NCBI GenBank assembly: GCA_030648495.1 | Contig: JAUSHV010000045.1 | Location: 1 to 54,804 of the forward strand | Source: a bacterium | Lineage (GTDB): Bacteria > Patescibacteriota > Minisyncoccia > UBA11713 > 2-01-FULL-45-33 | Length of the DNA: 54,804 bases | Reading direction: 5' to 3' | Shown here: positions 1 through 54,804 of the stretch, one piece after another | Position numbering within the stretch: position 1 is the first letter of the stretch | Layout of the letters: every line of letters starts with the position of its first letter | The notes under the pieces: model-generated | The model's database searches: none | The model's input: the letters and a program-made list of their open reading frames with translations, nothing else | What the model was told of the DNA's origin: nothing | Position numbers and translations under genes: made by a program

Positions 1-2698
1 AGCGCGAAATATCTTCCGTCACAAAATTTTCCAAATCGCGCGCCGCGCCGACGATATCATAGGCGTCCAGTTTTTCCGTGGCAACGCGGATTGTATCTTG
101 TAATTTTATTAGTACCCACTTATTTATTAAAAGCTTAGCGGAAATAACCCCCCTCACCCCCCTTACTTTAAGGGGGGCAACATTGTACATCTTATAGAAT
201 TGCAGAACATTCCAGAGTATCATGAAAAATCTGCGCGAAGCGTCTTTGACGTCGTCTTCTTTAAAAAGTTTTGAATCCCAGGGCTGGTTTATTGTAAAAA
301 AATACCAGCGCACCGAATCCGCCCCATATTTTTCTATCAAAGCCATCGGGTCGACAACGTTCCCCAAAGATTTAGACATTTTCTTGCCGTTTTTATCCAA
401 CACATGCCCCAACACCACAACATTTTTGTAAGGCGCGCTCTTTCCAAGAAGAGTGGAAACCGCCAAAAGCGTATAGAACCATCCTCGGGTCTGGTCGATG
501 GCCTCTACTATATAGTCCGCCGGAAAGCCCGAGGGCTTGCTCGCAAACGGCATCGCTCCGGAATCAAACCAAACATCGCAAACTTCCGGCACGCGCCTCA
601 TTACTCCCCCGCATGAACACCTGAGGGTAACGCCGTCGATGTAAGGCTTGTGAAGGTCCAAAATAAAATTCTCACCCCTCGGCAACTGTGGCATTTCCAA
701 AACGCTCCAACCGGCGGTCTTAAGAAAATCACGTTTACCGCCTTCTTTAGCCGCAACCGACTCTTCATAATTTTTACCAAGCGCGGCCGACCAGAGCATC
801 CATAAAGTATACTCGTGACTTATTATCAGAACCGTCTTATTCTTATATTGCGACTCTATTTCTTCAATAACTGCGAAAGTCCGCTTCTTTAAGTCATTTA
901 AAGTTTCTCCATTTGGCGGAGCTTTTTCGAATTTCTCAATTTCATTTTTATAAAACGAATGATATTTGACAGGCTTTCCTTCGGCAAAAATTCCCGTGTT
1001 AATCTCTCCCAAACGAACATCAAATTTTATATTTTTTTCGTCAACGTTAAATATTTTTGCCATTATTTCTGCTGTCTCCTTGGTGCGCAAAAATGGGGAC
1101 GCAATAATCAAATCAAATTTTATTTTTTTTGCCTTAATCGCTTTTGCGGTTTTTTGAACTTGTCCAATACCTTTTTTAGTTAACGGATATTTATTATTCT
1201 CCAGAGTACAATTTGTTACATGTTTTATATTGCTCAATGACTCACCATGCCGCATCATTATATATTTGTTGCGCGGAGGCGCTGATCGTTTTTGCATCTC
1301 GTCCTGTGAACCAATTACATCCCACTTCTCACATTTCTCGCATCTCCATACTGGCAAAGGCGTACCCCAATAGCGCTCTCTGGAGAAAGCCCAATTTTTC
1401 TTTTCTTTCAACCACTCACCGAATCTTCCCTCTTTTATATGTTCGGGGTGCCAGTTGATGGTTTCATTGTTTTCCAAAAGTTCTTTACGGACCTTATTAA
1501 CATCCACCCACCATGATTTTCTCGCAAAATACATTAAAGACGTTTTACACCTCCAGCAAAAAGGATAGTCGTGTTCGTAAGGCTCTTCTTTAAAAAGAAG
1601 GTTGCGCGACCTTAGGTCTTCTATAATAAGAGGGTCTGCTTTTTTAAAAAACGCTCCGTTCCAGGTCCATTCGGGAGCCTGCATAGTGCCTCGCTCGTCT
1701 ACAGTCAAAAGAACGGGCAAATTGTATTTTTTTCCGAGCCGAAAATCATCATCCCCAAATGCAGGCGCGATATGAACTATGCCTGTGCCGTCCTCGGCAG
1801 AAATAAAATCGCCCGCAACAATTTTATACGGAGCTTTATTGGAATATAAAGCGTCGTAACCTTCATCAATCAGCTCCTTGCCTTTCACTTTTTTTATTAC
1901 ACTATACCCTTCACCCAAAACACCGAGACGGGATTCGGCTAATATAAAAATTTCTTGCGAAAGATCGTTTTTGGCAAAACAATAATTTATTTGGGGATTC
2001 ACAGCCAAAGCAACGTTTCCGGGAAGCGTCCAGGGAGTCGTGGTCCAGACAAGATAAAATATTTTTACGTTTTTAGTCGGAAATTTTACATAGATGGAAT
2101 TGTCCTTCACTTTTTCGTAGCCCTGAGCAAGCTCGTGCGAAGAGAGCGCCGTCCCGCAACGCACGCACCAAGGCATAACCTTATAATCCTCATAGAGAAA
2201 ATTATTTTTTGCGAATTCTTTGATAATCGCCCACAAAGATTCAATATAAGAATTTTCGTAAGTAATATACGGACGCTCCATGTCTATCCAAAAACCCATC
2301 CGCGAAGTCAAACGTTCCCATAGGTCTTTGTATTGCCAAACCGATTCTTTGCATTTTTTGTTGAAAGCCGCCACGCCGTAGGCCTCGATCTCTTTTTTAT
2401 TTTTCAACCCCAAAACCTTTTCAACCTGTACCTCTACCGGCAAACCGTGCGTATCCCAACCTGCTCGGCGCGGGACAAAAAAGCCCTGCATGGTTTTGAA
2501 CCGCAAAATAATATCTTTAAAAACGCGCGTCTCAACATGCCCTATATGCGGGTTGCCGTTCGCTGTCGGAGGACCATCAAAAAAGATAAAACTTTTGGTT
2601 TTACCCCGACCTTCGCGTCGGGGCTTCCTTTGAAAAACAGACTTCTCAAAAATCTTATTTTTCTCCCAAAACTCCAGTATTTCCTTCTCATCAAACAT
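1..2698 (-). CDS. ileS: Isoleucyl-tRNA synthetase (type-2-like), first ~899 codons; the 3' end runs off the window
   Basis: Absent from the ORF track because it is open at the window edge. My reverse-complement translation from ATG 2698-2696 has no stop down to position 2. Motifs: MFDEKEILEFWEKNKIF..DGPPTANGNPHIGHV (HIGH), WTTTPWTLPGN, YPFCWRCKTSLMY, RERYWGTPLPVWRCEKC, DVWFDSGAMPF, GKKMSKSLGN (KMSKS). Confidence 0.9.
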   Translation of the reverse strand, partial: MFDEKEILEFWEKNKIFEKSVFQRKPRREGRGKTKSFIFFDGPPTANGNPHIGHVETRVFKDIILRFKTMQGFFVPRRAGWDTHGLPVEVQVEKVLGLKNKKEIEAYGVAAFNKKCKESVWQYKDLWERLTSRMGFWIDMERPYITYENSYIESLWAIIKEFAKNNFLYEDYKVMPWCVRCGTALSSHELAQGYEKVKDNSIYVKFPTKNVKIFYLVWTTTPWTLPGNVALAVNPQINYCFAKNDLSQEIFILAESRLGVLGEGYSVIKKVKGKELIDEGYDALYSNKAPYKIVAGDFISAEDGTGIVHIAPAFGDDDFRLGKKYNLPVLLTVDERGTMQAPEWTWNGAFFKKADPLIIEDLRSRNLLFKEEPYEHDYPFCWRCKTSLMYFARKSWWVDVNKVRKELLENNETINWHPEHIKEGRFGEWLKEKKNWAFSRERYWGTPLPVWRCEKCEKWDVIGSQDEMQKRSAPPRNKYIMMRHGESLSNIKHVTNCTLENNKYPLTKKGIGQVQKTAKAIKAKKIKFDLIIASPFLRTKETAEIMAKIFNVDEKNIKFDVRLGEINTGIFAEGKPVKYHSFYKNEIEKFEKAPPNGETLNDLKKRTFAVIEEIESQYKNKTVLIISHEYTLWMLWSAALGKNYEESVAAKEGGKRDFLKTAGWSVLEMPQLPRGENFILDLHKPYIDGVTLRCSCGGVMRRVPEVCDVWFDSGAMPFASKPSGFPADYIVEAIDQTRGWFYTLLAVSTLLGKSAPYKNVVVLGHVLDKNGKKMSKSLGNVVDPMALIEKYGADSVRWYFFTINQPWDSKLFKEDDVKDASRRFFMILWNVLQFYKMYNVAPLKVRGVRGVISAKLLINKWVLIKLQDTIRVATEKLDAYDIVGAARDLENFVTEDISR
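700..1290 (-). other. Histidine-phosphatase (PGAM-like) domain inserted inside ileS
   Basis: The insert lies between ..CEKCEKWDVIGSQDEM and LDLHKPYIDGVTLRCSCGGVMRRVPEV. The translation reads KYIMMRHGESLSN (RHGE motif), IASPFLRTKETAEI, PNGETLNDLKKRTFAVIEEI, TVLIISHEYTLWML (second His). Confidence 0.7.
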
Positions 2699-2749
2699 AA
2701 AAAAAGTATAGCAAAAAAACCGCTCTTTTGGAACGGCTTACTAAAATTT

Positions 2750-3154
2750 TCATTTCCAACGCATCACTATCTGCGCGGCAATCATGAGTAGAAACGCAAT
2801 TACAATCTTGGGAGATAGATTCAACTGGCCGCGATTAAAATATTCTGAAATTAAAAGAGCAACCGGATTGGCAAGCCATATTAACATAACAATGATTTTT
2901 ATATCAATATTGGCCAATGATTGCCGTACAATTGCCATATGGACAAGGTAGACCGCAGGATAAGCGACAAACATTGAAACAAAAGTAAAATAAGCTGTAT
3001 AAACCCACAGAGAATCTGTTTGCAGTCCAAGAAACTTCTTGGTGCCTGCTATGTCTATCAACCAAACAAAGATCTGATATAAAACAACATTGCCGACTAG
3101 CAGCATCAAAAAATCCAAAGACAAATTTTTCATTGAGCGCCAAAATCTCACCAA
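2750..3154 (-). CDS. Small multi-pass membrane protein, unknown function
   Basis: 134-aa ORF with about 4 hydrophobic segments, co-oriented with its neighbours. Confidence 0.5.
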   Translation of the reverse strand: MVRFWRSMKNLSLDFLMLLVGNVVLYQIFVWLIDIAGTKKFLGLQTDSLWVYTAYFTFVSMFVAYPAVYLVHMAIVRQSLANIDIKIIVMLIWLANPVALLISEYFNRGQLNLSPKIVIAFLLMIAAQIVMRWK

Positions 3155-3197
3155 ACATTAGCACGCCCAAACAAAAAAGCAATCGGTTAGGATTGCT

Positions 3198-3443
3198 TCA
3201 TACTATAAGAAAAATTTTAATACAGGTGATAAGTGTTGTGAGCAGAATAACTAAACAAAAGCCGGATAGCATCCAAAACAACTTAAGCTCAGGCTTATCT
3301 GTATAAAATGATGCGATAACAGCCAATGGCAGTGGTAATAAAGCAATATACCAAAATGCTATTAAAACTTTGGGAGATTCTTCTAAAATCAGCATGAGAA
3401 GCATTAAAAACCCAGCAAATCCGGTAGGATTAATGGCTGTCAT
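3198..3443 (-). CDS. Small membrane protein, unknown function
   Basis: ORF 3198-3521 trimmed to internal Met (MTAINPTGFAGFLMLLML..), which removes the overlap with the argS 3' end. Three hydrophobic segments. Confidence 0.4.
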   Translation of the reverse strand: MTAINPTGFAGFLMLLMLILEESPKVLIAFWYIALLPLPLAVIASFYTDKPELKLFWMLSGFCLVILLTTLITCIKIFLIV

Positions 3444-3498
3444 TTTCCATTGGCAAATCTTATCAAAGACTATCACAAGCAAGAAAAAAAGCAACCGC

Positions 3499-5094
3499 CT
3501 ACATCTTCTCGGGGGCGGCAATGCCCATCAAGGTAAGTGTTTGTTTTAGAGTTTTTTTGGTTGCCGAAACCAAAGCCAGGCGGGCTTGGGTTAGCTCTTT
3601 ATTTTTCGTATCTATCACTAAACATTTTTCATAAAAATTCGTAAAGGTTTGCGCGAGTTCGTAAACATATTTAGTGAGCCTGTGTGCTTGATAGTCATCG
3701 GTAATGTCTTCGATAATTTCGTGGAGCTGAAGTATTTTTTTGATGAGAGCCAGTTCTTCGGGCTTATCAAGAAGCATAAGGTCGGCTTTCTTGCCCGGCT
3801 TCCCTTTCCGTAAAATACTGCATGAACGCGCGTGCGCGTATTGAACATAATATACGGGATTTTTCTTGCTTCTTTCTTTTGCCAAATCCATATCAAAATC
3901 CATGTGGGTATTTGGGCTACGTTCCAAAAAGAACCACCTCGCGGCGTCTACCCCGACTTCTTTTAACAATTCATCCAAAGTCACAAACTCTCCGCTCCGC
4001 TTGGACATTTTTACTTCCTTTCCTCCTGAAATTAAACGAACAAGCTGCATGATAATAATTTGCAATCTAGCCGGCTCAACACCAATCGCCTCCACGCCTT
4101 TTTTCATGCGCTCTATATAGCCATGATGATCCGCTCCCCAAATATCTATTGCGATATCAAATTTTCTTTTCATAAATTTGTCATAATGATAGGCTAAATC
4201 AGCCAAAAAATAGGTTGACTCTTTATTGGACTTTATTACCACGGCATCTGCCAACCATAGAGCGCCTTCTTTTTCATGAAGAACTTTTTTCTTATTTAAA
4301 AATGTAAGGATTTTTTTTAGCTCGTTTTTTTTGTGCAAATTTTTGTCTTCCGAATACCAGACATCAAATTTTATTCCTGCTTTTATAAGAGATACTTTTA
4401 TTTCTTTAAGCAAACTCGCTGCCGCCTGCGCCGCCGTTTTTTCTTTTAATTTTTTGATGTATTCGCCCTTATAAAGCTCTTCGCGCGCGGGGATTTTTCC
4501 TTCCGCCGCCAAAATGGACTCGCCTAAAAGCTTTATCTGATTTCCGGCATCATTTATATAATATTCGCGAGTAACTTTGCGTCCAACAGCACTCAAAACA
4601 TTCGCGAGCGCATCGCCGTAAAATCCTCCTCGTCCATTTGCCATAGTTAAAGGCCCCGTCGGATTCGCTGAAATAAATTCTATGTTGATTTTTTTGCTAG
4701 TCTCGCGCTTTCCGTTTCGCTCGGTCTTAACCCTCTCTCCGGGGGCTCCGACGCCCTCGCGCTCCGAAAAACGCTCGCCTCTTCGCGAAAAAATCGAAAG
4801 GTTTTCGACTAAGGCCTCGCGCGCAATAAAAAAATTCAAAAAGCCTGGACCTGCGGATTCGATCCTTTCAATGATTTTTCCCAACTTGGGAGCTCGGCTT
4901 CCAAGCGTGGCTTTCATCCATTCCGCAACTTCTTTCGGTCCGCCAGCTGGCGGATTTCCAATTTTCTTAGCCAGCACCAAAGCAATGTTCGATGAATAAT
5001 CTCCATGCTCGGAGTTCTCCGGGCGTTCAACGGAAAAAACCGTGCCCTTTGGCACCAATTTTTCTATTTCTTCTCTAATTTGCGCGCGAAACAT
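3499..5094 (-). CDS. argS: Arginyl-tRNA synthetase
   Basis: 531 aa. Motifs: EFISANPTGPL, DIWGADHHGY, KMSKRSGEFVTLDELL, and a C-terminal anticodon-binding helix region ending ..GIAAPEKM. Confidence 0.9.
   Translation of the reverse strand: MFRAQIREEIEKLVPKGTVFSVERPENSEHGDYSSNIALVLAKKIGNPPAGGPKEVAEWMKATLGSRAPKLGKIIERIESAGPGFLNFFIAREALVENLSIFSRRGERFSEREGVGAPGERVKTERNGKRETSKKINIEFISANPTGPLTMANGRGGFYGDALANVLSAVGRKVTREYYINDAGNQIKLLGESILAAEGKIPAREELYKGEYIKKLKEKTAAQAAASLLKEIKVSLIKAGIKFDVWYSEDKNLHKKNELKKILTFLNKKKVLHEKEGALWLADAVVIKSNKESTYFLADLAYHYDKFMKRKFDIAIDIWGADHHGYIERMKKGVEAIGVEPARLQIIIMQLVRLISGGKEVKMSKRSGEFVTLDELLKEVGVDAARWFFLERSPNTHMDFDMDLAKERSKKNPVYYVQYAHARSCSILRKGKPGKKADLMLLDKPEELALIKKILQLHEIIEDITDDYQAHRLTKYVYELAQTFTNFYEKCLVIDTKNKELTQARLALVSATKKTLKQTLTLMGIAAPEKM
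4696..4795. repeat. Repeat family B copy, in frame inside argS
   Basis: 4727-4754 (ttaaccctctctccgggggctccgacgc) matches the reverse complement of 33651-33678 at 27 of 28 positions. Flanking blocks tctcgcgc and cgctcgcct are also shared. Visibly GC-richer than the rest of the gene. Confidence 0.8.
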
Positions 5095-5122
5095 TAATCT
5101 TACTTTATCCTAAAAATCGCAT

Positions 5123-5146
5123 AAAAAAAAGCCCTTATGGGCTTTT
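5123..5146 (-). terminator. Intrinsic terminator after thrC
   Basis: Hairpin aaaagccc-ttat-gggctttt, followed by a U-run on the minus strand. It overlaps the thrC stop codon. Confidence 0.6.
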
Positions 5147-6296
5147 ACTTACTCCTCACAATATCCATTACTGCGTCATAGGACGCATCAATCACAATCG
5201 GCGGCTCTTTCATAAAAACTTTTTGAGCCGTTTTTAAGTCCTTGAAAATTGAACCGGTAAGAGTGCAAACAATTACCGACCCCATGCCAAAATAATTTTC
5301 ACTTCGCGGCTCCCCGGCTGCTTTTAAAAGCCCTGCAAGAGCTGTCGCTGACGAAGGCTCGCAGGAAACCGGCTCGAGCTTCGGCAAAAGTTCGTAAGCG
5401 GCCATAATTTCTTTATCGGTCACGCTGTCAATTTTTCCGTGCGATTCCCGAATGGCCGCCTCTGCTTCCGTCCACTTAGCCGGGTTGCCGATGCGGATTG
5501 CACTCGCAATCGTTTTGGGTTCTTTCACTACTTTTCCCAAAACAATCGGCGCGGAACCCGCGGCTTGGTAGCCCATCATTTTTGGCAAATTATTCAAACG
5601 CTTCGGCACGCCGTCGTAATATTCCTTATATCCTTTCCAGTAAGCAGTAATATTTCCGCCATTGCCAACGGGAATAAAATGATAATGCGGAGCAGACGGA
5701 CCGTCCAATAAAGACAATTCATCAACAATTTCAAAAGATGCGGTCTTCTGCCCTTCCATGCGGTAAGTGTTTAAAGAGTTCAACAACTCAATATCGGAAT
5801 TTTGTACTACAACTTCTTTTACAATATCTAGCGCATCATCAAAATTTCCTCTGATTTGAATAGCTTTTGTGTTGTGGAGTTTTGATTGAAAAAGTTTGCC
5901 TGGTGCCACTGCGCCATATGGCATAATTACAATCGAACGCATGCCGACCGCGTGGCAATAAGCAACAACAGCGGCGGCAGTATTTCCGGTCGAAGCGCAG
6001 ATGCCGATTTTTTTTCCGTGCGCCGCGGCCATAGTCACTGCCGCGGTCATGCCTCTGTCTTTAAAAGAACCGGTTCCACGGTTGTCGCCCTCGAGCTTCA
6101 AATAAACTTTTGCCCTGAAATTTCCGTAAGTATCGTCAATATATTCTTCCAAGCGCCTCGCGCGCCAAAGGCGTGTGGCACCCTCTCCAAGAGTTACAAT
6201 TTTATCTTTGCCAACAGATTGCATATCAGCAGGCATGCGGTTCCAATATCTATTCAAGATGCCTTTATAAGGCGCCTGAAGCGGTTCGTATTCCAT
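5145..6296 (-). CDS. thrC: Threonine synthase
   Basis: PLP-lysine motif GSFKDRG and STGNTAAA. ORF 5145-6356 trimmed to ATG (MEYEPLQ), because the track start is a TTG lying in the upstream terminator U-run. Confidence 0.85.
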   Translation of the reverse strand: MEYEPLQAPYKGILNRYWNRMPADMQSVGKDKIVTLGEGATRLWRARRLEEYIDDTYGNFRAKVYLKLEGDNRGTGSFKDRGMTAAVTMAAAHGKKIGICASTGNTAAAVVAYCHAVGMRSIVIMPYGAVAPGKLFQSKLHNTKAIQIRGNFDDALDIVKEVVVQNSDIELLNSLNTYRMEGQKTASFEIVDELSLLDGPSAPHYHFIPVGNGGNITAYWKGYKEYYDGVPKRLNNLPKMMGYQAAGSAPIVLGKVVKEPKTIASAIRIGNPAKWTEAEAAIRESHGKIDSVTDKEIMAAYELLPKLEPVSCEPSSATALAGLLKAAGEPRSENYFGMGSVIVCTLTGSIFKDLKTAQKVFMKEPPIVIDASYDAVMDIVRSK

Positions 6297-6356
6297 TTTT
6301 TCAAGGCTCAAAATACTGCTCCAAATATAGCGCCGAGAATATTGAAATGCAAGCAA

Positions 6357-6404
6357 TAAAAAAAAGCCCCGGACGCAGAAGCTTGGCGCTTCTTTGTCCG
6401 AGGC
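6357..6404 (-). terminator. Intrinsic terminator after the 6414-6626 gene
   Basis: Long hairpin: GCC/CGGAC/AGAAGC, loop ttggc, GCTTCT/GTCCG/GGC. Followed by a run of U on the minus strand (plus-strand a-run 6356-6365). Confidence 0.7.
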
Positions 6405-6413
6405 TTTAAAAAT

Positions 6414-6626
6414 TTATCTGCTTCGCCGCCAACGATCTTTCTTTTCATCGCGCGCCTGGGCTTCGTCGTCTCGTGCGAGTTGTTTTCTTAAAACCCTGAG
6501 ATGGAATCCTTTGCTTCCGACGCTTAGGTAACCACGTGCTTTTAGAACGCGCTCGTCGCACGCTTCGAACATTCTTATCTGTTCTTCCAGCTCCCGCCTT
6601 TCTTGTCCACTCAATCGATCAACCAT
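6414..6626 (-). CDS. Small charged, coiled-coil-like protein (70 aa), unknown function
   Basis: Internal ATG of track ORF 6414-6758 (MVDRLSGQERRELEEQIRMFEAC..). It starts 2 nt after the stop of the upstream ORF and is preceded by GGAGAG. Confidence 0.45.
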   Translation of the reverse strand: MVDRLSGQERRELEEQIRMFEACDERVLKARGYLSVGSKGFHLRVLRKQLARDDEAQARDEKKDRWRRSR

Positions 6627-6628
6627 GC

Positions 6629-7012
6629 TTACTCTCCTTTTCTCATGATCCGCTGGTCGTTGACGAACTCGAAGTCGAGCTGAGTGCACCGCGCACGATA
6701 GCGCTTCGCATATTCGCTTTCTTCCTGCTTGTTCTGAGGATTGGTATAAATTGCCCATCTTTTCCGAAGCAAGCGCTCAAGAATTTTTGCCGCCCAAGCA
6801 CTCCGTACTGTTGCTTCCCAGAAAAAATGTTTAACAATATCCGCCAGCTGTTCGGTAGTAAAACTGACAGAAAGATCATATATCATTCCGGTGCGATTGA
6901 AAGCCTGCATTTTTATTCTGTGATAACTTCCCGGAAATTCCTTCCCCGAAAGTTGTTCCACTTCAAATTGAAGCCTTGAATCGCTATAGAGAGGCTGATA
7001 GGACTGCTCCAT
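6629..7012 (-). CDS. Hypothetical protein (127 aa)
   Basis: ORF with plausible composition, tightly coupled to the 6414-6626 ORF. No family recognised. Confidence 0.45.
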   Translation of the reverse strand: MEQSYQPLYSDSRLQFEVEQLSGKEFPGSYHRIKMQAFNRTGMIYDLSVSFTTEQLADIVKHFFWEATVRSAWAAKILERLLRKRWAIYTNPQNKQEESEYAKRYRARCTQLDFEFVNDQRIMRKGE

Positions 7013-7168
7013 AAATCCTCGCTTTCTGCTATTTTAGGCATAGCTACCATATGTTAATCTGTTTTCGATTATAGCATTTTTTTTGATATGGGTCAATAGT
7101 AGCAAAACCCCCTTTATAAAATAAGGCTTTTTTACTTCCATATGTAAAAATGCCAAAATATTAATATA

Positions 7169-8650
7169 ATGCGCTATAGGCTAGAAACTATCGTTTTTCT
7201 TTCCGGATTCAACCTCATGGCGTTGGAATTGGTAGGTTCACGAATAATCGCTCCTTTTTTAGGAACTTCCATTTTTGTCTGGACAAGCCTCATCGGCGTC
7301 ATTTTAGGAAGCCTATCTTTGGGATATTGGTGGGGCGGAATTATCGCAGACAAAAATCCTACATATAAAAAACTGTCTTCTGTTTTATACTCCGCCGGCA
7401 TACTTATCGGTATAACCGCGGTAGCAAATACCACAATCCTTTATCCGATAGCTATCAGCGGGCTCGGTCCGAGATGGGGCTCCGTTTTGGCTGCTATTTT
7501 GCTCTTCGCGCCGGCAGCGGTGCTTTTTGGAATGGTCTCGCCGCTCGCGGCTAAAATGAAACTAGATAACCTGAATACCCTAGGAAAAAATGTCGGCGGG
7601 CTTTATGCGATTTCAACAATGGGGAGCATTTTGGGAACTTTTGCGGGCGGGTTCTATTTAATATCTTTTTTCGGAAGCGGGTTAACCTTGGCTTTTATTT
7701 CTTTTCTTACAATACTCGCCGCCTTTATTTCTTATCCAAATCTAAAAAATATTCTTAGAAAATCCGTTCCTGCCATATTTATATTTTTTTGTATATTTGC
7801 GGTCGAAAAAACAAAGTCGTTAATTCCGGATTTCAAAGACATAGACACAGAATATAAGCGCATCTGGATAGTGGATGAGAAAGATTTTTTAACAGGACGG
7901 CAGGCACGGTATTTGGTGGACGCGCCAAACTCCGCTCAATCTGAAATGTTTTTGGATTCAGACACCGAACTCGTTGCTGCCTACACTAAATATTATGATC
8001 TTTATAAATTTTTCTCTGGAAAATCCGATCATGTTTTAATGCTCGGCGGTGGCGCCTTTTCTTACCCAAAACATTTTATCGCGACGAACAAAACCGGGCA
8101 GATGGATATTGTTGAAATAGATCCTGCAATGACACGGCTAGCCGAAAAATATTTTAACTTAAAACCCGACCCGCGGATGCTAATTGTGAACGAAGATGCA
8201 AGAGTATATTTAAATACAACCGAAAAAAAATATGACGCTATGTTTGTTGATGTATTTACCGCAACACTATCCATTCCCTATCACGTGATAACAAAGGAGG
8301 CCGTAGAAAAGGAATATAAACGTTTAAATGATGACGGTGTGGCGCTCGTGAACATCATCGCGGCCATTGAAGGAAATAAAGGAAAATATTTCCGGGCAGC
8401 TCTCGCAACATACAAAAGCGTCTTCCCGCAAGTCTATGTGTTTCCGGTACATGCGCCCGCTGATGGAAATATTATCCAAAATATAATGCTTATAGCGCTA
8501 AAATCCAACACTCCTCATGCTTTGACGTCAAACAACCCGGAAATACAATCATATCTTTCGCATCTTTGGACGAAAAATATTCCGCAAGACGCAGGCATTT
8601 TCACTGACAATTTCGCGCCAGTGGAAAGATATGCGGAGGAGATGCTCTAA
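7169..8650 (+). CDS. Fused membrane / spermidine-synthase-like (class I methyltransferase fold) protein
   Basis: N-terminal ~7 TM segments. C-terminal VLMLGGGAFSYP, DIVEIDPAMT, YDAMFVDVF. Confidence 0.7.
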   Translation: MRYRLETIVFLSGFNLMALELVGSRIIAPFLGTSIFVWTSLIGVILGSLSLGYWWGGIIADKNPTYKKLSSVLYSAGILIGITAVANTTILYPIAISGLGPRWGSVLAAILLFAPAAVLFGMVSPLAAKMKLDNLNTLGKNVGGLYAISTMGSILGTFAGGFYLISFFGSGLTLAFISFLTILAAFISYPNLKNILRKSVPAIFIFFCIFAVEKTKSLIPDFKDIDTEYKRIWIVDEKDFLTGRQARYLVDAPNSAQSEMFLDSDTELVAAYTKYYDLYKFFSGKSDHVLMLGGGAFSYPKHFIATNKTGQMDIVEIDPAMTRLAEKYFNLKPDPRMLIVNEDARVYLNTTEKKYDAMFVDVFTATLSIPYHVITKEAVEKEYKRLNDDGVALVNIIAAIEGNKGKYFRAALATYKSVFPQVYVFPVHAPADGNIIQNIMLIALKSNTPHALTSNNPEIQSYLSHLWTKNIPQDAGIFTDNFAPVERYAEEML

Positions 8651-9411
8651 GACGCGAGCCAGCCGCCGTCAACCGTAAATGTCGAACCGGTTACATAACT
8701 CGCCTCGTCTGAAGCAAGAAACACAACCATCGCCGACACTTCTTCCGGCCTGCCTATTCTTTTGAGCGGGACTCTTTGCTCTAAAAATTCCTGCATGTCG
8801 GCTTCAGTAAGCCGGACTTTTCGACTCATCAGAGTATCTATCGCTCCGGGAGCAATAGCATTTACCAGTATTCCAAACGGCGCCCATTCAATGGCAAGAG
8901 CTTCCGTCATCCCGATAACTCCGCCTTTTGAGGCGGTGTAATGAGCGCCTCCATCGAGCCCTATCCCCATCCCGCCGGAAGCAATTGAAGCAATGTTGAT
9001 TATCCGCCCTCCACCCGTTTTTATCATTTCTTTGGCGGCACGCTGTGCGCAAAAAAACTGCCCTTTCAAATTGATATCAATTAAATTGTCCCAATCTTCT
9101 TCGGTTATTTCCACCGCCGGTTTCGGATTATAAATTCCGGCGTTGTTCACCAAAATATCCAGCCTTCCAAATTTTTTTATTACTTCATCAAATACCGAAT
9201 CAATCTCCGCCTTACTGGTAACATCCATCTTAAAACAAACTGCCTCACCGCCTTTTGAAATTATTTCATCTACGACCACGGAGCACCCTTCACCTGTACG
9301 GTCTGTTACCACTACTTTCGCGCCCTGCGACGCCAAAGTCAAAGCATGGGCTCTGCCCATTCCCTGTTTTCCTCCCGTCACCAACACGATTTTATTTTTT
9401 AGGTTAAACAT
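8647..9411 (-). CDS. Short-chain dehydrogenase/reductase (FabG-like)
   Basis: VTGGKQGMGRA (TGxxxGxG), NNAG, YTASKGG (YxxxK). Confidence 0.85.
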   Translation of the reverse strand: MFNLKNKIVLVTGGKQGMGRAHALTLASQGAKVVVTDRTGEGCSVVVDEIISKGGEAVCFKMDVTSKAEIDSVFDEVIKKFGRLDILVNNAGIYNPKPAVEITEEDWDNLIDINLKGQFFCAQRAAKEMIKTGGGRIINIASIASGGMGIGLDGGAHYTASKGGVIGMTEALAIEWAPFGILVNAIAPGAIDTLMSRKVRLTEADMQEFLEQRVPLKRIGRPEEVSAMVVFLASDEASYVTGSTFTVDGGWLAS

Positions 9412-9446
9412 ATTTATTTCGGTTTCAATTCGCCGTATACCGTTTC

Positions 9447-9818
9447 TTATGCAAAAAAGTTTTTTATCTTCTCTACGATTTCCGCGACAGCATGGTTTGA
9501 TTTAACAAGATAATCGCCGGCTCCCAGCCGAAGACCCTTTTTTATATTTTCATCTTCTCCTAAAAGCGTGAGAATAATGACGGGGATGTTTTTGGTATCC
9601 GGAGATTTTTTCATTTCCTCCAATACTTCAAATCCGTGCTTTTTTGGCAAAATAAGGTCAAGTAATACTAAATCGGGTTTTTTGGACCTTGCCAATTCCA
9701 AACCTGCCTCACCATCAAACGCCTGTGATACGTCAAAACCCGCGTCAACAAGCTCCGCGCGAAGCACTTTAGAAAGCACCTCGTCATCTTCTATTAATGC
9801 TATTTTTATTTTACCCAT
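9447..9818 (-). CDS. Stand-alone response-regulator receiver domain
   Basis: 123 aa, CheY-like: IEDDEVL, LVLLDLILPKK, lysine in YLVKS. Confidence 0.85.
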   Translation of the reverse strand: MGKIKIALIEDDEVLSKVLRAELVDAGFDVSQAFDGEAGLELARSKKPDLVLLDLILPKKHGFEVLEEMKKSPDTKNIPVIILTLLGEDENIKKGLRLGAGDYLVKSNHAVAEIVEKIKNFFA

Positions 9819-10185
9819 TTAATTTTTCCTGAACTATTTTGACAATATCTTCAACTTTATAATCTGATTTTATAATATATTCATACACGCCGGCCTCAAC
9901 GGCGTCGGCCACCGGCGTTACTTTATCTAGCGCCGTAAGAATAATAATCGGGATATTTTTTGTTTCCGGATCAGCTTTCAGCTTTTTAGCCACAGTGATT
10001 CCGTCCATTTTTGGCATTAAAATATCCAAAAGAACAAGCGCCGGCTTCTTTGCAATAACCATGGCAAGCCCCTCTTCCCCGTCAAAAGCTCTTTCCACCA
10101 AAAACCCCGCGTCTTTTAATCCGCTATAAAGAGCATCTGATAAAATTTTGTCATCTTCTATTAAAGCTATTGTTGCGCTACTCAT
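9811..10185 (-). CDS. Stand-alone response-regulator receiver domain
   Basis: 124 aa: IEDDKIL, LVLLDILMPKMDG, YIIKS. Overlaps the next gene by 8 nt. Confidence 0.85.
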   Translation of the reverse strand: MSSATIALIEDDKILSDALYSGLKDAGFLVERAFDGEEGLAMVIAKKPALVLLDILMPKMDGITVAKKLKADPETKNIPIIILTALDKVTPVADAVEAGVYEYIIKSDYKVEDIVKIVQEKLNG

Positions 10186-10206
10186 ATGAATTAATGATAC
10201 TCCAAT

Positions 10207-11550
10207 TTATTCTCGTTGCAAAACCAATCCTTTTTCTCCGGCGCGGGGCTTTGTCGTGAGAGGAAGCTCGATAAAGAAAGCTGTGCCCTTCCCTTCTGTT
10301 GACTCAAACCAAATTTTCCCGCCCAAAAGATTTGCCGATTCCCGCACAATATACAATCCAAGCCCCGTGCCGTCCGGCTTTGAAATAACCGCGTTAGACG
10401 CGCGCATGAACTTTGCAAAAATACGCGCTTGCTCTCCTTTGGGTATTCCTATACCCGTATCCCTGACCGTAACAAATACGGAATCTTTCTTTTCTTCCAA
10501 TGATATCTCTACCTTCCCATTTGCGGGAGTGTAGCTAACGGAATTGGAAATAAGATTTTGTATAATATATCCAAATAGATTTTTATCCGTAACCGCAACA
10601 AGTTTTTCTGGATGCTTTGTAAAAACACACGATATCTTTCCCTTATCAAAGAGGGCCTGGTATTCGCGGATATAACCATTGATTAGCAGAACCAAATCTA
10701 AAGGCTCCGGCTGTATGACAACGCTGCCGGATTCAATGCGCGATACATTAAGCAAAAGTTTAATGAGCACGGAGAGCCGCTTCGCGGACAAATAAATATC
10801 ATTTAGGTATTCCGTGCCTTCCTTGGTTAATTTTTCTTTTTTTAAAAAAAGTTCAATAGTCCACTCAATGCCCGTGAGCGGCGTGCTGAGTTGATGCGAA
10901 GCAAGCGAAACAAATTCGCTTTTCGCGCGGTCCATTTCCTTTTCTTTAGTCATATCGGTAAATACGGCAACGCTTTCAACAAAGTTACCGTCTTCATCAA
11001 ATCTCGGGCTTGGCGAAGTTATCGTATCAATTTTCGACCCGTCCTTGCGCAACCAGGCAATTTCATAGCTTTTATGTTCTCCTTTTTTCCTTTTTTGCAT
11101 TTGCTCATGCAAAATTTTCCTATTTTCCTCATCAAACACCATTTCCGTTGGCTTGCCAAGCAACTCCTCTAAAGTATAGCCGAGCATTTCACAGCCGCGC
11201 CTGTTCATAAAAGTGATTGTTCCGTTTTTATCTTGTACTCCCAACCCCTCCTCCATTACTCCAACCAGATTGCGATACTTCTCCTCAGATTGTTTGATGA
11301 TTTTCTCTTCAGTCCAAATATCCTCCAAAACATTAAGGACAGCTATCTTCGTATTTTCCAAATCCTTTGTTTTTTCTTTGAGCGCAAAATTAGCTCCCTC
11401 CAACTTCTTGTAGAATTCTTTAAGAGTCTTCGCCGTCGTCGCCAACTTACGCCTGATACTTTCCTTCTCCTTCGCCGTCACTACCAGCTTTTTGACTTTG
11501 AGCTTGAGTGTTACATTCTTCGCTGCGGAAATATTCTTTTTTTTATCCAT
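10207..11550 (-). CDS. Soluble PAS-domain sensor histidine kinase
   Basis: Coiled-coil N-terminus, PAS domain, H-box FVSLASHQLSTPL, N/G boxes DTGIGIP and GTGLGLYIV. No TM segment seen. Confidence 0.85.
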   Translation of the reverse strand: MDKKKNISAAKNVTLKLKVKKLVVTAKEKESIRRKLATTAKTLKEFYKKLEGANFALKEKTKDLENTKIAVLNVLEDIWTEEKIIKQSEEKYRNLVGVMEEGLGVQDKNGTITFMNRRGCEMLGYTLEELLGKPTEMVFDEENRKILHEQMQKRKKGEHKSYEIAWLRKDGSKIDTITSPSPRFDEDGNFVESVAVFTDMTKEKEMDRAKSEFVSLASHQLSTPLTGIEWTIELFLKKEKLTKEGTEYLNDIYLSAKRLSVLIKLLLNVSRIESGSVVIQPEPLDLVLLINGYIREYQALFDKGKISCVFTKHPEKLVAVTDKNLFGYIIQNLISNSVSYTPANGKVEISLEEKKDSVFVTVRDTGIGIPKGEQARIFAKFMRASNAVISKPDGTGLGLYIVRESANLLGGKIWFESTEGKGTAFFIELPLTTKPRAGEKGLVLQRE

Positions 11551-11557
11551 CTTTGGC

Positions 11558-12082
11558 CTATTTTTTCAAGTCTTCGATTTCTTTTTTGAGTTCTACCATT
11601 TTTAATTCCCTCCCTATCATGGTTTTATTCAACAATTCCAACTCTTCGGTCCGGGCTTTTAGTTGCTCCTGAGCGCGTTTTAAATCGTTAACTTCTCCCA
11701 CTTTTTCGATATCACGAAAGACGCGTTTTACCGACAGCGCGAGACGAGTGAGATTATTCTTTAATATGTAATCGGACGCTCCACTTTCTATAATCATAAT
11801 TGCCTCTTCATCCTTCATTGCTCCGGTAACAAGAATTACGGGGCAACCGGGACACTTCTTTTTGACGATTCCGAGGGCCGAAAGACCGTCAAATCCGGGG
11901 AGTTTATAGTCCGAGAGAATTATGTCCGGCTTAAAAGTATCCAACGAGTCTGAAAAATCTTCTCTCGCCATAACAACCTTTGAGACGAATTTTAAACCGC
12001 CTTTCCGCAATTCGCGTTCCATCAATTCCGCGTCAGCCGGCTCATCTTCCAATATTAAAATTTTATATTCTTTAGCATCCAT
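11558..12082 (-). CDS. Response-regulator receiver with a C-terminal coiled-coil tail
   Basis: LEDEPADAEL, IILSDYKLPGFDG, YILKN, then ~50 aa of heptad-like sequence (KRAQEQLKARTEELELLNK..). Confidence 0.8.
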   Translation of the reverse strand: MDAKEYKILILEDEPADAELMERELRKGGLKFVSKVVMAREDFSDSLDTFKPDIILSDYKLPGFDGLSALGIVKKKCPGCPVILVTGAMKDEEAIMIIESGASDYILKNNLTRLALSVKRVFRDIEKVGEVNDLKRAQEQLKARTEELELLNKTMIGRELKMVELKKEIEDLKK

Positions 12083-12090
12083 TGAATTTA

Positions 12091-12555
12091 TCAGTCATCT
12101 GTGTGCGTAGACTTGTTCAAAACCATCCAATACAGACCGACTTGGGAAATGGCCGCGGCAAAATCATCAAATTTAATGGGCTTAATGACATAACTATTTA
12201 CCCCAAACTTGTAACTTTCTTTAAGGTCCACATTCTCCTTGGATGACGTTATTACGACAATCGGAATCTCTTTAGTGCGCTCATCAGCCTTCACCTTTTG
12301 CAAAACCTCCAGGCCGCTTACTTTGGGAAGTTTCAAGTCAAGCAGAATAACTTTTGGGTTTTTAGAACTAGCTGTCCGTTCAGCATATTTACCTGTGCCA
12401 AAAATAAATTCAAGCGCTTCTTCTCCGTCTTTGACTACATAAACTTGGTTGCCAAAATTATACTTCTTGAGCGTTCGCAGTATTAGCTCGACATCATTGG
12501 GATCATCTTCAACCAGCAATATATCGACCTCTTTAAAATTTGTATTTCTTTCCAT
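12091..12555 (-). CDS. Stand-alone response-regulator receiver domain
   Basis: [30 protein letters not shown]. Confidence 0.85.
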
Positions 12556-12603
12556 ATTTTTTAATATTTATTAATTTTTAATATTAAATTGATTATATCA
12601 TAC

Positions 12604-13716
12604 TCAATGCACGGCAGGTAATGTAAAATAAAATGTGGCGCCCTCATCAACCTTTCCTTCGGCCCACACCTTTCCATCATGTCTTTCCACAATGCGCTTA
12701 GTAATGGCGAGCCCGACACCGGTCCCCTCGTATGCTCCCCGGGCGTGTAACTGCTGAAAAATCTGAAAAAGCTTACCGACATACTGCATATCAAAACCGA
12801 CGCCGTTGTCTTTTATAGAGTAAACTGCCATGTTATTTTCAGTCTTACATCCTATATCAATTATAGCCTCTTCCCGTAATCTTGTAAATTTGATGGCGTT
12901 GGATAATAGATTCGCCCAAACCTGTCTCATGAGTATCGGGTCCACCTTGGCTCGCGGGAGTACTCCGAAGTTAACCGTTATTTTTCTTTCCGGCACGGAT
13001 TTTTTCAGCTCTTCAAATACTACTTTAGCCATATCACTCATTTCTATTTCTTGAGTTGTCATTGGTTGGCTCCCGGTACGGGAGAGGATGAGCAAATCAT
13101 CAATGAGCTTCTCCATCAAACTGATACTTTGCCCGATGACAGAAATAATCCGCTTTCCCTCATCGTCAAGCTTGGGAGTATACTCTTCAACTAAAATCTT
13201 AGAGAAGCCATCTATTGCCCTAAGCGGTGCCCGCAAGTCGTGAGACACGGAGTAAGTAAATGCTTCCAAATCCTTCCTGGATTTATCTACTTCATTCGCT
13301 ATTTTATTGCGCTTCGTTATATCCCGTATATTGCATTGAATCGTCTTTACCGTACCGACAGAATATACACTACTCACGAACTCAACCTCAATCTCTTGAC
13401 CGTCTTTTGTCAGAAGCGGCAAACTTTCATGCCGAATAGATCCTTTAAATTGCAATTCTTCAAAAAGTACTTTGGCGGATTGAATATCTCTGAAAGTCCC
13501 AATTTCCCAAAACTTTTTCCCTATGATTTCGTCCAGAGAGTATCCAAGCACTCCCAACAAATGGGCATTGGCATCAATAATCTTTTCTGTTTTGAAATCA
13601 ATTAATAATATTCCGTCTTCTGCTGTATCGAAAAGCTTCCTATAGCGCTCTTCGGCAATAGCGATTTTTTTGAAATCTTCTAACTCGCTTTGTTTAACTT
13701 TGTTATTTTTCAACAA
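12604..13716 (-). CDS. Soluble PAS-domain sensor histidine kinase
   Basis: PAS domain, H-box FTYSVSHDLRAPL, DNGVGFD, GTGVGLAI. No TM segment. Confidence 0.85.
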   Translation of the reverse strand: MLKNNKVKQSELEDFKKIAIAEERYRKLFDTAEDGILLIDFKTEKIIDANAHLLGVLGYSLDEIIGKKFWEIGTFRDIQSAKVLFEELQFKGSIRHESLPLLTKDGQEIEVEFVSSVYSVGTVKTIQCNIRDITKRNKIANEVDKSRKDLEAFTYSVSHDLRAPLRAIDGFSKILVEEYTPKLDDEGKRIISVIGQSISLMEKLIDDLLILSRTGSQPMTTQEIEMSDMAKVVFEELKKSVPERKITVNFGVLPRAKVDPILMRQVWANLLSNAIKFTRLREEAIIDIGCKTENNMAVYSIKDNGVGFDMQYVGKLFQIFQQLHARGAYEGTGVGLAITKRIVERHDGKVWAEGKVDEGATFYFTLPAVH

Positions 13717-13759
13717 ATTTATCTTCGTCGATTAATAGCTTATTAAAATTCTTTATATT

Positions 13760-14089
13760 TTACCGAAAATGCTTCTTAATGTGCCCCCATGTGCGTTTTG
13801 CTTCCATGGCAAGATTTTTTTCTTCTTGAAGCGAGAGCTGTTTGACTTTAGCAAATTTCTTGGCTCCTTCCTGCACGAATGCGTTAAATTCTTCCTGGCC
13901 CATGCGCTTCAGTTTTTTAACCTGAGGCGAGAGATATCGATAAAATTCTCCCGAAAGTTTTTTGATATTTTTTCCCGCTTTCTTCTCTAGTTTCTTTCCT
14001 GTCTCCGACGCTAGAAACATTCCAGCCGCGACGCCCAAAACCGCCCCGATTAACGCTCCTTCTACAAGTTTCCCTTTATTTTTTTTCAT
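13760..14089 (-). CDS. YtxH-like small membrane-anchored protein
   Basis: N-terminal GALIGAVLGVAAGMFLA helix followed by a Lys/Glu-rich helical tail. Confidence 0.55.
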   Translation of the reverse strand: MKKNKGKLVEGALIGAVLGVAAGMFLASETGKKLEKKAGKNIKKLSGEFYRYLSPQVKKLKRMGQEEFNAFVQEGAKKFAKVKQLSLQEEKNLAMEAKRTWGHIKKHFR

Positions 14090-14108
14090 ATTATTTTTAT
14101 TTATTTAT

Positions 14109-14369
14109 TTATTTTTTTAAATGACTTCTCCGACCTTTTTCCAAAAAATACGAAAGCACAGGCAAATCCGAAAGCCTGTCTATAATATCATTTATCCTCT
14201 CTCCCGCTTCGCTCGAGGCTTGGTTAAGATTCCGCGAAAGTCCTTCGAGCTCGCGGGTTATATGTATCAAATGGTACGCCACAACCGCACAAAATATCCC
14301 CACGGCAATTATTGCAGTAGACACCGTAATATAAAAAACCGTCTGTGCGAGAATAAGGGCTGTTATCAT
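14109..14369 (-). CDS. Small membrane-anchored protein (DUF948-like)
   Basis: One N-terminal TM segment plus a helical tail, paired with the YtxH-like gene. Confidence 0.45.
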   Translation of the reverse strand: MITALILAQTVFYITVSTAIIAVGIFCAVVAYHLIHITRELEGLSRNLNQASSEAGERINDIIDRLSDLPVLSYFLEKGRRSHLKK

Positions 14370-14399
14370 AGCCTTATTATGTCTCTTTTTTTTGTTTTG

Positions 14400-14749
14400 T
14401 GGAAGTGCCGGGAATCGAACCCGGGTCGGAAAAGTTTGAATTCGGCGGTTGACAAGCTTAGTTGCTCAGCGTTAGCCAAGACTTTTGCCCTTATTCAAAT
14501 GTTAAGGCGGGCTTATTTAACATTGCCTCGCTAATATTACACCCGGATTCTTCTTAGCGAGAATCAAAAGACCGGATGCCTACGCGTTAAGCGTAAGAAG
14601 TGGCAAGCTGCATTGGCGAACCAAAAACAGCAGCTACTTTTTTAAATAAGTTTGCACTTATTGTGTTGTGAAGATAATTTTAAGAGCGAGCTTCACATAC
14701 TCTGCCTGAACGCGTGAAACCGTACTCTTCCTCGAGGCCGATCACTCCC
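14400..14749 (-). ncRNA. ssrA: tmRNA (SsrA)
   Basis: Minus-strand 5' GGGAGUG pairs with 3' CACUUCC-A, giving a 7-bp acceptor stem with a G3-U wobble. T-arm CCGGG-UUCGAUU-CCCGG. Internal tag ORF GCA AAC .. TAC GCT TAA = ANLFKKVAAVFGSPMQLATSYA*. CCA is not encoded. smpB is adjacent. Confidence 0.85.
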
Positions 14750-14779
14750 ATATTGGTAAAACCTAAACCCTTTCCTCCG

Positions 14780-14871
14780 GCGCAACATTTTTTAAGACAC
14801 GGATATTTTCTTGCTAGAAAATTCCTCGTGCTTGCGCCGGTCGCGCTCGCAAGGTCTTCAAAAATATTCGC
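14780..14871 (-). repeat. Repeat family A, copy 1 (sense on the minus strand)
   Basis: The reverse complement aligns end to end with 14952-15041 and with rc(33517-33612). See findings. Confidence 0.8.
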
Positions 14872-14951
14872 CCTCGGGAAGCGTTATTTTCGGTTTTTTT
14901 ATTTAAACGAGAATAAAAATTTTACTGGCGCTTTCCTAAAGTTGGCGCGGG

Positions 14952-15041
14952 CGCAAACTTTGCAAGACCTTGCGCAGGGCGACGGCCCGAGCAGAGCAAT
15001 CCGCCAGCAGGCGGATATGCGTGTCCTTGCAAATTTTGTGC
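14952..15041 (+). repeat. Repeat family A, copy 2 (sense on the plus strand)
   Basis: gcaaactttgcaagaccttgcgcag-GGGCgacgGCCC-gagcagagcaat-CCGCCagcaGGCGG-atatgcgtgtccttgcaaattttgtgc. Confidence 0.8.
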
Positions 15042-15082
15042 CAAGACAACAGAAAGCGCTCGCTAAAATTTTTATTCCCTAT

Positions 15083-15529
15083 TCAAATCTCTTTCAAAGT
15101 TCTCTCAATCTTTCGCTTGTCCTCGCGCTCTTTGATGCGCGCCCGTTCGTCGTATTTTTTGAGCCGCCGCGCGACCGCAATTTCTAGCTTGATTCTGTTA
15201 CCTTTAGTATATACCTTTATTGGCAGTATTGTCAAGCCCTTTTGGGCGACCTTACCAAGCAGGTAATCAATCTCTTTTTTAGTCAGCAAAAGCTTACGTT
15301 CACGCGTGGGATTATATTCTTTCGGGGTGTTTTTTGGCTGATAGGGAGAGATATTCGCGCCGACCAGAAAAAATTCTCCGTGCCTAGGAAAAATATATGT
15401 TCCCTCTAAATTCATGTGGTGAGTTTTTACGGATTTCACCTCCAAACCCAAAAGTGAAATACCGGCTTCATAAGTTTCGAGCATCTCAAATTCGTGCCAC
15501 GCTTTTCTATTTTCCGCTAAAGAAGCCAT
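15083..15529 (-). CDS. smpB: SsrA-binding protein
   Basis: 148 aa: NRKAWHEFEMLETYEAGISLLGLEVKS.., and a basic C-terminal tail. Confidence 0.9.
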   Translation of the reverse strand: MASLAENRKAWHEFEMLETYEAGISLLGLEVKSVKTHHMNLEGTYIFPRHGEFFLVGANISPYQPKNTPKEYNPTRERKLLLTKKEIDYLLGKVAQKGLTILPIKVYTKGNRIKLEIAVARRLKKYDERARIKEREDKRKIERTLKEI

Positions 15530-15546
15530 GCCTACATTTTGGCATT

Positions 15547-15575
15547 TTTACAAATACGAATCAATTTGCTAGTAT
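15547..15575 (+). promoter_or_regulatory. Candidate sigma70-type promoter upstream of infC
   Basis: TTTACA, 17-nt spacer, TAGTAT. The -10 element abuts the first possible infC codon. Confidence 0.3.
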
Positions 15576-16088
15576 ATTCCTATCCAAAGATTAAGACTCA
15601 ACAATCAAATAACTGCACCGGAAGTACGGGTAATCGGGCCTGAAGGAGAAAATTTCGGGGTTATAAGCATTGCAGAGGCGCTCACCAAGGCGCGGGAGTC
15701 TGGCTTGGATCTCATCGAAATCTCCCCCACCGCAAAGCCGCCGGTAGCCAAAATAATGGATAAAGGAAAATATTTTTACGAACAGGAGAAAAAAAGAAAA
15801 CAGGCCGCGAAAAAACAAAAAGATGTAGAGATAAAAAGTGTGCGAATCGGCATCGGCACCTCGCTCCACGACATGGAACTCAAAGCTAAACAAGCGGATG
15901 AATTTTTGACAGAGGGCAATAAAGCCAAAGTTGACCTGGCTTTAAGAGGCCGCGAAAAATATTTGGACAGAAAATTTCTGGAGGAGCGGATTGAGCGTTT
16001 TTTGGCGATAATCTCACACTCTTTTGACCGGGAAGATGTTAAAAAAGGGCCCAGGGGCCTCTCCTTGATTATTGGACCCAAGAAATGA
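15576..16088 (+). CDS. infC: Translation initiation factor IF-3, non-canonical start
   Basis: The track ORF starts at TTG 15705. The same frame is open back to a stop at 15570-15572 and encodes the conserved N-domain ..NNQITAPEVRVIGPEGENFGVISIAEALTKARESGLDLIEIS. The only in-frame candidate starts are ATT 15576, ATC 15582 and ATA 15609. Confidence 0.8.
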   Translation: MPIQRLRLNNQITAPEVRVIGPEGENFGVISIAEALTKARESGLDLIEISPTAKPPVAKIMDKGKYFYEQEKKRKQAAKKQKDVEIKSVRIGIGTSLHDMELKAKQADEFLTEGNKAKVDLALRGREKYLDRKFLEERIERFLAIISHSFDREDVKKGPRGLSLIIGPKK

Positions 16089-16104
16089 TATAGTCTATTA
16101 ACTT

Positions 16105-16305
16105 ATGAGCAATAAAGCAAAAACCAACAAATCCATACTAAAACGGATGAAAATAACCAAAACCGGCAAAATAATGCGCATGCCCGGGGGTATTAACCAT
16201 TTTCAGGCCAAAGTGAGGCGCTCCAAGCAACTGAGCAAAAAGAGGAACACTTCATTGGGCACGCCCGACAAAGTGCAGCTAAAAACCTATCTTTATCATA
16301 AATAA
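16105..16305 (+). CDS. rpmI: Ribosomal protein L35
   Basis: 66 aa, basic: KTNKSILKRMKITKTGK. Sits in the infC-rpmI-rplT context. Confidence 0.9.
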   Translation: MSNKAKTNKSILKRMKITKTGKIMRMPGGINHFQAKVRRSKQLSKKRNTSLGTPDKVQLKTYLYHK

Positions 16306-16314
16306 AAAACAAAT

Positions 16315-16665
16315 ATGACACGCGTAAAAAAAGGAAAAATGGCTTTGAAGCGGAGAAAAAACGTCCTTGCACAAACAAAGGGTTTCCGCTGGCAGAGAAA
16401 ATCAAAAGAGCGCGCCGCCAAGGAAGCCTTGCTTCATGCGGGGCACCACGCTTTTCAGGACCGCAGAAAAAAGAAAGGTGGCTTCCGCGCGCTTTGGAAT
16501 ATTAAAATAAATGCGGCCGTACGCGAGCAAGGCTTGTCTTACAGCAAATTTATTAACCAGCTCAAGAAAGCCAATATCACCTTAAACAGAAAAATGCTCT
16601 CTGAGCTCGCCGAACATCATCCCGACATCTTCAAAAAAATAGTAAGTTCAGTTTCGGCGAAATAG
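16315..16665 (+). CDS. rplT: Ribosomal protein L20
   Basis: MTRVKKGKMALKRRKNVLAQTKGFRW.. Confidence 0.92.
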   Translation: MTRVKKGKMALKRRKNVLAQTKGFRWQRKSKERAAKEALLHAGHHAFQDRRKKKGGFRALWNIKINAAVREQGLSYSKFINQLKKANITLNRKMLSELAEHHPDIFKKIVSSVSAK

Positions 16666-17415
16666 CACCGAGACAAAGAAAAAGAATCCCGCAACAATAA
16701 CGAAAAGCGGACCCGGAGCGAGCCCGAGTATTTTTGCGGCAAAAATCCCCGCAACGGCTCCCAACACGCCCAAAACGGCCGAAAGCCAGATATAGCTTTT
16801 CATACTCCATGCAATGTTTCTCGCGGTCGCGGCAGGAATTATTATAATGGAGCCCATCAACAGCACTCCCGTAAATTTAATGCCCGCGGCAACTCCCAGC
16901 GCGAAGATGGTCAGAAACAAAAGCTCCAAAAAGTGTGGCTTGTATCCGACGGACAAAGAAAGATCCGGCGACATTAAAGTAAGCGCGAATTTTTTATAGA
17001 AAAGAAGCAAAAGGGATATTATTAAAAAAGAGACCGAAGCCGCGATAAAAACATCTGAAATGCCGATTTTGGAAATATCCCCGAAGAGAACTTCCAACAG
17101 CTCTTCCTCGGTTGAAAGCAGCGCCCCCACAGCCAAAGCCAGTGTAAAGACAACACCGACCAATGTTTCCACCGGAAGCTTGGTTCTGTGTTCAACTGCC
17201 CAGATTATCAAAGTCCCCAGAGCAAGAAAAACAAATGCGCCCAAGAACGGATTGAAATTGAAAATAATGCCCAAAGCTATGCCCGGCAAAGCAATGTGTG
17301 AAAGCGCGTCTCCCACCAAAGCCATGCGGCGCAAAAGCGCGAACGAACCTATCATTCCGCCTGCGGCGGCAATGGCTGAAGCCGCAAAAAGCGTGTATAA
17401 AAAATTAGTTTCCAT
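16648..17415 (-). CDS. Metal (Zn/Mn-type) ABC transporter permease
   Basis: ABC-3-like, ~8 TM segments. Track ORF trimmed to METNFLYTLF. Confidence 0.7.
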   Translation of the reverse strand: METNFLYTLFAASAIAAAGGMIGSFALLRRMALVGDALSHIALPGIALGIIFNFNPFLGAFVFLALGTLIIWAVEHRTKLPVETLVGVVFTLALAVGALLSTEEELLEVLFGDISKIGISDVFIAASVSFLIISLLLLFYKKFALTLMSPDLSLSVGYKPHFLELLFLTIFALGVAAGIKFTGVLLMGSIIIIPAATARNIAWSMKSYIWLSAVLGVLGAVAGIFAAKILGLAPGPLFVIVAGFFFFVSVLFRRN

Positions 17416-18127
17416 TTTGGTGCATATGATGATAAAGTTTTCCTCCGCCTCCGTATAATTTTTCAAGCTCTGCCGAACTTAAAACTTCCGAAGGCGGGCC
17501 GAAACAAGTCTGTGCTTTGTTCAGGCACAGCACTTTGTTCGCGTATTTATAAATAACGGAAAGGTCGTGCGAAATAAGCATAAGCGTAAGACCGTGTTCG
17601 TCCTGAAGCTTGTGCAAAAGCTCATAAACCGTCTCCTGACCGGCTATGTCCACACTTGCGGTGGGCTCGTCGAACATCAAAAGATCCGGGTGCCCTACTA
17701 CCGCCCAGGCGATAAGCGACCTCTGCAATTCTCCCGAAGACAACTCACCTATTTTGGTATTTAAAAATTCTTTTCCCAATCCGACGGACTTTAGCGCTCC
17801 CGCGTATGAATGGTCACCGTCCCAATTTTTGGCCGCAACCGCGTGCGTTCTCAAAGACAAAAACTCCCCGACGGTAATCGGCAAGTCCCTTTCCAAGTCA
17901 ACTTTTTGAGGAACATAGCCTATCCTGATATTTTTATCTTTTATTATTTCCCCAGAATACGGCACTGCGCCCAAAATCGCCCGGAAAAGTGTGGTTTTGC
18001 CGGCGCCGTTGGGCCCGATAACCGCCAGAGAATCTCCTTTGTCCAAAGAAAAAGAAACTGCGTTTAAAATGTTGCCATTTTTCGGTCCGACTTTCAAATT
18101 TTTAATTTCTAAAATAGACACGGTCAA
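17405..18127 (-). CDS. Metal ABC transporter ATP-binding protein
   Basis: Walker A GPNGAGKTT, signature LSSGELQR, Walker B LLMFDEP. Confidence 0.85.
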   Translation of the reverse strand: MTVSILEIKNLKVGPKNGNILNAVSFSLDKGDSLAVIGPNGAGKTTLFRAILGAVPYSGEIIKDKNIRIGYVPQKVDLERDLPITVGEFLSLRTHAVAAKNWDGDHSYAGALKSVGLGKEFLNTKIGELSSGELQRSLIAWAVVGHPDLLMFDEPTASVDIAGQETVYELLHKLQDEHGLTLMLISHDLSVIYKYANKVLCLNKAQTCFGPPSEVLSSAELEKLYGGGGKLYHHMHQNGN

Positions 18128-18621
18128 TGTTTCTTCATTAATAGCTCCCTGAGTTTGTTTATGTCGATATTTTTTTTCATTTCGATGAGCTCCGCGTCAT
18201 CCCGCGGATTTAGGCCGAGATGGTCGTGTATTTCATCAAGCATTTTCAATATTCTTGTAATTTCCTCTTCTGTCTCTATGGAAACAATCAGATCAAGCTC
18301 CATCCTCAACCTCGCCAATGTACTCTCCCTGTTTTGACTAATTAATACGACGGTGCTTAAAAAAATTGCCTCTAGAGAAACAATCATTGTAAGTAATCCG
18401 AAGGGAAACTGGTCAAATGGAACGATTCCGGACACCATACCGATATTAACTAAAATCCAAAAAGCAAAAAATAAAAAATTCCCAATAAGAAATAAAACTG
18501 TCCCGAAATAAGAAGTCAGTAAATCCGCTAATTTATCGGTTAGACTCTTCTTACCTTCAAGTTTCTTCAAAAGTATAAATGAAAGCTTCTCTTTTTGGAA
18601 CACCTCAATCTTAGAATGCAT
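18124..18621 (-). CDS. DUF1003-like membrane protein
   Basis: Two TM segments plus FPFGLLTMIVSLEAIFLSTVVLISQNR. Overlaps the ABC ATPase gene by 4 nt. Confidence 0.5.
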   Translation of the reverse strand: MHSKIEVFQKEKLSFILLKKLEGKKSLTDKLADLLTSYFGTVLFLIGNFLFFAFWILVNIGMVSGIVPFDQFPFGLLTMIVSLEAIFLSTVVLISQNRESTLARLRMELDLIVSIETEEEITRILKMLDEIHDHLGLNPRDDAELIEMKKNIDINKLRELLMKKH

Positions 18622-18706
18622 AAGATTAATATACCTTATTTTGATAATTTTAGCATTTCTGCCTTGACTTGCGCTCGATTATAGTCTAAGCTGGCCTTAG
18701 AATAAA

Positions 18707-19177
18707 GTGCTTATTTTGAAAAGAAATCTGCTTTTAATTTTAAGCTATCTGCTCTTCGCCACAGGCTTGATTATACTAGGATATGCTTTGCACTTGTCTT
18801 TTTCCCCTCGGTACGAAATTAAGGTAGAAGCGATGCCTCTGCCAAAAGCGGTAAGCCGTTGGGATAAAGACATCATTTGCTCCCGCGTTGCGCCGACCCC
18901 TCTTTTTCTCAATTTTTACGGAAATACAAAAGAACAATGGATAGCAGTTCTCTTTGGGCGGGAAAGAGAAATAGCAAGAATATTTATATTCCCAAAAAGA
19001 CAGGACGGTCAAAACATAGTCCGCTACGCAAACACACAAAAAGGCCTCAAAGAACTTTCAAAACTTGATGAGGCGGAATTTGCGAATTACCAAAAAAATC
19101 TTGCTTTTGCCGGAGATGAAGAAAATTTTTTTACAGCTTGCCTGGAAAAAGCCTTCGCATACAAATTTGATATTTAA
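18707..19177 (+). CDS. Small secreted or membrane-anchored 2-Cys protein, paralog of 19260-19700
   Basis: N-terminal hydrophobic segment. Shared blocks with its neighbour: EQWIAVLFG / EKWTAELYG and EENFFTACLEKA / EEIFFDECAKQG. Confidence 0.55.
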   Translation: MLILKRNLLLILSYLLFATGLIILGYALHLSFSPRYEIKVEAMPLPKAVSRWDKDIICSRVAPTPLFLNFYGNTKEQWIAVLFGREREIARIFIFPKRQDGQNIVRYANTQKGLKELSKLDEAEFANYQKNLAFAGDEENFFTACLEKAFAYKFDI

Positions 19178-19205
19178 CTTAGGTTCCCGAGACCTAAGTT
19201 TTTTA
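19177..19205 (+). terminator. Intrinsic terminator
   Basis: acttaggt-tcccgag-acctaagt followed by tttttt. Confidence 0.75.
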
Positions 19206-19259
19206 TTTGCCTTTTAAATATCAGTATGCTATCTTTTTCACAGATATAGTAAAAATTGA

Positions 19260-19700
19260 ATGATTAAATCAGCTTTGCTTTCAATTCTAACCATTTTGCT
19301 CTTTGCAACCCAAGCTTTTTCAAAACCGTATTCATCAATGCTTCCGAAAGATTTCGAAACCGCCCCAAAAAAACTAACCTGCGAGCGAGACCAGCCAACG
19401 TCTATTTATATGAAATTATATACGCATGAAAAAGAAAAATGGACAGCGGAGCTCTACGGCAAAAACAAAAAAGATCAGATTTTACTTTTTGGGAAATTAG
19501 AAAGAGATGAAAAAACTAACACCGACGGCAAATTATTTATATTTTTTATGACGCCAAGCGGATGGAAGGAAGCAAATGAATTGTCAAACGAATTAAGTGA
19601 CGAAGAAAATATCAAGTTTATTAAAACTATTCCTGAATATACCAAAGAAGAAGAAATCTTTTTTGATGAATGTGCTAAACAAGGAAAATGGGCGGATTAA
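19260..19700 (+). CDS. Small secreted 2-Cys protein (signal peptide)
   Basis: Signal peptide MIKSALLSILTILLFATQAFS. Paralog of the preceding gene. Confidence 0.55.
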   Translation: MIKSALLSILTILLFATQAFSKPYSSMLPKDFETAPKKLTCERDQPTSIYMKLYTHEKEKWTAELYGKNKKDQILLFGKLERDEKTNTDGKLFIFFMTPSGWKEANELSNELSDEENIKFIKTIPEYTKEEEIFFDECAKQGKWAD

Positions 19701-19728
19701 CTCCCGCTTTTTTTTATTTTCTGCCACT

Positions 19729-19749
19729 CTTGCCACTCCGGGAGTGGCA
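19729..19749 (+). repeat. REP-like hairpin, 5' copy
   Basis: Palindrome gccactcc-g-ggagtggc. An extra upstream arm ctgccact (19721-19728) can pair alternatively with agtggcag. Confidence 0.8.
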
Positions 19750-19765
19750 GTGCTACGCTGGGCCA

Positions 19766-20449
19766 ATGAGAAAAGATCCATTAATTACTGGTGAGATATA
19801 TCATATATGTAACAGGAGCACCGAAGGAATCCCAATTTTTTCAGAAAAAGCTGATGCAAAAAGATTTTTATCGGCACTAGCCCAATCCAATACGACAGGC
19901 TTAAGCTTGCGCGGCGCTCGACGAATGCCAAATAAAATATTCGGCGATGGCTCATCTCTTGTGGAAATATATGCCATAACCTTAATGCCAAATCACTTTC
20001 ATATTTGTGTAAAACAGTTAGAGAATAACGGCATAACGCTTTGGATGCATAGAACTTGCAATAGTTTTGCCAAATATTTCAATATTATCAATGAGCGGAA
20101 GGGGTCTCTTTTTATGGGAAGGTTTAAAGCTGTGCCGATAACCGAAAACCGACAACTTTTCCACGTTCTTGTTTATATTAATGCGAATCCGCTAGATCTT
20201 TATGCGCCGGGATGGAGAAAGGGCAAAATAAATAATTGGAATGCCGCCAAATCATTCTTAAATAATTATTCGTTTTCAAGTTTCGGCCTAGTAGCCGGCA
20301 GTACAGTTTTAGATGAAAATATTAAAAAATTGATTTTTAATAATGATTTTATAAAATCATTTACAAAAGAATATGGTGGTATAGAAAATGGAGTTAGAGA
20401 CTGGAGTAGTCGTATAACAGATGAGTATTCCAATATATTTTTAGAATAG
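19766..20449 (+). CDS. Y1 (HUH) transposase, IS200-like / RAYT family
   Basis: ITLMPNHFHICV (HUH motif) and HVLVYINANP (catalytic Tyr motif). Track ORF trimmed to MRKDPLITGEIYHICNR. Confidence 0.8.
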   Translation: MRKDPLITGEIYHICNRSTEGIPIFSEKADAKRFLSALAQSNTTGLSLRGARRMPNKIFGDGSSLVEIYAITLMPNHFHICVKQLENNGITLWMHRTCNSFAKYFNIINERKGSLFMGRFKAVPITENRQLFHVLVYINANPLDLYAPGWRKGKINNWNAAKSFLNNYSFSSFGLVAGSTVLDENIKKLIFNNDFIKSFTKEYGGIENGVRDWSSRITDEYSNIFLE

Positions 20450-20467
20450 CCGTTTTATCGCTATCCC

Positions 20468-20488
20468 CTTGCCACTCCGGGAGTGGCA
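20468..20488 (+). repeat. REP-like hairpin, 3' copy
   Basis: The 21 nt are identical to 19729-19749. Lies between the convergent transposase and PolX genes. Confidence 0.8.
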
Positions 20489-20494
20489 AAATCT

Positions 20495-22237
20495 CTATTT
20501 CAGCATTTTGAGCATCTTATCAACCGGCCAAGCGTTGATGATATTTTTCTTCTCTGCCCAGCCACGGCGGGCTTGGGCGATGCCGAATTCTAGAAATTTA
20601 TAATGGGCCTTGGAATGGGCGTCCGAATCTATGGACATTTTAACGCCTGCCAGAACGCATTTTTTTATATATTCGTCTTTAATATCGGAACGGTCCGGAA
20701 ATGCGTCAATTTCCAAAACGGTTTTCGTTCTTTTGGCCGTTTTTATAATTTCATCTATATCCAATTCAATTGGGCCACGCTTATCAATAACCCGCGCGGT
20801 AAGATGAAAAATAATATCGATGTTCCGGTTCTCCATCGCACGAATAACCCTCTTGGTTTGCTCTTCGCGCGTTAAATTAAAATGGCTGTGTACCGCTGCC
20901 CCCACAACATCCAGCTTTGTCAGGGTTTTGTCATCAATATCCAATGAACCGTCTTTCATAATATTTACCTCCGCGCCTTTTAATACTCTAAACCCTTTGC
21001 CCCTTGCTCTGAATGCTTTATTTATTTTATCAATCGCCGCCATTTGCCTCAAAAGTTTTTTTTCATCGGACCCGCCGGTCATGGCAAGCGCCTTTGTATG
21101 GTCGGTAATTGCTATATATTCCAATCCCGTTTTTTCCGCAGCTTCGGTCATCACTTCAATAGAATCTTCGCCGTCGGTCCAGTCCGTCTGCACCTGAAGA
21201 TCGCCTTTCAAATCATTATAATTAATAAGCTTAGGTAGCGTTGCCGATCTCGAAGCCTCGATCTCTCCCGTATTTTCACGTAACTCCGGCTCTATATATA
21301 GAAGCCCTAATTTTTTATATAGTTCTTCTTCGCTCTTGCCGGCAATTTGCTTCTTGCCTTTCCATAATCCGTACTCATTCAGCTTCCAGCCTTTTCTTTG
21401 CGCGAGATCCCTAAGTTTTATGTTGTGGTCTTTGGAGCCGGTAAAATAATTGAGCGCAGCGCCATATGACCCTGCCGGCACGACCCTCAAATCCGCGTCC
21501 AGTCCATTTTTTAATTTAACCATTGTTTTTGTTTTGCCTTTTGAAAAAACATGCTCAATGAATGGCAAGCCGACGAACCGGTCCATCACGCGCTCCGGTT
21601 TTGTAGAAATAGCCAAAAAATCTATATCGCCTATCGTCTCTTTCCTACGCCGCGTTGATCCGGCTACGATTGCGCGTTCGACTTCCGGAAAAGACCGGAT
21701 CATCTTCTCGATATTTTTAATCTCCGGGAAAATATGTCCCAAAATGCGCCTTCCGCCGGATTTTTTTAAAAATTCAATGCCTTTTAAAATTTTTCCTTCG
21801 GATTTTTGGCCGAAATGTTCAAGCTTTCTTATTTTTCCTGCATTCGCCGCCTTTTCCAAATCAGAAATATTCTTAATTTTTAACTTTTGATAAAAAGTTT
21901 TTATCATTTTTGGGCCAACACCCTCAATCGCAGATAATTCGGAAATATTCACAGGAATTTTTTTCTTCAGTCTCTCATGTTCCGCAAAACTGCCTTTTTT
22001 GAGCAGGCTCTCGATATGAAAAGCTATTCCGTCACCAATTCCGGGAATTTTTTTCAACGCGTCTTTGCCGCCTTTATCATACAAATCTTTCATTTCTTCG
22101 CCGGACGCCTCAACTTCAATGGCGGCTTTTTCATAAGCGCGGGGTTTGAAAAGCACTCCCTCCATCTCATAAAGCATAGCCATCTCACGCAAATTTTTGA
22201 CTATTTCCTGATTGGTCATTTGCTCATATTTTAACAT
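20495..22237 (-). CDS. polX: PolX-family DNA polymerase with a C-terminal PHP domain
   Basis: N-terminal HhH region, GSTRRRKETIGDIDFL (nucleotidyltransferase), PHP motifs ITDHT and AAVHSHF. Track start 22351 trimmed to MLKYEQMTNQEIV. Confidence 0.85.
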   Translation of the reverse strand: MLKYEQMTNQEIVKNLREMAMLYEMEGVLFKPRAYEKAAIEVEASGEEMKDLYDKGGKDALKKIPGIGDGIAFHIESLLKKGSFAEHERLKKKIPVNISELSAIEGVGPKMIKTFYQKLKIKNISDLEKAANAGKIRKLEHFGQKSEGKILKGIEFLKKSGGRRILGHIFPEIKNIEKMIRSFPEVERAIVAGSTRRRKETIGDIDFLAISTKPERVMDRFVGLPFIEHVFSKGKTKTMVKLKNGLDADLRVVPAGSYGAALNYFTGSKDHNIKLRDLAQRKGWKLNEYGLWKGKKQIAGKSEEELYKKLGLLYIEPELRENTGEIEASRSATLPKLINYNDLKGDLQVQTDWTDGEDSIEVMTEAAEKTGLEYIAITDHTKALAMTGGSDEKKLLRQMAAIDKINKAFRARGKGFRVLKGAEVNIMKDGSLDIDDKTLTKLDVVGAAVHSHFNLTREEQTKRVIRAMENRNIDIIFHLTARVIDKRGPIELDIDEIIKTAKRTKTVLEIDAFPDRSDIKDEYIKKCVLAGVKMSIDSDAHSKAHYKFLEFGIAQARRGWAEKKNIINAWPVDKMLKMLK

Positions 22238-22454
22238 ATTGGTAAAATACACATGGGAGTGTATGCAAAAATGAATCGGGCTAACAATCAGCGCTGGAAA
22301 CTTGGCGTCAGCCTGTTTCGACACAAAAGATTGCGAAAAGCCCGTGAGCATGGGGGAATGCGCCGCTTATACTTAAGGTTTACCTTTTGTTTAATGCGTT
22401 CTACCGCCGACAAGCCAATAATATGGCTTGTGTCCATGGCAAAAGCCGATAGCT

Positions 22455-22498
22455 GACCTTGCGCAGGCCAATAAACCGGTATCGGCCGAGTAGTGAAG
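22455..22498 (+). repeat. Repeat family A, partial 5'-half copy
   Basis: tgaccttgcgcagg..cggccgagtagtgaag versus the consensus agaccttgcgcag..cgagcagagaa. Confidence 0.45.
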
Positions 22499-22520
22499 CC
22501 CCCCTCCCACCCTTTTATCC

Positions 22521-22552
22521 ACAGCCCTCCATTGCGCGGGCTGTTTCTTTTT
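22521..22552 (+). terminator. Terminator-like hairpin (plus strand)
   Basis: acagccc-tccattgcgc-gggctgt followed by ttcttttt. Confidence 0.5.
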
Positions 22553-22751
22553 GAGATACTGAAGTTAGAAAATGTTTGGCGATTTTCAGGAAACTGGATA
22601 GCCTGGCACAGGTAAAAGTGTGCACCCCATCGAATGTAAGTCCTTTTAGGCAACATCGACAGCGGTTTTACCGCACTGTGCACACTCTTACTCGTACCAC
22701 AATCATTGGTTCTTTCTAAAATTTTTTTCTCTCAATGGGGCTTGCCCCAAC

Positions 22752-22789
22752 ACACCCAGGACATCGTGCCTCGGGTGTTCTTTTATTTG
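22752..22789 (+). terminator. Terminator-like hairpin (plus strand)
   Basis: acacccagg-acatcgtg-cctcgggtgt followed by tcttttatttg. No plus-strand CDS ends here. Confidence 0.5.
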
Positions 22790-22797
22790 TATTTAAT

Positions 22798-23436
22798 TTA
22801 TTGCGGCAAAGTATAAACCGGGGGAAGGGATTTTGCCCCGCCTTTATCTATGTACGGATAAAGTAGGAATAATATAAATACAGCAAACAAGTTTATAATT
22901 CCTGAAAACAGAAATAGAGATCTAAACCCGAAAAAGTCTGCTGCAATTCCTCCTATCGCTCCGCCAAGCGCAAGCGAGATCGTCTGTGTTCCTACGGAGA
23001 AAAGGCTCCACTCAAAACCTTCAGACCCCTTATCTACGTGCCGGGCAAAAATTGCATAATATGCCGACATTAAAGCCGCGTCACCTAGACCAACCATGGC
23101 TTCCACTAAATACAAATGCCATACTTTCGCAACCAAAAGTAAGGCGAACGGATAAACAACAGCGATCACCGCGCCGATTATCAAAACAATGAAATCGTCT
23201 TTCTCGCCCTTATTTCTATCCAAATACCGCGCCAACGGAACTTGAATAATAGATTTAGCGACCGCGTAAAATGCCAAGGCAAAACCTACAGTCGATAGCG
23301 ACGCGCCTTGCACAAAATCTTTTATAAAAATAGCAAAAATCGGTATAAATAATCCTGTAGACGCTATCACGAAAAAGAGATAGAAAAGCAATATCTGAAC
23401 AGCGCGGTTTATGGTTAAATTTATCCTTATATGCAT
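22798..23436 (-). CDS. Six-TM MFS-like membrane protein (half-size)
   Basis: 212 aa, six hydrophobic segments, loop motif ARYLDRNKGEKDD resembling MFS motif A. Confidence 0.5.
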   Translation of the reverse strand: MHIRINLTINRAVQILLFYLFFVIASTGLFIPIFAIFIKDFVQGASLSTVGFALAFYAVAKSIIQVPLARYLDRNKGEKDDFIVLIIGAVIAVVYPFALLLVAKVWHLYLVEAMVGLGDAALMSAYYAIFARHVDKGSEGFEWSLFSVGTQTISLALGGAIGGIAADFFGFRSLFLFSGIINLFAVFILFLLYPYIDKGGAKSLPPVYTLPQ

Positions 23437-23438
23437 GT

Positions 23439-24614
23439 TTAAATATCTTTTGCTATCTTAATGTCTCTGATCTTATACATTTTTTTCACGGCCATGCTTT
23501 GCATCGCGCGGTTTGTGATATAACCGATTAACGCCAGTACTATGAAATAAATAGCACCTGCCAAATTTAGCTTTGGAGGTTGTTGGGTAAAAAGATTGAT
23601 TAGCGTAGCCCCTACTCCCATTGAAGTAATAACTGCAAGATTTTTTACGGAGCTTTCGGTACTTTTCGCCTGAAGCCCGGAAAACAAATCCAGAGCGGAA
23701 TTTACATAATTTTTCGTCATCCCCCAAATATCTTTTATGTATCCTAACGTATCTATCAGGGTTTCATATTTAAATTCCAGAATGTCCATAAATTTTTTAA
23801 GCTCATCGTTCCTTTTTGCGATTGCTTCGCGCGTGCGGATATACGCGCCCATTTGGTTTATCCGCGACTCAATAAGATTAATGGTTTTCGCAAAACTTTC
23901 CACCTTATCTTTAAAGGCGGGTATGTCTTTGCCTTTAATTTCGCCGCGTTCTTTTACGTCCGCGATATGCTCCCAAATTGTCCTATGCAAATTGAGATAC
24001 CTGTGGAGCTGGCCCTTAAATTCGCGCATAAAAATCTGCTCGTTTATAAAATTTTCAATATTGCCGATCTTTTCTTTTAAATTATTTATTATATAAAGTT
24101 TGTTTCCCCGATAGATTTCGAACTCCGGTTTCATTATCTCAAAATATTTATCTTGATCGAAATGCGCCAATAGGCCTTCTATTTCATTTCTCTTCGCGTT
24201 GTCTAAAACAATAAAGTACGGATATATGGTTTTGATATTGGCCAGCTCTTTTGGTATCGGCGCGCCGAGGCTGAAAATGTAGCTTATGGCGGGCGAGAGC
24301 TTTGTTTCGTAATAGGAAGTCAGTTCCCCGATAATCTCTTTAATATCCCCCTCCGGCTTGGGATTGCTTAATACGATCAGGCCGTCCTCATATATCTTTA
24401 TCTCTATTCTGGACTTGGACCGGAACAGTATATAGTCCAGACTTTCTATTTTCATCTCTATTGAGTCTATTCCGAGCGCTCCCCGCAAATCCTTGAGCTT
24501 CGCCGCGTCCAACGCCAATTCCGACTTTCCTTCTTTCAAAAAATCATAAATCTCGGACAAATGCAGAGTTGTCCTCTGAAACCACCCCCCTATGTATATT
24601 TTTTGGATATTCAT
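23439..24614 (-). CDS. Hypothetical protein with a large soluble domain and two C-terminal TM helices
   Basis: 391 aa. The C-terminus has NLAVITSMGVGATLINLF and AIYFIVLALIGYI. No family recognised. Confidence 0.5.
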   Translation of the reverse strand: MNIQKIYIGGWFQRTTLHLSEIYDFLKEGKSELALDAAKLKDLRGALGIDSIEMKIESLDYILFRSKSRIEIKIYEDGLIVLSNPKPEGDIKEIIGELTSYYETKLSPAISYIFSLGAPIPKELANIKTIYPYFIVLDNAKRNEIEGLLAHFDQDKYFEIMKPEFEIYRGNKLYIINNLKEKIGNIENFINEQIFMREFKGQLHRYLNLHRTIWEHIADVKERGEIKGKDIPAFKDKVESFAKTINLIESRINQMGAYIRTREAIAKRNDELKKFMDILEFKYETLIDTLGYIKDIWGMTKNYVNSALDLFSGLQAKSTESSVKNLAVITSMGVGATLINLFTQQPPKLNLAGAIYFIVLALIGYITNRAMQSMAVKKMYKIRDIKIAKDI

Positions 24615-25204
24615 TATCCTTTTATCTTAACAGCTTTTGCTTGTTTTAATAACTTGGGAAGTTTCCTAAAATCCGCTTCCAAATCTTTCAGAACCGTCGT
24701 TGAGCGAAGCGCGGCGGCGGGGTGGTAGAGAGGCATTACAATAAATCTTTGCCCCTCCTTCGTTAAAACTTCGGAGAGCACGCCATGATTCTCCGAAATT
24801 TTTGCGCTTGGAAGAAAATAATTCATGGCAAATCTTCCGAGCGGGACAATTATTTTAGGATTGATGATTTTAATTTGTTTTTGCAAGTAAGACGAATATG
24901 CGGCAATCTCTTTGGGCAACGGGTCGCGGTTTTTCGGCGGACGGCGCTTTACAATATTTGTAATATAAACCGATTCGCGCGGCCATTTTATCTCCATCAA
25001 AAGCCTATCTAAAAGCTGTCCTGCTCTGCCCACAAAAGGCCTTCCCGATTTATCTTCATGGAATCCCGGCGCCTCGCCGACGAACATTACCTCCGCGTTC
25101 TCATCCCCTTCACCGAAAACAAGATTCGCTCCGCCAAAAAACGGCAGGGACGCATTCTCAGCCATTTTAAGTTTGAGAGCTTCTAATTTTTTCCACTTAT
25201 CCAT
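24614..25204 (-). CDS. Uracil-DNA glycosylase, family 4
   Basis: VMFVGEAPGFHEDKSGRPFVGRAGQLLD and HPAAALR. Confidence 0.85.
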   Translation of the reverse strand: MDKWKKLEALKLKMAENASLPFFGGANLVFGEGDENAEVMFVGEAPGFHEDKSGRPFVGRAGQLLDRLLMEIKWPRESVYITNIVKRRPPKNRDPLPKEIAAYSSYLQKQIKIINPKIIVPLGRFAMNYFLPSAKISENHGVLSEVLTKEGQRFIVMPLYHPAAALRSTTVLKDLEADFRKLPKLLKQAKAVKIKG

Positions 25205-25207
25205 GGT

Positions 25208-25819
25208 TTATTTTTTGCCCGCATATTCACGCCTGTTTTTGAACACATGGTAAATACCCGGCAGAAACGAAACGAATATTATCGTTAAAATTATCGGGAG
25301 CAAATATTTGTCTATGTTTGGAACTACGCTACCCAAGAGATACCCAAGCAAGGTCATACCGAGCGACCAAAGCGCCCCGCCCAAAATGTTATAAAAAAAG
25401 AATGTTTTGTATTCCATTTTCCCTACTCCGGCAAGAATCGGCGCGAATGTCCTGATAACGGGCAAAAAACGTGCAAGGACGATTGTCATAGGCCCCTTTT
25501 TTTCATAAAAATTTCTGGCCCGCTCCAGATGGTCTTTATGAAAAAGCAGAGAATCTTCTTTTTTAAAGAGCGCAGGGCCCACCTTCGCGCCGAACGCGTA
25601 ACCGAAATTGTCCCCCAAAACCGCACCTACAAACATCAACGGAGCCAACATCCAGATATTAAGATACCCCTGTGATGCCAGAAATCCCGCCGTAAAAAGC
25701 AATGAATCGCCGGGAAGAAAGAAACCGATGAATAAACCGGACTCAGCAAAAATAATAAAAAAAAGCCCCAGATAACCGGCAGTTTTGATAAGATTTTCCA
25801 AATCTATCCCAAAAAACAT
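25208..25819 (-). CDS. DedA/VTT-family membrane protein
   Basis: FFLPGDSLLFTAGFLA and RFLPVIRTFAPILAG. Confidence 0.75.
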   Translation of the reverse strand: MFFGIDLENLIKTAGYLGLFFIIFAESGLFIGFFLPGDSLLFTAGFLASQGYLNIWMLAPLMFVGAVLGDNFGYAFGAKVGPALFKKEDSLLFHKDHLERARNFYEKKGPMTIVLARFLPVIRTFAPILAGVGKMEYKTFFFYNILGGALWSLGMTLLGYLLGSVVPNIDKYLLPIILTIIFVSFLPGIYHVFKNRREYAGKK

Positions 25820-25820
25820 A

Positions 25821-26963
25821 TTAAAATATCTGATAAATTAGCTCATAAAGTATACCCAGAGAAAAAATTGTGATCAAAAAATACTGCTGAATTTTCCCGA
25901 AGCTAAGAAGTCTGTTTTTAACAAGCCCCATAACCCTCATTCTTCTCAAAATATAAACTACCATAATGCCGTCGAAAGCCACAAATGTTCCGCCCATTAT
26001 GGAAATAAGCCTCAGAAAATCTTTTGCTCCGGCCAAAAAAAGAATAACCGGTATAGAGAGCGACGTGACCCATGCCGCAACCGGCGTTAACCGCAGATCC
26101 AGTTTATATATCGCATTAAGATTGTACCCCAGCGCCAAATAAGACCTGAAGATGGATAAAAAACCGAGCAACGCGCCTATTTTTACTATATTTGGGCCCA
26201 GAATACCGATAAGTCCTGTCATCGAGTCTTTTGACACTTCGCCGTCGCTTGCCATTAAGACTCCGAACGAAAATATGAGATAAAAAACAAATGATACGAC
26301 AGTGCCGAAAATAATCGCAAGCTTCAATAGCCGGCCGGTTTCAGACCCGTCTTTTTTTCTGAAAATATCGCGCGCGTCCGCAATGGCAGCGAGCCCCGCC
26401 AGCGCAAAAACAAATATACCGAAAGAAAAAAAACGGTCCGTTCCGAATAAATTTATGTTTTGAAAGCTTCCGCTGCCGTACGACAGCAAAGAAATAAAAA
26501 TAATTATCGCTATAAGGGGAATTGTCAAAACAAAATCTATAAAACCGATTCCCTCGATACTTTCAAATAATAGCAACAAAGACGCTGCGACGAAAAAAAC
26601 AAGAGACCAAATAAAAGGGCTTCCGCCTAAAAGTATGCCTAAAAAAATTCCGCCAACACCGCCAAAAATCAAAAGTGCGGTATTAAAACCCAATACCTGG
26701 GAAAGCGTAGCGAGCGAGCCGAAAAACTTACCCAGATATTTTTTAACGTACCCCGGTAAGCGATGCAGGCCGTCTGAATTTATGACGATCTCGCCATATG
26801 CCAAGTGTACCCCCAATATGCCGAAGAATGCCAAAAACGCCGTAATCAGGCCCCAGACCATTCCGGACACATTAATCGCGTAAGGCAATACGAAAATGCC
26901 TGACCCGATGATCATGCCCAAGATTAAGCCGGTGGCTTCCAAAAACTGGGCGCTAAAAAACAT
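25821..26963 (-). CDS. Polytopic membrane transporter (amino-acid permease-like)
   Basis: 380 aa, ~11 TM segments, N-terminal GMIIGSGIFVLPYA. Confidence 0.4.
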   Translation of the reverse strand: MFFSAQFLEATGLILGMIIGSGIFVLPYAINVSGMVWGLITAFLAFFGILGVHLAYGEIVINSDGLHRLPGYVKKYLGKFFGSLATLSQVLGFNTALLIFGGVGGIFLGILLGGSPFIWSLVFFVAASLLLLFESIEGIGFIDFVLTIPLIAIIIFISLLSYGSGSFQNINLFGTDRFFSFGIFVFALAGLAAIADARDIFRKKDGSETGRLLKLAIIFGTVVSFVFYLIFSFGVLMASDGEVSKDSMTGLIGILGPNIVKIGALLGFLSIFRSYLALGYNLNAIYKLDLRLTPVAAWVTSLSIPVILFLAGAKDFLRLISIMGGTFVAFDGIMVVYILRRMRVMGLVKNRLLSFGKIQQYFLITIFSLGILYELIYQIF

Positions 26964-26965
26964 CC

Positions 26966-27418
26966 TTATTGCATATCATTATGAATATAGTTCTCGAAAG
27001 GCCTAAGCCCAAAAAGCACCAAGAGAACCAATATCGTAGTATAAGTAGCAATTGCAAAAAAACCGAATCCGGTTGCCATGCCGATTGCGGCCGCAACCCA
27101 AAGCCCGGCGGCGGTAGTGAGGCCTTCCAAATGTTCGCCTTTTTGCATTATGAGTCCCCCGCCGAGAAAACCTATACCCACGACGATGTTCGCGATTAAA
27201 TGATAATCGTATCCTGAAACTCCGTTAACGGACGGGAATAAATGATAAACATCTATCGACACGGTGGTAAATAGCGCTGCGCCGATAGTCACAAGCATAT
27301 AAGTCCTCAGCCCCGCCGGTTTGCCGCGCCACTCACGCTCAAACCCAATAAGCATTCCTAAAACCGCAGCTACGGTCAGCCGAGAGATTATTTGTAATGT
27401 AAGCGGATCTAACAACAT
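26966..27418 (-). CDS. MgtC/SapB-family membrane protein
   Basis: REWRGKPAGLRTYMLVTIGAALF and GLTTAAGLWVAAAIG. Confidence 0.75.
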   Translation of the reverse strand: MLLDPLTLQIISRLTVAAVLGMLIGFEREWRGKPAGLRTYMLVTIGAALFTTVSIDVYHLFPSVNGVSGYDYHLIANIVVGIGFLGGGLIMQKGEHLEGLTTAAGLWVAAAIGMATGFGFFAIATYTTILVLLVLFGLRPFENYIHNDMQ

Positions 27419-27428
27419 AAAAATGTTT

Positions 27429-28001
27429 TTAAACTTTAATTAATTTTTCTTTTTTTATAAGTTCGATAACCTTTCCAACCAAACGCTTCGGGTCAGTATC
27501 ATAAACAATGTTCCCCGGGCCTCTTTTTGATTTTTCAATTATATCTTTAATTACATCTGTTGAGCCGCCGGAACCGTCTAAAACTCCTATTGGCTTTCCG
27601 TCCTCAAGCGCAATTGTAAATTCATTGATAGTTCCCCATCTGCCACAGCCGACTATCACAGCGTCTGCCGATTTTACCAAAAGCAAATTTCTGCCCGAAT
27701 ACCCGAAGCCTGTATAAATAATAATATCCATATAATCCACAGGCAGAAGATAATGTTCTAGATGCTCTTTTTCCGAACCTGCGGGAGAAATTCCGATGTT
27801 AAAACCTCCGGCTTCTTTAGCGCCGATTGCCGCCCAATAAGGAAAGCCTGTCGTGGCGCCATTTACCAAGACAGCACCGTTTTTGACGATTTCACTCCCC
27901 AAGATCTTGGCTTTATCTAGCGCATCCGGCGCACAATGCCCCGTCTCGGCCGCCCCAGAGACGCAAATCTTGTATTTAAGATGTATATGCTGATTGTCCA
28001 T
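27429..28001 (-). CDS. LOG/SLOG-type Rossmann protein (TIGR00725-like)
   Basis: ICVSGAAETG, LVNGATTGFPYWAA, VGCGRWGTINEF. Confidence 0.6.
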   Translation of the reverse strand: MDNQHIHLKYKICVSGAAETGHCAPDALDKAKILGSEIVKNGAVLVNGATTGFPYWAAIGAKEAGGFNIGISPAGSEKEHLEHYLLPVDYMDIIIYTGFGYSGRNLLLVKSADAVIVGCGRWGTINEFTIALEDGKPIGVLDGSGGSTDVIKDIIEKSKRGPGNIVYDTDPKRLVGKVIELIKKEKLIKV

Positions 28002-28004
28002 ATT

Positions 28005-29348
28005 TTATAGTATAACACTCTCTCCGTATTTTGGCGCTTCGGCGTCGATGCCCAGATAGTCGCGGATTTTTTGGACCATGGCTAAAGACGCTTTTGGTTC
28101 GCCGTGAATAGTAAAAACTTTTTTAAGACTATCTACGTGACTATTTATAAATTCAAACAGCGATACCTCATCAGGATGCGAAGAGTACCCATAAATAACC
28201 TCTTTATTACATCTTATCGGCACATCTTCCCCGAAAATCTTTACTGAAACCGCACCATCCGCGATACGTCTTCCCAATGAGCCGGGGGCCTGATAGCCGA
28301 TGAAAAGAATGGTACTTTTGGGATCAGAAAGATATCTCCTTTCGTGGTGCAATATCCTGCCCCCGGTGGACATTCCCGAACCTGCAATAATAATTTTTGG
28401 CAAAGGCGCGGAATTGATTGCAATAGAATCCTCCGTGGTCAGCGAAAAATGAACCATGGGAAGCTTAAAAAATGAAAATGATTCTTTATCGACATAAGCG
28501 CGGTTGAGATAAGAATAATATTTTTGATAAATTTCCGTTGCGTGTATCGCGAGCGGACTATCTAAAAAAATCTGCATATTAGGTATTTGTTTATTCCTTA
28601 ACATGTCGCTAATCTCCCACAAAAGTTCTTGGGTACGCTCAATCGAAAAGGCCGGTATCATAAGCACTCCTCCCTGCACTACGCTTTGTTCAATAACCCG
28701 CTCAAGTTTCAGCTTTTTTTCCGCAACGCCTTCGTGCTCGCGGTCGCCGTAAGTGGACTCCGTTATCAAATAGTCCGGGCTTGGAACTTTAGAAATACCA
28801 AGAAGCAAGGGGTTTGTCGGATTGCCAAGGTCTCCGGTAAACAAAATCTTTTTTGAGTCGACTTCCGCCATAATCATGGCCGAGCCCAAAACATGCCCTG
28901 CATCGTAAAGAGTGAAAGACATGTCGCCGACACTTACCGTGTCGTGATAATTTTTACCCTCCCAAAGAGCCATGGCTTTGTCCACATCCGCTTCAACATA
29001 TAAAATTTCTTCTTTTTCACGTTCAGCCTCTTTTGCCAACACACCGACACTGTCTTTTAACATCAATTGAGCGAGGTCCCGCGTCGGATAGGTAGAATAG
29101 ATTTTTCCCTTAAATCCTTCTTTGATTAGTTTCGGAATCCTGCCGGTATGGTCAACGTGCGCGTGAGTGATAAAAAGCGCGTCAATGCCTTTCGGATCAA
29201 ACGGAAATGGCTCTCTATTTTTTGTATTTGAAAAACGCGGAGACTGAAAAAGCCCGCAGTCTATAAGCACCTTGGTTTTATCATCTTCAATAAGGAAGCA
29301 GCTTCCGGTGACTTCCTGTGCCGCTCCAAAAAATGAAAGCTTAACCAT
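28005..29348 (-). CDS. MBL-fold beta-CASP RNA-metabolising hydrolase
   Basis: ITHAHVDHTG (HxHxDH), beta-CASP middle domain, C-terminal HGEP. Track ORF trimmed to MVKLSFFGAAQEVTGSC. Confidence 0.8.
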   Translation of the reverse strand: MVKLSFFGAAQEVTGSCFLIEDDKTKVLIDCGLFQSPRFSNTKNREPFPFDPKGIDALFITHAHVDHTGRIPKLIKEGFKGKIYSTYPTRDLAQLMLKDSVGVLAKEAEREKEEILYVEADVDKAMALWEGKNYHDTVSVGDMSFTLYDAGHVLGSAMIMAEVDSKKILFTGDLGNPTNPLLLGISKVPSPDYLITESTYGDREHEGVAEKKLKLERVIEQSVVQGGVLMIPAFSIERTQELLWEISDMLRNKQIPNMQIFLDSPLAIHATEIYQKYYSYLNRAYVDKESFSFFKLPMVHFSLTTEDSIAINSAPLPKIIIAGSGMSTGGRILHHERRYLSDPKSTILFIGYQAPGSLGRRIADGAVSVKIFGEDVPIRCNKEVIYGYSSHPDEVSLFEFINSHVDSLKKVFTIHGEPKASLAMVQKIRDYLGIDAEAPKYGESVIL

Positions 29349-29754
29349 AAAATTTATTATACAATAAAAACGCCGTTGACCCGCCGAAAAAATCAAGCAA
29401 GAGGTCGGACAAGGTGTCTTCGTATACGCCCGACAAATAAGTAAATCCGGTATGCATAATGAACCTATCCAGAATAAATTCAAAAAATTCCCAGAAAACC
29501 CCAATAAACATCACAAAACCGATACCTGCCAAAAATAAGAAAAAAAACTTCCGCAAACCGGCGATTTCCGCATTCAAGCCTTTTCCAAAAGCCCGCCACA
29601 AGACATACACCGAAAATCCCCCAAAAAAATGGAATGGTATATCTAACCACTTAATCAGAAAAAAAAGTCCGTAATTGAGCCCGATAACCCACGCGCCGAA
29701 AAGCAGAATCAATAAAATAAAAGCAAAAGTATAAGAAACAAAAAAACTTCTCAT
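29341..29754 (-). CDS. Small membrane protein, unknown function
   Basis: 137 aa, ~4 TM segments, WEFFEFILD motif. Confidence 0.45.
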   Translation of the reverse strand: MRSFFVSYTFAFILLILLFGAWVIGLNYGLFFLIKWLDIPFHFFGGFSVYVLWRAFGKGLNAEIAGLRKFFFLFLAGIGFVMFIGVFWEFFEFILDRFIMHTGFTYLSGVYEDTLSDLLLDFFGGSTAFLLYNKFYG

Positions 29755-30209
29755 TTTTTGGAAATTATTTTTTCAACCATTGCAATCTCATCCCAAATGC
29801 CTTCAATGAGCTCGTACTCTCTGGCCTCTTCGAGCGAAACCCATTTATAATCGGTCAAATCTTTACAAAGCATTACCTCTCCGCTTTTCCAATTACACCA
29901 ATAAGATAACGTAATCACCGGGAATCCATCAGGTCTGACAAATAATAAATCGGTTAAATAACTTGGATTTTCTATTTCCAAACCAACTTCCTCGCGCACC
30001 TCTTTTGCCAATAGCCAATTTATTATTCCATACCACGCGTCCTTAGTTGTTTTAGGAACATCTTTATATTCCGAATAAACCAACTTTCCGCCGGGCACTG
30101 TCCACATATTCGGATAAGCTTTCTCCGTTGGCGCGCGCTTGGCAATTAAATATTTTCCGTCGCGGACGATTATGGCGGTAGCAACAACAAAATGCAATCT
30201 AGGATCCAT
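29751..30209 (-). CDS. NUDIX hydrolase
   Basis: Nudix box GGKLVYSEY..LAKEVREEVGLEI. Confidence 0.8.
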   Translation of the reverse strand: MDPRLHFVVATAIIVRDGKYLIAKRAPTEKAYPNMWTVPGGKLVYSEYKDVPKTTKDAWYGIINWLLAKEVREEVGLEIENPSYLTDLLFVRPDGFPVITLSYWCNWKSGEVMLCKDLTDYKWVSLEEAREYELIEGIWDEIAMVEKIISKK

Positions 30210-30814
30210 TACTCGAGTATGCCATCTAAGTTAATATCGTAAAGAATCGCTTCTCCTACCAATTTATATTTTATGAGCTCCTCTTTATTAAACCAGAGAA
30301 CAATTTCTTTTTCGGCGTCATCAGTTGAACCGGAAGCGTGTATTAGATTTCTTACGGCCCTTCCGTCAATATCCGAAACCTCGTATGAGTCTATTGTAAG
30401 GTCTCCGCGGATAGTACCCACATCCGAAGTTAAAGGCTCCGTTCCTCCGGTAATTTTTCTCACAACTCCTACCGCGTGCATCCCCTGCCAAACCATAGCA
30501 ACTACCGGACCCTGTACCATGTATTTTTTCAGGTTACCCAAAATAATCTCGGTAACTTTCAGCGGGTCTTCCGAAGGAGGGCTTTTCCCTTTTTTCAGAT
30601 ACGATTCAATCGTCTTTTTCCCAGTTTTCATGCGCCATTCCGGATCCACCAAATAATGGCGCTCCACGAGTTCCGCCGTTGGAATAAGCATTTTCATGGC
30701 CGCAAGTTTTAATCCGCTGCGCTCATAACGGCAAATTATCTCGCCAATCAGGCTTCTTTGAACTCCGTCGGGTTTTATTAAAACCAAAGTTCGCTCTTCT
30801 TTTGGGTGTGTCAT
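30209..30814 (-). CDS. ndk: Nucleoside-diphosphate kinase (long form)
   Basis: RTLVLIKPDGVQR and NLIHASGS (active-site His), with a ~45-aa internal insertion. Confidence 0.8.
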   Translation of the reverse strand: MTHPKEERTLVLIKPDGVQRSLIGEIICRYERSGLKLAAMKMLIPTAELVERHYLVDPEWRMKTGKKTIESYLKKGKSPPSEDPLKVTEIILGNLKKYMVQGPVVAMVWQGMHAVGVVRKITGGTEPLTSDVGTIRGDLTIDSYEVSDIDGRAVRNLIHASGSTDDAEKEIVLWFNKEELIKYKLVGEAILYDINLDGILE

Positions 30815-30845
30815 AATAAAGCCAGTTTAAAGAATTTTTGGTTAT

Positions 30846-30873
30846 TTGACAAGGAATAAAATACTGCTAAGCT
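30846..30873 (+). promoter_or_regulatory. Candidate promoter for the 30898 gene
   Basis: TTGACA, 16-nt spacer, extended -10 TGcTAAGCT. Confidence 0.4.
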
Positions 30874-30897
30874 TGGGGAAGATGTTGAGGAAAAACA

Positions 30898-31329
30898 ATG
30901 AAAATCTATTTAATTTGCCCCGTAAGAAAATGCGGAAAAAGAGAAAGAAAAATAATAGGAAAATATGTTAGCGGGTTGGAAGCCGCCGGAAATAAAGTTT
31001 TTTGGGCAGACAGAGACGTTGAGCAAAATGACGATACCGGCATCGGCATCATCACTGCGGAACGGCAAGCAATAAAAGAAGCTGACGAAATTCATGTCTG
31101 GTGGAAACACAAGCCCAGTGGCGCGTCGAAATCCGAGGGTTCGGTTTTTGACTTCGGCATGGCTTGGATGGCAATACTTTTAATGCCCGGAAAAAAAATA
31201 AGGATTGCCAACCCGGAAATGGTAAAAGCGCCGCCGCACAAAAGCTATACAACCGTGCTTGTGGCATTGGTTGCAGCCGCGCGCCACGCAGAGTTGCTTT
31301 CTCAATATGAGGAATATAAATCAAAATAG
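30898..31329 (+). CDS. Hypothetical Rossmann-like protein, possibly nucleoside 2-deoxyribosyltransferase-like
   Basis: MKIYLICPVR.. N-terminus and an acidic GSVFDFGMAW block. The family assignment is weak. Confidence 0.35.
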   Translation: MKIYLICPVRKCGKRERKIIGKYVSGLEAAGNKVFWADRDVEQNDDTGIGIITAERQAIKEADEIHVWWKHKPSGASKSEGSVFDFGMAWMAILLMPGKKIRIANPEMVKAPPHKSYTTVLVALVAAARHAELLSQYEEYKSK

Positions 31330-31354
31330 CCCGCTACAGGGCTATTTTTATTTT
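31327..31354 (+). terminator. Intrinsic (bidirectional) terminator
   Basis: tagccc-gctaca-gggcta followed by tttttatttt. Confidence 0.7.
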
Positions 31355-32232
31355 CCCGAAATTAATTTCAATGTGCCGTTGCTAATGCTTAACTTAATCG
31401 TTCCGTCCAAGTCAGTGCGGAAAATTTTTGCACCGATAGCTTCCAGATTTGAAAGTGTTTGTTGGGTAGGATGTCCGTAACGATTTTTTGCGCCAACCGA
31501 AATTATGGCATATTCGGGTTTTGTGGCTTCGAGAAAAAATGTATTGCTTGAAGTCTTAGAACCGTGATGCCCGACCTTTAAAACATCTATGTCGCCGACC
31601 GCGTCCTCATAAACAAGCCGCGCCTCTATATTTTTCTCCGCATCTCCCATAAATAAGATTTTTTTGTCTTCAAAATTAAGCTCGCCGACGACGGTGGCGT
31701 CATGCACGTTTTTAAGGACCTCTCCATCATACGAGCGTTCCGGATACAAAAATTTCAAAACTGCGCCACCATAGAAATACATTTCTACAGGGCTATCAAT
31801 AATAATTTTTTTAATATTTTTAGCTTTTATAATCCGCTCAAATTCATGATATTCAGCGGTGTTATAGTCGGCGCCGCTCTCTATTACCATACCGATCTTG
31901 TATCGATTAAGCACATCTATAAGCCCTGTAACATGGTCGGCGTGTTGATGCGTGAGTATTACCAAATCAATTGAATTATCATAGTACGGCATTACACGAC
32001 CTAACTCCGAAAGAACTTTTGTGTTCGGTCCGCCATCGATTAATATTTGTGTGCCGTCCTTGGCCGATATAAATTCAGAATCTCCCTGCCCCACATCAAA
32101 AAAATAAACAGAGAGATCCGGTTCCGCCGCTTTTTTAAAAACAGAGGACCAAATAACAAAATTAAAACCGAAAAACAACAATATTACACAGCTTAAAATT
32201 TGTTTTCTATAAATTTCAAAAAACTTTCGCAT
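31348..32232 (-). CDS. comEC: ComEC C-terminal metallo-beta-lactamase domain, as a separate ORF
   Basis: N-terminal TM segment, FFDVGQGDS, ILTHQHADHV, VGHHGS. Confidence 0.8.
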   Translation of the reverse strand: MRKFFEIYRKQILSCVILLFFGFNFVIWSSVFKKAAEPDLSVYFFDVGQGDSEFISAKDGTQILIDGGPNTKVLSELGRVMPYYDNSIDLVILTHQHADHVTGLIDVLNRYKIGMVIESGADYNTAEYHEFERIIKAKNIKKIIIDSPVEMYFYGGAVLKFLYPERSYDGEVLKNVHDATVVGELNFEDKKILFMGDAEKNIEARLVYEDAVGDIDVLKVGHHGSKTSSNTFFLEATKPEYAIISVGAKNRYGHPTQQTLSNLEAIGAKIFRTDLDGTIKLSISNGTLKLISGK

Positions 32233-33823
32233 AATGTTTGTATGCCCAATAAAAAAGACATGCGTAAACCGACGCCAGCAAGAAGAAAGGCAAAAAACTA
32301 AATTGAATCATGCTAAAAGAAAGCGACCCGAAAAATTTAACAAAATAGATTTGATAAGAAATCAATAAGTAAGCCGCGCTTGCGATGATTTTTCCTAAAA
32401 ACACGGAGGCGAAAGCTGATATCGCACCTAAAAAACTAAAAAGCATAACGGCAGGCACCGCCCATAAAACAAGTATATTGACCAATGGGGAAAACCAAGA
32501 AATCGCCCCACCCCAGGATAAAAGCAGCGGCATAACGAAAATTTGCGCCGCAAAAGAAGATGAGGCGTTTTCCCGCAAACCGAAGGCTTTGGGCAGAAAC
32601 CAAAAAAACTTTTTAAAAAAAGGCGATGCGACAATAAGGCCTAGTGTTGCTAAAAAAGAAAGCTGAAACCCACGGTCAAAACGCATGAGCATCGGATTCC
32701 ATAAAACCATCAGAAACGCCGCCCAAATCAAGGCCAAGAGCGCGATATTTTTCCGCCCGCTTTTTAACGCCAAAAGTCCGATTATAGCCATAACAGCTGA
32801 ACGCACAGCTGCGGCCTCTGCCCCGGACATTAATGTAAAAGCCAAAATGGCAAATATTGCCAAACTCCATGCCGCCGTTTCAGAAACAATAAATCCAAAA
32901 AACGCCATTACAAATACTCCGACAATCGTAATATTGTAGCCCGACAAAACCAATATATGGATAGTCCCGCTTTTTCTAAAATCATCAATTAAATCTTTGT
33001 CCAAGACGCCCTGGTTTCCTAAAAGCATCCCGTCGGCCAAAGAAGCGTGCGGTTCAGGTAAAATATTTCTTAGATTTTCTTCAAATTTATCTTTGATGAA
33101 GAAAAGCGCGCTCTTTGCCTTAGTACCAAACAAAGTTTGTGTTTTCGTCAAATCGCTGACTTCAGGAAAAACCATCTCCGCGTAAATTTCGCTCTTTGCC
33201 AGATATTTTTTAACATCAAAATTTCCGAAGTCTTCCGGCTCCAAAATTTTTCCTTTTATCTCCAAAGTGTCGCCGTATTTATACTGCGGATAGATTCTTT
33301 TCGTTACCAAAATGCGGCCGAGGTCCGTCGAAACAACTATGCGCTGGGAATTTTCTGTCAGTTTCGCGGAGATAACCATGCCGCTCAAATTCATAACTTC
33401 ATCGTAATGCAAATGCAATTCGTCTTTTGCAATATTATTTTCAAAATATGAAAAACGCAGGATGCCGAGGAGGAAAAAGAAAATGAGCAGACAAAGCATT
33501 GCGCCCTTTACCTCAGCACCAAAGTTTCCAAGGACACGCATATTTTTCTGCTGAAAAATTTCTCTGCTCGTCCCGCCATGGCGGGACTGCGCAAGGTCTT
33601 GAAAACTTTGTGCTTTCGGTTCAGGCGAGCGCTGTTCGTATTTCGAATGCGCGTCGGAGCCCCCGAAGAGAGGGTTAAGCGCGAGAAATACGAATAGCGC
33701 AAGCATGAACCCTAACAAACCAAAAACCAAATAATTAGGAATATCAAAAAACGAGCGAAGCGCTACTCCGGTCAAAAACGCAAGAATTAAAAATGGGATT
33801 TTAAAATAAGCGCGCTGGTTCAT
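32216..33823 (-). CDS. comEC: ComEC/Rec2 competence channel, membrane domain
   Basis: 535 aa polytopic protein with an OB-like N-domain and the competence domain (HILVLSGYNITIV..). Overlaps the MBL ORF by 17 nt. Confidence 0.8.
   Translation of the reverse strand: MNQRAYFKIPFLILAFLTGVALRSFFDIPNYLVFGLLGFMLALFVFLALNPLFGGSDAHSKYEQRSPEPKAQSFQDLAQSRHGGTSREIFQQKNMRVLGNFGAEVKGAMLCLLIFFFLLGILRFSYFENNIAKDELHLHYDEVMNLSGMVISAKLTENSQRIVVSTDLGRILVTKRIYPQYKYGDTLEIKGKILEPEDFGNFDVKKYLAKSEIYAEMVFPEVSDLTKTQTLFGTKAKSALFFIKDKFEENLRNILPEPHASLADGMLLGNQGVLDKDLIDDFRKSGTIHILVLSGYNITIVGVFVMAFFGFIVSETAAWSLAIFAILAFTLMSGAEAAAVRSAVMAIIGLLALKSGRKNIALLALIWAAFLMVLWNPMLMRFDRGFQLSFLATLGLIVASPFFKKFFWFLPKAFGLRENASSSFAAQIFVMPLLLSWGGAISWFSPLVNILVLWAVPAVMLFSFLGAISAFASVFLGKIIASAAYLLISYQIYFVKFFGSLSFSMIQFSFLPFFLLASVYACLFYWAYKHYAKVF
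33517..33612 (-). repeat. Repeat family A, copy 4, in frame inside comEC
   Basis: rc = cacaaagttttcaagaccttgcgcag-TCCCGCCatGGCGGGA-cgagcagagaaat-TTTTCagcaGAAAA-atatgcgtgtccttggaaactttggtg. Confidence 0.85.
33623..33690 (-). repeat. Repeat family B copy, in frame inside comEC and adjacent to repeat A
   Basis: rc(33651-33678) matches 4727-4754 at 27 of 28 positions. Shares tctcgcgc and cgctcgcct. Confidence 0.8.
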
Positions 33824-34250
33824 TGTCTAAGGCCTCGTTCACGAGCCTATCCGCATCTTTGTTCTTTTCCCTCGGAACGTGGTTAAAAGACACTCTAGCA
33901 AAATCCAATTTTAAGTTCCAGACCGCCATAAAAAGCGGCACAATGTGCTCTGTTTCCACCTTGTATTGCCCGGAGAGCTGGCGCACAACCAATTCCGAAT
34001 CCAGTCTCATCTCTACCTCCATTTTTTTGGTTTTTTCTTTTCCGTAGAGAGCTTTTATTTTTTTGAGCGCCGAAATTACGGCGGCGTATTCGGCTTCATT
34101 GTTTGTCTTAATCCCAAGCCTATCGCCGTATTCTTTAATCAAATTACCTTCCGCGTCTTGTATATATACGCCAATCGCCGCTTCTCCCGGATTCCCCCGC
34201 GATCCACCGTCGGTATAAGTGATTATTTTATTTGTAATTTCATTAGGCAT
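33801..34250 (-). CDS. rnhA: Ribonuclease H (RNase HI-like)
   Basis: YTDGGSRGNPGEAAIG, TNNEAEYAAVISAL, KNKDADRL. Confidence 0.8.
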   Translation of the reverse strand: MPNEITNKIITYTDGGSRGNPGEAAIGVYIQDAEGNLIKEYGDRLGIKTNNEAEYAAVISALKKIKALYGKEKTKKMEVEMRLDSELVVRQLSGQYKVETEHIVPLFMAVWNLKLDFARVSFNHVPREKNKDADRLVNEALDNEPARLF

Positions 34251-35199
34251 GTTTATTTAAATAGGCGATAAGTTGGGGCAGAGCGCTTAATGCCTTTTCT
34301 TTAGTTTTAAAAGGAGCTGAACCCGCATAAGGATGGCCGCCTCCGCCGTAATTTTTTTCAAGAAACCAACCGATGTCGGCCGGCTTTTTGGGCGAATTCC
34401 AAGGATTTACACCGACAGCCAAAATAAAAATTTTTCCATGTTGTACAAAACGTATGGAATAATTGGACTTCGGATAAAAATAATAAGGCGCAAAACGCAC
34501 GCCTATAACTTTTCTTTCTAAATTATCTATAAAAACGGTTTTGCCCTGCAAAATCAACATTTTTTTCATCTGCAGTAACGATTTATCAAACTTTTTTTTA
34601 TATTTTATAAAACCCCTTCTTACCCACGGTAAATTCGCGGCGGAAGCCAAGGGCCTTTTGCTTAAAACATCAATCAACTGTTTTTGGCGACTCAACGAAA
34701 CCTTGCTTTCGTTATCGAGAAAAAAACCTATCTGAAAAGCAGGAGATTTTAATTCCAGTAAATCTTTCACGGAAATTTTCTTAGAATCAATCCTATCTAT
34801 AATATCGGCCCATTTCGCTAGCTCTTTAAGACGCACCGGGATTTTGGATTCTGTGCGCGAAGACAATGTCCTTAAAATCAATCCGGTACAAGATGGGCTT
34901 TTTGTGTCTAGGATATGCCAATCATCTTTTCGGAATTTTTTCTCCCAATTGTTATCGATAAAAGTCGTCGGATGGTGGTCAAACCAAATTTTAGCTCCGG
35001 GGTGATATAAAATATCGGTTATAGCCGAAGGTTGCTCCATTTTGAAGCTTCTCCACCATTTTTTATTTACTGGGTGCTGGAGCGGAATGTATTTTGCAAA
35101 ATCATCTCCCCGCAAATTCAAAAAGTACTTGAGCGTCGCCGCCGACGCTGCTCCATCTAGACAATTTGCATGAAAGTAAATATCGTATTTCATATTCAT
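34243..35199 (-). CDS. DHH/DHHA1-like phosphoesterase (putative)
   Basis: FHANCLDGAASAA near the N-terminus and GGGGHPYAGS near the C-terminus. Trimmed to MNMKYDIY, whose start overlaps the upstream stop. Confidence 0.4.
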   Translation of the reverse strand: MNMKYDIYFHANCLDGAASAATLKYFLNLRGDDFAKYIPLQHPVNKKWWRSFKMEQPSAITDILYHPGAKIWFDHHPTTFIDNNWEKKFRKDDWHILDTKSPSCTGLILRTLSSRTESKIPVRLKELAKWADIIDRIDSKKISVKDLLELKSPAFQIGFFLDNESKVSLSRQKQLIDVLSKRPLASAANLPWVRRGFIKYKKKFDKSLLQMKKMLILQGKTVFIDNLERKVIGVRFAPYYFYPKSNYSIRFVQHGKIFILAVGVNPWNSPKKPADIGWFLEKNYGGGGHPYAGSAPFKTKEKALSALPQLIAYLNKHA

Positions 35200-36020
35200 A
35201 AATATCCCACCTGTTTTAACCAATAATCGTTGTCCCATTCCCAGAGAGTTTTGGCGGCGAGAAATGCTTTGATGTCTTTAAAATAATACGGAAACTCGCG
35301 GAGCTCAACAATGCCTTTTGTCGGCCCCCAATAGTGGTCTTCGTGAGACGACCCGCAATGGGCTCCTGTGTTGTCGTTTTTGCTTTGATATGAAGTCCTT
35401 ACTTTGTTTCTGCCTCCTTTTTCACGAAGACCGGCGCCACATCTTAAACATGTTTTTTGCTGGTCAATCCGCAATATCCAGCGCGTCTGTATCTCTTGGG
35501 GCAATGCGAGCGCGGATCTGATTGCAGGCTCTTGAAGCGCCAAAACATACGCCGCGGTCTGCAAATTGTAATCTGAATAAAATCCCGTCGAAGTTTTAAT
35601 ATCTAAAACTCCAAATTTTCCTCCGATAGTGGCAAGCGCGTCCACCGTTCCGGAAAATTTATGTAGTTGCGACCATATCGGGCGCTCTACATATTGCGGG
35701 TGAAAAACAATATTGTTTTTTTGATAAAATTCATTAAAAGCTGTCGCTGCGGGTTCAATCTCTTTGGGTATATCGACAGGCACGCCAACGGCAAGCTTTT
35801 GAACCGTTTCATGGACAAGTGTTCCTTCTTCAGCAGATTTATTTGTAACCGCTTCCACATCGGACATTTTCTCAACCTCTTTCCCCATTTCAAAATAATA
35901 ACCGTGCAAGGCGGGCTTCGCTTTCACTTCCAAAATTTTGGTAACCCGCGGATACCAAACGCCCCCAACCTCATGCCCCGCCGCTTTTTTAAAACTTTCC
36001 GCATCCTTATACCAAGCCAT
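35196..36020 (-). CDS. PD-(D/E)XK-family nuclease with an inserted Cys/His cluster
   Basis: GTLVHE, GTVDAL..GVLDIKTS, QTAAY. Insert CLRCGAGLREKG..AHCGSSHEDH. Confidence 0.6.
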   Translation of the reverse strand: MAWYKDAESFKKAAGHEVGGVWYPRVTKILEVKAKPALHGYYFEMGKEVEKMSDVEAVTNKSAEEGTLVHETVQKLAVGVPVDIPKEIEPAATAFNEFYQKNNIVFHPQYVERPIWSQLHKFSGTVDALATIGGKFGVLDIKTSTGFYSDYNLQTAAYVLALQEPAIRSALALPQEIQTRWILRIDQQKTCLRCGAGLREKGGRNKVRTSYQSKNDNTGAHCGSSHEDHYWGPTKGIVELREFPYYFKDIKAFLAAKTLWEWDNDYWLKQVGYL

Positions 36021-36042
36021 ATTGGAGTAGTATAGCCTAGAA

Positions 36043-36080
36043 GCACAAAATAAAAAAGCGTTGAAATATCAACGCTTTTT
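36043..36080 (-). terminator. Intrinsic terminator after pgk
   Basis: 12-bp stem aaaaagcgttga / tcaacgcttttt with loop aata. U-run on the minus strand. Confidence 0.7.
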
Positions 36081-37148
36081 CAATGCCTCTATCCCAGGCA
36101 AAGTTCCTTTTGCCAGAAATTCCAGCATGGCGCCGCCTCCGGTGGAGATGAAATCAAAGTTCTTCTCAAGTTTCATTTGGCGGATGGCCGCAACCGTGTC
36201 TCCCCCTCCGACAACACGATAGGCTTTCGATTTTCCGAGATCTTGTGCGAGACGGCGCGTCCCAAAATCAAATCCGTTTTCGCAAAAGCCCAGTGTGCCG
36301 TTCCACAAGACAAATTTTGCGTTTTTAGCCAGCTCCCCTAAAACCTTGACTGTTTTCGGTCCGGCATCGTAAATCAAATCTTTTTTTTCTATTTCCTTCA
36401 ATGAAATAATTTTCTTTTTTCCGTTGCGCAGGGCAATGGCATCTTCCGGAAGCAAAATTTTGTTGTTCCATAAAATTTTATTAGGAATTTTTATTGATTC
36501 AACTTTCGAGGCTCCTATAGATGTGCCGCGCAACGCCAAAAAAGTATTTCCCAGAGCGCCACCGACAAAAACGGCGTCTGCATGTTTTAAGAATTTCTTA
36601 ACCAAAGGTTCTTTGGTCTCAAACTTTTTCCCGCCTAAAATAAATAGGAACGGATGCCTTGGTTTAAAAAACTTTGAAAGTTCCGCTATCTCTTTTTTCA
36701 ATAATGGCCCGGCCTCGTGCGGAAGATATTTAGGCAGAGAAATTATCGATGAGTGCTCCCTGTGCGAAGCCGCAAATGCATCATTTATATAATAATTGCC
36801 CCAAGACGCAAGGGTATGCGAAAAAACTAAGTTATTTTCCTTTTCTCCTTTTTGGAGTCTCAGATTATCTAGAAGCGCGATATTTGCTTTAGACTTCTGA
36901 AAAAAATCAGCAGGCATTTCAAATATTTTGCCTTTAACGAAAATGATTCTAGGGAAATAAATTTTTAGATGTTTATAAAGAGCGTTCAAACTTGGATTCT
37001 GGCCCTCTTGTTCGGCATGCGTAATTAAAACTACCTTGGCGCCTTTTTTCAGCAATGTTTTTATAGTAGGCAGAGTACGCTGAACCCGGTATTCGAACGG
37101 GAAGTTAAAATCAACCCTTAAAATTACGCGTTTATTTTTTAAGTTCAT
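36069..37148 (-). CDS. pgk: Phosphoglycerate kinase (short form)
   Basis: RVILRVDFNFP, NDAFAASHREHSS, GGGDTVAA, STGGGAMLEFL. Confidence 0.88.
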   Translation of the reverse strand: MNLKNKRVILRVDFNFPFEYRVQRTLPTIKTLLKKGAKVVLITHAEQEGQNPSLNALYKHLKIYFPRIIFVKGKIFEMPADFFQKSKANIALLDNLRLQKGEKENNLVFSHTLASWGNYYINDAFAASHREHSSIISLPKYLPHEAGPLLKKEIAELSKFFKPRHPFLFILGGKKFETKEPLVKKFLKHADAVFVGGALGNTFLALRGTSIGASKVESIKIPNKILWNNKILLPEDAIALRNGKKKIISLKEIEKKDLIYDAGPKTVKVLGELAKNAKFVLWNGTLGFCENGFDFGTRRLAQDLGKSKAYRVVGGGDTVAAIRQMKLEKNFDFISTGGGAMLEFLAKGTLPGIEALKKR

Positions 37149-37924
37149 TGCGCCGCCTCTCCGGCCTCTTTTACTATTTTAATAAATTCCTGCGCCCTTA
37201 GACTGGCTCCCCCTACCAAAAGCCCATCCATGTTTCCGTCTTTAATAAAAGAAGCGGCATTTTGAGAGGTAACCGACCCGCCATAAATAATAGGAATCTT
37301 TGAAGCAATATTTTTACCGGCGATTTTATAGAGGTCCCTGCGAATCAATATCGTTATTTCAAAAGCGTGTTCGGGCGTTTCCGCGTGCCCCGTACCTATC
37401 GCCCAAATCGGCTCATAAGCAACTATTAGGTTTCTTAAAATCGTCTTTTTTATTTTTGAAAGCGCCAAATGAAGTTCTTGGCGCATGATAACCGGAAAGG
37501 CTTCTTCTTTATTCCTCTCTTTCTCTCCAATACAAAGAACTGCTTTCAGTCCTCCCTCCAAAACGGTTTTTAACTTTTTTTGGACAATCTCATTTGTTTC
37601 GCCCATTGCCCTCCTTTCAGAATGTCCGACTATGACAAACCCTACGCCAAATTGTTTGATTTGCGCCAAAGAGACCTCTCCGGTATATGCGCCTCCGCCA
37701 GCTGGCGGACCTTTTTCATAAAATACGTTCTGCGCCCCAAGCTTTATTTTTTTAGCTTTTCCTGCGAACTTGGCAACCGCCGGCAGATATATGGTCGGGG
37801 GCACAAGCACGACATCCATATTTCTTAAGCTATGGGGTTCCGCAGAAACTTTTCGCGCAAGTTTTACCGCGTCGGAGAGCGTTTTGGGGTTCATTTTCCA
37901 GTTACCAATTATAATCTTTTTCAT
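37145..37924 (-). CDS. tpiA: Triosephosphate isomerase
   Basis: IIGNWKMN, VGHSERR, AYEPIWAIGTG, YGGSV. Confidence 0.92.
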   Translation of the reverse strand: MKKIIIGNWKMNPKTLSDAVKLARKVSAEPHSLRNMDVVLVPPTIYLPAVAKFAGKAKKIKLGAQNVFYEKGPPAGGGAYTGEVSLAQIKQFGVGFVIVGHSERRAMGETNEIVQKKLKTVLEGGLKAVLCIGEKERNKEEAFPVIMRQELHLALSKIKKTILRNLIVAYEPIWAIGTGHAETPEHAFEITILIRRDLYKIAGKNIASKIPIIYGGSVTSQNAASFIKDGNMDGLLVGGASLRAQEFIKIVKEAGEAAQ

Positions 37925-37928
37925 AAAA

Positions 37929-38927
37929 CTATTTCCTTAAAATTTTAGCGGCCTCTTCCGGAGAAACCTTGACAATATCAATGCCCGCGCCCAATTCCAG
38001 TCCTCCCCAAATCGCCAGCCGCGGCAATATTTCCATGTGCCAATGATAATGCTTTTCATTTTCTTTTTTCGGCGGAGCAGTATGGATGAAAAAATTATAA
38101 TCAGGATTTTTGAGATTTTTATAAATTCTTCTGAAAACAACATGCATCGCGTCCGCAAGGTCTTTTTTCCGGCTTTCATCGATGATTTCAAATCTAGACT
38201 CATGATTTTTGGGGAATATTCTTATCTCGTAAGAGACTTTTGAGGCGTACGGCGCAATTACGGCGAAAGATTTATTTTGATAAATTATTCTTATTTTCTC
38301 TTTCATTTCCGATTTGAGCATATCGCAATGCACGCATCTCTTTGTGTTTGCAAAATATCTTCTGGAGCCTTCTAGGCTATTTGCCACATCTGGCGGAATA
38401 ATCGGCAAAGCAAAAATTTGTGAGTGAGGATGAGGCACAGAAGCCCCGGCTCGCGGACCGGAATTGTGTAAAATCAAAATAAATTCCATGCACGGCGCGG
38501 CTCTTAACGCCTGGTAGCGTAAAATATACGATTCTAAAATAATTTCGATTTCATCTTTATCCATTAATCCGAACGGCTTCATGTGGTCGCGCATAATGAC
38601 AAGCTCCTGAAATCCGTTTCCCGGAGTGGATTCATAGAGACCGCGCTTTATTACAGGCACGCAAGTCTTATTGGTTATGACTACCGGATATTTATTTTCG
38701 TACACTCTTACCAACCAGTCTTTCGCGTCGGCTTTTCCTTTCTTGGGCAACCAAAGCAAATTCTTGCCTTGTTCAGACTGGACGATGTTTTCGAACGGAC
38801 ACTTCGACTTGGGAAGCGCCTTAGTTGGTTCGCGAGTAAAAAACATCGGTTTTTTTGATTTTTGCGCGGAAATTAAAACCCAGTCACCGGAAACAAGGTC
38901 TTTTCTGAATTCAATTATTTTATTCAT
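37929..38927 (-). CDS. galT: Galactose-1-phosphate uridylyltransferase-like HIT-family enzyme
   Basis: KCPFE plus VPHPHSQIFALP (HxHxQ). Confidence 0.75.
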   Translation of the reverse strand: MNKIIEFRKDLVSGDWVLISAQKSKKPMFFTREPTKALPKSKCPFENIVQSEQGKNLLWLPKKGKADAKDWLVRVYENKYPVVITNKTCVPVIKRGLYESTPGNGFQELVIMRDHMKPFGLMDKDEIEIILESYILRYQALRAAPCMEFILILHNSGPRAGASVPHPHSQIFALPIIPPDVANSLEGSRRYFANTKRCVHCDMLKSEMKEKIRIIYQNKSFAVIAPYASKVSYEIRIFPKNHESRFEIIDESRKKDLADAMHVVFRRIYKNLKNPDYNFFIHTAPPKKENEKHYHWHMEILPRLAIWGGLELGAGIDIVKVSPEEAAKILRK

Positions 38928-39667
38928 ATTATTAGCCGTCTTATATATTTCCTAATTTTATACACTTCCCAGAGAGTTTTAAAGTATGAGCCCAAGCTTA
39001 CATGCGTTGCCGGGTCATTTTTCCAATCTGCGGGGATGATTGCAATCTTTAGGTCAAACTTTTTTGCGATTGCCAAAGCTTCAACATCAAAAGCCCAACG
39101 ATCAATTTTAGCAAGATTAAATATTTTCTCAGCCGCGTGGTCGCGGAAAGCTTTGAATCCGCATTGTGTATCCCAAATCCCCCTTACCGCCATCCATTGG
39201 ATGTAGAGATTGCCAAGATTGCCCAAAAGCCGCTTCCACCATTTTTGCTTGATATTTTGTTTGGCTCCAGGAGCGTCTTTTTCGTCCCGCGAACAAATAA
39301 CAACTTCGTATCCTTTGTCAAAAAACGGCCGCATTTTCTCAAAATGAGAAATGTCTGTCGCGTTATCCGCGTCCGCAAAAAGACGTATCTTGCCGTAAAC
39401 CTCGAGCATACCTTGGCGCACTGTGTAGCCTTTCCCCTTGTTTTCTTTTCTGTCGATAACGCGTAAATTTTTTATTTCGTTACTCATTCTGCCAACAATC
39501 TCCGCAGTGCCATCTTTTGATCCGTCGCTTACCACCACAATCTCGTAAGTATAGGCTTGTTTGGAAAGATGTTCCTGAAACCGCTGCAAAGTCTTACCAA
39601 TCCGTTTTGATTCGTTGTAAGCAGGCACTATAACCGAAAGATAAATATCAGGCTTGGGCATGAACAT
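38924..39667 (-). CDS. Family-2 glycosyltransferase (polyprenol-phosphate sugar transferase-like)
   Basis: LSVIVPAYNES, VVSDGSKDGT, FADADN. Confidence 0.8.
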   Translation of the reverse strand: MFMPKPDIYLSVIVPAYNESKRIGKTLQRFQEHLSKQAYTYEIVVVSDGSKDGTAEIVGRMSNEIKNLRVIDRKENKGKGYTVRQGMLEVYGKIRLFADADNATDISHFEKMRPFFDKGYEVVICSRDEKDAPGAKQNIKQKWWKRLLGNLGNLYIQWMAVRGIWDTQCGFKAFRDHAAEKIFNLAKIDRWAFDVEALAIAKKFDLKIAIIPADWKNDPATHVSLGSYFKTLWEVYKIRKYIRRLII

Positions 39668-39680
39668 ATTTTAGCATATC

Positions 39681-40433
39681 CTATACTTTTGTTAGAACTT
39701 CCACGCCGTTTTTTGTGACTACCATTGTATGTTCAAAATGTGCCGAGCGGGAGCCGTCGCGGGTGAGCCATGTCCAGCCGTCTTTTGCGAGTTTTACTTT
39801 AAAATTGCCCTCTGTAGCCATAGGCTCGATAGCTATAACCTCTCCTTCACGGAGCTCCGGCCCGTCGCCGCGATGCCCCCAATTTGGTATCTCGGGCTCC
39901 TCGTGAACGGCGCTTCCAACGCCGTGGCCCACAAGTTCACGAACCACGCCGAAGTCTTCTTTTTCTAAACATTGCTGTATTGCAAATCCTATGTCGCCGA
40001 CTCTCACGCCGACACGGACTTGGGCAATTCCGATTTCCAAAGATTTTTTTGTTACATCAATTAATTTATTTTTACCGCCTCCTACTAAAAGCGTCATCGC
40101 GGTGTCCGTAAATAATCCATCGTACCGCATTCCGATATCCAATCCGACCACGTCGCCATTTTTCAAAGCTCGGCCATTTGGTATCCCGTGCACAACCTCT
40201 TCATTTATAGATACGCAAAGAGTTCCGGGATATGCTGTTGGAGCTCCGTAAACTTTGTATCCTTTAAACGACGGCTTGCCGCCTACTTTTAAAATTAATT
40301 TTTCTGCAAGTTCATCTAATTCTTTTGTTGTAACCCCTTCTTTGGCGGCCTCCGAAACCTCAACCAAAATAGCGGCAAGTCGCTTGCCGCCATCCCGCAA
40401 AATTTCAAGTTCTTTTTTATTTTTGATTATCAT
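39681..40433 (-). CDS. map: Methionine aminopeptidase type I
   Basis: VVHGIPN, DIGMRYDG, GHGVGSAVHEEP, IAIEPM. Confidence 0.92.
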   Translation of the reverse strand: MIIKNKKELEILRDGGKRLAAILVEVSEAAKEGVTTKELDELAEKLILKVGGKPSFKGYKVYGAPTAYPGTLCVSINEEVVHGIPNGRALKNGDVVGLDIGMRYDGLFTDTAMTLLVGGGKNKLIDVTKKSLEIGIAQVRVGVRVGDIGFAIQQCLEKEDFGVVRELVGHGVGSAVHEEPEIPNWGHRGDGPELREGEVIAIEPMATEGNFKVKLAKDGWTWLTRDGSRSAHFEHTMVVTKNGVEVLTKV

Positions 40434-41095
40434 AAATTCAATGCTTTTATGATGTCTTTATGGGTATCTTCAATAGATTGTTCGCCGTTGATAATTTTTA
40501 CCCTGTGCAGGCCTTCAATGAATTTTATGGCCGGAACTGTTTTCTGGGCATACTCATCAGTCCGCATCTGAAGCACTTCTTTTTGGTCAAGATCGCGGGT
40601 CTCCAAAACGCCGTCTCCCTCGGGGCATTTTGTCCCCGGTGTAAAAACATCTGAACGGATATAAACATGCCTGCTGTCGCGGTTGCATATGAGCCGCTTC
40701 TCCACTCTTCTTTTGAACTCGTCCACGCTTATTTCTATCAACAATACGTAAACATTTTCTTTGCCCAATAATTTAACAACCTCAGGGAAAACGGCTTTGG
40801 CTTCGTATAATGTCCGCGGCGTCCCGTCATATATAATACCCTTAGCCGTTTTTATAATTTCTCGGGTCTTCTCCAATACTACGCGTGTAGTCCATTCAGC
40901 CTCAAAAAGCTTACCTGTCTTATAAAGCTCTACCTGCCGCTTTGTTTGTTCGTCATCATGGCTATTTATGTATTCTTTGCCCTCGCGGCTCGTAGTAAAA
41001 TGGTAAAAACCCATTTTCTCCGCCAAAATTTTAGCTTGAGTTCCTTTGCCGGAAGCGGGACGACCAAAAAGAAAAATAGCGACTTTTTTATCCAT
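40430..41095 (-). CDS. adk: Adenylate kinase
   Basis: GRPASGKGTQA P-loop. Trimmed to MDKKVAIFLFG. Sits in the secY-adk-map context. Confidence 0.85.
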   Translation of the reverse strand: MDKKVAIFLFGRPASGKGTQAKILAEKMGFYHFTTSREGKEYINSHDDEQTKRQVELYKTGKLFEAEWTTRVVLEKTREIIKTAKGIIYDGTPRTLYEAKAVFPEVVKLLGKENVYVLLIEISVDEFKRRVEKRLICNRDSRHVYIRSDVFTPGTKCPEGDGVLETRDLDQKEVLQMRTDEYAQKTVPAIKFIEGLHRVKIINGEQSIEDTHKDIIKALNL

Positions 41096-41096
41096 A

Positions 41097-42359
41097 TTAT
41101 TCGTACGCGCGAAGGGAAATCTGGCCTTCAATTTGTTTGGCGGTCTCCAAAACTACGGAGACGACGATAAGAAGCGAGGTTCCTCCAATTGTAAGAGTGG
41201 TAATGCCAGTTGCTCCCTGCAAAAGCGACGGCATGACGGCGATTATTCCCAAAAACAAAGCTCCTGCAAGCGTGATGCGGCTCACTATCTTGTAAAGATA
41301 TTCTGCCGTATTGCGCCCGGGGCGGATGCCCGGCACAAATGCCCCGCTTTTTTGCAAATTAGTAGAAATGGCGCTTGGATCAAAAGTTACGAAAGTATAA
41401 AAATATGTAAATAGAAAAACCAGAATAAAATAGCCCAAAGCATGGTACCAATTATTAGCCAGAAAACCCAGGACAAAAGAAGATATGTTTTTAAGAATGA
41501 AATTTGAAGAGCCCGACAAAAAATTGGCTACCATCTGAGGAAGAAGCAAAATGGACAACGCAAAAATTATCGGAATAACTCCGGCTTGATTGACCCGCAA
41601 AGGCAAATAAGTAGTCGAGCCGCCGTACATGCGCATTCCCCTTACACGCTTCGCGTAGTAAACGGGAATAGGCCGCTCTCCCTCCGATATTACGATTACT
41701 GCGGCGATTGTGATAAGCGCAACGGCCAAAAAAGCAATGAGCGTCGGTAACTGCGATGGATCATAAGCTATCAGCGTTTGACGCGCGTCAGACGGAAAAC
41801 TTGCCACGATACCGGCAAAAATTATTATAGACACTCCGTTGCCGACCGAATACTCGGATATCAATTCTCCTATCCACATTAGGAGAATTGACCCGGCCGC
41901 GACTATAAGGAGGCTACCTAAGCGTTGAGACAAAGTAAAATGAAAGATTCCCTGCCGCTCAAAAATAGTTAAAAGCGCAAATCCCTGGACCAAAGCCAGA
42001 GGAAAAGTAAGTATTCTTGAATATTGGTTGAATTTTTGCCGACCGGCTTCGCCCTCTTCCTGATAAAGTTCTTTTAAACGCGGAATCATCATGGTCAAAA
42101 GCTGCATTATAATTGAGCCCGTAATGTAAGGGCCTACTCCCAGCATGACTATTGAAAGATTCGAAAGACCTCCGCCAGAAAAAACATTGAGCAGGCCGAA
42201 TAGCTGGTTTGCGGCAAAAAATTGCTTTAATTTATCGGCGTCTATTCCCGGTACGGGGATGGAAGCGCATAACCGAAACACCGCTAAAAACAGCAAAAGA
42301 TATAAGAATTTTTTGCGGAGGTCCTTGTCTTGAAAAATCAGCTTAGCTTTGTCCCACAT
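41097..42359 (-). CDS. secY: Preprotein translocase subunit SecY
   Basis: 420 aa, 10 TM segments, GVGPYITGSIIMQLL. Confidence 0.93.
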   Translation of the reverse strand: MWDKAKLIFQDKDLRKKFLYLLLFLAVFRLCASIPVPGIDADKLKQFFAANQLFGLLNVFSGGGLSNLSIVMLGVGPYITGSIIMQLLTMMIPRLKELYQEEGEAGRQKFNQYSRILTFPLALVQGFALLTIFERQGIFHFTLSQRLGSLLIVAAGSILLMWIGELISEYSVGNGVSIIIFAGIVASFPSDARQTLIAYDPSQLPTLIAFLAVALITIAAVIVISEGERPIPVYYAKRVRGMRMYGGSTTYLPLRVNQAGVIPIIFALSILLLPQMVANFLSGSSNFILKNISSFVLGFLANNWYHALGYFILVFLFTYFYTFVTFDPSAISTNLQKSGAFVPGIRPGRNTAEYLYKIVSRITLAGALFLGIIAVMPSLLQGATGITTLTIGGTSLLIVVSVVLETAKQIEGQISLRAYE

Positions 42360-42781
42360 TATTTTATTTTATTCTTAACTGCGGCGGACATCAACAAGTC
42401 TTTATCAAAGATAAGTTTTTTGGTTAATTTGCCAATACCCAAAATTTTTACCTTAGGCATTTTACCTCCCACAGGCCGAATCAGGCTCTTTGCCAATAAA
42501 GATTTCGGGGTTATTTTGTCTCCATTATTAAAATTCTTCTCTAAGACCTCCAAATTCACGCCAGCCGGCTTACTTGCAACAGAACGAGCAAAATATCCGC
42601 GCCTTTGTCCGCGCCTTTTGTGGATTTTCTTGATCATGTCCCTTATTTGCGGGCGGATACGGTGTCCTGAACGGGCCCTTTGTCCCTTGATGCCTTTTCC
42701 GGAAAAAGAACCACGCTTGCCCCCTCTTCCTACTCTCCTCTTGACTCTACCGTGTGCTTTTTGTAATTCGTGCGATTGCAT
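42359..42781 (-). CDS. rplO: Ribosomal protein L15
   Basis: RRVGRGGKRGSFSGKGIKGQRARSG. Confidence 0.93.
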   Translation of the reverse strand: MQSHELQKAHGRVKRRVGRGGKRGSFSGKGIKGQRARSGHRIRPQIRDMIKKIHKRRGQRRGYFARSVASKPAGVNLEVLEKNFNNGDKITPKSLLAKSLIRPVGGKMPKVKILGIGKLTKKLIFDKDLLMSAAVKNKIK

Positions 42782-42785
42782 TGTT

Positions 42786-43262
42786 TTATTTCTTTGTTTT
42801 TAAACTTTTAATCGCTTCCATCGTGGCTCTCGCGTTGTTGATCTTGTTTTTCCCGTGCGAAAGAATTTTCGCGCTCGCGTTCTTCACTCCCGCTAAAGCC
42901 AAAACCACGCGCGGCGCGCCTCCGGCGACCAATCCTTTTTCCTTGCCAACCTTGGATGGTTTTAAAATAACTCTGGCGCTAGCATATTTTGCGTAGACCT
43001 CGTGAGGAATTGAACCGTTTGCCGTCAGAGGAACGGATATCATATGTTTTTTCGCATCTCTTAAAGCTTTTTCAATCGACTGGGAAGTGTCGGCCGCTTT
43101 ACCCAGACCAAAACCGACGTCTCCTTTTAAATTTCCGATGACCAAAGCCGCGCGAAAAGTAAATCGCCTTCCGCCCGCGACAACTCTCGCGACCCTGCGC
43201 AGGTCAATGAGTTTTTGTTCGTATTCGCTTTTTGGCCTTGGTGGCCTGTCTGGTCTTGCCAT
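42786..43262 (-). CDS. rpsE: Ribosomal protein S5
   Basis: RVARVVAGGRRFTFRALVVIGN.. Followed after 4 nt by rplO, with no L30 gene between. Confidence 0.94.
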   Translation of the reverse strand: MARPDRPPRPKSEYEQKLIDLRRVARVVAGGRRFTFRAALVIGNLKGDVGFGLGKAADTSQSIEKALRDAKKHMISVPLTANGSIPHEVYAKYASARVILKPSKVGKEKGLVAGGAPRVVLALAGVKNASAKILSHGKNKINNARATMEAIKSLKTKK

Positions 43263-43288
43263 AAAATTTAGAAATTAAGTATTAGTAA

Positions 43289-43642
43289 TTAGAACTTAAG
43301 ACCCCCCTCCCTCGCGCCTTCGGCTATTTTTTTAACACGGCCTTGATATTTGAACCCTCCCCTGTCAAAAACAACCTCGCGGATGCCTTTTTTTAATGCC
43401 TGCTCCGCAAAAGACTTGCCTGATGCGAATGCTTTTTCCGATTTCGTCATTTTCTTTTTACCGTCAACCAACGCATCGTCCATCAGCCCGATTATTGTTT
43501 TACCCTTCTCATCATCTATCATCTGCAAAAAAACATGTTTGTTTGATCTTGAAACGGCAAAACGCGGGCGTGACGCAGTACCCGCAATTTTTGCCCTTAC
43601 TCTTTTATGCCTGAAAACTCTTTTTGATATTTTTCTATTCAT
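43289..43642 (-). CDS. rplR: Ribosomal protein L18
   Basis: RHKRVRAKIAGTASRPRFAVSRSNKHVFLQMIDD. Trimmed to MNRKISK. Confidence 0.92.
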   Translation of the reverse strand: MNRKISKRVFRHKRVRAKIAGTASRPRFAVSRSNKHVFLQMIDDEKGKTIIGLMDDALVDGKKKMTKSEKAFASGKSFAEQALKKGIREVVFDRGGFKYQGRVKKIAEGAREGGLKF

Positions 43643-43652
43643 TTTAGTTTTA

Positions 43653-44195
43653 TTAGGCCGCTGAAACCGCTTTTTTACCTGCCTTTCTTCTAATAACTTC
43701 ACCGAAATAATGAATGCCTTTTCCCTTGTAAGGTTCCGGCAATTTTTTCGAGCGGATATCGGCTGAAACCATACCTACTGTTTCTTTGTCTATCCCGGTA
43801 ACAAAAATCGCGTTTTTCTCAACTTTAAAAGAAATATCTTTGGGCGGAACAATAATAACTTTATGTGTGAATCCCAAAGATAAAATAAGATTGGCGCCTT
43901 CCATCTGTACTTTGTACCCGACTCCTTCGATTTCAAGTTTTTTTTGAAATCCCAAACTCACACCGGCGATGGCGTTTTTTACCAGCGAGGCTGCCGAGCC
44001 CAAAGACGGGTCTTTTTTCTTCTCTTCCTTTTTTAAGGTCACGACCAAAGACGCTCCTTCGAGCTTGAATTCTATGTTTTCGGAAAAAGTTTTTTTTAGC
44101 TCTCCTTTCGGACCATTAAAAATAAGTGTGTTGCCTGCTACGGTCACTTTTACTTCCGCCGGAATATTTATCGGTTTTTTTGCTAAACGGCTCAT
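43653..44195 (-). CDS. rplF: Ribosomal protein L6
   Basis: MSRLAKKPINIP..VTV.. and EPYKGKGI. Confidence 0.94.
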   Translation of the reverse strand: MSRLAKKPINIPAEVKVTVAGNTLIFNGPKGELKKTFSENIEFKLEGASLVVTLKKEEKKKDPSLGSAASLVKNAIAGVSLGFQKKLEIEGVGYKVQMEGANLILSLGFTHKVIIVPPKDISFKVEKNAIFVTGIDKETVGMVSADIRSKKLPEPYKGKGIHYFGEVIRRKAGKKAVSAA

Positions 44196-44201
44196 ATTTA
44201 T

Positions 44202-44594
44202 TTACCAAATTTCGAATAAAATTTCTCCGCCTACTTTTTGTTTTCTTGCCTCGCGATCGGTCAACAAGCCCTTGGTCGTGGAATAAACCGCGGTTCCCAG
44301 ACCGTTCTTTACCGAAAAAATCTCGCCGGCACCCCGATAGATCCTGCGCGATGGTTTGGAAATCCTTTTGACGCCGGAGATCTTCGGCATTCCGTCCGCA
44401 CCGTAAACCAATGTAACCTCGATAAGTTTTTTCTGTTTTTTCCCGTGGTTTTGGGTAGCTCCTATATATCCCCGGCTCTCCAAAATTTTTGCTATTTCGG
44501 TTTTTAATTTAGAGTGCGCGAAAGACACGGTCTCTTTTTTCACCGCTTGCGCGTTCTTTATTCTTATTAACATGTCTGATATTGGATCTGTCAT
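44202..44594 (-). CDS. rpsH: Ribosomal protein S8
   Basis: MTDPISDMLIRIKNA. Confidence 0.95.
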   Translation of the reverse strand: MTDPISDMLIRIKNAQAVKKETVSFAHSKLKTEIAKILESRGYIGATQNHGKKQKKLIEVTLVYGADGMPKISGVKRISKPSRRIYRGAGEIFSVKNGLGTAVYSTTKGLLTDREARKQKVGGEILFEIW

Positions 44595-44598
44595 ATAT

Positions 44599-44784
44599 TT
44601 ACCAAGATGATTTTCTAATACCGGGTATCAAACCTTCGTTCGCCAGCTCCCGGAAGCATATCCTGCAAAGTTCAAACGCCCGCATGTATCCGCGCTTTCT
44701 TCCGCAACGAAAACAGCGGCGAACAATCCTGCTTTTGAACTTGGGAGGCTTTAGCGATCTTGCGTATGTTGAAGTTTTAGACAT
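44599..44784 (-). CDS. rpsN: Ribosomal protein S14, zinc-binding type Z
   Basis: 61 aa, CFRCGRKRGY..CRICFRE. Confidence 0.94.
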   Translation of the reverse strand: MSKTSTYARSLKPPKFKSRIVRRCFRCGRKRGYMRAFELCRICFRELANEGLIPGIRKSSW

Positions 44785-45322
44785 TTTTTTGCAAAGGAAA
44801 ACCCATTAATCTTAACAATACTTCGGCTTCTTTTTTGTTTTTCGCGTTGGTCACAACAGTAATTTCCAGCCCAAAAATATTCCTTACATCCTCTCCTATC
44901 ATTTCGGGAAAAATTATATGCTCTCTGATGCCCAAAGTCAAATTGCCACCTTGGTCAATTGCGCGGGGATCAACCCCACGGAAATCCCTCATTCTGGGTA
45001 TGGCCAAGTTTACAAGCCGGCTTAAGAAATCATACATCCTTGTGCCGCGCAATGTAACCCTGTATCCGACGATCATTCCTTCCCGCGTTTTGAAGGACGC
45101 GATGGCTTTTTTTGTCGGACGCGGATCGGCATGTTGTCCGGTTATCAAAGCCAGGTGCTTTACCACGGCCTCAACCGCTTCTTTTTTGTCCCGCATTTTA
45201 CCCGTGCCAACATTTACAACGGCTTTCAAAATTTTGGGTACAGCCATAGGAGTCTTGTAACCGAATTCTTTGATCATTTTCGGCACAACTTCTTTATTAT
45301 ATTTTTCTTTAATTGATTGCAT
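44777..45322 (-). CDS. rplE: Ribosomal protein L5
   Basis: Conserved operon position plus GMIVGYRVTLRG..MYDFL. Confidence 0.94.
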   Translation of the reverse strand: MQSIKEKYNKEVVPKMIKEFGYKTPMAVPKILKAVVNVGTGKMRDKKEAVEAVVKHLALITGQHADPRPTKKAIASFKTREGMIVGYRVTLRGTRMYDFLSRLVNLAIPRMRDFRGVDPRAIDQGGNLTLGIREHIIFPEMIGEDVRNIFGLEITVVTNAKNKKEAEVLLRLMGFPLQKNV

Positions 45323-45327
45323 AAAAT

Positions 45328-45642
45328 TTAAATTTCACTTTTGCATTTTTTGCAAATTCTAATCTTTTTACCGTCATCTAAAAATTGAAATCCTGTTCGC
45401 GTTCCCTTGCCGCAACTTTTACAGTAAAGCAATACGTTTGAAACATGAATAGGAGAAGGCAGGCTCACAATCTCGCCTTTCTGGCCTTGTTTTCTGGGGC
45501 GCCTGTGAACTTTTTTTATTGCGACCCCTTCCACAACTATTCTGTATGTTTTCGGGAAAAAATTAATAACCTTCGCGGTCTTTCCGCGGTCTTTGCCTGA
45601 AATTACCACCACGCTGTCGCCTTTTTTTATCTTTGTTTTCAT
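45328..45642 (-). CDS. rplX: Ribosomal protein L24 with a four-Cys C-terminal cluster
   Basis: KIKKGDSVVVISGKDRGK (KOW motif); CKSC..CKKC. Confidence 0.92.
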   Translation of the reverse strand: MKTKIKKGDSVVVISGKDRGKTAKVINFFPKTYRIVVEGVAIKKVHRRPRKQGQKGEIVSLPSPIHVSNVLLYCKSCGKGTRTGFQFLDDGKKIRICKKCKSEI

Positions 45643-45644
45643 AT

Positions 45645-46010
45645 TTATACTATTTCCTCCGCAAGCGAGGCTATTTTATTAAAACCTTTTTCTTTAATCT
45701 CGCGCGGAATCGGTCCGAAAATACGCCCGCCTTTAGGTTCCTGACCGTCCAAAATAACCACGGCGTTGTCGTCAAAGCGGATATAGCTGCCGTCGACACG
45801 GCGAAAAACGTTCTTCTGGCGCACAACCAAAGCTTTGTGAACTTCCTTTCTCTTCACGCCCTTCCGCGGCTCCGCAATCTTTACCGTAACAACCACGGTA
45901 TCCCCAATGCCCGCGTAACGCCTCCGCGTGCCGCCCAACACTTTGATGCACTGGACTAGCTTAGCGCCTGAGTTATCCGCAACACTTAACATTGTTCTAT
46001 GCTGTATCAT
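45645..46010 (-). CDS. rplN: Ribosomal protein L14
   Basis: [17 protein letters not shown]. Confidence 0.95.
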
Positions 46011-46234
46011 AATGATTTGACTACTTCCCATTTTTTGCCGTGCGACCTCGGACGGCTTGCTTTTATCTCGACAACCGTACCTTCGGGAATTTCTTCCGCT
46101 GTATGCGCTTTGTATCTGTCTGAAACCTTTGTTTGCTTGCCGTAAACCGGATGCCGTTTTAAGCGCGTGACTTCAACAATGACGGTACTCCGCATTTTAT
46201 TTGAAACTATTTTTCCTTTTAATATTTGTGCCAT
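46007..46234 (-). CDS. rpsQ: Ribosomal protein S17
   Basis: [22 protein letters not shown]. Confidence 0.93.
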
Positions 46235-46236
46235 AT

Positions 46237-46437
46237 TTATTTTTTACTATTTAACACAGTCAATATTCTAGCGATATTTTTCCGCAATTCCCTGGTTTCT
46301 TTCACGTTCTTATTCTTGGATTCGCCTTGCTTCATCCGAAGCTCGAGCATCCTCTCGCGCGCCAGCTTCAAATCAGCGACATTTTCTTCTATGGCGCGGA
46401 GTGCGATATCTTTTGATTTTATTTTTACTTTTGCCAT
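46237..46437 (-). CDS. rpmC: Ribosomal protein L29
   Basis: 66-aa helical protein between rplP and rpsQ. Confidence 0.88.
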   Translation of the reverse strand: MAKVKIKSKDIALRAIEENVADLKLARERMLELRMKQGESKNKNVKETRELRKNIARILTVLNSKK

Positions 46438-46439
46438 AT

Positions 46440-46853
46440 TTAATTTCTTGCGACAAATCTTGTTCTAATAGGCAGTTTCGCCCCGGCCCTTCTTAGGGCT
46501 TCTTCTGCAACGTTCCGCTCGACTCCGTCCATTTCGAAAATAATACGTCCCGGAAGCACGGGGAAAACATAGCCTGCCACATCCCCCTTCCCTCCGCCCA
46601 TGGTTACCTCCGGCGGCTTGGCGGTTATCGGCTTATCCGGAAATATCCTTATCCAAACTTTTCCTCCTCTTTGGATATAATGCGTCATGGCTTTTCTCGC
46701 GGCCTCTATCTGTTTGGAATTTACCCAAAGCGCTTCTTCAGCTTTGAGGCCAAATGCGCCGAACGCTAAAGTCGTCCCACGAGTTTCCCGCAAGTTTCTT
46801 CGCGTGGCCATTCTCTGCCATTTTCTAAATTTTACTCTTTTTGGGTATAGCAT
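46440..46853 (-). CDS. rplP: Ribosomal protein L16
   Basis: MLYPKRVKFRKWQRM... Start overlaps the rpsC 3' end by 29 nt. The longer track N-terminus is rejected. Confidence 0.93.
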   Translation of the reverse strand: MLYPKRVKFRKWQRMATRRNLRETRGTTLAFGAFGLKAEEALWVNSKQIEAARKAMTHYIQRGGKVWIRIFPDKPITAKPPEVTMGGGKGDVAGYVFPVLPGRIIFEMDGVERNVAEEALRRAGAKLPIRTRFVARN

Positions 46854-47553
46854 AATGATTAAATATTTCTCCTCTATATATCCATACTTTAATGCCCAGG
46901 TCTCCATACGGCAAATGCGCACGCCCTTTCGCATAGTCAACATCCGCCCGCAATGTCTGCAAAGGCACCTGGCCATCTTTCAGCCACTCATAGCGCGCCA
47001 TCTCCGCTCCATCCAGCCGGCCGGATAAAGAAAGCTTGACTCCTTTTACTTCTTTTGCATTCATTATCTTGCCTAATGTTTGTTTCATCACGCGCCTGAA
47101 CGGCATTCTTTTTTCCAAATCCATCGCGATCTGCTCCACCATTATTTGCGCGTGCGCCTCGGGAATTTTCACTTCTTCCACGGTCAATTTCAAAGTCGGA
47201 GGTTTCTGCTCTTTTTTAATATCTTTTTTGGCATCTACCGCCGAGTTTTTGCCTGCCGATCTGTGCTTTTGTAAAAATACCGCCACTTCGGTTTGCAGTT
47301 TTGTAATACCTTCCCCGCCTCTTCCGATAATGAGTCCCGGACGGGCAGTCCTTATGATAATATTTAAAGCTGCGTTGGTGCGCTCTATTTCTATACCATC
47401 AACAAGAGTGCCTTTCAAGCGGATAGCCAAAAAATCGCGGAGCCTGACGTCTTCTTTTAATAATTTTGAAAAATCTTTTGCGTTAAACCAGCGCGACCTC
47501 CATGGCCGGATTATTGCCAATCTCATTGAATATGGATGTGAAGAATGACTCAT
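46825..47553 (-). CDS. rpsC: Ribosomal protein S3
   Basis: HPYSMRLAI.., KH domain GRGGEGI. Confidence 0.94.
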   Translation of the reverse strand: MSHSSHPYSMRLAIIRPWRSRWFNAKDFSKLLKEDVRLRDFLAIRLKGTLVDGIEIERTNAALNIIIRTARPGLIIGRGGEGITKLQTEVAVFLQKHRSAGKNSAVDAKKDIKKEQKPPTLKLTVEEVKIPEAHAQIMVEQIAMDLEKRMPFRRVMKQTLGKIMNAKEVKGVKLSLSGRLDGAEMARYEWLKDGQVPLQTLRADVDYAKGRAHLPYGDLGIKVWIYRGEIFNHYAIPKKSKI

Positions 47554-47554
47554 A

Positions 47555-47887
47555 TTATTTTTCTACCAAAGTTATACTAATATGGCTCGTATGTTTGTGT
47601 ATCGGCGAAGCGGAACCGCGCGCTCTCGGCATTATTCTTTTTAAAACAGGCCCCTTATCCACGGCGATGCTTTTAACGAATAATTTTTCCTGGCCTATAT
47701 TAAAATTATTTTTTGCGTTGGATATTGCGGAGCGGAGAAGCTTTCCAACCGGCAACGCGCTTTTCTTGGACATAAATTTTAGCAACCGCTCGGCCTCGCG
47801 AACGGATTTTCCGCGGATAGAATCAGCCACCAGCCTAACTTTTCTGGGCGCAATCCGCAAATATCTAAGATGTGCTTTGTATTCCAT
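47555..47887 (-). CDS. rplV: Ribosomal protein L22
   Basis: RYLRIAPRKVRLVADSIRGK. Confidence 0.94.
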   Translation of the reverse strand: MEYKAHLRYLRIAPRKVRLVADSIRGKSVREAERLLKFMSKKSALPVGKLLRSAISNAKNNFNIGQEKLFVKSIAVDKGPVLKRIMPRARGSASPIHKHTSHISITLVEK

Positions 47888-47892
47888 ATTTT

Positions 47893-48228
47893 TTATTTTT
47901 TAGCCGGCACGGTTGCGGCTGCAGTTTTAGCTTTTTCTGCTTCGGCGGCCTGCATTTCCAATTCTTTCTGCATCTTGCCTCCATGTTTGGTAAATTTGCG
48001 CGTCGGAGAAAATTCTCCCAATTTATGTCCTACCATCTCTTCCGAAACACGCACCGGAATAAAATCCCGGCCGTTGTGAACTCCGAAAATAAATCCGACC
48101 ATCTCCGGGCTGATAGTCGAACGCCTGGACCAGGTCTTAATTACCGTTTGCGAGCCGGGCTTAAGCTTCTCAACTTTTTTGAGTAGTTTCGCATCTATGA
48201 ACGGACCTTTTTTTAAACTTCTCGGCAT
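47893..48228 (-). CDS. rpsS: Ribosomal protein S19 with an Ala/Lys-rich C-terminal tail
   Basis: [23 protein letters not shown]. Confidence 0.94.
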
Positions 48229-48241
48229 AAATTAATGATTT

Positions 48242-49072
48242 TTAGTTTTTAGTTCTGCGGCTAATAATTAATTTTGAGGAATATTTATTTTTATTGCGCG
48301 TCTTAACTCCGCGAGTTCCTCTGCCCCATTTATTTTTTGGTTTTCTGGTCCCCCTCATAGTGCGGCCCTCGCCTCCTCCGTACGGATGGTCGACGGGATT
48401 CATCGCGGAGCCTCTTACGGTCGGGCGGATTCCCATCCAGCGCGATCTTCCGGCTTTTCCGATAACAACAAGGTTGTTCTCAATATTTGAAACTTGGCCA
48501 AGCGAGCCCCAGGCATTTTCCGGAATTTTTCTTACTTCACCGGACGGAAGCTTAAGCTGTGCGTAGCCTCCATCATGTGCCAAAACTTCTGCAAAAGAAC
48601 CGGCCGAGCGCACAAGCGCCGCCTTTCCTTCGGCAGACAAAGAAATATTATATATCAAGGCTCCAACAGGAAGTTTCGAGAGCGGCAAGCGGTTACCGGG
48701 AAGCAAAGGTGCGTCCGCGCTCACCATAATTTCGCGCCCTACCCCGGCTCCATGCGGAAGAACCATGTAGCGTTTCTCACCGTCGCGGTAAGAAAGCAAG
48801 CCGATAAATGCCGTGCGCGACGGATCATATTCAACCGAAAGAACTTTGGCCGGAATATTTTTCTTATCCATATAAAAATCAACCTGGCGGATAAGCCTTT
48901 TTGCGCCTCCTCCTTTGTGGCGCGTGGTAATGCGCCCGCGGTTGTTGCGCCCGACCGCGCGGAACATCCCTGATACCAGAGATTTTTCGGGTTCAGTCCT
49001 CGTCAAAAACTCCCGGTAATTTATTCCTGTCATCTGCCTTCTTCCTGGTGAACGCGGTGCGTAAGTTTTCAT
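48242..49072 (-). CDS. rplB: Ribosomal protein L2
   Basis: GRNNRGRITTRHKGGG and NPVDHPYGGGEGR. Confidence 0.95.
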   Translation of the reverse strand: MKTYAPRSPGRRQMTGINYREFLTRTEPEKSLVSGMFRAVGRNNRGRITTRHKGGGAKRLIRQVDFYMDKKNIPAKVLSVEYDPSRTAFIGLLSYRDGEKRYMVLPHGAGVGREIMVSADAPLLPGNRLPLSKLPVGALIYNISLSAEGKAALVRSAGSFAEVLAHDGGYAQLKLPSGEVRKIPENAWGSLGQVSNIENNLVVIGKAGRSRWMGIRPTVRGSAMNPVDHPYGGGEGRTMRGTRKPKNKWGRGTRGVKTRNKNKYSSKLIISRRTKN

Positions 49073-49075
49073 ATA

Positions 49076-49546
49076 TTAAAATTCGTTAATTAATTGTCCT
49101 TTTGCCAGCGTTATAATCGCTTTTTTAAAACCCGGTTTAGTTCCGAGCGTAGCCCCCCTTCTTCTTTGTTTTGAAGGCATATTTAAAATCTTTACATCTT
49201 CTACTTCTACGCCGTATCTATCACCGACCGCGCGCTTCAAATTTCCTTTGCTGGCACCGCGGGAAACCTTCAAAATATATTTTCCTTCTCCCAGCATCGT
49301 GGATTTCTCGGAAATATGTGGCCGAACTATTAGTGACCATGCGAGATCGCTAGTGTGCACTTTTTGCTTAGAAACTTGCGGCGCAGCAGATGAAGTTTCC
49401 TTCGCCGCGACCTCTTTGAAGTCCGGCTTCCCCGGGAAGTCGGACTTCTTCCCGGGCGCGGTGTTGTGCGGAGCTCTCTCCCTCCGCTTCGCGGAAGTTT
49501 CCTTCTTCCTAAATCCTCCCAACATTTGTGAAATTGAAAACGGCAT
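49076..49546 (-). CDS. rplW: Ribosomal protein L23 with a ~60-aa N-terminal extension
   Basis: Core IVRPHISEKSTML..YILKV. The extension is encoded by GC-rich palindromic DNA (see findings). Confidence 0.88.
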   Translation of the reverse strand: MPFSISQMLGGFRKKETSAKRRERAPHNTAPGKKSDFPGKPDFKEVAAKETSSAAPQVSKQKVHTSDLAWSLIVRPHISEKSTMLGEGKYILKVSRGASKGNLKRAVGDRYGVEVEDVKILNMPSKQRRRGATLGTKPGFKKAIITLAKGQLINEF

Positions 49547-49551
49547 AAAGT

Positions 49552-50220
49552 TTATTTATTGCTTTCTTTAGCCTTATAAGTCTTATTTAATTCCTCCACG
49601 CTTGATTTATCAAGAAGCAAATATTTATTATGCAGAATCCCGGCAACGTTCAGATTGCGGGGCTCAACATAAGAAACATTCTGGAGATTCCGCGAAGCGC
49701 GCAAAACCTTCTCTTCTCTTGGAATCGCCAAAAGCGCCTTTCCGCCTTTCTCGCCCAACCTATAGACTTTCGCTTTGTCGCGCAAATTCTTAAAAACTGA
49801 AAAAACCTCTTTCGTTTTCGGTCTAGAAAGTCCAAAATTATCCACCAAAACCAATTCTTTGTCTTTTAATTTTCTTGAAAGCAAAGAGAACAGCGCCCCG
49901 CGTTTCATTTTTTTATTTATTTTGACGGAATAATCTCTTTCATTTCTTGGGCCATGCGAAACCCCTCCTCCAACCCACAACGGCGAGCGGATTGAGCCGT
50001 GACGCGCCCTGCCAGTGCCTTTTTGACGCCAAGGTTTTTTGCCGCCTCCCGCAACTTCGCCCCGCGTCTTAGTGTGCGCCCAAGGACGCCTTTTATTTGC
50101 CATTTCGCCGTCATACACTTGCTTTACCAAAGCCGCATTCCATTTCACGCCAAAAATACGCTCGGGCAATTCTACTGGCCCAACTTTTTCTCCTTTTAAA
50201 TTATATGTTTCTAATTGCAT
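49552..50220 (-). CDS. rplD: Ribosomal protein L4
   Basis: KPWRQKGTGRARHGSIRSPLWVGGGV. Confidence 0.95.
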   Translation of the reverse strand: MQLETYNLKGEKVGPVELPERIFGVKWNAALVKQVYDGEMANKRRPWAHTKTRGEVAGGGKKPWRQKGTGRARHGSIRSPLWVGGGVSHGPRNERDYSVKINKKMKRGALFSLLSRKLKDKELVLVDNFGLSRPKTKEVFSVFKNLRDKAKVYRLGEKGGKALLAIPREEKVLRASRNLQNVSYVEPRNLNVAGILHNKYLLLDKSSVEELNKTYKAKESNK

Positions 50221-50370
50221 AAAAATAAAACCGAGGTCGTTAGAGCCTCGGCCAAAAGCCTGCGGTCTTACAAACCTACATAAATCTCCTCCTTTCGAGG
50301 TTGTTATTTTGACTTCTCACAAGTTATTTGATGTTAGCATATGAGAAAAGGGCTTGCAAGCCCCCTTCTT
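50221..50370 (-). promoter_or_regulatory. Structured rplC-rplD spacer: hairpin, SD plus ATG-TAG mini-ORF, terminator abutting the rplD ATG
   Basis: Minus strand: GAAGGGGGCTTGCAAGCCCTTTTC (50348-50371); AAGGAGGAG-attt-ATG-TAG (50294-50276); CCGAGG-ctctaacga-CCTCGG-ttttattttt-ATG (50251-50218). Confidence 0.5.
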
Positions 50371-50964
50371 TTATCCTCTTACTTCTACCAAGCTACCGCG
50401 ATGGCCAGGAATGGCACCGGAGATGGCCATGAGGTTTTTTTCTGGAATAATTTTTATGACTTTAAGATTTTTTACGGTTACCCTGTCTTGGCCCATTCTG
50501 CCACCCATGCGTTTGCCTTTCAAAACGCGCTGTGGCCAGACGGCCCCTATTGAGCCCGGTGCACGCTCGGAATGCTTTTGTCCGTGAGTCCTCGGGCCGC
50601 CGTGAAAGCCGTGGCGCTTAACAACCCCTTGGAAACCCTTTCCTTTTGAAGTGGCGCTAACTTCTATCTTGTCGCCTTCTGCAAATGTAGAAATCTCTAT
50701 TTTGTCTCCGACATTCAAAATATCTTCTGATTTGAATTCCTTGAAAACTTCAAAATTTCCAAGCTTTTTTTGAGGCTTTTTCATGTTTTTTTCTTTTTTG
50801 GAACCAAAACCAACCTGCACGGCGGTGTAGCCGTCTTTTTCTTTGGTTTTTGCTTGGGTAACAAAAATCGGGCCCGCCAAAAGCCAAGTAACGGGATGCA
50901 CTTTCCCCTTATCATCAAAAACCTGCGACATCTCAACTTTTTTTGCTAAAATGAATTTAGACAT
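50371..50964 (-). CDS. rplC: Ribosomal protein L3
   Basis: KGKGFQGVVKRHGF.GGP..HG and WPQRVLKGKRMGGRMG. Confidence 0.95.
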   Translation of the reverse strand: MSKFILAKKVEMSQVFDDKGKVHPVTWLLAGPIFVTQAKTKEKDGYTAVQVGFGSKKEKNMKKPQKKLGNFEVFKEFKSEDILNVGDKIEISTFAEGDKIEVSATSKGKGFQGVVKRHGFHGGPRTHGQKHSERAPGSIGAVWPQRVLKGKRMGGRMGQDRVTVKNLKVIKIIPEKNLMAISGAIPGHRGSLVEVRG

Positions 50965-51007
50965 ATATTAATTATTCTTAGCATGCCGCTTATTTTTTGT
51001 CTATTTT

Positions 51008-51709
51008 TTAAACCGAATCCCTAAGTTTTGTAAGCTCAAACACCACGCCACCGCTGTTTTCAAAATCTTCTATCTCGTTTGTGCTAAAATCTGAATCTGC
51101 GTCAAAGTTATTAAGGACTTTCTTGTATGCGCCCCTTACCGACTCTGCCGGCGCAAATTCTTCTTGTATAATCAATTTTCCTCCTACGCGCAAAACCCTT
51201 TTTGCTTCTTTAATAAGATTTTCTTTTTCTCTCAAAATGTGTTTTTGTTTAGCTGCGAATCCGAGAAGCTCATCGTCTTTGACGTGTCCACTAATAACAT
51301 TGCCCATAAACACAATATCTACTTGTCCGTCTCGCAAAGGCAATTTTTGGCCATCTGCGTGTAATATTTCGCCTTTAATATCTTTTAATAAACATTTATC
51401 TAAAACTTTCTTTAAATCTAACAAATGACTTTTATCGACTTTTTCCCAATTATATTTATAGACATGACGAAAAAGATCTACGTTTCTATCTCCGGGCAAA
51501 TCAACTTCTACCAACTTGTCTCCGGCTTTAAGACTAAAAAGTGTTTCGTCTTTTCCGGCTTTGAATTTCATTTCTTTGCCGTCAGATTTTAGCCAATATA
51601 TCAATGGCCGATCTCCAGGTCCCACTTCAACAATTATTTGCTTTGGTTCTTTTTCTCGCTCTTCCGGAGAAAATGTGTTTTCTTTTATCATTGCCTTATA
51701 ATCATACAA
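51008..51709 (-). CDS. Class I SAM-dependent methyltransferase-like protein, inserted in the S10 operon
   Basis: IIVEVGPGDRP (motif I-like), VDIVFMGNV, RVLRVGGKLII. Confidence 0.55.
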   Translation of the reverse strand: MYDYKAMIKENTFSPEEREKEPKQIIVEVGPGDRPLIYWLKSDGKEMKFKAGKDETLFSLKAGDKLVEVDLPGDRNVDLFRHVYKYNWEKVDKSHLLDLKKVLDKCLLKDIKGEILHADGQKLPLRDGQVDIVFMGNVISGHVKDDELLGFAAKQKHILREKENLIKEAKRVLRVGGKLIIQEEFAPAESVRGAYKKVLNNFDADSDFSTNEIEDFENSGGVVFELTKLRDSV

Positions 51710-51743
51710 CCAAAAGCCGGAACTTTCCAGCTCCGGTTTTTGG
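51710..51743 (-). terminator. Terminator-like 12-bp hairpin between the two inserted genes
   Basis: ccaaaagccgga / tccggtttttgg with a 10-nt loop. Confidence 0.4.
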
Positions 51744-51753
51744 CTTATTTATT

Positions 51754-51957
51754 CTATTTCTTGCTTGGTATCGCTAACATGTCCTCAAGATTTTGCATAC
51801 GTAATTTTAAGTCGCCGATTTCTCGGTCGTGCTTTTTAAGAATAAGATTCTCAATTCTGTCTAGGCGATCTTTTACTTCTACAAACTGCGTATCCATAGA
51901 ATCAAAGCCGCGTTTTATCATTCCGGCAAGGTCGTCAATTGCCACTTTAGATGCCAT
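51754..51957 (-). CDS. Small coiled-coil protein (67 aa), inserted in the S10 operon
   Basis: Heptad-like DRLDRIENLILKKHDREIGDLKLRMQNLEDML. Lies 18 nt downstream of rpsJ. Confidence 0.45.
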   Translation of the reverse strand: MASKVAIDDLAGMIKRGFDSMDTQFVEVKDRLDRIENLILKKHDREIGDLKLRMQNLEDMLAIPSKK

Positions 51958-51975
51958 ATTTTTATACTAGCCGAA

Positions 51976-52341
51976 TTACATCTTTACCTCAATATCGACA
52001 CCGGCGGGCAAAGAAAGATTTGTCAGTGCGTCGATTATTTTTGGAGTTGGGTTTACGATATCGATTAGCCTTCTGTGCACACGCATCTCAAACTGTTCGC
52101 GGGCATTTTTGTGAACGAAAGAAGAACGGTTAACCGTATATTTTTTTATTTCCGTAGGCAATGGCACTGGCCCGTGGATTTCGGCGCCGTATCTTACGGC
52201 CGTATCCACTATCTGTTTAATGGAGACGTCTAAAATCTTATGGTCATACGCGCGAACGCGTATGCGGAGCTTTTGTTTTTCTTCCTCAGCCTTCGCTTTT
52301 TCAACCTTCACTTTCTCTTTAACTGATGCCTTAACCGGCAT
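51976..52341 (-). CDS. rpsJ: Ribosomal protein S10 with a ~20-aa Lys/Glu N-terminal extension
   Basis: [28 protein letters not shown]. Confidence 0.95.
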
Positions 52342-52344
52342 TTT

Positions 52345-53541
52345 TTATTTATTTATCTTGGTTACAACTCCCGCTCCGACCGTCCGGCCGCCTTCTCTTA
52401 TTGCGAATCGCAATTTATCTTCCATGGCAACTGGGGCAATGAGCTTTACATTGAATTTAATAGTGTCTCCTGGCATTACCATTTCAGTGCCTGTCGGCAA
52501 AGTTACTTCGCCGGTAACATCGGTTGTGCGGATGTAGAATTGAGGCTTGTAACCGGAGAAAAATGGAGTGTGACGCCCGCCTTCCTCTTTATTTAAGATA
52601 TAAACTTCTGCTTCAAATTCAGTGTGCGGAGTAATGGAGCCGGGCTTGGACAAAACCTGTCCACGCTCAACATCTTCTTTCTTTGTCCCGCGAAGGAGCA
52701 ACCCTGCATTGTCTCCGGCCATGCCTAGATCCAACTGTTTGTTAAACATTTCTATTCCTGTAACTACGGTCTTCGCAGTGTCTTTCAATCCGACTATCTC
52801 TACTTCTTCGTTCAATTTTACCTTTCCTCTTTCAATTCTTCCGGTTACCACAGTTCCACGTCCTTCAATAGAAAACACGTCTTCAACGGGCATCAAAAAT
52901 GGCTTATCAATATCACGAACAGGCTCGGGAATAAATTCGTCCAATTGCTTGGTCAATTCCAATATTGGTTTGGCCCATTCATCATCTTTTGATTTGGCTT
53001 CCAATGCTTTCAAGGCAGAGCCGCGGATAATCGGAGTTTTGTCTCCGGGATAATCATATTTTGTTAAAAGCTCCCGAATCTCGGTTTCTACCAAATCAAT
53101 AAGCTCTTTGTCGTCTACCATGTCTACTTTGTTCAAAAAGACAATTATAGCCGGCACTCCTACTTGACGTGCAAGCAGTATGTGTTCTCTTGTTTGAGGC
53201 ATCGGTCCATCAGTCGCCGCTACAACCAAAATTGCGCCGTCCATTTGAGCGGCTCCTGTAATCATATTTTTGATGTAGTCTGCGTGTCCGGGAGCGTCGA
53301 TGTGTGCGTAGTGCCTCTTGTTCGTCTCATATTCAGAGTGGTGAAGCGCGATAGTAATGCCACGCTGGCGCTCTTCAGGCGCGTTGTCGATATCTTCAAC
53401 CTTTTCAATTCTGGCTTTGTTGCCGTTTAGGTTAAGTACATTTAAAATTGCCGCTGTTAAAGTGGTTTTGCCGTGGTCAACGTGACCGATTGTGCCTACA
53501 TTAAGGTGAGGCTTTGTGCGTTCGAATTTCTCTGTTGCCAT
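52345..53541 (-). CDS. tuf: Elongation factor Tu
   Basis: [28 protein letters not shown]. Confidence 0.97.
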
Positions 53542-53671
53542 AGAATTATTAAAAATTATCGCTTATAAAAGCCAATACGCTGATTAAAGCGTATAGATAG
53601 TATGTTAAAGGATAGGGCTTTCGCTGTCAACACCACACGGGTATTTGGGTATAAGCTGGGAATAAGGTGTG

Positions 53672-53697
53672 AAAAAAACCGCCCTTTATTGGGGCGG
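53672..53697 (-). terminator. Intrinsic terminator after the 53686-54063 gene
   Basis: ccgccc-tttattg-gggcgg, with ttttttt on the minus strand. Overlaps the stop codon. Confidence 0.65.
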
Positions 53698-54063
53698 CGT
53701 AAGCGCATCGCAAGGAGAAGGATATTTATCCTCAATTGCATCCAAACTAGAAAAATGCCTATAGACATGCTCACCTCGATTCACGCGTAACCACGCATCT
53801 TCTAAAATTTTCCCGTTTTTTACCGCCTTCCTTTGGATAATGAACTCCTCTTTTATATCGCCTAAATAAAACAAAATCCATGCGACTGTCTGTTCCTGGT
53901 CCACATATACATATACTTGGAACTTGCCGCACAACAAAGAAGATTCTCTTTCTTTGAGAAAGTTTTCTTTTGGGGGTAGCTGTGGAACCGGGTAATCATC
54001 AGCAAGCGCGGCGCCCGCAGACAACATCGCACAAATCGCAATCGCAAAAATTAGCTCTTTCAT
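53686..54063 (-). CDS. Small secreted 2-Cys protein
   Basis: Signal peptide MKELIFAIAICAMLSAGAALA, then YPVPQLP. One Cys early and one near the C-terminus. Confidence 0.55.
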   Translation of the reverse strand: MKELIFAIAICAMLSAGAALADDYPVPQLPPKENFLKERESSLLCGKFQVYVYVDQEQTVAWILFYLGDIKEEFIIQRKAVKNGKILEDAWLRVNRGEHVYRHFSSLDAIEDKYPSPCDALTPPQ

Positions 54064-54407
54064 TCTTGTGCTCCTTTCTCAATAATATCGCAGATATTAT
54101 GGTATTTGGCCTCAAATGCGTTGTCACCGTCATCATAGAATTCATCAAAGTGGCCATCCGAATCACGATCAACCCAAACTTTATCAGAATTTCTTTTACC
54201 GATCAACACCAATTTGCCGTTTATTGTGATTATGTACCAATCAGTAAAATCATACCAAACAGCTTTTCCGCATTTCCAATCATACTGCCCAATCTTATAA
54301 GCCGTCTCTCCGATCGGCAAATTCGGCACCGGAATATGATTTGCGCGGGCAATCGATGCATTAATAAGTAAAAAGCCTACCAACAAAAGACACAAAATGG
54401 TTTTCAT
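54060..54407 (-). CDS. Small secreted 2-Cys protein
   Basis: Signal peptide MKTILCLLLVGFLLINASIA, then HIPVPNLP. Overlaps the downstream gene by 4 nt. Confidence 0.55.
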   Translation of the reverse strand: MKTILCLLLVGFLLINASIARANHIPVPNLPIGETAYKIGQYDWKCGKAVWYDFTDWYIITINGKLVLIGKRNSDKVWVDRDSDGHFDEFYDDGDNAFEAKYHNICDIIEKGAQE

Positions 54408-54434
54408 TTTTCCTACCTTTCTACTTCTCGCCCA

Positions 54435-54463
54435 AACCTAGCGCAACGTTAAAATACAGTCAA
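54435..54463 (-). promoter_or_regulatory. Candidate promoter
   Basis: Minus strand TTGACT, 17-nt spacer, TAGGTT. Part of a module repeated at 54747-54804. Confidence 0.4.
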
Positions 54464-54469
54464 GACAAA

Positions 54470-54498
54470 AAGAAAAGCGGCGCTAAGTTCTGCGCCGC
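54470..54498 (-). terminator. Intrinsic terminator after the 54508-54717 gene
   Basis: gcggcgc-..-gcgccgc, then ttttcttttt on the minus strand. Confidence 0.6.
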
Positions 54499-54507
54499 GT
54501 TGGATTC

Positions 54508-54717
54508 TTATTTTTTTGGTATCCAGTCGGTTTTCAACGGAGCGCCGGTTTTAACTTCGATATAATTACGTTCCTTTCCAACAGTCACATCAACTGTTGC
54601 GACATCCTTACTTATACGCACAGTAGTTATGTGTTGCAAAACGTCGCTAATTGTCACGATCGTACCGTCTTTAAGCTGAATTTCCCATTCGCCATCCAAT
54701 TGTATTGTTTTCATCAA
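54508..54717 (-). CDS. Small soluble beta-rich protein (69 aa), unknown function
   Basis: ORF preceded by AAGGAGG on the minus strand, with its own promoter and terminator module. Confidence 0.5.
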   Translation of the reverse strand: MMKTIQLDGEWEIQLKDGTIVTISDVLQHITTVRISKDVATVDVTVGKERNYIEVKTGAPLKTDWIPKK

Positions 54718-54746
54718 GTGCCTCCTTCCTTTGTTTTTCCTAATCC

Positions 54747-54804
54747 ATTCCTAGCACTACAGCGGCAAATCGTCAAGGCAAAAAGAAAAGCGGCTAAACT
54801 AGCC
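54747..54804 (-). promoter_or_regulatory. Second copy of the terminator-promoter junction module
   Basis: Minus strand ggcta-gtt-tagcc hairpin, then GCTTTTCTTTTTGCCTTGACG, 17-nt spacer, TAGGAA. The 23-mer gtcaagRcaaaaagaaaagcggc is shared with 54460-54482, differing only at the R position. Confidence 0.4.

Follow-up and report, generated by a model that had tools for sequence, protein, structure and literature searches.

The ileS locus and its nested domain

The left end of the window (i.e., the whole stretch of 54,804 nucleotides analyzed here) is occupied by ileS, upstream of which lie two small ORFs and argS. The relevant features are given below, with amino acids (aa) numbered along IleRS.

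1-2698, minus strand: ileS, type-2 isoleucyl-tRNA synthetase (continuous 899-codon frame, TIGR00392, 1ILE match)
2537-2548, minus strand: HIGH signature of the class I catalytic domain, aa 51-54 (read from the translation)
1562-2122, minus strand: CP1 editing domain, ~aa 193-379, with WTTTPWT and GTGIVH motifs (aligns to 1WK8/1WNY)
1274-1378, minus strand: N-terminal half of CP3, with SRERYWGTPLPVW, Cys pair C453/C456 and helix VIGSQDEMQKRS (1ILE residues 447-483)
662-1273, minus strand: nested branch-1 histidine-phosphatase domain and linkers, aa 476-679 (Pfam, AF2, Foldseek, conservation, dN/dS)
581-661, minus strand: C-terminal half of CP3, with LDLHKPYIDGVTLRCSCGG and second Cys pair C694/C696 (1ILE residues 488-510)
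368-382, minus strand: KMSKS signature, aa 773-777 (read from the translation)
2750-3521, minus strand: two small hydrophobic ORFs of 134 and 107 aa (ORF list)
3499-5094, minus strand: argS, arginyl-tRNA synthetase, 531 aa (Pfam Arg_tRNA_synt_N, tRNA-synt_1d and DALR_1)
40430-41131: adenylate kinase (identified by eye)

Translation of ileS from its ATG (2698-2696) revealed a minus-strand frame that is unbroken for 899 codons, to base 2. Because this frame runs past the left window edge, the gene is missing from the supplied ORF list, an absence that the preliminary description had already pointed out. The edge removes the C-terminal ~230-350 aa of IleRS: full-length relatives measure 1128-1255 aa and carry Anticodon_1 and DUF5915 at their C-terminus, and the window protein ends before that region. 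Despite this truncation, the protein scored 770.9 bits against NCBIfam ileS TIGR00392 (cut-off, 621.4) and 661-686 bits against MupA/MupB-type models, and its best PDB match was T. thermophilus IleRS 1ILE (E=8e-218). The unbroken translation, together with the HIGH, KMSKS and editing motifs (the editing domain aligning to the isolated IleRS editing-domain structures 1WK8/1WNY), bears out the earlier statement that the frame is continuous and both IleRS halves are intact. A zinc motif is present in CP3 of T. thermophilus IleRS (PMC7191050); in the window protein, RERYWGTPLPVW.CEKC lies at aa 440-456 and DLHKPYID...CSCGG at aa 681-698, and the C-terminal half of CP3 also aligned with insert-less IleRS.

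Pfam analysis of the 899 aa placed tRNA-synt_1 (E=5e-108) in two separate stretches with His_Phos_1 (PF00300) between them, the split that the preliminary description had anticipated. The His_Phos_1 match (E=5.3e-27; 95.2 bits versus a gathering cut-off of 21.7) has its core at aa 480-646 (nt 761-1261) and covers profile positions 2-165 of 194. In the alignment to 1ILE, window aa 4-475 correspond to residues 14-483 and aa 680-898 to residues 488-716, and ~204 residues (aa 476-679) stand in place of a 4-residue loop of 1ILE CP3. The insertion is therefore larger than the ~170 extra residues first estimated, i.e., about 200 aa, and it sits in the peripheral CP3 zinc-knuckle subdomain rather than in the Rossmann core proper, although it had been assigned to the catalytic core. 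The AF2 model of the insert alone has a pLDDT of 95.2 and a pTM of 0.92, and in the full-length AF2 model the junctions with IleRS are short, with pLDDT of 86-96. Foldseek matched the model to 4IJ5/4IJ6, 6S2Q and 4PZA (probability 1.0, TM 0.72-0.75, rmsd 2.7-3.0 Å), with a TM of 0.74 for 4IJ5/4IJ6. The proposal of a histidine-phosphatase domain inside IleRS is supported by concordant Pfam, NCBIfam, AF2 and Foldseek results, including a confidently modeled histidine-phosphatase fold. Nested in the CP3 zinc knuckle of a type-2 IleRS that is otherwise intact, the segment forms a complete branch-1 histidine phosphatase that folds independently.

The label "PGAM-like" holds for the fold but not for the family, as scores against the dPGM models (NF038349, TIGR01258 and related NCBIfam equivalogs) fell well below their cut-offs, i.e., 77.6 bits versus 225 for dPGM_arch, 46.4 versus 261 for GpmB, and 32-34 versus >300 for the remaining models. 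Likewise, the NCBIfam scores for CobC (60.3 bits versus 162.9), PspA (47.6 versus 350) and SixA (40.4 versus 74.5) are too low to assign these identities, and stand-alone relatives of the domain also fall below the CobC, PspA and SixA equivalog cut-offs. Membership in the IleRS-with-GNAT family (NF040702) was rejected at 317.1 bits versus 1999, with no acetyltransferase family match.

The catalytic set of the insert comprises R483, H484, R538, E565 and H628, and the four phosphatase motifs read previously were all recovered (MRHGESLSN at aa 482-490, SPFLRTKETAE with R538, GETLNDLKKR at aa 597-606 and IISHEYTL with H628). All 139 embedded copies have R483, H484, R538 and H628 unchanged, the acid position (E565) is E or D in 137 of these 139, and R-H-R-H is conserved in 162-163 of 163 free copies. 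Across five Azambacteria pairs, the phosphatase has a dN/dS of 0.10-0.13, the same as the IleRS core; the insert evolves ~2x faster than the core in the lineage of the window itself. The residues and the purifying selection match those of a working enzyme, and the phosphatase is apparently active, in line with the earlier impression and as far as sequence reaches.

Relatives, stand-alone genes and further insertion sites

The same continuous IleRS-phosphatase architecture is present in at least 24 species-representative Patescibacteria genomes, which are independently assembled MAGs from different studies with 36-70% identity over both junctions. Dozens of 50%-identity clusters share the embedded architecture, hundreds of metagenomic proteins have the same junctions, and in ~90 of the best 150 50%-identity representatives the phosphatase occupies this same site in IleRS. 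This survey across CPR genomes, which the preliminary description had recommended, also settles its concern about an assembly chimera. We considered more broadly that the segment might be an artefact (i.e., an assembly chimera, a pseudogene with a frameshift, or a selfish, intein-like element excised from the mature protein), given that the observation comes from a single window, that the GC of the insert (0.32-0.37) is below that of its flanks, and that ileS is broken (ORF of 764 aa) in L001, the closest relative. Against this stand the identical junctions in the independent assemblies and metagenomic proteins, the unbroken frame, and a dN/dS of ~0.1. As for an intein, the Pfam scan yielded no Hint/endonuclease family, and the junctions (...KRSAPPRNKY... 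and ...PRGENFILDLHKPY...) are devoid of Cys/Ser...His-Asn splice residues. The artefact explanation is effectively refuted.

In all seven contigs examined for it, the ~190-aa stand-alone homologue (HP) lies directly upstream of an insert-less ileS in the order argS-HP-ileS-recO, with a gap of -4 to +141 nt to ileS and often overlapping stop/start codons. Insert-bearing loci keep the order argS..ileS-recO and have no second phosphatase within 6 kb. In the window, argS is the upstream member of this conserved argS-(HP)-ileS-recO neighborhood (synteny with L001-L024 and L063-L073), and the two small hydrophobic ORFs fill the argS-ileS interval, the position of the stand-alone gene in relatives; they showed no Pfam family match and, by tblastn, no phosphatase similarity, and may not be real genes. 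In unbootstrapped NJ trees of IleRS and of the phosphatase, the IleRS proteins adjoining a free phosphatase form one clade among the insert-bearing IleRS, sister to Nealsonbacteria L016, and the free phosphatases are most similar to the embedded copies of Nealsonbacteria. Judged from these sequences, the phosphatase is a Parcubacteria-specific subfamily co-inherited with ileS, either as its 5' gene or as a nested domain.

Members of this subfamily also lie nested at three further sites in IleRS, namely (i) between DLHxPxxD and DxWFxSG, (ii) between WFESG and DQTRGWF, and (iii) ~70 aa past KMSKS, as well as in ValRS, one of which bears four copies; the complete copies at these additional sites and in ValRS all appear catalytically intact from their residues. 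End-to-end fusions to the subfamily also occur, i.e., ArgRS-HP and TsaC-HP, the latter in a neighborhood with CCA-adding enzyme, TGT, Q-salvage and TruD. TsaC is elsewhere joined to an Ogt DNA-binding domain, TruB, 2H phosphoesterase, NUDIX and GNAT, and IleRS is also found fused to GNAT.

These arrangements could in principle have arisen around a passenger, i.e., a phosphatase for small molecules with a housekeeping role (phosphoserine-, sugar-phosphate- or mutase-like) that came to lie between argS and ileS by chance, was captured by its neighbors via read-through or local duplication/rearrangement in deletion-prone, fusion-prone CPR genomes, and is retained solely for its own activity. Because the free gene lies between argS and ileS (7/7 contigs), ArgRS-HP and IleRS-HP both join immediate neighbors; fusions are moreover common and functionally mixed in these bacteria (the TsaC and GNAT cases above), the closest solved relatives are metabolic phosphatases, and the insert combines lower GC than its flanks with the faster evolution noted in the window's lineage. 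However, simple stop-codon loss cannot produce nesting, and nesting has occurred at ≥4 sites of IleRS, across two lineages of this enzyme that are divergent from each other, and also in ValRS, not known as a neighbor. After a switch of state the free gene also remains tied to ileS, often with overlapping stop/start codons, no NCBIfam equivalog cut-off is reached (including those for dPGM_arch, CobC and PspA), and a Parcubacterium whose published metabolism we consulted has a cofactor-independent PGM. We consider a passenger unlikely.

Instead, the phosphatase is probably a dedicated functional partner of the synthetase, effectively a subunit, since (i) its two encodings, as neighbor gene and as nested domain, exclude each other; (ii) the IleRS and phosphatase phylogenies are concordant; and (iii) members of one subfamily entered four loops of IleRS, and ValRS, independently. 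A long-term partnership of the two proteins is also suggested by the related bacteria in which the phosphatase is a separate gene directly before the synthetase gene, and the conserved neighbor gene together with the recurrent insertions in IleRS and ValRS strengthens the functional link. The phosphatase has accompanied ileS while a large CPR clade diversified, alternating between subunit-like neighbor gene and nested domain. This pattern of retention, switching and repeated insertion argues for an unrecognized phosphate removal coupled to tRNA charging in minimal-genome organisms.

Comparison with known systems

Our literature search found no paper on an IleRS-nested histidine phosphatase. 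The closest known counterparts of the insert itself are the branch-1 phosphatases PspA of H. thermophilus (4IJ5), GpgP Rv2419c of M. tuberculosis (4PZA), CobC (6E4B/6NRU), PhoE of G. stearothermophilus (1H2E) and the riboflavin-pathway HFP (9MMH). The insert resembles these small enzymes in fold (TM 0.68-0.75), ~200-aa size and R-H-R-E-H catalytic set, but shares 18-24% identity with them and scores below their NCBIfam equivalog cut-offs; they are free-standing metabolic enzymes, neither nested in nor genetically tied to a tRNA synthetase. The connective peptides of class Ia synthetases (CP1 editing, CP2, CP3, and the LeuRS leucine-specific domain) are likewise whole domains that interrupt the Rossmann-fold catalytic domain at a loop. 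In contrast to CP1, which is universal and hydrolyzes mis-acylated aminoacyl esters, the insert is a predicted phosphomonoesterase, lineage-restricted and interchangeable with a separate gene.

With NF040702 (ileS_w_GNAT), NCBIfam already catalogues an IleRS that contains an additional enzymatic domain, albeit a different enzyme, and in relative P0249 GNAT and phosphatase stand together at the WFESG/DQTRGWF loop of IleRS. The bifunctional RNase H/acid phosphatase (NF005567, Rv2228c type) joins a CobC-like histidine phosphatase to a nucleic-acid enzyme, but as an end-to-end fusion in Actinobacteria with a partner other than IleRS, and the insert scored 57.5 bits against its model, under the 326-bit cut-off. 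A histidine-phosphatase-fold domain also occurs on tRNA-related machinery in the yeast TFIIIC subunit tau55/Tfc7, which is eukaryotic, belongs to a transcription factor, and is likened to the insert by fold only. The HD domain of CCA-adding enzymes (E. coli Cca, M. tuberculosis Rv3907c) is likewise a phosphatase/phosphodiesterase joined to an enzyme of the tRNA 3' end; it is credited with tRNA 3'-end repair, with 2',3'-cyclic or terminal phosphates as its presumed targets (PMC10673834). It differs in its unrelated metal-dependent fold, its C-terminal fusion and its experimentally shown activity, the insert being nested and predicted from sequence. This functional analogy is the basis for the end-healing hypothesis considered below.

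Candidate substrates and roles

Leading among several mechanisms is a cis-acting phosphatase on a synthetase-bound ligand, most likely a blocked tRNA 3' end, which we regard as possible. H484 would attack a phosphomonoester of the synthetase-held ligand, forming phospho-histidine, with E565 as general acid; the ligand would most probably be a tRNA with a blocking 2'/3'-phosphate on its terminal ribose, left by damage, nuclease attack or a toxin. Removal of this phosphate would restore the 2'/3'-OH for acylation by IleRS, thereby coupling end-healing to charging, as thought for the HD domain of bacterial CCA-adding enzymes. The ArgRS-HP and TsaC-HP fusions, the latter near CCA-adding enzyme, TGT, Q-salvage and TruD, support such a substrate. 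Several observations weigh against it: every one of the closest relatives of solved structure acts on small molecules (PspA, GpgP, CobC, riboflavin-pathway HFP and PhoE; 18-24% identity), and we know of no RNA-end-healing member of the histidine-phosphatase superfamily. Since a tRNA-end phosphatase would suit any synthetase or CCA-adding enzyme and be expected beside any of them, the specific and lasting tie to ileS is left unexplained. The tandem active copies (four in ValRS) suggest catalytic dosage, a better fit to a small abundant substrate, and end-to-end fusions weigh little in these genomes given the varied fusion partners of TsaC. Taken as a whole, a nested, co-inherited phosphatase partner of the synthetase with a tRNA-end mechanism is the best explanation, plausible though short of probable. 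The general form of the idea, that in Parcubacteria and relatives the phosphatase, embedded in IleRS and ValRS or serving as a dedicated subunit, has added a new catalytic step to charging by freeing the tRNA acceptor end of a blocking 2'/3'-(pyro)phosphate, or by dephosphorylating another ligand bound to the synthetase, just before aminoacylation, is speculative and on balance improbable; if true, it would mean end-healing proofreading integrated in an aminoacyl-tRNA synthetase, possibly as a defense against tRNA-targeting toxins.

The phosphatase might instead hydrolyze a small phosphorylated product of adenylation common to its hosts (PPi, AMP, 2'/3'-nucleotides or adenosine polyphosphates), and being tethered would secure its stoichiometric expression alongside the editing synthetases that consume the most ATP. 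ATP is turned into an acyl-adenylate and PPi by each of the four fusion hosts (IleRS, ValRS, ArgRS and TsaC), and the nested sites are concentrated in the later half of the Rossmann fold, near the ATP-site strands DxWFDSG/DQTRGWF, but one of the four IleRS sites (site D) and the phosphatase-bearing ArgRS C-terminus are far from the active site. Several catalytically intact copies per protein suggest dosage, and the structural neighbors act on small molecules, in the case of CobC on the nucleotide-like alpha-ribazole-5'-P; yet tethering offers little kinetic gain if a small molecule diffuses freely, and AMP hydrolysis would be wasteful for a purine auxotroph that encodes adenylate kinase. Also counting against this role, we know of no branch-1 histidine phosphatase with documented PPase activity, and at least one Parcubacterium has an H+-PPase (PMC5220378). 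We view a by-product phosphatase as rather doubtful.

Very unlikely, in our assessment, is a protein phosphatase or regulatory module that dephosphorylates the synthetase (e.g., on or near the KMSKS loop) or a partner protein, countering HipA-type kinase toxins or tuning charging. The superfamily does include protein phosphatases (SixA, PGAM5 and Sts-1), class I synthetases are targeted by kinase toxins (GltX by HipA, TrpS by HipT), the nested sites lie within ~150 residues of KMSKS, and the SixA model matched weakly (40.4 bits), but below its cut-off of 74.5. Moreover, no kinase gene was seen in the phosphatase-locus neighborhoods examined, no IleRS phosphorylation is known to us, and the C-terminal ArgRS and TsaC fusions fit a KMSKS-directed role poorly.

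Few enzymes are as conserved as the aminoacyl-tRNA synthetases, bacterial ones have rarely gained a second, unrelated catalytic domain within the catalytic fold, and the known cases of an added catalytic domain (the editing domains) each exposed a new quality-control step. Were the substrate the tRNA end, the domain would represent a new repair or proofreading step in translation; with a nucleotide by-product as substrate, it would illustrate how energy metabolism is linked to translation in minimal cells. On a neutral reading, too, the locus offers a clean natural interconversion of gene and nested domain in an essential enzyme, and the tolerance of CP3 for a 200-residue insertion is useful for synthetase engineering. 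As to charge, free copies have a median net charge of +17 (individual copies examined, -1 to +27) and embedded copies +2, in a background proteome that is also basic.

A phosphatase domain within the CP3 subdomain of IleRS

Region 700-1290 of the window falls within a minus-strand frame that runs stop-free for 899 codons from an ATG at 2698-2696 to the left window edge. Because this frame runs off the end of the window, the gene (ileS) was absent from the ORF listing and from the gene track of the preliminary description. The translated protein passed the NCBIfam isoleucine-tRNA ligase equivalog (771 vs 621 bits) despite its missing C-terminus, and Pfam assigned tRNA-synt_1 in two separate stretches (E = 5e-108) plus His_Phos_1 at aa 480-646 (E = 5.3e-27; 95 bits vs a gathering score of 21.7), the split architecture that had been anticipated from the sequence. 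All motifs quoted in the preliminary description were found in our translation, and its account of a continuous frame joining two intact IleRS halves held. The following IleRS motifs are intact:

aa 51-54, HIGH
aa 773-777, KMSKS
editing domain, WTTTPWT and GTGIVH

The closest solved structure is Thermus thermophilus IleRS (1ILE; E = 8e-218), in which residues 14-483 align with window aa 4-475 and residues 488-716 with aa 680-898; therefore, approximately 204 residues (aa 476-679, nt 662-1273) stand in place of a four-residue loop. On either side of the replaced loop are the two Cys pairs (C453/C456 and C694/C696) of zinc-binding CP3, a connective peptide that leads from CP2 into the Rossmann fold's second half (PMC7191050; PMC11685878). 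The domain had been placed in the catalytic core: it does lie within the catalytic fold, but the 1ILE alignment puts it in peripheral CP3 and not among the core strands. In a full-length AlphaFold2 model, for which pTM was only 0.62 owing to a shallow alignment over the N-terminal 160 residues, pLDDT was 86-96 at the junctions and 95-98 in the phosphatase block, which suggests that the connections are short and ordered, not a loose tether.

Modelled alone on 76 homologues, the insert reached a mean pLDDT of 95.2 and a pTM of 0.92 (AlphaFold2), and its PDB matches were all branch-1 histidine phosphatases (Foldseek; TM 0.68-0.75, 18-24% identity), headed by the metal-independent phosphoserine phosphatase PspA, glucosyl-3-phosphoglycerate phosphatase Rv2419c, a riboflavin-pathway phosphatase, CobC, and PhoE. 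Pfam, AlphaFold2 and Foldseek all assign the histidine-phosphatase fold proposed earlier for this segment. The insert attained none of the NCBIfam equivalog cut-offs, and we rejected its identity as glycolytic dPGM (dPGM_arch, 78 vs 225 bits), CobC (60 vs 163), PspA (48 vs 350), and SixA (40 vs 74.5). As judged from profile scores, the insert is a superfamily member belonging to no characterised family.

Residue conservation was counted on 302 domains aligned with HMM guidance. All 139 embedded copies (domains inside a synthetase) keep the catalytic Arg-His...Arg...His set unchanged, as do 162-163 of the 163 free copies (separate genes), and the general acid was Glu or Asp in 137 of the 139 embedded copies. 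Five pairs of closely related Azambacteria gave dN/dS values of 0.06-0.12 for the insert, equal to those of the remaining IleRS sequence (0.065-0.126); in the lineage of the window itself, non-synonymous change was approximately twofold faster in the insert than in the core. At the sequence level, these comparisons demonstrate an intact phosphatase fold and a conserved active site under purifying selection, and they agree with the earlier remark that the domain looks active, activity being predicted. GC content was lower in the insert (0.32-0.37) than in the flanking IleRS (0.42-0.53), but not outside the spread seen elsewhere in the window. Taken as a proxy for RNA binding, median net charge was +17 for free copies (-1 to +27 among those examined singly) and +2 for embedded ones, in a neighbouring proteome that is likewise basic.

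Embedded and stand-alone copies in Patescibacteria

Querying 5.8 billion proteins with aa 430-730 in a word-indexed search, we obtained approximately 28 clusters carrying both PF00133 and PF00300, labelled Nealsonbacteria, Paceibacterota, Sungbacteria or Patescibacteria and publicly annotated merely as 'class I tRNA ligase family protein'. Scanning GTDB species representatives, we found the insert, as a continuous match of approximately 900 nt, at 26 loci in approximately 24 genomes labelled Giovannonibacteria, Azambacteria, Nealsonbacteria, Sungiibacteriota, Harrisonbacteria, and Parcubacteria. Among full-length ORFs, insert-bearing IleRS measured 1128-1255 aa vs 938-1077 aa for insert-less IleRS, and the junctions were identical in position across aligned insert-bearing relatives. 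Given the same junctions in approximately 24 genomes, the continuous frame, purifying selection, and the lack of an intein or endonuclease family match or of splice-junction residues, we rejected an assembly chimera, a pseudogene, or an intein. The preliminary description had named a chimera as one way in which its reading would fail and a survey of IleRS architecture in CPR genomes as a check; the frame is unbroken, and the insert recurs across several Patescibacteria groups. In the closest relative of the window ileS (locus L001, 4645-6936; 80% identity in the N-terminal part), the ORF is broken after 764 aa, shortly 3' of the phosphatase, which could be due to a frameshift or an assembly error, or the gene may be truly split.

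With the insert alone as the query, HMMER, run exhaustively against 1.84 billion 50%-identity representatives, gave 561 matches below 1e-10. Among the best 150 of these, most long proteins were IleRS carrying the domain at the window's site, and about one-third were separate 185-210-aa proteins, each having a start and stop of its own (MKLNNKYF.LRHG...TGE.R.LN). A profile built from twenty such stand-alone copies retrieved 2521 proteins, essentially all of them single-domain and approximately 190 aa long. Seven stand-alone genes, picked from different subclades and sources, were located genomically. In 7/7 loci the gene lies between argS and ileS, directly 5' of an insert-less ileS (947-987 aa), at spacings of -4, +2, +5, +1, -4, +141, and +9 nt, and recO follows ileS. 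The insert-bearing loci (L001-L024) likewise retain argS upstream and recO downstream. The window shares this neighbourhood upstream of ileS:

5094..3499, minus strand, argS
argS-ileS interval, minus strand, two small hydrophobic ORFs, family not assigned, at the expected place of the phosphatase gene

No second phosphatase gene or remnant was found near ileS in the window or in the insert-bearing loci (flanks of up to 6 kb). Since the free gene accompanied an insert-less ileS in all seven loci and no second copy accompanies the insert within these flanks, the two encodings are mutually exclusive in one syntenic lineage. Near the insert-less ileS of Uhrbacteria, Chloroflexi and others (L027-L062), which also lack the argS/recO synteny, no phosphatase was found.

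When the phosphatase was masked, an unbootstrapped neighbor-joining tree of IleRS placed the seven synthetases accompanied by a free gene in one clade within the insert-bearing IleRS, beside a Nealsonbacteria sequence (L016), and the free phosphatases were closest (45-49%) to Nealsonbacteria embedded copies. Both thus point to Nealsonbacteria, indicative of joint inheritance of phosphatase and synthetase. The same unbootstrapped IleRS tree hints that the embedded state may be older than the free gene, an order to which we do not commit; an unbootstrapped neighbor-joining tree of the 302 phosphatase domains required 30 state changes and did not inform on the direction. These results demonstrate physical or genetic coupling of the phosphatase to ileS over long evolutionary time, and the phosphatase is probably a dedicated partner of the synthetase. 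That an unrelated housekeeping phosphatase was captured by its neighbours strikes us as unlikely.

Further insertion sites and host proteins

Using five sequence landmarks, we assigned the following insertion sites in IleRS:

Site A, between SRxRxWGxPxP and DLHxPxxD (CP3): the window; 136 sequences
Site B, between WFESGSMPYA and DQTRGWF: P0184, P0249, P0242, and P0256; second copy of P0205
Site C, immediately past the second Cys pair: first copy of P0205
Site D, approximately 70 residues past KMSKS: second copies of P0242 and P0256

Proteins with sites B, C, and D (P-numbers denote database matches) belong to a more divergent IleRS lineage, and some carry two copies. The P0242 cluster (L068:6001-10260) lies on a 1.06-Mb contig of a small-genome organism. 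In P0249 (1406 aa), a single IleRS loop holds both a GNAT domain (aa 606-690) and the phosphatase (aa 723-891); together with the NCBIfam model 'ileS_w_GNAT', this loop marks the region as a hot spot for enzymatic insertions.

The metagenomic protein P0204 (1161 aa; valS models, 380-411 bits) is a ValRS in which the phosphatase occurs four times: once after SPQWF, and as three tandem copies after HRIPVWY, the CP3-equivalent position. Catalytic residues are kept in all complete copies at the additional sites and in P0204. The domain has nested repeatedly and independently in IleRS and ValRS.

End-to-end fusions were also found. P0247 is an ArgRS with the phosphatase at its C-terminus (L067:6001-8070), and recO follows it directly; at this locus ileS is gone from between argS and recO, and the phosphatase stayed with argS. 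Four clusters (52-65% identity) fuse the phosphatase to TsaC, and the fusion gene (L069/L070) adjoins genes for the CCA-adding enzyme, tRNA-guanine transglycosylase, queuosine salvage, and TruD. The commonest TsaC fusion partner in Patescibacteria is an Ogt-type DNA-binding domain, PF01035 (P0129, P0388-P0504), others being TruB, 2H/cyclic phosphodiesterase domains, NUDIX, GNAT, purine DNA glycosylase, and the phosphatase studied here. Because TsaC is fused to so many partners, end-to-end fusions are easily gained here and say little about function; nested insertions are stronger evidence, because stop-codon loss cannot produce nesting.

Neither the fold, nor the IleRS family, nor the nesting of domains within class Ia synthetases is new, and the NCBIfam model 'IleRS with GNAT domain' is a curated precedent for an extra enzymatic domain in IleRS. 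In our full-text literature searches, no account turned up of a phosphatase inside or next to IleRS, nor does a 2026 preprint on IleRS domain evolution mention one. What is new is a lineage-specific, predicted catalytically intact second enzyme integrated in an aminoacyl-tRNA synthetase, with an apparently interchangeable subunit form. The broader pattern of a neighbour-gene twin, co-inheritance, multiple sites, and ValRS, ArgRS, and TsaC hosts raises the interest beyond that of a single insert.

Candidate substrates and other genes of the window

For the substrate, we ranked a bound macromolecule above an adenylation by-product, followed by the captured housekeeping enzyme and then a protein phosphatase. 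Our tentative first choice is a synthetase-bound macromolecule, most plausibly a tRNA whose terminal ribose bears a 2'/3'-phosphate, which would block its acylation. A large benefit of tethering is expected solely for a bound macromolecule, the insertion site is variable, and every host is a tRNA-pathway enzyme; the HD phosphatase domain of CCA-adding enzymes provides a precedent (PMC10673834). However, the phosphatase's closest solved relatives all act on small molecules, and a bound macromolecule does not explain the specific tie to ileS. It also counts against this choice that we know of no RNA-end phosphatase in the histidine phosphatase superfamily.

A small adenylation by-product (PPi, AMP, or other nucleotides), which we hold to be a somewhat more doubtful candidate, would fit the ATP-to-adenylate chemistry common to all hosts as well as the multi-copy variants. 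A search with E. coli Ppa matched no soluble PPase in 839 kb of loci, a coverage of approximately 10 kb per genome that is too small to be informative, and no ppa, PGM, or kinase gene hinting at a substrate was found in the window context. A protein phosphatase acting on the synthetase itself is, in our estimate, highly improbable.

Elsewhere in the window, 37932-38927 (minus strand) encodes a GalT/HIT-superfamily protein (GalP_UDP_transf, 3e-9; HIT, 2e-7; a weak Ap4A-phosphorylase N-domain, 0.004), which could be a nucleotidyl-transferase or a phosphorylase on adenylylated compounds; its neighbours, judged from translations, resemble tpiA and pgk. A SLOG cluster-4 protein (LDcluster4, PF18306; E = 8e-36) is encoded at 27432-28001 (minus strand); this family comprises nucleotide- or ligand-binding domains frequent in conflict or signalling systems. 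At 9447-13716 (minus strand), four receiver-domain-like and two PAS/histidine-kinase-like ORFs, recognised by eye from translations, form a dense run, which is rather large as a signalling cluster in a bacterium with a small genome. Finally, a tmRNA gene lies at 14397-14749 (minus strand; Rfam RF00023, 100.5 bits), with the tag peptide ANLFKKVAAVFGSPMQLATSYA (ARAGORN).

Follow-up and report, generated by a model that had tools for sequence, protein, structure and literature searches.

Long hairpins in coding sequence are found in fungal mitochondrial genes, which carry mobile GC-rich or double-hairpin elements. The mitochondria of Nematomorpha harbour coding palindromes, that is, long hairpins of the coding sequence in which complementarity is kept and which are dynamically gained and lost (PMC6649704). 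In bacteria, in-frame 'coding palindromes' were earlier described as a peculiarity of Rickettsia, the RPEs (Ogata et al., 2000, Science 290:347; Ogata et al., 2002, Genome Res, PMC186582; Claverie & Ogata, 2003, TiBS). As outlined in PMC6649704 and PMC3733652, these are short dispersed hairpin repeats of a small, reduced genome. They occur in non-coding DNA and, in frame and with the ORF preserved, in many unrelated housekeeping genes, where the inserted segment is predicted to fall outside the fold; no transposase is known to be associated with them. CGTC-tagged REPs (Di Nocera et al., 2013, PMC3733652), which include RPE-4, RPE-6 and the Neisseria dRS3, are units of 20–40 bp with 8–9 bp stems starting with A-T pairs, loops of 4–5 nt and a CCA tail, mostly arranged as head-to-head dimers. 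Finally, in-frame bacterial MITEs (for example the Coxiella QMITEs, PMC5896051; reviewed in PMC10969869) are non-autonomous, hairpin-forming, multi-copy elements that can add peptide segments to proteins; their terminal inverted repeats are conserved among copies, they generate target-site duplications and they usually have a parent IS. Full-text literature searches returned no paper linking Patescibacteria/CPR with intragenic RPE, REP or MITE elements, and a survey of REPs (PMC12306157) leaves Patescibacteria unmentioned.

We analysed a stretch of 54,804 nucleotides of Patescibacteria DNA (hereafter the window), in which an initial annotation had reported a 28-mer shared by argS and comEC. 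This 28-mer is the conserved apex of a longer (about 80-nt) hairpin element with covarying arms, which is probably a small, non-autonomous, dispersed hairpin repeat of Patescibacteria, like the RPE or REP elements. The reported identity of 27 of the 28 nt was recovered by a mismatch-tolerant DNA search, with exactly two sites in the window (4727–4754, plus strand, no mismatch; 33651–33678, minus strand, one mismatch), and BLAST stretches the match to 29 nt (4726–4754 versus 33679–33651, 96.6% identity). It is beyond chance, with no match in 100 dinucleotide-preserving shuffles and none expected. Both genes lie on the minus strand, so that, as had been proposed, argS and comEC read the repeat from opposite strands, as ..SEREGVGAPGERVKTERNGKRETS.. 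in ArgRS and as ..LNPLFGGSDA.. in ComEC. Both sites also contain tctcgcgc and cgctcgcct, the blocks described as shared flanks, which are parts of the GC-rich arms; the distance between tctcgcgc and the core is unequal (18 nt in argS, adjacent in comEC). The window, presented as AT-rich, is only moderately so (GC content 0.37–0.49), and the GC content of the two elements is 0.54–0.56. The idea of a real repeat that has inserted into two conserved genes and can be read through on either strand is supported by the repeat search, the orthologs and the ArgRS model. The features are listed in Table 1.

Table 1. Hairpin elements, host genes and associated repeats in the window (positions counted from its first nucleotide)
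Feature	Position	Strand	Evidence or remark
argS (arginyl-tRNA synthetase, 531 aa), host of copy 1	3499–5094	-	ORF list; homologs with Pfam Arg_tRNA_synt_N, tRNA-synt_1d, DALR_1
Hairpin element, copy 1	4700–4779	-	CM match 77.1 bits, E = 2e-13; MFE -40.6 kcal/mol
Apical core of copy 1, GCGTCGGAG CCC-CCGGAGAGA-GGG TTAAG	4726–4754	-	Conserved in both window copies
Flank encoding ..ENLSIFSR	4784–4808	-	Window aligned with L124, L004, L007
14-nt palindrome CCGCCAGCTGGCGG, coding 'PPAGG' in ArgRS	4940–4953	.	Also 15001–15014, 37695–37708
tmRNA gene	14399–14749	-	
Family 2, weaker third copy	14779–14876	-	
Family 2 intergenic copy, between smpB and tmRNA gene	14940–15052	+	
smpB	15083–15529	-	
comEC (535 aa; DUF4131 and Competence domains), host of copy 2	32216–33823	-	ORF list, domain matches
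Family 2 (second hairpin family), long stem and two apical hairpins	33510–33625	-	Fold z-score -5.4; repeats I2, I8
Hairpin element, copy 2	33624–33704	+	CM match 69.2 bits, E = 1.2e-11; MFE -54.3 kcal/mol
Apical core of copy 2, GCGTCGGAG CCC-CCGAAGAGA-GGG TTAAG	33651–33679	+	Conserved in both window copies

The core-sense strand of copy 1 is the sense strand of argS, and the element encodes ArgRS residues ~106–132 (GERFSEREGVGAPGERVKTERNGKRET). In the alignment of ArgRS orthologs this segment is present only in P0001–P0004; it is missing at 72–77% identity in P0005–P0007, P0009 and P0011–P0013, a different insert occupies the same site in P0008, P0010 and P0014, and the argS orthologs L004 and L007 also do without copy 1. 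The initial annotation had placed an insertion of about 30 aa just before ISANPTGPL: the position stands, and the length is better described as an excess of about 35 aa over the insert-free orthologs, made up of the 27-codon element and what is probably an older remnant arm. In L124, the same site of argS holds a different copy in antisense orientation, and one of its arms is almost identical to the flank encoding ENLSIFSR, a segment missing from the insert-free ArgRS orthologs; the flank is therefore probably the remnant of an earlier insertion. Residues 133–531 of ArgRS can be aligned to PDB entry 3FNR. In the AlphaFold model (mean pLDDT 84.7), residues 106–130 are the sole long unstructured stretch and the only segment below 50; devoid of secondary structure, they form a disordered linker that joins the N-terminal domain to the first strand of the Rossmann fold and directly precedes the ISANPTGPL strand. 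The insert is thus predicted to lie at the protein surface, outside the fold.

Between argS orthologs, the identity of the element is 0.87–0.91 (0.81–0.85 at third codon positions), compared with 0.63–0.78 (0.45–0.55 at third positions) for the rest of the gene. Where a compensated mini-stem takes the place of the apical loop, the peptide reads AHRLRWVK instead of APGERVK. Decaying selfish DNA would not be expected to be conserved above synonymous sites as this argS copy is, which could mean a function.

Copy 2 is in the other orientation, its core-sense strand being antisense to comEC, and is translated as ..LALFVFLALNPLFGGSDAHSKYEQRSP... Its hairpin extends to 33618–33711 and coincides with inverted repeat I1, with arms of 27 nt that are 85% complementary. 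A hairpin of a second family, with BLAST matches in other loci, adjoins copy 2 inside comEC, and together they form a composite insert of 53 aa (about 33521–33679) in the variable TM2–TM3 loop of ComEC. This insert is missing in P0123 and P0126 and partially deleted in the comEC of L055. The 'empty' ComEC alleles keep one arm, so gain versus loss cannot always be polarized.

Beyond the window, copies of the element share the motif GCGTCGGAG-CCC(variable loop)GGG-TTAAG between two arms that are complementary to each other and vary among copies. The element measures about 80–95 nt, compared with 100–150 bp for an RPE, and every copy folds as an imperfect long hairpin. Its base is formed by a GC clamp containing tandem G-A mismatches (5' GCGAR ... 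YGRAGC 3'), followed by complementary arms whose sequence is specific to the subfamily and locus, and then often by an A/T run. The top consists of an invariant asymmetric internal loop and a short helix, (GC)GUCGG-AGCCC(variable loop or mini-stem)GGGUU-AA(GC), the helix having 5 bp (A-U, G.U and three C-G) and loops of 3–15 nt before AA(G). The conservation of the core is partly imposed by the search pattern; three copies found independently of this pattern have cores differing at one, one and several positions, and a search with the arms only, meant as a core-unbiased sampling, returned already known copies only. By eye, the internal loop resembles a K-turn in its 3-nt bulge and G.A pair; the second pair is G.A and not A.G, and the variant cores do not fit. 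In Rfam 15, only the tmRNA of the window reaches the gathering score, and the element has no match with E <= 1 in six element-bearing loci.

The arms have a mean pairwise identity of 0.35–0.38, about random, with only the GCGAR/YGRAGC base common to the copies. Each copy folds with its own arms at about -40 kcal/mol, compared with -25 kcal/mol with the arm of another copy. Double changes occur in 23 of the 25 stem pairs of the CM alignment, and the covariation score of 0.471 (0.152 in shuffles, none of 500 reaching 0.471) falls to 0.19–0.20 once the pairing is shifted by a single column. RNAalifold on the gap-free MAFFT alignment recovers the apical helix only, as the arms are put out of register by bulges; a hand-specified structure with CM realignment recovers the stems. 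The pairing is moreover polar: the core-sense strand is the better folder in 39 of 41 copies, and its stem mismatches comprise 57 G.T versus 35 A.C and 144 purine–purine versus 47 pyrimidine–pyrimidine.

The strict core pattern matches 44 loci in one-genome-per-species contigs, with up to six matches per MAG. As 42 of the 44 are labelled Patescibacteria, the element is so far almost exclusive to this phylum and its motif is a near phylum-specific sequence marker. In metagenomes the pattern is found in 101 stretches, mostly from Rifle and Hainich groundwater. Carriage by phages was considered and rejected, as IMG/VR viral contigs do not contain the core pattern.

Among the 87 distinct metagenome copies, 57 (about two-thirds) lie inside ORFs of at least 150 aa, 24 in sense and 33 in antisense orientation, and the other 30 are in short ORFs or intergenic. 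Only the four of the six frames in which the core is free of stops are used. The hosts are more than 15 unrelated housekeeping genes, including those for ArgRS, LeuRS, PheRS, PolA, DnaG, RecG, UvrA, UvrC, TruB, MnmA and GatB; aminoacyl-tRNA synthetases and replication and repair enzymes are affected in particular. Some copies in operon spacers adjoin rplJ/rplL, nusG and smpB. Several unrelated families of inserts occur at the TruB site, where the hairpin element is present in both orientations; in TruB the arms belong to the insert and the short alleles have neither of them. The core is flipped between TruB orthologs with homologous outer arms. At orthologous sites of RecG and MnmA, the arms are wholly different and still complementary. 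Element copies at a locus are gained, lost, replaced and possibly flipped over evolutionary time. Within genes they persist only in permissive linkers or loops, where translation turns them into filler that is disordered and either hydrophilic or hydrophobic. The target of selection, or of homogenization among copies, is the nucleic-acid hairpin rather than the peptide. Some of the variation in length and of the unusual inserts that complicate the annotation, alignment and phylogeny of its host proteins is due to the element.

The likeness to the RPEs extends to all of the traits listed above. The present element, compared with them by description only, is however found in another phylum, and because its host belongs to Patescibacteria it would be at most an analogue. 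Its arms vary with full compensation around a short, invariant, asymmetric apical motif, and it uses both orientations and four frames. RPEs are moreover reported to decay, in the account of PMC6649704, whereas at least one Patescibacteria copy is conserved above synonymous sites. With the CGTC-tagged REPs it shares the lack of a dedicated transposase nearby and an occurrence inside replication/repair genes; the CGTC tag may be common to both as well, GCGTCGG being present in the core immediately 5' of a short stem-loop. The core reads G-CGTC-GG-AGCCC...GGGTT, with CGTC 2 nt from the apical helix and internal to a larger hairpin rather than terminal; the motif sits at the tip of an outer hairpin of 25–30 bp, the apical helix has 5 bp with a variable loop, and there is neither a CCA tail nor any dimer (none in 46 aligned copies or in the 87 listed metagenome copies). 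Unlike in MITEs, only 5–6 terminal nucleotides and the apex are conserved, and no parent element is present among the ORFs of the window or those adjacent to copies; a target-site duplication is not evident in the copies inspected. The mitochondrial elements of Nematomorpha and fungi differ in being organellar and are not known to carry a conserved apical motif shared across loci; in Nematomorpha, both arms encode conserved protein regions (PMC6649704). An analogous, structurally distinct family in Patescibacteria would mean that coding palindromes recur in independently reduced genomes.

How such a repeat could spread can be sketched as follows. The element would move as a folded single strand, DNA or RNA, with core-sense polarity; its conserved apical motif would be recognized by a trans-acting protein encoded elsewhere, and integration might occur in either orientation. 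The 30 large ORFs of the window scanned against Pfam include no transposase or reverse transcriptase, and clustering of 490 ORFs next to copies revealed no recurrent neighbouring gene family. No obvious direct repeat borders the copies inspected, and no clean empty-versus-filled junction can be defined at these hypervariable sites, the comparison orthologs being at most ~80% identical.

We may wonder whether the hairpin is instead a functional, non-selfish nucleic-acid module, with copies recruited at many loci as an RNA hairpin for protein binding or processing (an mRNA stabilizer, an inter-domain translation pause or an sRNA precursor) or as a maintained DNA structural site. The very strong covariation, an apical internal loop conserved across distant lineages, the argS copy conserved well above synonymous sites, the strand polarity, with G.U and G-A overrepresented on one strand, and the spacer copies next to rplJ/rplL, nusG and smpB would all suit such a role. 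However, a cis-acting RNA should be mostly in sense orientation, and the 24 sense versus 33 antisense copies show no orientation bias; the host genes are functionally unrelated, close orthologs lack the element, unrelated insert families occupy the same sites and Rfam holds no matching family. We therefore regard this explanation as rather unlikely.

A dispersed repeat also accounts better for the data than hairpins born in place by template switching or fold-back replication errors, with the core a non-mobile mutational by-product, which we consider very improbable. Template switching is a documented route to creating and homogenizing inverted repeats (PMC6649704), and would fit the arms of RecG and MnmA, the arm retained in 'empty' ComEC alleles, the flip of the TruB core and several Giovannonibacteria copies in which complementarity runs on into locus-specific flanks. 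This last feature is not general (own versus cross-locus control, p = 0.048), and errors in place explain neither an identical asymmetric core of 20–29 nt in more than 100 unrelated loci nor the whole-arm subfamilies common to ArgRS, the CCA-adding enzyme, GatB and a glycosyltransferase; in TruB the arms are within the insert. An inverted duplication of host flanks as the source of the arms, suggested by the one-arm alleles of ComEC and argS, was likewise rejected as a general rule because arm subfamilies cross unrelated genes, TruB short alleles are armless and flank complementarity is marginal. Least credible of all is the idea that the match reflects a protein module common to the genes, a chance similarity of low-complexity sequence or an artefact of assembly, in favour of which one can only say that the window is assembled sequence: no chance match is expected, the use of four frames on two strands leaves no common peptide, and independent assemblies of different projects (JGI Rifle, ENA and GTDB MAGs) carry the insert at identical positions of argS and comEC.

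Within the reading as a dispersed repeat, a broader proposal, possible although we doubt it, is that Patescibacteria have several structured hairpin families, the present one marked by its invariant apical recognition motif on stems that covary freely, and that these actively colonize, replace one another and flip in permissive loops of essential proteins, maintained by dedicated machinery (a single-strand hairpin nickase or transposase, a reverse transcriptase or an RNA-binding factor). If true, such families would represent a new kind of element, mobile or functional, and an unrecognized source of the lineage-specific protein insertions typical of ultra-small bacteria. The conserved apical motif on covarying stems offers a handle for finding the recognizing factor, and the family offers a way of testing whether such elements are purely selfish or put to use.

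Finally, it should be noted that a third, miniature class of repeats is present in the window, the palindrome CCGCCAGCTGGCGG, with three sites compared with 0.01 expected; in ArgRS, the position of the corresponding NPPAGGP peptide varies among orthologs.

The initial annotation had reported that a 28-mer in argS recurs in comEC, and the repeat is reproduced with a single mismatch; BLAST lengthens the shared match to 29 nt. Chance is indeed an unlikely explanation, dinucleotide-preserving shuffles of the window giving no match even with three mismatches allowed. Since both host ORFs lie on the (−) strand and the two 28-mer sites on opposite strands, argS and comEC read the shared DNA from opposite strands, as proposed. 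The two short flanking blocks noticed at the same time are also present, and are pieces of the GC-rich arms of a hairpin. By its ArgRS homologs the organism belongs to the Patescibacteria (Parcubacteria): those approximately 50–60% identical to the window protein come, where the source is named, from the Patescibacteria group, Giovannonibacteria, Harrisonbacteria and Sungbacteria.

Coordinates of the repeats, host genes and other features in the window (core-sense, the strand reading the core motif)
Feature	Position	Strand	Remarks
argS ORF	3499–5094	(−)	carries copy 1
Copy 1	4700–4779		core-sense is argS sense
28-mer TTAACCCTCTCTCCGGGGGCTCCGACGC	4727–4754	(+)	
28-mer, one mismatch	33651–33678	(−)	
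comEC ORF	32216–33823	(−)	carries copy 2
Copy 2	33624–33704		core-sense is antisense to comEC
Family 2 copy	33510–33625	(−)	in frame in comEC
Family 2 copy	14940–15052	(+)	smpB–tmRNA spacer
Family 2 copy	14779–14876	(−)	smpB–tmRNA spacer
14-nt palindrome CCGCCAGCWGGCGG	4940–4953, 15001–15014, 37695–37708		
Y-shaped hairpin	22595–22708	(−)	spacer between PolX-like and MFS genes
NDK	30209–30814	(−)	201 aa
Adenylate kinase	40430–41131	(−)	233 aa
Ribosomal protein S3	46825–47553	(−)	

Alignment of insert-bearing argS orthologs (window, L001, L005) with insert-free ones (L004, L007) shows that a segment of about 80 nt is either wholly there or wholly missing. Its centre can change, reading CCC-CCGGAGAGA-GGG in the window and CCC-ATCGTCTGCGAT-GGG in L005, a perfectly compensated difference; the scan pattern was therefore built with a variable loop (GCGTCGGAGCCC N{3,15} GGGTTAAG). 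Compared with one another and folded, the Patescibacteria copies all form a long hairpin. Its base has the pattern GC + GA ... GA + GC and carries a pair of arms, complementary to each other and each about 25 nt long, often with an AATTTTT/AAAAATT segment between arms and apex. The apex is invariant (GUCGG opposite AA in an internal loop, with closing pairs A-U, G·U and three C-G), and a variable loop or mini-stem forms the tip. A covariance model search at E ≤ 1 finds only copies 1 and 2 in the window.

The hairpin is the target of selection or homogenisation. Mean arm identity between copies is only 35–38%, and copies with their own arms fold at −39.9 ± 7.6 kcal/mol, compared with −24.9 ± 5.7 kcal/mol for chimeras with a foreign 3′ arm. 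RNAalifold on the plain alignment recovered the apex only, because bulges shift the register; 49 copies were realigned to a covariance model with its structure specified by hand. In this alignment both partners have changed in 23 of 25 stem pairs, the number of doubly changed cells is 360 (156 in shuffles), and the covariation score is 0.471, compared with 0.152 in shuffles (none of 500 reaching 0.471) and 0.19–0.20 when the pairing is offset by one column. The model also picked up three copies missed by the pattern scan, with one, one and several core changes; core conservation is thus high, not absolute, and core invariance among the pattern-scan copies is partly imposed by the search pattern itself. 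In 39 of 41 copies the better fold is that of the core-sense strand, and in the variable stems G·T exceeds A·C (57 versus 35, p = 0.03) and purine–purine mismatches exceed pyrimidine–pyrimidine ones (144 versus 47). These fold and mismatch biases suggest that the structure forms on one strand in particular.

At the protein level, the ArgRS segment first read as an insertion is absent from orthologs P0005–P0007, P0009 and P0011–P0013 (72–77% identical), in which ..ALxxALGNPVS is directly joined to KxxKKINIEFVSANPTGPL. P0001–P0004 carry the element, and P0008, P0010 and P0014 an unrelated insert at its site. ComEC homologs P0123 and P0126 pass directly from ..LALFVFLAL to NFGAEVKG..; the window ComEC has 53 additional residues at this junction, encoded by the core element followed by a Y-shaped hairpin of a second family (family 2). 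Whether the ArgRS insert is a surface loop had been posed as a question for modelling. In the AlphaFold model from the ortholog alignment, which is of good confidence (mean pLDDT 84.7, pTM 0.85), the only stretch with pLDDT below 50 is residues 106–130, predicted to be unstructured between an N-terminal-domain helix (92–104) and a strand (135–142) leading into the SANPTGPL signature; the closest solved ArgRS, 3FNR, aligns from residue 133 on. Besides, residues ~141–157 (SANPTGPLTMANGRGG) show TMAN in place of the class I HIGH signature. None of the 32 aligned Parcubacteria ArgRS departs from TMAN, and the canonical KMSKR is retained; at the TMAN position, 3FNR (Campylobacter) has LHIGHARG.

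The element is a dispersed, structured repeat nearly confined to Patescibacteria, and translation runs through it in four frames, at protein positions that are disordered or variable. In a one-genome-per-species collection, 44 loci match the pattern, of which 42 carry a Patescibacteria label (Giovannoni-, Taylor- and Nomurabacteria, Paceibacterota, 'Saccharibacteria'), with 3–6 matches in several MAGs. Metagenomes yielded 101 matching stretches, chiefly from Rifle and Hainich groundwater, and IMG/VR viral contigs none. Of 87 distinct metagenome copies, ORFs of 150 aa or more contain 24 in sense and 33 in antisense orientation, and 30 lie in short ORFs or spacers. Hosts recognised by sequence are ArgRS, LeuRS, PheS, PheT, TruB, RluA, MiaA, MnmA, GatB, the CCA-adding enzyme, PolA, DnaG, RecG, UvrA, UvrC, RNase HII, trigger factor, IscS, ComEC and a glycosyltransferase. 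On each strand a TAA closes one frame of the core; the other four are all in use (VGAPxERVK, ASEPPxRGLS, LNPLxGGSDA, LTLSxGAPTP), so there is no common peptide.

Among argS orthologs, nucleotide identity is 87–91% in the element (81–85% at third positions) versus 63–78% in the remaining gene (45–55%). Judged from these identities, it is the nucleic acid, rather than the peptide, that is kept or homogenised in this copy, and the loop swap APGERVK to AHRLRWVK points the same way. In RecG (L012, L042) and MnmA (L027, L048), pairs of proteins 65–67% identical carry the element at the identical residue position with wholly different yet complementary arms. TruB orthologs carry it at one site in opposite orientations, the inner unit being flipped between homologous outer arms with compensatory change, and in the Hainich ArgRS L124 the copy runs antisense, its upstream arm being the stretch found next to the window's sense copy (4784–4808). 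'Empty' ComEC alleles still contain one arm, and L055 ComEC a partial deletion. As read from these alignments, such cases show that a restricted number of permissive sites has repeatedly seen gain, replacement and partial loss, and probably in-place inversion. Copying of arms from the host flank was rejected as a general rule: unrelated genes share whole-arm subfamilies, short TruB alleles have neither arm and flank complementarity barely exceeds the control. The TruB site, a loop between TDTYDLLG and QKYPSFS (P0241–P0311; inserts such as ERSSDLL..GQTV, LRTVWPSFQKNxARRSEDLS and KISGPRVGSPDAEIL), has at least four unrelated insert families among 70 orthologs, plus short insert-free alleles, and is apparently a hotspot for in-frame repeats in general.

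The conservation of the element and the covariation of its stems favour a functional RNA or DNA role, the main rival explanation; orientation bias is absent, the host genes are unrelated and orthologs do without the element, which weighs against such a role and leaves it unlikely. GC skew indicates that the window is a single replichore, in which the two copies run in opposite directions, so that orientation is tied to neither transcription nor replication. We rather favour a dispersed repeat. No transposase or reverse transcriptase was found among 30 window ORFs, nor any recurrent neighbour gene near element copies, and the element would therefore be non-autonomous. It may spread as a folded single strand, with recognition of the apical motif in trans. 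Such a build, conserved at the apex and variable in the stems, would suit substrates in which a hairpin displays the site to be recognised or cleaved, for example those of HUH-type enzymes; no candidate of this type was identified in this analysis.

In its features the element may be likened to Rickettsia palindromic elements, which are in-frame, hairpin-forming, transposase-free and found in surface loops. Its core contains, internal to the larger hairpin, the CGTC tag of CGTC-REPs, which marks a REP superfamily including RPE-4 and RPE-6 (Di Nocera et al., PMC3733652), but the element departs from CGTC-REPs in the length and A-T start of the stem, the CCA tail and the dimers. It differs from MITEs in the conserved TIRs and parent IS, and no TSD was evident at the ends of the copies inspected. 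Rfam has no matching family, full-text literature searches turned up no account of elements of this kind in Patescibacteria/CPR, and a REP survey does not mention Patescibacteria (PMC12306157).

In family 2 a pair of hairpins tops a long stem (z-scores −4.7 to −5.4). Related copies lie in GatB (L021) and, in either orientation, at other ComEC positions in orthologs, with the peptides AQxxQDLAQ..MRVL and GHAYPPAGGLLCSGRRPAQGLAK. The Y-shaped hairpin between the PolX-like and MFS genes (MFE −46.2 kcal/mol, z = −5.1) showed no BLAST relation to either family. The 14-nt palindrome, with three sites versus 0.01 expected, reads PPAGG from both strands; the NPPAGGP peptide differs in position among ArgRS orthologs, and in some core elements (L029) the palindrome's mini-hairpin makes up the loop at the apex. 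In L056, the window's closest syntenic relative, a 220-aa reverse-transcriptase (RVT_1) ORF (515–1177) adjoins secY/adk, with no counterpart in the corresponding window region. Finally, NDK, S3 and adenylate kinase seem to exceed their Pfam models in length: the Pfam match of NDK falls in two separate stretches, and the KH domain of S3 spans 92 residues versus a 78-position model. All three may contain additional in-frame inserts.

What the first reader, a model, noticed from the sequence alone, without database searches (positions are those of the whole stretch)
14780..15041. Head-to-head pair of a ~90-nt three-helix repeat (family A) between smpB and ssrA, with helices kept by compensatory changes
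Three full copies align end to end when read in one sense: rc(14780-14871), 14952-15041 and rc(33517-33612).

Conserved unpaired blocks are AAGACCTTGCG(C)AG, (C)GAGCA.AG.AAT, the loop AGCA, and ATAT(G/C)CGTGTC(C)TT.

The internal hairpins differ in sequence but keep their pairing:
- Hairpin 2 stem is TTTTCT/AGAAAA, CCGCC/GGCGG or TTTTC/GAAAA, always with loop AGCA.
- Hairpin 1 is GCGC/GCGC, GGGC/GCCC or the perfect palindrome GTCCCGCC-AT-GGCGGGAC.

The ~25-nt ends pair with each other (CAAAGTTTTCAAGACCTTGCGCA with TATGCGTGTCCTTGGAAACTTTG). Several of the mismatches are G-U only in the stated sense, which hints at structure selected at the RNA level.

Copy 1 is in the same sense as tmRNA and about 30 nt upstream of its 5' end. 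Copy 2 is inverted, about 80 nt away. A smpB-ssrA co-transcript could therefore fold into a long imperfect duplex, a possible processing site.

I do not recognise this as a named REP, MITE, ribozyme or riboswitch family.
Basis: seen in the sequence. Interest (0 to 1): 0.78.

Follow-up and report, generated by a model that had tools for sequence, protein, structure and literature searches.

The report
In-frame palindromic repeat element in CPR bacteria
The two hairpin repeats between smpB and the tmRNA gene are copies of a dispersed palindromic element of Giovannonibacteria and related bacteria that mostly sits, in frame and without stop codons, inside essential genes, much like the palindromic elements of Rickettsia, and is not a tmRNA processing signal.

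Summary
The window holds three copies, at 14758-14897(-), 14909-15079(+) and 33509-33621(-). Each has a 65-71-nt core with two internal hairpins, closed by a long stem.

Pattern scans of genomes and metagenomes gave 43-46 distinct copies in Candidatus Giovannonibacteria, Nomurabacteria and other Parcubacteria. On these, 94.5% of cells pair and 29 of 36 pairs show changes on both sides.

The tmRNA reading fails:
- Five related smpB-ssrA spacers (4 to 310 nt) have no copy.
- The spacer RNA folds as two separate hairpins, not as a duplex between the copies.
- The two spacer copies belong to different subtypes, so they are independent insertions.

About 31 of 43 copies lie in frame inside long ORFs (ComEC in the window; LeuRS, IleRS, CysRS, GatB, RecR, HrcA, MPG elsewhere), in either orientation. 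Orthologous sites differ in presence, orientation, subtype or loss of the core.

The conservation pattern is unusual. The core is 92-100% identical where the flanking coding DNA is 73-80% identical. The arms vary freely. In some intergenic copies they are perfect 42-50-bp palindromes running out to the neighbouring gene's stop codon.

Best reading: a selfish element like the Rickettsia palindromic elements (RPEs), defined by its core. Nothing matched in Rfam, and I found no paper describing it.

The parts
14758..14897 (-). Family-A copy 1 (subtype 2: GCG-AG ... GCACGAGGAAT ... TATCCGTGTCTT). The core is 14794-14858. The imperfect arms reach to 8 nt upstream of the tmRNA 5' end.
   Evidence: nhmmer E=7e-27; covariance model 86.9 bits; spacer fold; subtype from the alignments
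14909..15079 (+). Family-A copy 2 (subtype 1: GCGCAG ... GCA-GAGCAAT ... TATGCGTGTCCTT), antisense to smpB and ssrA. The core is 14964-15028. The arms are about 55-60 nt each and end 3 nt from the smpB stop codon.
   Evidence: nhmmer E=1.6e-28; covariance model 100.9 bits; 44 Watson-Crick arm pairs; spacer fold
33509..33621 (-). Family-A copy 3 (subtype 1 with a long hairpin 1). The core is 33530-33600. It lies in frame, in the sense orientation, inside the ComEC ORF and encodes ..KAQSFQDLAQSRHGGTSREIFQQKNMRVLGNFGAE..
   Evidence: host ORF carries Pfam Competence and DUF4131
32216..33823 (-). ComEC-like gene (535 aa). It carries copy 3, a family-B copy and the core-less remnant of another family-A copy.
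33113..33154 (-). Remnant of a family-A copy in ComEC. Both arms are present (..AAAACACAAACTTTG|TTTGGTACTAAG..) and the 72-nt core is missing in frame. The same site holds a sense subtype-1 copy in L001, an antisense subtype-2 copy in L037 and an antisense subtype-1 copy in L080.
14399..14749 (-). tmRNA gene (ssrA). It is a neighbour of the elements, not part of them.
15083..15529 (-). smpB gene. It is a neighbour of the elements, not part of them.
33611..33724 (-). Family-B palindromic repeat, a different family with the same architecture. It lies in frame in ComEC, immediately 5' of copy 3.
   Evidence: (I1, I14)
4685..4800 (+). Second family-B copy, inside the ArgRS ORF 3499-5094(-).

Best explanation
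Family A is a selfish, non-autonomous palindromic DNA element of Parcubacteria (CPR, Patescibacteria). It resembles the Rickettsia palindromic elements and miniature inverted-repeat elements (MITEs).

Shown:
- It is dispersed and multi-copy.
- Its presence, orientation and subtype vary between orthologous sites.
- Most surviving copies are stop-free, in-frame insertions read through as part of essential proteins. The rest sit in short intergenic spacers such as smpB-ssrA.
- The unit under constraint is a 47-76-nt three-way-junction core: AAGAC / CUUGCG(C)AG, hairpin 1, GAGCA(C)GAG(C/G)AAU, hairpin 2 with an A(G/C)(C/U)A loop, then UAU(G/C)CGUGUC(C)UU.
- The closing arms are free in sequence.

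Inferred:
- The core is the cis-acting module recognised, probably as a folded single strand, by a trans-acting enzyme that has not been identified. This would explain why the core stays nearly invariant while the hairpin stems covary.
- The arms are kept and lengthened by DNA-level processes that correct palindromes (intrastrand template switching).
- Recombination between the arms flips the core, and gene conversion between copies swaps subtypes.
- The head-to-head pair upstream of ssrA is two independent insertions. Their long hairpins may incidentally affect smpB-ssrA transcript stability or read-through, but they are not needed to make tmRNA.
For: **Spread.** One exact pattern gave 16 copies in Giovannonibacteria, Nomurabacteria and Parcubacteria genome bins. 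After the metagenome scan there were 66 hits, 44 of them unique, and 46 with the covariance model. There are 7 copies in one bin (MFIK01) and 5 in another (MFHL01).

**In-frame coding copies.**
- 32 of 43 copies were first scored as spanned by long ORFs, 22 sense, 9 antisense and 1 (L074) doubtful.
- Hosts by Pfam are ComEC, LeuRS, IleRS, RecR, GatB, HrcA, CysRS, a class-V aminotransferase and MPG.
- Copies inside ORFs are mostly stop-free in several frames, whereas intergenic copies are not.
- Intergenic copies lie between complete, unrelated genes.

**Turnover at orthologous sites.**
- The ComEC site holds a sense subtype-1 copy, an antisense subtype-2 copy, an antisense subtype-1 copy, or arms without a core.
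- The copy 3 site is filled in the window and in L037, truncated in L080 and empty in L001.
- MPG has a sense copy in one genome and an antisense copy in another.
- The aminotransferase site holds subtype 1 in one genome and subtype 2 in another.
- The CysRS copy is partly deleted in L013.
- The smpB-ssrA spacer varies between relatives.

**Constraint on the core.** Orthologous copies of the same subtype have cores 92-100% identical, against 73-85% for the flanking coding DNA and 72-87% for the arms.

**Core and arms are uncoupled.**
- L038 and L059 have identical cores, and L054 differs from them by one loop base. Their arms are unrelated: 42 nt and 50 nt perfect, and 57 nt at 93%.
- The arms include the ftsZ stop codon and last codons in L004, start at the upstream gene's stop codon in L054, and reach to 3 nt from the smpB stop in the window.

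**Fold.** 94.5% of cells are paired, and all 19 pairs of the outer stem plus 7 of 10 pairs of hairpin 2 change on both sides.

**Strand asymmetry.** G:T mismatches outnumber A:C by 30:11. In copies antisense to their host gene the count is still 7:2.

**Closest precedent.** RPEs are 105-146 bp, form a long stem-loop, are fused in frame in 19 protein genes, and also occur in the tmRNA and RNase P RNA genes (PMC2229807, PMC10969869).
Against: - No transposase or other partner gene was identified.
- No target-site duplication or sharp element boundary could be defined.
- No autonomous parent element was found.
- No insertion was caught as polymorphic within one population. All the evidence for mobility comes from comparing species.
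- The very strong conservation of the core across genera could instead mean a function for the host.
- All 22 sense copies inside ORFs enter in the same frame (..QDLA..), and all antisense ones in ..QGL(A/S)K... The other frames are often open too. Random insertion followed by a filter against stop codons does not explain this. It needs either selection on the encoded peptide or some unknown specificity.
Confidence: 0.6

Rival explanations
1. The element is a host-beneficial structured RNA. When transcribed, the long hairpin with its conserved junction would act as a transcription terminator, an RNase III or RNase E processing site, or an mRNA stabiliser. Copies would be kept because they regulate neighbouring genes, smpB-ssrA included.
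For: - Several intergenic copies start right at the stop codon of the upstream gene: ftsZ in L004, groEL in L011, a SpoU methylase gene in L019, a methionine aminopeptidase gene in L054, and smpB in the window.
- The core is more conserved than neighbouring essential coding sequence.
- G:U mismatches are in excess on the sense strand.
- Other bacterial repeat elements are known to affect the stability of adjacent mRNAs (PMC2229807).
Against: - Copies occur in both orientations relative to transcription, and the core is equally conserved in each. For example, the antisense L005 copy has a core 100% identical to its orthologous copy in L033.
- About 70% of copies are inside ORFs.
- Copies are not retained at orthologous positions, such as the smpB-ssrA spacers.
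- The terminator scan of the spacer found no more sites than in shuffled sequence, 2 against 1.4 expected.
Confidence: 0.15
2. The core is a new small ribozyme, or an RNA-borne mobile element copied through an RNA intermediate by a reverse transcriptase. The three-way junction would be the catalytic or recognition fold.
For: - The junction nucleotides are conserved, with covarying stems and an outer helix of free sequence. That is the pattern typical of small ribozymes.
- Sense-strand G:U excess.
Against: - No match to any Rfam ribozyme family even at E<=10.
- 22 sense-orientation copies sit inside intact essential genes such as aminoacyl-tRNA synthetase genes, gatB and recR. Efficient self-cleavage would destroy those mRNAs.
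- No reverse transcriptase or other partner gene was identified near any copy. The loci were not searched for one systematically.
- The element was not found in viral contigs.
Confidence: 0.07
3. One reading: the inverted pair forms a long duplex in an smpB-ssrA co-transcript and serves as a processing site for the tmRNA precursor.
For: - The two copies are inverted, adjacent, and lie immediately upstream of ssrA.
- In some relatives smpB and ssrA are only 4-5 nt apart, so co-transcription is plausible.
Against: - None of five related spacers contains a copy.
- The minimum-free-energy fold pairs each element with itself.
- The two copies are of different subtypes.
- The family is overwhelmingly found elsewhere, mostly inside ORFs.
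Confidence: 0.03
4. The repeat is a protein-level module. The peptide ..QDLAQRDGASRAIxQQxxMRVL.. would be the selected unit, spreading because it adds a useful surface feature to proteins.
For: - All 22 sense copies inside ORFs enter in the same reading frame, although other frames are often open.
- Copies persist at the same site in orthologues that are only 60-76% identical as proteins: CysRS, IleRS and the aminotransferase.
Against: - Intergenic copies exist, as do antisense copies that encode a different peptide.
- Some copies shift frame inside the core (L065, L027, L047, L078).
- The stem nucleotides covary and change the peptide as they do so (AILQQEN, AIPQQRD, AIRQQAN, EIFQQKN).
- The conservation is at the nucleotide level and includes third codon positions.
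Confidence: 0.05

Closest known systems
Rickettsia palindromic elements (RPE-1 to RPE-8 and later families; Ogata et al. 2000 and 2002, as summarised in PMC2229807 and PMC10969869)
   Same: - Roughly 100-150-bp dispersed palindromic repeats that fold into a long stem-loop through pairing of the 5' and 3' ends.
- A large share of copies are fused in frame, without stops, into conserved housekeeping genes.
- Copies also occur at or next to stable RNA genes. RPEs occur inside the tmRNA and RNase P RNA genes, and here two copies lie just upstream of ssrA.
- Small genomes, no known transposase, and no clear target-site duplication.
   Different: - The host is an unrelated phylum (Patescibacteria/CPR, not Alphaproteobacteria). 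Sequence similarity to RPEs was not tested.
- Here the interior three-way-junction core is conserved while the terminal arms are free in sequence and variable in length (about 11 to 65 bp).
- Orthologous sites flip orientation and swap subtype.
Classical bacterial MITEs (Correia/NEMIS, ERIC, RUP, Nezha)
   Same: - Small, non-coding, multi-copy elements with inverted ends and a stable hairpin transcript.
- Occasional in-frame copies within genes.
- Presence or absence differs between relatives.
   Different: - MITEs are defined by conserved terminal inverted repeats inherited from a parent insertion sequence, and by target-site duplications (often TA).
- Here the ends are the variable part.
- No parent insertion sequence and no target-site duplication were found.
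REP/BIME elements with RAYT transposases, and IS200/IS605-derived hairpin elements
   Same: - Elements defined by structure, whose hairpins are recognised on one DNA strand.
- The sense-strand G:T excess and the roughly 3:1 bias toward the coding strand would fit a single-strand mechanism. This is inference only.
   Different: - REPs are 20-40-nt extragenic palindromes with a conserved 5' GTAG, and neither feature is present here.
- No Y1/HUH transposase gene was linked to the element.
- Family A is mostly intragenic and has a three-way junction.
[quoted passage not shown]
   Same: Coding DNA with dyad symmetry, thought to spread as mobile DNA.
   Different: PARCELs are tandem 25-residue repeats in accessory surface-protein genes. 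They are not single insertions in housekeeping genes and have no conserved non-palindromic core.

Membership tests
RPE-like protein-coding palindromic elements | Dispersed multi-copy repeat of about 100-150 bp | tested here: met
   3 copies in the window. 46 covariance-model hits across Parcubacteria loci. 5-7 copies per genome bin from one exact pattern alone.
RPE-like protein-coding palindromic elements | Palindromic, with the 5' and 3' ends pairing into a long stem-loop | tested here: met
   Every copy has arms with 11-65 Watson-Crick pairs. The outer stem is 95% paired, and all 19 of its pairs change on both sides.
RPE-like protein-coding palindromic elements | In-frame, stop-free insertion in conserved protein genes | tested here: met
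   About 31 copies at about 20 distinct sites. Hosts identified by Pfam. Orthologues lack the core or the whole copy.
RPE-like protein-coding palindromic elements | Sequence homology to a described RPE family, and a Rickettsia or Rickettsiales host | not tested
   No RPE consensus was available to compare with. The hosts here are Giovannonibacteria, Nomurabacteria and Parcubacteria, so this would at most be an analogue, not a member of an RPE family.
RPE-like protein-coding palindromic elements | The inserted segment is translated and tolerated at the protein surface | not testable with these tools
   Inferred only, from intact ORFs in essential single-copy genes. It needs metaproteomics or protein structures.
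Classical MITE | Terminal inverted repeats conserved in sequence among copies and shared with a parent insertion sequence | tested here: not met
   The arms differ completely between copies whose cores are identical or differ by one base (L038, L059, L054). No parent element was seen.
Classical MITE | Target-site duplication flanking the element | tested here: inconclusive
   Comparisons of filled and empty sites gave no clean boundary. The ComEC site shows TTTG on both sides, but both TTTG are also present in the core-less allele.
REP/BIME (RAYT-associated) | Extragenic 20-40-nt imperfect palindrome with a conserved 5' GTAG | tested here: not met
   The element is mostly intragenic, has a three-way-junction core, and has no GTAG head.
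Any Rfam family (ribozymes, riboswitches, cis-regulatory RNAs) | Covariance-model match | tested here: not met
   Only tmRNA passes the gathering threshold in the window. At E<=10 the region 14700-15100 gives only three chance-level hits with E>3.8.
   Spacers of 4, 5, 54, about 103 and 310 nt carry no family-A copy. Only L082, whose SmpB is 93% identical to the window's, has a copy, and it is in the opposite orientation to copy 1.
Intron-like intervening sequence removed at the RNA level | Interrupts genes regardless of frame or stop codons, leaving split genes on either side | tested here: not met
   All genic copies keep the frame and lack stops. Intergenic copies lie between complete, unrelated genes.

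The most novel reading that the evidence does not exclude
The conserved three-way-junction core is itself the mobile or active unit, which would make this a new, structure-defined class of element. The core alone would move, or be copied, into new sites, and would then seed the growth of a perfect palindrome from the local flanking DNA by fold-back or template-switch synthesis.

This would explain near-identical cores with unrelated, perfect 42-50-bp arms that start at the neighbouring gene's stop codon. The core would be recognised as a folded single strand of DNA or RNA by an enzyme that is still unknown.
Probability: 0.15. Interest if true: 0.85.

Novelty: new variant of a known kind. Interest (0 to 1): 0.6.

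Why it matters
Palindromic repeats that sit in frame inside protein-coding genes were described as a peculiarity of Rickettsia. Their way of spreading has never been worked out.

Here an analogous element sits in essential genes of CPR bacteria, whose genomes are small and compact. The hosts include aminoacyl-tRNA synthetases, GatB, RecR and ComEC. That would show the phenomenon arose independently in another lineage with reduced genomes.

This family also offers a concrete starting point for finding the mechanism. It has a sharply conserved 47-76-nt core with covarying hairpins, which could be used to look for the partner enzyme.

There are practical consequences too:
- The element breaks and chimerises metagenome assemblies.
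- It inflates apparent protein divergence in CPR marker genes.
- Its arms show that "compensatory" stem changes can arise from DNA-level palindrome maintenance as well as from selection on RNA.

Tried and rejected
- **Rfam.** Searches at gathering thresholds and at E<=10 found nothing but tmRNA.
- **Viral contigs.** A scan with the element pattern gave 0 hits.
- **Source contig or very close strains.** Exact-protein look-ups with SmpB, L35 and L20 of the window found nothing on record.
- **Hosts by peptide search.** The 46-aa alignment returned no hits. A search of 1.84 billion representative proteins with the copy 2 peptide gave only three hits. Two are unrelated repeat proteins. One is an assembly chimera, RecR::element::CysRS.
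- **Target-site duplication or sharp termini.** None could be defined, because the arms grade into the flanks.
- **Intron-like reading.** Rejected: copies keep the frame, and intergenic copies sit between complete, unrelated genes.
- **Terminator reading for the spacer.** The consensus scan found no more sites than in shuffled sequence.
- **Fourth AAGACCTTGCG at 38154.** A chance match inside a coding region.
- **Literature.** Searches for CPR, Patescibacteria or Parcubacteria with palindromic, MITE or intragenic repeat terms found no description of this element. The library is incomplete, so this is weak evidence of novelty.
Full report
**1. What is in the window**

- tmRNA lies at 14399-14749(-) (ARAGORN; Rfam RF00023 at 100.5 bits).
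- smpB lies at 15083-15529(-). Its nearest relatives are SmpB proteins of Candidatus Giovannonibacteria, at 72-93% identity.
- A profile of the three finds only these three in the 54.8-kb window, each at E about 1e-27, with the next hit at E = 0.7.
- Each copy folds better than all 200 shuffles.
- A fourth exact AAGACCTTGCG at 38154 is a chance match inside a coding region.
- Copy 1 and copy 2 are longer than reported. In the minimum-free-energy fold of the whole 333-nt spacer, each element pairs with itself. Copy 2 with its arms is 14909-15079 and copy 1 with its arms is 14758-14897. An 11-nt linker lies between them, and there is no duplex between the two copies.
- Copy 3 is not intergenic. 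It lies in frame inside a 535-aa ComEC-like ORF (Pfam Competence and DUF4131).

**2. The family outside the window**

One exact pattern, AAGACCTTGCG-N30-60-TATSCGTGTC, was scanned across 185,579 species genomes. It hit 23 loci. Fourteen of these, carrying 16 copies, are Giovannonibacteria, Nomurabacteria, Parcubacteria or unnamed uncultured-bacterium genome bins. The others, such as Arthrobacter and Nocardia, gave no profile hit and look like chance matches.

The metagenome scan added 58 loci. Profile search then gave 66 hits, of which 44 are unique. A covariance model built from 41 copies finds 46. Nothing was found in viral contigs.

There are two subtypes.

| Subtype | Diagnostic blocks |
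|---|---|
| 1 | GCGCAG ... GCA-GAGCAAT ... TATGCGTGTCCTT |
| 2 | GCG-AG ... GCACGAGGAAT ... TATCCGTGTCTT |

They differ by a compensatory GCA/UGC to GGA/UCC change at the base of hairpin 2. Copy 1 is subtype 2, and copies 2 and 3 are subtype 1.

**3. Structure**

On the 46-sequence alignment:
- 94.5% of cells form standard pairs, against 35-50% when the partners are slid by 1-3 columns.
- 29 of 36 pairs change on both sides.
- The covariation score is 0.541, against 0.07-0.14 for the slid controls.
- None of 500 shuffles reaches the observed values.
- All 19 outer-stem pairs covary, as do 7 of 10 pairs in hairpin 2 and its extension.

Hairpin 1 varies in length, from almost nothing (L038, L059, L054) to 8 bp (copy 3, L080) or longer (L037, L011). 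It is always self-complementary.

This alignment was fitted to the model, which inflates the paired percentage somewhat. An independent MAFFT and RNAalifold run already showed the hairpin 2 covariation. Arm alignments scored symmetrically, copy by copy, gave 1093 Watson-Crick pairs against 99 mismatches.

**4. Where the copies sit**

- 32 of 43 unique copies were first scored as spanned by long open frames: 22 sense, 9 antisense and 1 doubtful (L074, near an ORF start). They occupy about 20 distinct sites.
- Hosts are housekeeping genes: LeuRS, IleRS, CysRS, GatB, RecR, HrcA, MPG, a class-V aminotransferase, MiaA-like and glycosyltransferase genes, and ComEC.
- The Pfam domains of several hosts are split or stretched at the insertion.
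- All genic copies keep the reading frame.
- Sense copies always enter in the frame reading ..QDLA(Q/S)... Antisense copies always enter in ..(A/S)QGL(A/S)K...
- Some copies change frame inside the core through 1-nt indels that are compensated further on (L065, L027, L047, L078).
- Genic copies are largely stop-free in several frames. Intergenic copies are not.
- The 11 intergenic copies lie between complete, unrelated genes, so none splits a gene.

This is the signature described for the Rickettsia palindromic elements (RPEs): 105-146 bp, a long stem-loop, in-frame fusions in 19 conserved protein genes, and insertions in the tmRNA and RNase P RNA genes (PMC2229807; PMC10969869).

**5. Turnover**

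Orthologous sites differ between genomes.

| Site | What the genomes carry |
|---|---|
| ComEC "FPE" site | L001: sense subtype 1. L037: antisense subtype 2. L080: antisense subtype 1. Window (33113-33154): both arms, with the 72-nt core missing in frame |
| Copy 3 site in ComEC | Filled in the window and L037, truncated in L080, absent in L001 |
| MPG | Sense copy in L022, antisense copy in L058 |
| Class-V aminotransferase | Subtype 1 in L028, subtype 2 in L027 and L047 |
| CysRS | Partly deleted in L013 |

A flip of the whole core between its own inverted arms is what recombination between the arms would produce. The subtype swaps suggest gene conversion between copies. Both are inference.

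**6. An unusual conservation pattern**

- For orthologous copies of the same subtype, the core is 92-100% identical. The flanking coding DNA of the same essential gene is 73-85% identical, and the arms are 72-87%.
- The arms can be entirely unrelated while the cores are nearly the same. L038 and L059 have identical cores and L054 differs by one loop base. They come from the same metagenome. Their arms are 42 nt (100% complementary), 57 nt (93%) and 50 nt (100%), and are unrelated in sequence.
- In L004 the 44-nt perfect arms include the stop codon and last codons of ftsZ.
- In L054 the arm starts at the stop codon of the upstream gene.
- In the window, copy 2's arms run to 3 nt from the smpB stop.
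- The longest arms are all intergenic.
- In IleRS of L079, a perfect 13-bp extension of the palindrome coincides with flank codons that differ from the orthologue L020. Without an outgroup the direction of that change is not established.

Together these points say that the core is the constrained unit. The arms look as if they are made or remade locally. Replication template switching is known to create and perfect hairpins (PMC8794818). This also means that compensatory change in the arms does not by itself demonstrate selection on RNA.

**7. Strand asymmetry**

G:T mismatches outnumber A:C in the element's sense strand:
- 30:11 in arm alignments scored symmetrically. By copy, 20 favour G:T and 6 favour A:C.
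- 50:18 on the covariance-model alignment.
- Still 7:2 in copies that are antisense to their host gene. This argues against a purely transcription-linked mutation bias. The numbers are small and the copies are not independent.

It does not say whether that strand is RNA or single-stranded DNA.

**8. The tmRNA hypothesis**

| Locus | SmpB identity to the window | smpB-ssrA spacer | Family-A copy |
|---|---|---|---|
| L085/L086 | 76% | 5 nt | none |
| L089 | 74% | 4 nt | none |
| L087 | 75% | 54 nt | none |
| L083 | 78% | about 103 nt | none |
| L088 | 72% | 310 nt | none |
| L082 | 93% | contig ends | antisense subtype 2, 9 nt after the smpB stop |

The spacers were searched with the covariance model with filters off, at E<=1. 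In L082 the contig ends inside the copy.

So the elements are not a conserved part of the operon. The window's pair is two insertions of different subtypes. The closest relative differs from the window in the content and orientation of the spacer.

**9. What it is not**

- It has no Rfam match.
- It is not a tRNA-like gene.
- It is not a REP element: there is no GTAG head and it is mostly intragenic.
- It is not a classical MITE by the defining test of conserved terminal repeats.
- It is not an intron: the frame is always kept and no gene is split.
- An efficient self-cleaving ribozyme is hard to reconcile with 22 sense copies inside essential mRNAs.

**10. Verdict**

The interpretation as a tmRNA-linked RNA signal is not supported.

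The best-supported reading is a selfish palindromic element, analogous to the RPEs, in CPR bacteria. It is tolerated as in-frame insertions and in short spacers. It has a conserved three-way-junction core, probably the module recognised in cis. Its arms evolve freely and lengthen locally.

Shown:
- the element's distribution;
- the fold and its covariation;
- the in-frame genic locations;
- the turnover at orthologous sites;
- the uncoupling of core and arms.

Inferred:
- mobility by way of a trans-acting enzyme;
- folding as a single strand;
- arm growth by template switching.

A second family with the same architecture (family B) occurs in the window, in ComEC and ArgRS, and in other loci. 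The phenomenon is therefore general in these genomes.

Noticed in passing
window 33611-33724 (-) and window 4685-4800 (+): A second palindromic repeat family (family B) has a conserved core, CTTAACCCTCTCTYCGGGGGCTCCGACGC, and variable arms. One copy lies in frame in ComEC, directly 5' of copy 3. The other lies inside the ArgRS ORF 3499-5094(-). More copies are at L037 2750-2863, L009 4124-4239 (within the GatB ORF), L065 6080-6169 and L080 3291-3365.
   Followed up: partly
window 33113-33154 (-): ComEC carries both arms of a family-A copy, but the 72-nt core is missing in frame. The same site is occupied by full copies of different orientation and subtype in L001, L037 and L080.
   Followed up: yes
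L054 4403-4607: 49-nt arms (96% complementary) surround a 107-nt core that is a distant relative of family A (covariance model E = 1.6e-5, antisense). This suggests a wider superfamily of core-plus-arms elements.
   Followed up: partly
L013 5450-6925 (CysRS orthologue): Besides a partly deleted family-A copy, this CysRS has a separate 24-aa insert (ARNATPASNASRSDAGWHSVAGGD) that is absent from two orthologues. It may belong to yet another in-frame repeat family.
   Followed up: no
L087 1961-2010; L088 1977-2284: In two Giovannonibacteria relatives, a leader sequence upstream of ssrA (TTTACCCCCACAC..) is complementary to the 5' end of tmRNA (..GTGTGGGGGTGAA). The arms are 19-25 nt and are separated by 12 nt in one locus and 258 nt in the other. 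This could pair the leader with the acceptor arm in the precursor.
   Followed up: no
L083 3777-4907: A phage-type integrase gene and an HTH gene lie immediately downstream of the tmRNA gene. This is the usual arrangement of an island integrated at ssrA.
   Followed up: no
P0122 (207 aa); L082 3456-3514: A public protein is a chimera: a RecR N-terminal part, a family-A peptide, then a CysRS C-terminal part. The contig of the window's closest relative also ends inside a copy. The repeat evidently breaks and mis-joins metagenome assemblies.
   Followed up: partly
L079 9647-13174 (IleRS); L016 600-3611 (LeuRS): These Giovannonibacteria synthetases carry whole extra domains inserted in them: a histidine-phosphatase domain (aa 492-659) in IleRS and a NUDIX domain (aa 394-519) in LeuRS. 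The IleRS gene called in L085 shows the same His_Phos_1 hit.
   Followed up: no
window 14758-15079; L052 2568-2793; L047 309-769; L037 2171-2760; L009 2738-3693; L005 4733-5928: Six loci hold two family-A copies within about 1 kb of each other. L052 has an antisense-then-sense pair 13 nt apart inside one ORF, the same head-to-head layout as the window's pair. This hints at local hopping or a preference for inserting near existing copies. Its significance was not established.
   Followed up: no

What the first reader, a model, noticed from the sequence alone, without database searches (positions are those of the whole stretch)
33509..33690. The comEC TM2-TM3 loop is encoded entirely by repeats B and A inserted in frame
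ComEC residues ~48-105 (LNPLFGGSDAHSKYEQRSPEPKAQSFQDLAQSRHGGTSREIFQQKNMRVLGNFGAEV) lie between two hydrophobic helices. They are encoded by repeat B (33623-33690) immediately followed by repeat A (33517-33612).

The reading frame stays open through about 170 nt of palindromic, GC-rich repeat DNA.

The intergenic copy 14952-15041 translates in the equivalent frame to a similar peptide, QTLQDLAQGDGPSRAIRQQADMRVLANFVPRQ. That is why the track shows a spurious ORF at 14714-15187. The element therefore seems to be built without stop codons in at least one frame.

This is the behaviour described for Rickettsia palindromic elements, which are selfish repeats inserted in frame into protein genes. It has not to my knowledge been described for this kind of genome.
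Basis: partly seen in the sequence, partly recalled or inferred. Interest (0 to 1): 0.72.

Follow-up and report, generated by a model that had tools for sequence, protein, structure and literature searches.

The report
Mobile palindromic repeats translated inside genes
Two short, hairpin-forming repeat elements sit in frame inside the DNA-uptake gene comEC of a tiny groundwater bacterium (Candidatus Giovannonibacteria) and encode its whole TM2-TM3 loop; the same elements sit in frame in many other essential genes of related genomes, a behaviour so far known almost only from Rickettsia.

Summary

**What is in the window.** It is a Cand. Giovannonibacteria (CPR) contig. ComEC residues about 38-107 are encoded by repeat B (33623-33711) followed directly by repeat A (33505-33625), both in frame. 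Other copies in the window:
- B inside argS, read from the opposite strand.
- Two head-to-head A copies between smpB and the tmRNA gene, which create the spurious ORF.
- A deleted A relic at a second comEC site.

**Evidence it is not ancestral.** Distant ComEC orthologs have a short, unrelated loop. Close orthologs show the same insert, or partial deletions of it.

**Spread.** In about 880 kb of related DNA I found 29 distinct A and 69 distinct B copies. About three quarters lie inside long ORFs, including aminoacyl-tRNA synthetases, GatB, RecR, DnaG, UvrC, Mfd, MiaA, HrcA and Map. They occur in both orientations.

**Anatomy.**
- The A consensus has no stop codon in any of six frames, yet all 19 genic copies use one sense or one antisense phase.
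- B is read in four frames.
- Both keep their hairpins through compensatory changes.

**What is missing.** I found no transposase, no target-site duplication and no expression data.

**Verdict.** This is a new, sequence-unrelated family that behaves like Rickettsia palindromic elements. I found no prior description for CPR bacteria.

The parts
33623..33711 (-). Repeat B copy inside comEC. It encodes residues about 38-67 (GFMLALFVFLALNPLFGGSDAHSKYEQRSP): its left arm forms the end of TM2, and its core and right arm form the first part of the loop.
   Evidence: BLAST and nhmmer hits; alignment of 30 copies with covarying arms; folding z-score -4.2 on the sense strand and -6.1 on the antisense strand.
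33505..33625 (-). Repeat A copy inside comEC, directly abutting B. It encodes residues about 67-107 (PEPKAQSFQDLAQSRHGGTSREIFQQKNMRVLGNFGAEVKG).
   Evidence: Covariance-model hit of 108 bits, E 5e-26; alignments; folding z-score -4.8.
33113..33154 (-). Relic of a second A element at ComEC site 2 (residues 224-237, DLTKTQTLFGTKAK). Both terminal arms are kept and the central roughly 70 nt are deleted.
   Evidence: DNA alignment with L004, L001 and L003, which carry full A copies at this site, and with L002 and L005, which carry none.
32216..33823 (-). Host gene comEC (DUF4131 plus Competence domains). It is intact despite the inserts.
4697..4794 (+). Repeat B copy inside argS (argS is on the minus strand, so the opposite strand of B is translated: RGERFSEREGVGAPGERVKTERNGKRE). 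It lies in the linker between the N-terminal domain and the catalytic domain. Its hairpin has decayed.
   Evidence: folding z-score 0.09.
3499..5094 (-). Host gene argS (arginyl-tRNA synthetase).
   Evidence: Pfam Arg_tRNA_synt_N, tRNA-synt_1d and DALR_1.
14939..15052 (+). Intergenic A copy (IG2) between smpB and the tmRNA gene.
   Evidence: Covariance-model hit of 116 bits.
14769..14883 (-). Intergenic A copy (IG1), head-to-head with IG2. It belongs to the AATTTTC..GAAAAT subfamily.
   Evidence: Covariance-model hit of 99 bits.
14714..15187 (+). Spurious 157-aa ORF created because both intergenic A copies are free of stop codons in this frame.
   Evidence: No Pfam hit; overlaps the tmRNA gene and smpB, both on the other strand.

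Best explanation
A (about 110-117 nt) and B (about 80-90 nt) are two families of small, non-autonomous, hairpin-forming interspersed repeats. They have spread through the genomes of Giovannonibacteria and some neighbouring Parcubacteria.

**Why they persist inside genes.**
- These genomes are mostly coding, so most landing places are genes.
- Copies persist where three conditions hold: the element is stop-free in the host frame, the net length change is a multiple of three, and the site is a tolerant surface loop or linker.
- The element is then transcribed and translated as part of the host protein.

**What happened in comEC.** A B-A composite landed at the short cytoplasmic connection between TM2 and TM3. 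It now supplies about 70 residues:
- B's left arm became the end of TM2.
- The rest is a probably disordered loop.

**Decay.** Elements later decay by internal deletions between their own arms or at microhomologies. This leaves short in-frame scars that become ordinary loop sequence.

**Shown here:** the repeats; their presence in about 16 unrelated gene families in both orientations; open frames; covarying hairpins; deletion derivatives; absence of the loop in distant orthologs.

**Inferred:**
- That the elements are translated, from the maintenance of ORFs.
- That they moved as mobile DNA through a single-stranded intermediate that needs the fold. This rests on the covariation among subfamilies and on the G-U over A-C asymmetry of A.
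- That the restriction of A to two phases reflects selection on the encoded peptide rather than phase-specific insertion.

The enzyme that moves them is unknown.
For: **Repeats and orthologs**
- The repeats are real and statistically significant.
- In the ComEC alignment, distant orthologs lack the loop. P0002 has B+A, and P0005, P0006 and P0003 carry truncated versions.
- The L002 junction joins B's left arm to A's right end at a shared CTT.
- At ComEC site 2, a full A copy is present forward in L004 and reversed in L001 and L003. The window keeps only the two arms, and L002 and L005 have nothing.

**Spread**
- An exact-pattern scan found 7 and 5 A copies in two Giovannonibacteria reference genomes and 2 in Nomurabacteria.
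- The B core occurs in 76 metagenome loci.
- nhmmer gives 29 distinct A and 69 distinct B copies.
- 21 of 29 A copies and 48 of 64 B copies lie in ORFs open for at least 40 codons on each side. For random segments the figure is 61%. Two of the 21 A copies are the intergenic pair under the spurious ORF, which leaves 19 genic copies.
- Hosts include RecR, GatB, LeuRS, a class I aminoacyl-tRNA synthetase (IleRS/ValRS-like), GT4, HrcA, MPG, MiaA, DnaG, PGM, Mfd, UvrC, CCA-adding enzyme, ArgRS, Map and ComEC.

**Reading frames**
- The A consensus is open in all six frames. Copies average 3.54 open frames, against 1.39 after shuffling.
- All 19 genic A copies use one sense phase (15) or one antisense phase (4).
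- B is used in four frames (17, 9, 12 and 9 copies).

**Structure**
- A forms a three-way junction. 96.6% of cells are paired against 78% after shuffling, and 22 of 33 pairs show compensatory changes.
- In B, 12 of 21 pairs show compensatory changes.
- In A, G-U cells outnumber A-C cells 31 to 5 on the element's own sense strand. This holds in copies antisense to their host gene.

**Other**
- The ComEC insert is modelled at low confidence between two confident helices.
- Peptide searches find no protein family.
Against: - **No clean target-site duplication.** Net length gains (about 27-31 aa for A) are smaller than the element, so insertions look like replacements.
- **No mover identified.** I did not identify a transposase or a full-length parent element.
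- **No recent mobility seen.** There is no presence/absence polymorphism between near-identical strains. Mobility is therefore historical inference.
- **Same-site occupancy is ambiguous.** A or B occupies the same site in different lineages in Map, LeuRS, HrcA and MiaA, and ComEC site 2 holds A in both orientations. One old insertion followed by inversion or conversion could explain this as well as repeated insertion.
- **Unexplained conservation.** The B block and A's ends are 95-98% identical between the window and L001, while the gene as a whole is 74% identical. Simple neutral hitch-hiking does not predict this.
- **Ascertainment.** B copies were found with a pattern that fixes their core.
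- **No expression data.** I had no transcript or protein data.
Confidence: 0.8

Rival explanations
1. The loop is an ancestral ComEC segment, and the nucleotide similarity elsewhere is chance or a local duplication.
For: Close relatives (P0002; partly P0005, P0006 and P0003) share sequence at this position.
Against: - Distant orthologs have short, unrelated connections.
- The same DNA occurs in about 16 unrelated gene families, in both orientations and in up to four frames.
- Peptide searches of 1.8 and 5.8 billion proteins find no domain family.
Confidence: 0.02
2. The elements are removed before or after translation, like an intron or an intein, so the loop is never part of mature ComEC.
For: - They are strongly structured, with covariation.
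- CPR bacteria are known to tolerate insertions in rRNA genes (PMC11270868, abstract seen).
- One copy (L001 map) has a TAG at its junction.
Against: - An excised element would not need to be stop-free and in frame, yet 19 of 19 genic A copies and 47 of 47 genic B copies keep the host frame open.
- Deletion relics remain in frame.
- No Rfam ribozyme or intron model matches.
- The L001 TAG is TCG in the otherwise identical L040.
Confidence: 0.05
3. The elements are kept for a host function: either an mRNA structure (pausing, stability, processing) or a useful peptide module. On this view they are maintained by selection in place rather than spreading selfishly.
For: - The block is 95-98% identical between the window and L001 against 74% for the gene.
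- Hairpins are maintained by compensatory changes.
- A uses only two phases.
- The intergenic pair sits between smpB and ssrA.
Against: - Copies are lost or truncated freely in sister lineages (P0003, P0005, P0006; the window's site 2) without loss of the gene.
- The argS copy has lost its fold (z-score 0.09).
- Both orientations occur relative to transcription.
- The G-U asymmetry of A follows the element, not the host transcript.
- The covariation is between subfamilies, as expected for diverging master copies.
Confidence: 0.1

Closest known systems
Rickettsia palindromic elements (RPE-1 to RPE-10; Ogata et al. 2000 Science, 2002 Genome Res, as summarised in PMC10969869)
   Same: - Palindromic interspersed repeats of about 100-150 bp in a small, reduced genome.
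- Many copies inserted in frame in unrelated housekeeping genes, with a conserved encoded peptide.
- Also found in intergenic regions.
- No known transposase.
- Insertions lie in loops compatible with the host fold.
   Different: - Different phylum (CPR/Patescibacteria, not Alphaproteobacteria).
- No sequence relationship detected or expected.
- A folds as a three-way junction rather than a simple hairpin.
- B is translated in four frames and both orientations, so there is no single conserved peptide.
- A and B recur as a B-A composite.
- The elements are richer in GC than their host genome.
Intragenic MITEs of other bacteria (Coxiella QMITE1, intragenic ERIC, Anabaena MITEs; PMC10969869, PMC5896051)
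   Same: Small non-autonomous elements with inverted ends that occasionally make in-frame fusions with host ORFs.
   Different: In those families intragenic copies are the minority, and target-site duplications and cognate insertion sequences are usually identifiable. Here about three quarters of copies are intragenic, and I found no target-site duplication or parent insertion sequence.
REP/BIME elements mobilised by RAYT (IS200/IS605-type Y1 transposases), and palindrome-associated transposable elements
   Same: Recognition of a hairpin in one DNA strand would fit three observations here: the covariation, the strand asymmetry of A, and the absence of target-site duplications and classical cut-and-paste signatures.
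   Different: REPs are 20-40 nt, extragenic and carry a GTAG or CGTC head (PMC3733652). A and B are longer, intragenic and lack that head. No RAYT was looked for genome-wide.
Coding palindromes in Nematomorpha mitochondrial genes (PMC6649704) and GC-rich palindromic clusters in fungal mitochondrial genes
   Same: Long inverted repeats embedded in protein-coding sequence, with both arms translated.
   Different: Those are in organelle genomes. They are not shown to be the same dispersed family across many genes in both orientations.

Membership tests
RPE-like protein-coding palindromic repeats (as a kind) | Short (about 80-150 nt) imperfect palindrome with a predicted stable fold | tested here: met
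   Folding z-scores of -4.0 to -6.1 for the ComEC and intergenic copies; consensus structures with 22 of 33 (A) and 12 of 21 (B) compensatory pairs.
RPE-like protein-coding palindromic repeats (as a kind) | Many dispersed copies per genome at non-orthologous sites | tested here: met
   - 5 copies plus 1 relic in this 54.8-kb window.
- At least 7 and at least 5 exact-pattern A copies in two reference genomes.
- 29 distinct A and 69 distinct B copies in 883 kb.
- No whole-genome count was possible.
RPE-like protein-coding palindromic repeats (as a kind) | Inserted in frame in unrelated protein-coding genes without disrupting them | tested here: met
   19 genic A copies and 47 genic B copies keep the host ORF open. 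Hosts were identified by Pfam.
RPE-like protein-coding palindromic repeats (as a kind) | Absent from orthologs in related genomes (an insertion, not an ancestral segment) | tested here: met
   ComEC; Map, empty in the window and L004; GatB, empty in L062; the distant ArgRS in L097.
RPE-like protein-coding palindromic repeats (as a kind) | The element-encoded segment is present in mRNA and protein | not testable with these tools
   No transcriptome or proteome was available. This is inferred only from the maintenance of open frames.
Rickettsia RPE families proper (homology) | Sequence similarity to the RPE-1 to RPE-10 consensus sequences | not testable with these tools
- Distant-mode blastn against PLSDB plasmids and against phages found nothing.
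- No Rfam family matches.
- I do not file A or B as RPE family members.
MITE | Terminal inverted repeats | tested here: met
   A ends are TTTGCC...GGCAAA, with a 13-bp outer stem. B has covarying outer arms of about 15 bp.
MITE | Target-site duplication flanking the element | tested here: inconclusive
   The filled/empty pairs available are only 75-85% identical, and insertions look like replacements of 10-20 nt. No duplication was recognisable.
MITE | A cognate autonomous insertion sequence with the same ends | not tested
   Scans of the genome collections were exhausted, and no transposase search was made.
REP/BIME | 20-40 nt, extragenic, with a GTAG or CGTC head | tested here: not met
   The elements are 80-117 nt and about 75% are intragenic. 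Their ends are TTTGCC (A) and CTCGCGC (B).
Self-splicing intron or small ribozyme | Match to a known catalytic RNA model; no requirement for an open frame | tested here: not met
   Rfam at the gathering threshold and at E up to 10 returns only noise. Open frames are maintained.

The most novel reading that the evidence does not exclude
A is not an ordinary DNA transposon remnant. On this reading it is a strand-specific, structure-dependent mobile element. Its three-way-junction fold acts in a single-stranded RNA or DNA intermediate. It enters genes in one defined codon phase per orientation and preferentially re-targets sites that already hold a copy or relic.

This would explain three observations:
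- A or B, or A in both orientations, occupies the same sites in different lineages.
- A copies use only two of six open frames.
- The ComEC block is 95-98% identical in genes that are 74% identical overall.

That would be a previously undescribed way of spreading inside coding sequence. It would also be a systematic source of new protein loops, and even transmembrane residues, in CPR bacteria.
Probability: 0.15. Interest if true: 0.85.

Novelty: new member of a known kind. Interest (0 to 1): 0.62.

Why it matters
In-frame selfish palindromes have been treated as a peculiarity of Rickettsia for 25 years, and how they spread is still unknown.

**A second, independent case.**
- It occurs in free-living or episymbiotic CPR bacteria with roughly 1-Mb genomes, so the phenomenon is a recurrent outcome of genome reduction plus hairpin repeats.
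- Unlike Rickettsia, CPR bacteria are represented by thousands of divergent metagenome genomes. Insertion, inversion, decay and the mobilising enzyme can therefore be studied comparatively.

**Practical consequences.**
- The elements lengthen essential proteins such as aminoacyl-tRNA synthetases, GatB, DnaG and ComEC.
- They create spurious ORFs.
- They can mislead homology-based annotation and phylogenomic alignments of CPR genomes.
- In ComEC, part of a transmembrane helix is encoded by repeat DNA, which is a clear example of mobile DNA being built into protein architecture.

Tried and rejected
1. **Peptide-level searches for the insert.** A profile of A peptides against the 5.8-billion-protein word index returned three tiny ORFs. 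ComEC residues 47-107 against 1.84 billion representatives returned two unrelated repetitive proteins. This only shows that the insert is not a protein domain family.
2. **Rfam.** Only the tmRNA reached the gathering threshold. There was nothing credible over the insert at E up to 10.
3. **Phage, plasmid and viral collections.** No copies were found, so there is no sign of a phage or plasmid vector.
4. **Target-site duplications.** I looked in filled/empty pairs. The pairs are too divergent and no clean junctions appeared.
5. **L002/P0006 and P0003 as virgin empty sites.** I rejected this because they retain B's left arm and A's right end.
6. **A strand asymmetry for B like that of A.** Not supported. 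Outside one invariant U-G, G-U cells number 13 and A-C cells 27.
7. **Arthrobacter pattern hits.** L007, L012 and L021 are chance matches. Neither nhmmer nor the covariance model recognises them.
8. **P0003 DNA.** It could not be retrieved.
Full report
**1. What is at the coordinates**

The window is a 54.8-kb contig (42.7% GC). Its proteins match Candidatus Giovannonibacteria, a member of the Parcubacteria within the CPR.

- ComEC is the 535-aa ORF at 32216-33823 on the minus strand, with Pfam DUF4131 and Competence domains.
- The metallo-beta-lactamase part of ComEC is a separate, overlapping ORF.

A sensitive self-BLAST of the window finds only two repeat families.

- B: 33623-33703 matches 4702-4780 (78%, E 4e-10).
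- A: 33520-33613 matches 14951-15038 (73%, E 5e-9), and there is a further copy at 14779-14876.

Comparison with more copies refines the boundaries to B = 33623-33711 and A = about 33505-33625.

- The two elements abut directly.
- B's left arm encodes the last roughly 12 residues of TM2 (GFMLALFVFLAL).
- A's right end encodes NFGAEVKG, immediately before TM3.
- An AlphaFold model built on 27 orthologs has confident helices at 30-53 and 103-133. Residues 51-101 have pLDDT of 44-51.

**2. The loop is an insertion, not an ancestral segment**

In an alignment of 27 ComEC orthologs, the distant ones (P0034, P0036, P0040, P0044, P0047, P0061, P0062) join TM2 to TM3 by a few unrelated residues. Among the closest relatives:

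- P0002 (74% identity) has the same B+A.
- P0005 keeps the first half of B fused to the last part of A.
- P0006 and P0003 look empty (FLAL|NFGAE).

The DNA shows that L002 (P0006) still has B's left arm (GCCGTTTCGCTAGCACTT) joined to A's right end (GGAAACTTTGGTGCAGAGG) at a CTT that both elements share. These are therefore deletion derivatives. The B+A insertion predates the split of these lineages.

A second ComEC site, after FPEI at about residue 222, tells the same story.

- L004 has a full A copy in the forward orientation.
- L001 and L003 have a full A copy in the reverse orientation.
- L002 and L005 have nothing.
- The window itself keeps only A's two terminal arms (33113-33154, DLTKTQTLFGTKAK), with the centre deleted.

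**3. The same DNA sits inside many unrelated genes**

Scans:

- An exact-pattern scan for A in one genome per species found 7 and 5 copies in two Giovannonibacteria genomes and 2 in Nomurabacteria. Three Arthrobacter hits proved to be chance.
- The B core pattern found 76 metagenome loci, mostly from groundwater.
- Viral contigs, phages and plasmids gave nothing.

Census and coding context:

- nhmmer over 883 kb gave 29 distinct A and 69 distinct B copies.
- 21 of 29 A copies and 48 of 64 B copies lie within ORFs that stay open for at least 40 codons on both sides.
- The same is true of 61% of random 90-nt segments. The elements therefore do not avoid coding sequence, unlike REPs or typical MITEs.
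- Two of the 21 A copies are the intergenic pair under the spurious ORF, which leaves 19 genic copies.
- Pfam identifies the hosts as RecR, GatB (which carries both A and B), LeuRS, a class I aminoacyl-tRNA synthetase (IleRS/ValRS-like), a GT4 glycosyltransferase (two A copies), HrcA, MPG, MiaA, DnaG, phosphoglucomutase, Mfd, UvrC, CCA-adding enzyme, ArgRS, Map and ComEC.

In the window, argS carries B read from the opposite strand (RGERFSEREGVGAPGERVKTERNGKRE), in the linker before the catalytic domain.

- L096 has the same insert.
- L074 has B in the other orientation at the same site.
- A distant ArgRS in L097 has none.

Some sites are occupied by A in one lineage and by B in another. This is seen in Map, LeuRS, HrcA and MiaA.

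**4. Anatomy**

*Repeat A*

- Consensus: AATTTGCCGAAGGCGCAAATTTTGCAAGACCTTGCGCAG-[short variable hairpin]-CGAGCAGAGCAAT-[hairpin]-ATATGCGTGTCCTTGCAAAATTTGGTGCCGAGGCAAAGG.
- It folds as a 13-bp outer stem, a 4-bp stem and two internal hairpins, which together form a three-way junction.
- On 28 copies, 96.6% of cells are paired against 78% in shuffles and 35-55% when partners are slid. Compensatory changes occur in 22 of 33 pairs. The 28-copy alignment was fitted to the model. The independent MAFFT alignment gives 19 of 33 compensatory pairs.

*Repeat B*

- It has a core, CGCGCTTAACCCTCTCTNCGGGGGCTCCGACGCG. That core was fixed by my search pattern, so its invariance is ascertainment.
- It also has covarying outer arms, with 12 of 21 pairs compensatory.
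- In ComEC, B's arms differ from other copies in a compensatory way, while the left arm codes hydrophobic residues (LALFVFLAL, against the usual LAHSDFLAL).

*Folding*

- The ComEC copies fold much better than shuffles (z-scores -4.2 to -6.1).
- The argS copy has lost its fold (z-score 0.09).

*Strand asymmetry*

- For A, G-U cells outnumber A-C cells 31 to 5 on the element's own sense strand (15 columns against 5).
- This includes copies that lie antisense to their host gene.
- It suggests the fold mattered on one strand of the element, not in the host mRNA.
- Copies are not independent, so this is suggestive only.
- B shows no such asymmetry.

*Composite*

- The B-A composite recurs in L041 (intergenic) and L097.

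**5. Reading frames**

- The 115-nt A consensus has no stop codon in any of the six frames.
- Individual A copies average 3.54 open frames, against 1.39 after shuffling and 1.89 for random genomic segments.
- Even so, all 19 genic A copies are read in one sense phase (15 copies, KAQxLQDLAQRDGASRAIxQQxDMRVLAKxGAE) or in the symmetric antisense phase (4 copies, PxxQxLQGHAYSPxGELLCSxRRAAQGLAK).
- The unused frames encode basic, cysteine-rich peptides. Selection on the peptide is therefore the simplest reading, but phase-specific insertion is not excluded.
- B is not depleted of stops (2.5 open frames against 2.3). TTAA closes one frame per strand. The other four frames are all used, by 17, 9, 12 and 9 copies.
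- The ORF at 14714-15187 is an artefact of the two stop-free intergenic A copies. These lie head-to-head between smpB and the tmRNA gene.

**6. Mechanism**

My best-supported reading is that A and B are non-autonomous, structure-dependent interspersed repeats.

- They land throughout a gene-dense genome.
- They survive where they keep the frame open in a tolerant loop.
- They are translated.
- They then erode by internal deletion into short scars.

*Shown:* distribution, orientations, frames, covariation, deletion series, and absence of the loop from distant orthologs.

*Inferred:*
- Translation, because no expression data were available.
- Mobility through a single-stranded intermediate.
- The cause of the phase restriction.

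*Unknown:* the mobilising enzyme.

*Against a simple cut-and-paste model:*
- There is no recognisable target-site duplication.
- Net gains are smaller than the element.

*Unexplained:* the window and L001 comEC genes are 74% identical overall, but 95-98% identical over B, the ends of A and TM3. This points to nucleotide-level constraint, to conversion, or to re-insertion at the same site.

**7. Comparison with what is known**

The behaviour is that of Rickettsia palindromic elements. A 2024 review describes these as the extreme known case of in-frame MITE-like insertions, and adds only that similar events are 'conceivable' in other prokaryotes (PMC10969869). Other partial analogues:

- Coxiella QMITEs.
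- Intragenic ERIC elements.
- Coding palindromes in Nematomorpha mitochondria.

A and B are not members of the RPE families. No homology could be tested or is expected. The phylum differs, A has a three-way junction, and B is read in four frames. They also fail the REP definition. Six full-text searches found no description of such elements in CPR/Patescibacteria. Only insertions in CPR rRNA genes are documented (PMC11270868).

**8. Verdict**

- The RPE-like interpretation is supported.
- The elements are a new, sequence-unrelated family of a known kind, in a lineage where this has not been reported.
- Interest is moderate to high (0.62).
- The less likely but more novel possibility is a phase-specific, site-re-targeting, single-strand-dependent element. 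It is worth testing with whole-genome and population data.

Noticed in passing
window 14397-15529: The tmRNA gene (14397-14749, minus; Rfam 100.5 bits) and smpB (15083-15529, minus) are separated by the two head-to-head A copies. The pair could form a very long hairpin in a smpB-ssrA transcript.
   Followed up: partly
window 33113-33154: A second A-derived scar lies inside comEC (DLTKTQTLFGTKAK). Both arms of A are kept and the centre is deleted.
   Followed up: yes
window 33450-33720 versus L001 10100-10375: The repeat-derived block plus TM3 is 95-98% identical between two comEC genes that are 74% identical overall. Only the middle of A differs, through a subfamily swap of both internal hairpins. 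This could reflect constraint, conversion or re-insertion. It remains unexplained.
   Followed up: partly
L001 2271-2273 versus L040: The map (methionine aminopeptidase) gene of L001 has a TAG exactly at the left junction of an in-frame B copy. The otherwise identical L040 has TCG there. It may be a pseudogene variant, a sequencing error or a split gene.
   Followed up: partly
L005 10145-10294; L011 2683-2742; proteins P0010, P0012, P0013, P0019, P0029, P0037: A third palindromic family, C (CCCCTCTCC..GGAGAGGGG; peptide PHPPxPSPYQGEGERKE), occupies the same ComEC TM2-TM3 loop in other Giovannonibacteria. In P0037 it also occupies ComEC site 2.
   Followed up: partly
L015 600-3611; L067 6375-9416: The leucyl-tRNA synthetase ORFs of these relatives contain a NUDIX domain (PF00293, residues about 390-520) embedded in the enzyme.
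   Followed up: no
window 31348-32232 and 32216-33823: ComEC is split. The metallo-beta-lactamase domain is a separate ORF that overlaps the Competence-domain ORF by 17 nt. The same arrangement is found in L001-L005.
   Followed up: no
L004 16570-17920; L005 20713-21530; L001 515-1177: Reverse-transcriptase genes (RVT_1), with bAvd in L004 and L005 (DGR-like), lie within 10 kb of comEC in relatives. No link to the repeats was established.
   Followed up: no
window 36053-36080: A 28-nt near-perfect palindrome lies at the 3' end of pgk. It is probably a terminator.
   Followed up: no
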